DNA from: a virus
DNA length: 5,638 bases
Virus record (IMG/VR): IMGVR_UViG_3300011006_000493
Span: 1-5,638 of that record
Reading direction: 5' to 3' (one strand)
Shown here piece by piece: positions 1 through 5,638 of this stretch. The notes below the pieces were generated by a model. It was not told the DNA's origin. It saw only the letters and a list, made by a program, of their open reading frames with translations, and did no database searches. A program made the position numbers and the translations under genes. How positions within the stretch are numbered: position 1 is the first letter of the stretch; the number at the start of each line of letters is the position of its first letter.

Positions 1-15
1 TGCCGCATCCACGCG

Positions 16-39
16 GGGCGTCGACCGGAGTCGACGCCC
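16..39 (+). other. Perfect 10-bp GC-rich stem-loop, possibly a terminator or RNA-stability hairpin for an upstream gene
   Basis: GGGCGTCGAC (16-25), loop CGGA (26-29), GTCGACGCCC (30-39) is an exact inverted repeat. Only a weak TTT follows at 48-50, so this is not a canonical intrinsic terminator. It could also lie inside the 3' end of an upstream CDS. Confidence 0.3.
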
Positions 40-120
40 GGGCCGCCTTTCGCCGTAGCGAAGAATCCGCCGACCCCTCGGACCAAATCGCGTCCCGACG
101 ACGAATAAGTGGATTGCAAG

Positions 121-194
121 CGCGGGATGGTGCAACGGTAGCATCCGGGGTTCATGCCCCCGGGCCGCCGGTTCGACTCCGGCTCCCGCAACCA
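121..194 (+). tRNA. tRNA-Met(CAU) with initiator (fMet)-like features and an encoded CCA end
   Basis: Hand-folded cloverleaf. Acceptor 121-127 CGCGGGA pairs with 184-190 TCCCGCA (six Watson-Crick pairs plus a C1:A72 mismatch). U8 is present. D-stem is 130-133 GTGC with 141-144 GCAT, and the D-loop AACGGTA contains GG. Anticodon stem is 146-150 CGGGG with 158-162 CCCCG. The loop 151-157 is TTCATGC, with anticodon CAT at 153-155. The variable loop is 4 nt (GGCC). T-stem is 167-171 GCCGG with 179-183 CCGGC, and the T-loop is TTCGACT. Discriminator is A191 and CCA is at 192-194. Confidence 0.85.
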
Positions 195-283
195 ATGTCG
201 TTCCACGCGGGCCTCCTGCCGGGTTTTCGCTCCTTTTACCGGCAATGCCCATTGGATGCGTGGATGCCCGGCCGGGGGCACGA

Positions 284-299
284 GCGGCGTGCACGCCGC
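284..299. promoter_or_regulatory. Perfect 16-bp palindrome GCGGCGTGCACGCCGC upstream of the gpW-like gene, a candidate protein-binding site or hairpin
   Basis: The 16 bases are an exact self-complement. They lie 38 nt upstream of the ATG at 337, in the non-coding gap after the tRNA. An 8-nt tandem repeat TGGATGCG/TGGATGCC sits just upstream at 253-268. Function is unknown. Confidence 0.25.
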
Positions 300-336
300 A
301 CCGGCCGCCTCTTCACGTTCAACACCATTCACCACC

Positions 337-549
337 ATGACGAGCAGGACGCGAATCGAACGGCTCCGCCGGCTCGCGGACCAGCCCAAGTCGGCCTCGG
401 TCGACGGGCAGGAGATGTCGAACCATTCCCTCTCCGAACAGCTCGCCCTCGAGAAGTATCTCGCGTCCGAGGAGGCCGCCGCCCCCGCGGACCGCAGCCG
501 CCACGGCATCCGCATCACGAAGATGCGGGCAGGAGGCGGACCATGCTAG
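337..549 (+). CDS. Small head-completion / head-tail joining protein, lambda gpW-like (70 aa)
   Basis: Starts at the internal ATG of the 154..549 ORF. Third-position GC is high from 337 onward, while the upstream part of that ORF overlaps the tRNA and reads as junk. The product is MTSRTRIERLRRLADQPKSASVDGQEMSNHSLSEQLALEKYLASEE... Its size, its pattern (helix, then V-DG-x-hydrophobic, then S-x-x-L-x-x-x-x-YL) and its position directly before a lambda-family portal all match gpW. Its stop TAG (547-549) overlaps the portal ATG at 543. Confidence 0.6.
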   Translation: MTSRTRIERLRRLADQPKSASVDGQEMSNHSLSEQLALEKYLASEEAAAPADRSRHGIRITKMRAGGGPC

Positions 550-1982
550 GATTCCTCAAGGGAAAGCGCGATCCGAAGCCGAACCGGAACGACGTCTTCA
601 AGAACGCCTACTCGCGCGGCTACGCGCGCGGCCGCTACGACGCCGCGCAGACCACGGGCGACAACGCCAAGCACTGGTCGTTCGCCGACTTCCTCTCGGC
701 CGATGCCGAGGCGGACGCCTCGGTGCGGCAGATTCTTCGCACCCGCGCGCGCTACGAAGTCGCCAACAACTCCTACGCCAAGGGCATCGTGCTCACCCTG
801 GCGAATGACGCGGTCGGCACCGGCCCGCGGCTGCAAATGCTCACGGGCAGCGACGACCTCAACCGACGAATCGAGCACGACTGGGGGCGCTGGGAGAAAG
901 CGGTGCATCTCGCCGAGAAGCTCCGCACCCTGCGGATGGCAAGGTGCCAGGACGGAGAAGCCTTCGTCCTTCTGGCCAACAACCCCAACCTGAGCGATCC
1001 GAGCGTGACGCTCGACCTGCAGCTGATCGAAGCCGACCGGGTTACGGAAGACAGATTCAACACCGATCCGAACTGCATCGACGGCATCACGCTGGACGCC
1101 TTCGGCAACCCCCGATCCTACCGGATTCTGCGATATCACCCCGGCGGCGAGGCCGCCTTCCTGAACGCAGCGAGGGACGTCGACGCGCGCCATATCGTGC
1201 ATCTGTTCCGGGAGGATCGCCCCGGGCAGCACAGAGGAGTGCCGGAGATCACCCCGGCGCTCCCCCTCTTCGCCAACCTGCGCCGCTATACCTTGGCCGT
1301 CGTCGCCGCCGCGGAGGCCGCCGCCGACTTCGCCGGCATCCTCTACACGGACGCCCCGGCGAACGGCGAGGCGGCCGACGTCGACCCGATGGACACGATC
1401 CAGCTCGAGAGGAACATGCTGCTCACGATCCCGGGCGGCTGGAAGATGTCGCAGCTCGACCCCAAGCAGCCCGCCACGAGCTACGGGGACTTCAAACGCG
1501 AGATCCTGAACGAGATCGCAAGGTGTTTGAACATCCCCTACAACATCGCAGCCGGCAACAGCTCGGGCTACAACTACGCCTCCGGGCGGCTCGACCACCA
1601 GACCTACTACAAGTCGATCACGGTCGAGCGCTCCTACATCGAGCGCACGCTGCTCGACCGCGAGTTCGCCCGATGGCTTCGGGAGTGGTCGCTCTCGACC
1701 GGCACGACCGTGGACGAGTGCGACTGCAAGCACACGTGGTTCTGGGATGGCGCCGAACACGTGGACCCCAACAAGGAAGCCTCCGCCCAGGCGACACGCC
1801 TCTCCTCCCTCACCACGACCCTCGCCGCGGAATACGCACGGCAGGGGAAGGACTGGGAAGTCGAGCTGCGGCAGCTCGCCCGCGAGCGCGAACTCAAGAA
1901 AGAACTCGGCCTCAAGAGCGGCCACGAACTCCAATACGGGAACCAACCCACGCATGAACAAGACTCCACCGGGGACGAGTGA
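543..1982 (+). CDS. Phage portal protein, lambda gpB family (479 aa)
   Basis: In frame with the 114..1982 ORF but starting at ATG 543. A perfect AGGAGG at 531-536 sits 6 nt upstream. The N-terminus (FKNAYSRGYARGRYDAAQTTGDNAKHWSFADFLSADAEADASVRQILRTRARYEVANNSYAKG) and the later GNSSGYNYASGRLDHQ segment recall conserved blocks of lambda-type portals. Third-position GC is strong throughout. Confidence 0.92.
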   Translation: MLGFLKGKRDPKPNRNDVFKNAYSRGYARGRYDAAQTTGDNAKHWSFADFLSADAEADASVRQILRTRARYEVANNSYAKGIVLTLANDAVGTGPRLQMLTGSDDLNRRIEHDWGRWEKAVHLAEKLRTLRMARCQDGEAFVLLANNPNLSDPSVTLDLQLIEADRVTEDRFNTDPNCIDGITLDAFGNPRSYRILRYHPGGEAAFLNAARDVDARHIVHLFREDRPGQHRGVPEITPALPLFANLRRYTLAVVAAAEAAADFAGILYTDAPANGEAADVDPMDTIQLERNMLLTIPGGWKMSQLDPKQPATSYGDFKREILNEIARCLNIPYNIAAGNSSGYNYASGRLDHQTYYKSITVERSYIERTLLDREFARWLREWSLSTGTTVDECDCKHTWFWDGAEHVDPNKEASAQATRLSSLTTTLAAEYARQGKDWEVELRQLARERELKKELGLKSGHELQYGNQPTHEQDSTGDE

Positions 1983-2538
1983 GTTCCTCGAAATCACGGC
2001 CGCCTCCGCCGGCGGCAAGCACCCCAAAGTGTCCGGCGTCGCCTACGGCGGCGGGAAGATGACGCTCTGGGGCTGGCCCAAGCCGGTCGTGGTCGACCTC
2101 GCCGGCATGACGGTGCCGGAGGAGGTCCCGCTCCTCGCCGACCACGAGAACCACACGCTCGGCCGCGTCGGCGTGGTGCGCGCCAAGCCCGTCGAAGGCC
2201 ACCTTGCCGTCGAAGGCGAGATCGTGGCGGACGGCGAGGTCGCCGACGCCATCGTTTCGCAGGCGAAGGCCGGTGCCGCCTGGCAGCTCTCCATCGGCGC
2301 CGAGGTCGAATCCTCGGAGCTGGTGGAGAAAGGCACCCGCACCGTCAACGGCGTCGAACACGAAGCGCCGTTCTACCACATCACCAAGTCCACCCTGCGC
2401 GAAGTGTCCGTGGTCGCGGTCGGGGCGGATCGTAACACGAAAATGAACGTCACGGCCACCCTGAACCTCACCGGAAACATCCAAAGCATGAAGAACGAAC
2501 CCGAAACCAAGCCCGTCGAGGCGGCCGTCAACGCGGCC
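1954..2538 (+). CDS. Prohead maturation protease domain, HK97 / Peptidase S78 type. It reads in frame 1 and has no stop codon of its own, so the end coordinate is the approximate point where coding signal leaves this frame.
   Basis: This is part of the 1747..4467 ORF, starting at ATG 1954 and overlapping the portal end by 29 nt. The motifs VSGVAYGG...VPLLADHENHTLGRVG...GHLAVEGEI...AGAAWQLSIGAEV...LREVSVVAVGADRNT fit the S78 layout, with a His in the LL-x-x-H block and a Ser in the SIG block. Third-position GC is good up to about 2538. After that the frame reads as an Arg/Pro/Gly-rich string with codons such as CGA, CAA, CGT, GGA and CAT. Confidence 0.8.
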
Positions 2539-2571
2539 CGATTCCGACACCAAGCCCGTGGAGGCGGCCAT
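2501..2571 (+). repeat. Direct repeat with a 43-nt period (25/28 identical) spanning the protease-to-capsid frame switch
   Basis: Copy 1 at 2501-2528 is CCGAAACCAAGCCCGTCGAGGCGGCCGT. Copy 2 at 2544-2571 is CCGACACCAAGCCCGTGGAGGCGGCCAT. Copy 1 encodes ETKPVEAA in frame 1 and copy 2 encodes DTKPVEAA in frame 2. The period equals 14 codons plus 1 nt. Confidence 0.9.
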
Positions 2572-3928
2572 GCCGCCCGCCCCGGCCCCCGACCCGGCGC
2601 TCGCCGCCCAGGAGGCCATCAAGGCCGAACGCGGCCGCGTGGCCGAGATCCGCAAGGTCTGCGCCGGCGAGTTCCCGGACCTCGAGGCGAAGGCCGTCGA
2701 CGAGGGCTGGGACCTCAACCGCACCACGGCCGCGGTCCTCGCCGCGTTCCGGCAGCGCGAGCCGGTCGCCGCCCCCAACGTCATCGTGAAGGCCGAGGCC
2801 CGCCCCGACCGCAAGACCCTCGAGGCGGCCGTGTGCCTCCGCGCCGGCATCTCCGAGGACGTCGTCGCGAAGGACTACGGCGAGCAGGTGGCCGAGGCCG
2901 CCATGCCCGACCGCGACCTCCCGCTGCGCGGCCTCCTCGCCGAGTGCCTCCGCATCGAGGGCAAGTCCGTCCCCCGCGCGATGGACAACGAGGCCATCAA
3001 GGCGGCGTTCTCCACGGTGTCGTTGCCCGGCATTCTCGGGAACGTGGCCAACAAGAAACTCCTGCAGTCCTACCGCGCGCAGCCCGTGATCGCCACGAAG
3101 CTCTGCACCGAAGGCGATCTGAACGACTTCAAGGAGTCGGACCGGTTCCGTCTCACCGACGTGGGCGACCTGCAGCCGGTCGCCGCGGACGGCGAGATCA
3201 AAGAGGGCGGGCTCACGGAGGAGCCGGCGCGCAACCAGATCGACACCTACGCCAAGAAGTTCTGCCTCACGCGCAAGATGGTCATCAACGACGACCTCGG
3301 GGCGTTCCTCAAGGTCCCGGTGGCGATGGGCAACCGCGCCGCCCGCCTGATCGACCAGCTCTTCTTCCGCAGGCTCCTCGCGAACCCCGCCCAGCTCGAC
3401 GGCAACCCGCTCTTCGGCAAGCAGCACAAGAACCTGCTTTCCGGCGCGACGTCGGCGCTCGGCGCGGACTCGCTCAAGAAGGCGATCCAGCTCTTCTTGG
3501 ACCAGGTGGACGCGGACGGCCAGCCCATCGCGGTCGAGCCCCGCATCCTGCTCGTCCCGACCGCCCTCAAGCACCAGGCGCTCGAGCTCACGCGCGGCAC
3601 GACCCTCATCATGTCCGGCGCCGAGAGCCCGACCCTGCGGCCGGCCCTGAACATCCTCTCCGACGAGAACCTCGAGGTCGTCTCCTCGCCCTACCTCGCC
3701 AACGCCAAGTACGAAGGCGCCTCCGAGACGGCGTGGTACCTCTTCGGGCAGCCGGGGACGGTGGACACGTTCGAGATCGGCTACCTCAAGGGCAAGCGCG
3801 CCCCGACGGTCGAACGCGGCGACACCGACTTCAACACGCTGGGCATCTGGTTCCGCGTGTACTTCGACGTCGGGGTGAGGGAGCAGGACCATCGCGGGAT
3901 GGTCAAGGCGACCGGAGCCGCCAACTAG
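2570..3928 (+). CDS. Major capsid protein with an N-terminal scaffold/delta-like linker. The same frame is probably also the C-terminal part of a protease-capsid fusion.
   Basis: Frame 2 is open from 2492, after a TGA at 2489-2491. The track starts this ORF at GTG 2558. ATG 2570 is preferred because GGAGG at 2560-2564 lies 5 nt upstream. The N-terminal part (AQEAIKAERGRVAEIRKVCAGEFPDLEAKAVDEGW...) looks like a helical scaffold region. The remainder, including SLPGILGNVANKKLL, MVINDDLGAF, EPRILLVPTALKHQALEL, WYLFGQPG and the C-terminal DFNTLGIWFRVYFDVGVREQDHRG, resembles capsid proteins annotated as prohead protease/major capsid fusion proteins. Confidence 0.88.
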   Translation: MPPAPAPDPALAAQEAIKAERGRVAEIRKVCAGEFPDLEAKAVDEGWDLNRTTAAVLAAFRQREPVAAPNVIVKAEARPDRKTLEAAVCLRAGISEDVVAKDYGEQVAEAAMPDRDLPLRGLLAECLRIEGKSVPRAMDNEAIKAAFSTVSLPGILGNVANKKLLQSYRAQPVIATKLCTEGDLNDFKESDRFRLTDVGDLQPVAADGEIKEGGLTEEPARNQIDTYAKKFCLTRKMVINDDLGAFLKVPVAMGNRAARLIDQLFFRRLLANPAQLDGNPLFGKQHKNLLSGATSALGADSLKKAIQLFLDQVDADGQPIAVEPRILLVPTALKHQALELTRGTTLIMSGAESPTLRPALNILSDENLEVVSSPYLANAKYEGASETAWYLFGQPGTVDTFEIGYLKGKRAPTVERGDTDFNTLGIWFRVYFDVGVREQDHRGMVKATGAAN

Positions 3929-3940
3929 CCGTCCCTCGCT

Positions 3941-4091
3941 CGCCCGGCCGCGTTCGCGACCGGGCGGCGACGGCCGAAAGCTCGCCGCTTCGCGGCTCGG
4001 CCTTCGGATCGCGAATGCGGACTTTCCAACCTTCGAACTTTCGAACAACCCTCAACCAAGCGTCCCAAGCCGCGAACGCGGCGTTGGGACG
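3941..4091 (+). other. Three strong GC stem-loops in the capsid-to-DUF2190 spacer
   Basis: Hairpin 1 (3941-3966): CGCCCGG-C-CGC, loop GTTC, GCG-A-CCGGGCG. Hairpin 2 (3972-4002): outer stem GGCCGA/TCGGCC, a 6-nt 5'-side internal loop AAGCTC, and inner stem GCCGC/GCGGC with loop TTC. Hairpin 3 (4061-4091): CGTCCCAAGCCGC, loop GAAC, GCGGC-G-TTGGGACG, giving 13 bp with one bulge. None is followed by a T-run. Confidence 0.5.
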
Positions 4092-4104
4092 CGCCCGAAT
4101 TCTC

Positions 4105-4467
4105 ATGATCACCTACGTTCAGCGCGGGGACATTCTCGACTACACCCCCGAAACCGACACGCCCGCCGGCACCCCGGTGAAGATCGGCGACCTCGTCGGC
4201 ATCACCAAGCTCGACATCAAGGCCGGCCAGCTCGGCGCCATCGCCCTCACCGGCGTCTACGAGGCGCCCAAGCCCGAAGGCGAGGAAATCGCCGCGGGCG
4301 CGGCCGTCGCCTACGACCCGGCCACCGGCACGGTCTCGGCCGCCCAGGCCACCACCGGCGGGGACTCCGGGGCCGGCGGGGACGCTCCCGCCAAGATCCC
4401 CATCGGCGTCGCCGTCGCGGACGCTCCCGCGAACGCGCTCACCGTCCGGTTCCTCCTTGGCCACTAA
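4105..4467 (+). CDS. DUF2190-family small head protein (decoration-protein-like position), 120 aa
   Basis: This is the terminal segment of the 1747..4467 ORF, starting at ATG 4105. The N-terminus MITYVQRGDILDYTPETDTPAGTPVKIGDLVGITKLDIKAGQLGAIALTGVYEAPK and the C-terminus IPIGVAVADAPANALTVRF match my recollection of DUF2190 proteins, which usually flank major capsid genes. Third-position GC is high. Confidence 0.75.
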   Translation: MITYVQRGDILDYTPETDTPAGTPVKIGDLVGITKLDIKAGQLGAIALTGVYEAPKPEGEEIAAGAAVAYDPATGTVSAAQATTGGDSGAGGDAPAKIPIGVAVADAPANALTVRFLLGH

Positions 4468-4473
4468 CCGCCT

Positions 4474-4506
4474 GCGGGGGCGCCGGGCCAGCCCCGGCGC
4501 TCCCGC
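4474..4506 (+). terminator. 14-bp GC-rich hairpin 6 nt after the DUF2190 stop, a possible leaky terminator or mRNA-stabilising element
   Basis: GCGGGGGCGCCGGG (4474-4487), loop CCAGC (4488-4492), CCCGGCGCTCCCGC (4493-4506), giving 13 Watson-Crick pairs plus one G:U. It is followed by the G-poor stretch ACAAGTTCCAAGTTTCCC, which has only a short T-run. Confidence 0.45.
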
Positions 4507-4524
4507 ACAAGTTCCAAGTTTCCC

Positions 4525-4875
4525 ATGAACCTGCTCCGCCAAGCCATCGACTGGCTGCGCGACGCGGAGTTCTCGACCCTGGTCGAGCCGGTGGTCTACC
4601 ACCGGCCCGGCCGGGCGCCGGCGTCCGTCAACGCCATCGTCGGAAGAACCGTGTTCAAGCAGACCAACGAGAGCGGCGCGTTCGTGAGGACGCAGACCCG
4701 CGACTTTCTGATCGGCAGGAACAACCTCGACCGCGAGCCCGCCGCCGGCGACACCATCGCCTACGACGGCCGCACCTACGAGGTGATGGCGCCGGGCGGC
4801 GAGCCCGTCTGGCGGTGGAGCGACCCGTACCACCAGGTCTATCGCATCCACACCAAGTGCGTCTCGGAGGAATGA
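4525..4875 (+). CDS. Head-tail joining / head-closure protein (SPP1 gp16 or lambda FII-like beta-barrel class), 116 aa
   Basis: Complete ORF with high third-position GC. The pattern ...VNAIVGRTVF...FVRTQTRDFLI...AGDTIAYDGRTYEVM...YRIHTK resembles head-tail joining families, and the gene sits just after the capsid and decoration genes. The functional call is by resemblance and synteny only. Confidence 0.65.
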   Translation: MNLLRQAIDWLRDAEFSTLVEPVVYHRPGRAPASVNAIVGRTVFKQTNESGAFVRTQTRDFLIGRNNLDREPAAGDTIAYDGRTYEVMAPGGEPVWRWSDPYHQVYRIHTKCVSEE

Positions 4876-4879
4876 CACC

Positions 4880-5110
4880 ATGCCCGAACACGAAGACTCC
4901 ATCTACGAATCTGTCAACCGCTGCCGTATGGACATCGCGGAACTCAGGGGTATGATAACCATGCATTTCCGCGACGGAGAACACCACCATCCGCCCTGCG
5001 TTCCGGCCCAGCAGATGCAGCGCACCCTGCTCACCGCCACCGGCGCGGCCGTGCTTTCGCTCGTGTCCGCTCTCGGCCTGCTCCTCATGGAGTTCCTGAA
5101 GCATGGGTAG
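4880..5110 (+). CDS. Small hypothetical protein with a C-terminal transmembrane anchor (76 aa)
   Basis: ATG 4880 has GGAGG at 4866-4870. Third-position GC is about four-fifths by hand count, which supports real coding. The N-terminal 45 aa are polar and include HFRDGEHHHPPC. The C-terminus TLLTATGAAVLSLVSALGLLLMEFL is a single hydrophobic helix. The stop overlaps the next start (ATGGGTAG). Confidence 0.65.
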   Translation: MPEHEDSIYESVNRCRMDIAELRGMITMHFRDGEHHHPPCVPAQQMQRTLLTATGAAVLSLVSALGLLLMEFLKHG

Positions 5111-5519
5111 GCTCGACGAACTGGCCGGAGCCGTTGCCGCCGAGCTCTCCCGGTACGGGGCGACCGTGTGTTACCTGCCCGAATTCAAGCTCGCCGAACT
5201 CTCGCAGATGCGCGTCGTCGTCGTGCCGACCGGCATCGAGGACGAACTCTCCACCCGCGATTCCATCGGCGCCCTCTACAAGGTATCCGTCGGCGTCCTC
5301 AAGAAAACCACCGAGGACGAACTGCCGCACCTCACGGGCGTCGTGCGCGGCATCGGGCGGCACTTCCTCGGCAAGCATCTTGCCGGGTGTTCCTGCGTGA
5401 AGGCGTCCTACGACCCCATCTACTCCCCGGAGCAGTTCCGGGAGAAGCGGCAGTTCACGGGCGTCGCCGTACTCTCGTTCCGAACGGTCGAACGCCATGA
5501 AGGCGAGACTCTCGTTTGA
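5103..5519 (+). CDS. Hypothetical virion-module protein, probably a head-tail connector or adaptor component (138 aa)
   Basis: Complete ORF with strong third-position GC. It is translationally coupled on both sides, overlapping the upstream gene by 8 nt and the next gene by 23 nt. I recognise no motif, so the function is inferred from position between a head-closure-like gene and a gp10-like gene. Confidence 0.7.
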   Translation: MGRLDELAGAVAAELSRYGATVCYLPEFKLAELSQMRVVVVPTGIEDELSTRDSIGALYKVSVGVLKKTTEDELPHLTGVVRGIGRHFLGKHLAGCSCVKASYDPIYSPEQFREKRQFTGVAVLSFRTVERHEGETLV

Positions 5520-5638
5520 CGCGCGCGGTCTCGCGGCCGCCGTGCTGCGGGGCTCGCTCGGCGCCCTGCGCCGTGCCGGCGCCTACGTGCGCCGCGCCGC
5601 CCGGCACCAGGTCAAGACGAGCGCCAGCCCGTCGCCGC
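5497..5638 (+). CDS. HK97 gp10-like head-tail protein, 5' partial that runs off the window
   Basis: ATG 5497 opens frame 1, which stays open to the window edge. It is absent from the ORF track, presumably because it has no stop. The product begins MKARLSFDARGLAAAVLRGSLGALRRAGAYVRRAARHQVKTSASPSP. The N-terminal pattern (short leader, G-x-x-x-x-x-L, then an Ala/Arg-rich helix) and the position are typical of the HK97 gp10 family. Third-position GC is high. Confidence 0.6.
   Translation, partial: MKARLSFDARGLAAAVLRGSLGALRRAGAYVRRAARHQVKTSASPSP

Follow-up and report, generated by a model that had tools for sequence, protein, structure and literature searches.

A prohead protease–scaffold–major capsid fusion gene lying in two reading frames in a metagenomic phage contig

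The window analysed here is the whole 5,638-nucleotide stretch of IMG/VR virus record IMGVR_UViG_3300011006_000493. Judged from its sequence, one of its genes belongs to the known prohead protease–scaffold–major capsid fusions; the protease and capsid halves are one ancestral gene that now lies in two frames. The change of frame most likely reflects an accident, either mutational or in the assembly, rather than a recoding signal by design. Our preferred reading, to which we assign a probability of about 0.5, is that the break at 2537-2540 is an accidental lesion, real in the DNA, that splits the fusion gene. The features referred to below are as follows.

1954..2538, plus strand: prohead serine protease domain (about residues 1-175) and the 5' half of the linker (…NIQSMKNEPETKPVEAAVNAA), frame 1, from the ATG at 1954
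2488..2490, plus strand: ATG in frame 1, the counterpart of a family-wide internal Met right after the protease domain
2496..2526, plus strand: repeat copy 1, frame 1, (N)EPETKPVEAA; homologues have ETKPVEAA at the same place
2537..2540, plus strand: frame break (CCC G), one base too many or two too few
2539..2569, plus strand: repeat copy 2, frame 2, (P)DSDTKPVEAA, identical to the in-frame relatives of 658/659 aa
2539..4467, plus strand: open frame-1 run after the break, Arg/Pro/Gly-rich in translation and non-coding by composition, which joins the frame of the decoration gene at 4105
2540..3928, plus strand: 3' half of the linker, helical scaffold-like region and HK97-type major capsid protein, frame 2
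2560..2572, plus strand: GGAGG (2560-2564), 5-nt spacer and ATG (2570-2572), in the capsid frame

An earlier note on this DNA had read an S78-like protease in frame 1 from 1954 to about 2538, and this was borne out. Peptidase_S78 (PF04586) matched residues 57-168 at E = 3.7e-7, its 30.9 bits exceeding the gathering score of 21. The protease half also matched phrog_3244 ('head maturation protease') at 1e-17; TIGR01543 gave 25 bits only, under its cut-off of 59. As in HK97 gp4, an S78 protease with a conserved His and Ser, the window has H64 (LLADHENH) and S113 (WQLSIG), both invariant in alignment A1, which we take to be the catalytic residues by comparison with His65/Ser114 of HK97 gp4. Substitutions private to the window's protease comprised 12 non-synonymous and 13 synonymous changes, which is not the pattern of neutral decay.

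The capsid half matched PF25209 (Phage_capsid_4, Mu gpT-like; 1.8e-46, 160 bits against a threshold of 27), PF10124 (33 bits, threshold 20), positions 215-644 of phrog_4523 ('major head and protease protein'; 1.3e-87) and positions 193-634 of NCBIfam NF045541, with a weak match (E = 0.008) to the solved Mu gpT-domain capsids 8rkx/8rkc. Helices were predicted at residues 214-335 with moderate confidence. An AlphaFold2 model of an intact relative (P0002) had a low mean pLDDT of 47.6, falling below 50 in the capsid part. Protein P0147 corresponds exactly to 2570-3925 of the window, and an independent contig (L016) supports the downstream sequence at 99.8% identity.

GC3 in frame 1 was 0.89 over 1954-2538 and 0.44 thereafter, confirming the loss of frame-1 coding signal that had been proposed after about 2538. 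Frame 2, which opens past the TGA at 2489-2491 and closes with the stop at 3926-3928, had a GC3 of 0.97 over 2540-3925 and, as the earlier note held, carries the continued coding. In tblastn with P0002, frame 1 was matched to 2538 and frame 2 from 2522 on, so that the switch falls at 2522-2538, and with both P0002 and a second intact relative (P0024) the match remained in frame 1 as far as 2535-2538. The interval of 2529 to 2543 first suggested for the break was correct and could be narrowed to 2537-2540. Deleting one C restores a continuous fusion as predicted, with a length of 657 aa (195 + 462 codons) and not 658. Frame 1 is indeed open from 1954 until 4465-4467, as had been noted, but this is a by-product of composition: in intact relatives the corresponding -1 frame over the capsid has 0-1 stops, because only ~2% of third positions are T.

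Protease/major capsid fusions of about the size given in the earlier note do exist, and curators have named the family 'prohead protease/major capsid protein fusion protein'. In the window's gene an N-terminal S78 serine protease is followed by a linker rich in Pro, Ala, Lys and Glu whose length varies, then by a helical, scaffold-like segment and an HK97-type capsid domain. All eight close-relative contigs, defined by an identical head-tail joining protein, have a single ORF of 658, 659 or 666 aa, and share 88-95% nucleotide identity with the window over the fusion gene and ~98% identity in the capsid protein. Among the matches listed from 2016 database homologues, nearly all were 637-698 aa long, and of 159 fetched IMG/VR loci 137 contained a full-length ORF and two a premature end. 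A frame break at the window's site was found in none of these relatives (eight close contigs, homologues and 159 IMG/VR loci). On the two points raised beforehand, the informative relatives have a single in-frame fusion, and tblastn changes frame here.

Profile matches extend across both halves. phrog_4523 is collinear over the protease (positions 72-178) and the capsid (215-644), and the repaired protein aligns to NF045541 in one stretch (residues 56-655 to positions 49-634, E = 7e-105). It scores 352 bits on this model, under the curated cut-off of 525; the intact relatives P0002 and P0024 (342-346 bits) likewise fall below, indicating that this Kiritimatiellae-associated clade is a distant branch and not a core member. 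Fusions of the NF045541 ('scaf_prot_MCP2')/phrog_4523 kind, which include Stenotrophomonas phage S1 gp8, Shewanella phage 1/44 and the Pseudomonas phage PAJU2 capsid polyprotein, hold an S78 protease, a linker and an HK97-fold capsid in one polypeptide, the same parts as the window's halves. The cultured-phage homologues bear fusion annotations at an identity to the window of only 24-30%. Unlike these uninterrupted ORFs, the window's copy is split between two frames.

The break lies in a linker that is naturally variable. A direct repeat (2496-2526 versus 2539-2569, 27/31 identical) is spaced by 43 nt; the 25/28 repeat of the same period described previously (2501-2528/2544-2571) is a sub-window of it. 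It is the only repeat of its kind in the window and arose in none of 300 first-order Markov simulations. It was not created in this contig by an in-frame 14-codon duplication, as the earlier note had supposed, since relatives already have two KPV motifs, spaced by 30, 51 or 63 nt and always in frame. Copy 1 is similar to the ETKPVEAA found in a more distant clade and also to contig L100's KPVVAAANAA allele. Linker length is polymorphic in nature, with changes in relatives always in multiples of three; the window's linker (2471-2539) is 69 nt long, whereas those of the in-frame relatives L004 and L003 have 68 and 71 nt. When the alleles of the window, L100, L003 and L001 were compared, the break coincided with the joint of an L100-like linker allele (…AA-V/A-NAA) and a 659-aa-type allele ((P)DSDTKPVEAAM). 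L100 has GCGGCGGCCAATGCGGCG… in place of the window's GCGGCCGTCAACGCGGCC and its continuation beyond differs. A two-base deletion (GCC CCC GAT to GCCCGAT) fits as well as a one-base insertion.

An assembly or sequencing artefact is a rival explanation. The phage itself would then have an in-frame fusion; in the contig, either the C-run would be miscalled, with GCCCG standing for GCCCCCG or GCCG, or the haplotypes of two strains present together would have been joined out of register within the hypervariable linker. Differences private to the window are dense until 2536, the last before the break, and number four in the following ~1390 nt, so the break falls exactly where a privately diverged haplotype changes to a near-common one, as in a strain chimera, although low diversity downstream of the linker is general in this phage group and not special to the contig. 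The break also sits in a C-run, but short-read consensus indels are rare in homopolymers of 3-5 nt. Three other contigs end ~15-95 nt from the break (L015 and L017 at window-equivalent 2551/2552, L016 at 2630), which suggests that assemblers struggle at or just past the linker. No second contig with the window's linker allele, in frame or broken, was found. Apart from the break there is no lesion in the contig, with the portal, decoration, head-tail joining and downstream ORFs all intact, which fits an artefact and the preferred reading alike. Elsewhere ~1-2% of metagenomic copies of the fusion gene carry breaks of various kinds, some of them clear artefacts, such as those of P0169, with a hairpin-like reverse-complement tail, and P0171, with a duplicated out-of-frame segment. 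Against a false join, the alleles share only ~5 nt (GCCC/CCCC) at the joint and a graph assembler needs real k-mers, so that this overlap would probably be too little at k of at least 21. An artefact is a serious possibility, which we hold tentatively.

We infer that the lesion is real because de Bruijn assemblers invent no k-mers and because linker length visibly changes in nature. Under this preferred reading, the bearer would be a phage or prophage within a Kiritimatiellae population, in which the lesion may have been made in the hypervariable, repeat-rich linker by slippage or by recombination that was not precise. It sits where the linker passes from a …KPVEAAVNAA allele, like that of L100, to a (P)DSDTKPVEAAM allele, like that of the 658/659-aa relatives. 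In the contig the reading frame is broken by a net gain of 1 nt (or loss of 2 nt) at 2537-2540, and the full-length protease-bearing product would be lost, with ribosomes from 1954 reading a junk frame to 4467. A scaffold–capsid product could still be made from the GGAGG-N5-ATG at 2570. Proheads would be expected to assemble yet mature poorly, since the capsid subunit has lost its covalent link to the protease.

The start at 2570 appears strong, with an anti-Shine–Dalgarno duplex of -9.3 kcal/mol (comparable to the portal start, -10.3), and the IMG gene call for the capsid (452 aa) begins there. The GGAGG and ATG, which the earlier note singled out among the differences between the repeat copies, occur in L001, L003 and further relatives, while L002 (ATA) and L020/L021 (Leu) lack the site. 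As both elements are unchanged in most in-frame relatives, the site was not created with the break, nor to rescue the window's copy. The idea of a nested start was right insofar as this Shine–Dalgarno and ATG are real and the family conserves such a site, but the conserved Met corresponds to 2488, upstream of the break. In alignments this ATG falls at the M of motifs such as KGNSIMEPE and EGEAMNNK, and in the window's clade its Shine–Dalgarno is weak (duplex -3.5 kcal/mol). Across the family, the post-protease start has a median anti-Shine–Dalgarno energy of -8.7 kcal/mol (39 unique contexts) compared with -3.3 for 505 control in-frame ATGs (p = 7e-16). The Gly codon is GGA in 33/35 contexts (background 19%) and the codon preceding it always ends in A. 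This conservation suggests that a capsid-only product from an internal start is probably a normal product of the family.

Such starts raise the prospect that the lesion is real and the phage nonetheless works, with scaffold–capsid made from 2570 and the protease either untethered or supplied through a long read-through product. The strong start lies in the capsid frame 30 nt past the break, and the family's conserved internal start fits this arrangement. Two more distant contigs (L018 and L019) have 2-nt gaps upstream of the internal ATG, so that the protease ORF is 172/175 aa long and ends in a TGA overlapping the start codon of the capsid, but these may themselves be errors. The wider family also includes stand-alone proteases and protease–scaffold-only genes (P0218, P0222, P0240, P0183, P0213). 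However, the window's protease frame stays open for 1929 nt after the break, which would append ~640 residues of Arg/Pro/Gly-rich junk; there is no evident route for packaging an untethered protease, and the arrangement occurs in one contig only. We consider a tolerated split improbable.

Recoding would require a programmed or compensatory +1 shift, or a 43-nt hop, yielding a little fusion while most capsid came from ATG 2570; candidate sites are GCC-CGA and, in frame 1, the CCC-G codons at 2500 and 2512. As frame 2 opens at 2492, any +1 shift within 2492-2540 yields an uninterrupted fusion, and given the 43-nt period a hop between identical codons of the repeat copies would bring the ribosome back into frame as well. 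A prohead might need only a few copies of the protease. Programmed +1 shifting on proline codons is known from the capsid and tail genes of Listeria phage PSA, and low-level compensatory frameshifting over 'savior' indels has been documented (PMC5009743). As in PSA cps/tsh, the shift here would be +1, within a structural gene and with proline codons nearby. In PSA and prfB, however, the shift codon adjoins a stop or pseudoknot and the sites are conserved (PMC5009743), whereas in the window the candidate codons adjoin no stop or pseudoknot, and no relative shares the arrangement. No recognised slippery site was detected in the window, only generic CCC-G codons and one CGA codon, and re-pairing from GCC to CCC would be poor. 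No frame-1 stop or known stimulator follows the candidate sites, and RNA folding of 2536-2660 was no better than in shuffles (z = -0.44). Where other members of the family are broken, the shifts go either way and their sites are scattered. With no relative sharing the break, no nearby stop, no slippery site and no stimulatory structure, programmed frameshifting is unsupported, and we agree with its previous ranking as the least likely explanation. As for a bypass like that of T4 gene 60, codons that match for take-off and landing are a trivial consequence of the repeat; there is no stop past any candidate take-off codon, no take-off hairpin and no conservation in relatives. We give recoding very little credence; were it to occur, a junction peptide such as …VNAADSDTKPVEAAM… would be expected.

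Returning to the accidental lesion, the ancestral gene can be set beside known head-maturation systems. Lambda C/Nu3 and Mu I/Z make a shorter C-terminal product from a ribosome-binding site inside the ORF and in frame with it, and the family's Shine–Dalgarno and ATG after the protease domain resemble this. Lambda and Mu have a separate capsid gene and proteases of other families. In contrast, the nested product predicted here would be scaffold plus capsid, and the window's nested start at 2570 is out of frame with the protease. In HK97, protease and capsid come from separate genes, each with its own stop codon, and a C-terminal tail targets the protease, whereas the ancestral state here is a covalent fusion. 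The HK97 gp5 delta domain, an N-terminal helical assembly domain removed on maturation, has a putative equivalent in the window according to Pfam and helix prediction. The 'tripartite' genes (NF045540) of Gifsy-2, reportedly studied by Effantin and colleagues in Virology in 2010, and of Fels-1 likewise combine a protease, a scaffold-like segment and a capsid in one ORF. Their protease is ClpP/S49-like, in contrast to the window's S78, and homology does not extend beyond the scaffold and capsid regions. NF045540 is matched by the window's capsid half at 3.9e-61, and Fels-1 was matched by tblastn.

Outside a single break in frame, the window holds an intact phage head module on the + strand, with the features listed below.

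Features of the window (coordinates, strand, description)
121-194, tRNA-Met(CAT), Rfam match
337-549, +, ORF of 70 aa
543-1982, +, lambda-family portal
from ATG 1954, +, S78 prohead protease, frame 1
to 3928, +, major capsid protein, frame 2
4105-4467, +, decoration/cement protein
4525-4875, +, head-tail joining protein
elsewhere in the window, +, three small ORFs

Frame 1 was free of stop codons from 1954 to 4465, and frame 2, opening after the TGA at 2489-2491, carried the capsid to 3928. Third-position GC in frame 1 was 0.89 over the protease and 0.44 thereafter, and reached 0.97 in frame 2 over 2540-3925. A tblastn search with the intact related protein P0002 matched frame 1 up to 2538 and frame 2 from 2522, so that the match switched frame at the junction (2522-2538). 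Frame scans, base composition and tblastn thus all uphold the earlier note's description of a protease lacking a stop codon followed by a capsid in another frame. The length of the open frame 1 is compositional: with T at only ~2% of capsid third positions, the same -1 frame contains 0-1 stops over the capsids of intact relatives. The run-on frame after the protease (2539-4467) is also the frame of the decoration gene (4105-4467), so an unshifted read-through product would have a complete decoration-protein domain at its C-terminus. This shared frame is probably a coincidence of composition. The JGI/IMG database protein P0147, identical to window 2570-3925, represents the window's capsid call. 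Exact look-ups of the window capsid (452 and 456 aa), the portal and the 127-aa decoration protein returned no record.

Comparison with relatives gives good support to the view that this is one gene, broken here, of a type already known. At least 20 other metagenome contigs encode a head-tail joining protein identical to the window's. Eight of these cover the region, and all eight carry a single gene of 658, 659 or 666 aa comprising protease, linker and capsid, with 88-95% nucleotide identity to the window over the gene. Rejoining the window's halves in silico by removing one C gave a repaired protein of 657 aa, where about 658 had been expected from the sequence. With this protein 2016 homologues were found and, among the 120 listed, almost all were single proteins of 637-698 aa; named homologues stem from Kiritimatiellae metagenome-assembled genomes. 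A full-length ORF was present at 137 of 159 IMG/VR loci (some contigs having been fetched twice), the rest being cut by the locus end (14), missed by the search motif (6) or prematurely terminated (2). An intact copy is present at an IMG/VR locus carrying GAAGGAGAAGCAATG, and the relative L003 has one at 6717-8696. Homologues are therefore single in-frame fusions, as the earlier note had suspected, both in close relatives (8/8) and across the IMG/VR loci (137/159). PHROG 4523 ('major head and protease protein') and NCBIfam NF045541 ('prohead protease/major capsid protein fusion protein') cover both halves collinearly, and the cultured phages Stenotrophomonas S1, Shewanella 1/44 and Paracoccus Psul1 share the architecture. 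The PAJU2 capsid polyprotein is a precedent in the literature (PMC8306868). An AlphaFold2 model of P0002, of low confidence (mean pLDDT 47.6, shallow alignment), fits a layout of protease, linker, scaffold and capsid.

Predicted regions of P0002 (residues; AlphaFold2, low confidence)
25-157, beta-rich protease, pLDDT 60-83
155-211, unstructured linker
214-335, helices, pLDDT 61-83

Annotation of 1954-3928 should show one disrupted fusion gene rather than two genes, a stop-less protease and a separate capsid gene. Taken alone the frame break carries little weight, since it affects a single copy, damaged or mis-assembled, of a catalogued gene type.

The break falls in a Pro/Ala/Lys/Glu-rich linker connecting the protease domain to the helical part; linker sequence and length vary among relatives, the length always in multiples of three. 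Close relatives read …TGQTP(P)SMK(S/P)EIPDMKDAKPVVVPDSDTKPVEAAMPP…, and the window reads …TGNIQSMKNEPETKPVEAAVNAA in frame 1 and then DSDTKPVEAAMPP in frame 2. Window 2471-2539 spans 69 nt against 68 or 71 in the in-frame relatives, and therefore has a surplus of one base or a deficit of two. The single extra C proposed from the sequence accounts for this length, but a 2-nt loss (GCC CCC GAT to GCCCGAT) would be as good a reconstruction. The direct repeat noticed at the junction is real, with a period of 43 nt and 27/31 identical positions between 2496-2526 and 2539-2569; it was the sole such repeat in the window, and none of 300 Markov simulations produced one. Its proposed origin, a 14-codon duplication plus one base, was not supported. 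Although deleting 2496-2538 restores the frame, a single 43-nt tandem duplication is less parsimonious, as the two KPV motifs are ancestral in the clade (KPV-to-KPV spacing of 30, 51 or 63 nt in relatives).

From its sequence, the window linker reads instead as a mosaic, in which an L100-like 5' half is joined to a 3' half typical of the 658/659-aa relatives. Copy 1 agrees with ETKPVEAA as found in a more distant clade, AAVNAA matches AAANAA of the allele in a relative (L100/P0133), and the frame breaks at the joint itself (GCGGCC|C|GATTCC). Differences private to the window are frequent over 700-2536, including 16 within 2500-2536, and number only 4 in the following ~1390 nt. This pattern fits a mosaic and is not over-read, because relatives also differ little among themselves downstream of the linker; for the same reason the notion that a haplotype switch at 2536/2537 proves a chimera was weakened. 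The window's linker allele was absent from all 120 listed homologues and 42 cluster members, and its exact 24-mers gave only four unrelated chance matches (L011-L014) in IMG/VR, JGI metagenome contigs and GTDB genomes.

An accident is the most likely cause of the disruption, and we give about even odds (roughly 0.5) to a real lesion in the DNA. The linker plainly undergoes indels in nature, two-thirds of which would fall out of frame, and indels in short-read consensus sequences are rare. With the rest of the contig intact and 12 non-synonymous to 13 synonymous private substitutions in the protease, such a lesion would be recent. An assembly artefact is a serious but less probable explanation. 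Three independent contigs start at or just after the linker (L015, L017 and L016, at window-equivalent 2551, 2552 and 2630), suggesting that assemblers struggle there, the joint resembles a haplotype switch, and other metagenomic copies have plainly artefactual tails; however, the sequence common to the two alleles at the joint is just ~5 nt, which is insufficient for a false join by a graph assembler. Since L015 and L017 start at the linker, gene callers report 'capsid-only' proteins of 452 aa that are really truncations. Two such proteins, P0070 and P0145, were considered as second cases of the break and rejected as contig-end truncations with only 18-19 nt upstream. The linker is thus a hot spot of length variation and contig breaks, a point to bear in mind when gene calls on metagenomic phage contigs are assessed.

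Programmed recoding at the break is very unlikely, in agreement with the earlier note, which had ranked a programmed +1 shift last of three explanations. The arrangement was shared by no relative examined, and no frame-1 stop occurs for 1929 nt after the break. The 125 nt following the shift site folded no better than shuffled sequences (z = -0.44), an Rfam search of the window found only the tRNA, and a promoter and terminator scan gave nothing relevant. Candidate shift codons were generic only (two CCC-G codons and GCC-CGA), whereas known phage +1 sites, such as those of Listeria phage PSA, have a proline codon adjoining a stop or a pseudoknot (PMC5009743). A hop between the repeat copies would restore the frame, but the window lacks the marks of bypassing known from T4 gene 60. 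We regard as highly improbable a tolerated, 'savior-type' indel. Here most ribosomes would make a scaffold–capsid protein from GGAGG-N5-ATG at 2570, and a small fraction starting at the protease ATG would shift +1 within 2492-2540 (for example at CCC-G at 2500 or 2512) or, alternatively, hop the 43 nt between repeat copies. Each prohead would then hold few fusion subunits, and the fusion-to-capsid ratio would be set by recoding and not by two initiation sites.

In two more distant relatives, L018 (4460-4520) and L019 (3880-3962), a 2-nt gap lies close to the C-terminal end of the protease (CAA[CT]GAAAGG and GCCG[TG]GGC). Their capsids lie in the +1 frame, and their protease ORFs (172 and 175 aa) end in a TGA overlapping a conserved internal capsid ATG (ATGGAACCTGA). 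These gaps could be natural split variants or errors. A general rule drawn from them, that a 2-nt deletion moves every broken copy into +1, was rejected; P0224, P0251, P0241, P0163, L141 and L170 break elsewhere and in other directions and frames, so there is no pattern.

The most useful by-product of the analysis concerns this large, mostly uncultured fusion family as a whole, in which an internal ribosome-binding site is conserved. A Met lies family-wide ~25-30 residues after REVSVVAVGAD, and the codons before it spell AAGGAG or GGAGG (loci L020-L099; for example …CAGGAAGGAGAAGCTATGAAC… in L086). Median anti-SD duplex energy was -8.7 kcal/mol in 39 unique contexts, compared with -3.3 for 505 other in-frame ATGs (p = 7e-16). 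The Gly codon of the motif was GGA in 33/35 contexts against a background of 19%, and the preceding codon always ended in A. Such codon choice and SD energy amount to a constraint at the nucleotide level, which suggests that initiation inside the single ORFs of this family normally gives a scaffold–capsid product as well. Lambda C/Nu3 and Mu I/Z likewise use internal initiation, proposed here from nucleotide constraint. If each gene gave both a subunit with the protease and a plain scaffold–capsid subunit, this would account for how such phages escape loading a protease with every capsid subunit.

An internal start for a capsid-only product, which the earlier note had proposed, is therefore in keeping with the family, but not in that form; the window's counterpart of the ancestral Met is not ATG 2570 but ATG 2488, in frame 1 upstream of the break and with a weak SD (-3.5). 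The GGAGG at 2560-2564 and the ATG at 2570 are where they had been placed, and GGAGG-N5-ATG (2560-2572, -9.3) is the strong site in the window's clade. Most in-frame relatives carry this site without change, but L002, L020 and L021 lack it. The repeat-copy differences (C to G, G to A) that had been taken to create function are therefore older than the break and not universal. Even in its broken state, the gene could yield a capsid-only product from these signals.

The tRNA-Met (CAT) is embedded in the phage module, flanked by the terminase region and the portal operon, and has the same place in relatives. In most relatives a DNA methylase gene (618-649 aa) occupies the exact junction of the leader (…CACCCACC) with the ATG that starts the 70-aa ORF; in the window and in L100 it is absent, and the leader continues directly into that ATG, a clean cassette-type presence/absence (window 195-340; L001 3252-5108; L003 3166-5115; L100 4069-4384). 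The capsid–decoration spacer (3929-4104) has several GC-rich hairpins (3941-3966, 4064-4087) and is unalignable to most relatives. The decoration gene (4105-4461) is 88-90% identical to most relatives and 21 nt shorter, and 99.8% identical to that of L016 (JGI sample 3300011008). Upstream of the small terminase, relatives have S-adenosylmethionine synthetase and HARE-HTH genes (L002 1-1008; L100 24-1504), and in L007 (2468-3652) the tail region is interrupted by acetolactate-synthase-like genes; such genes could mark prophage borders, represent cargo or reflect chimeric contigs.
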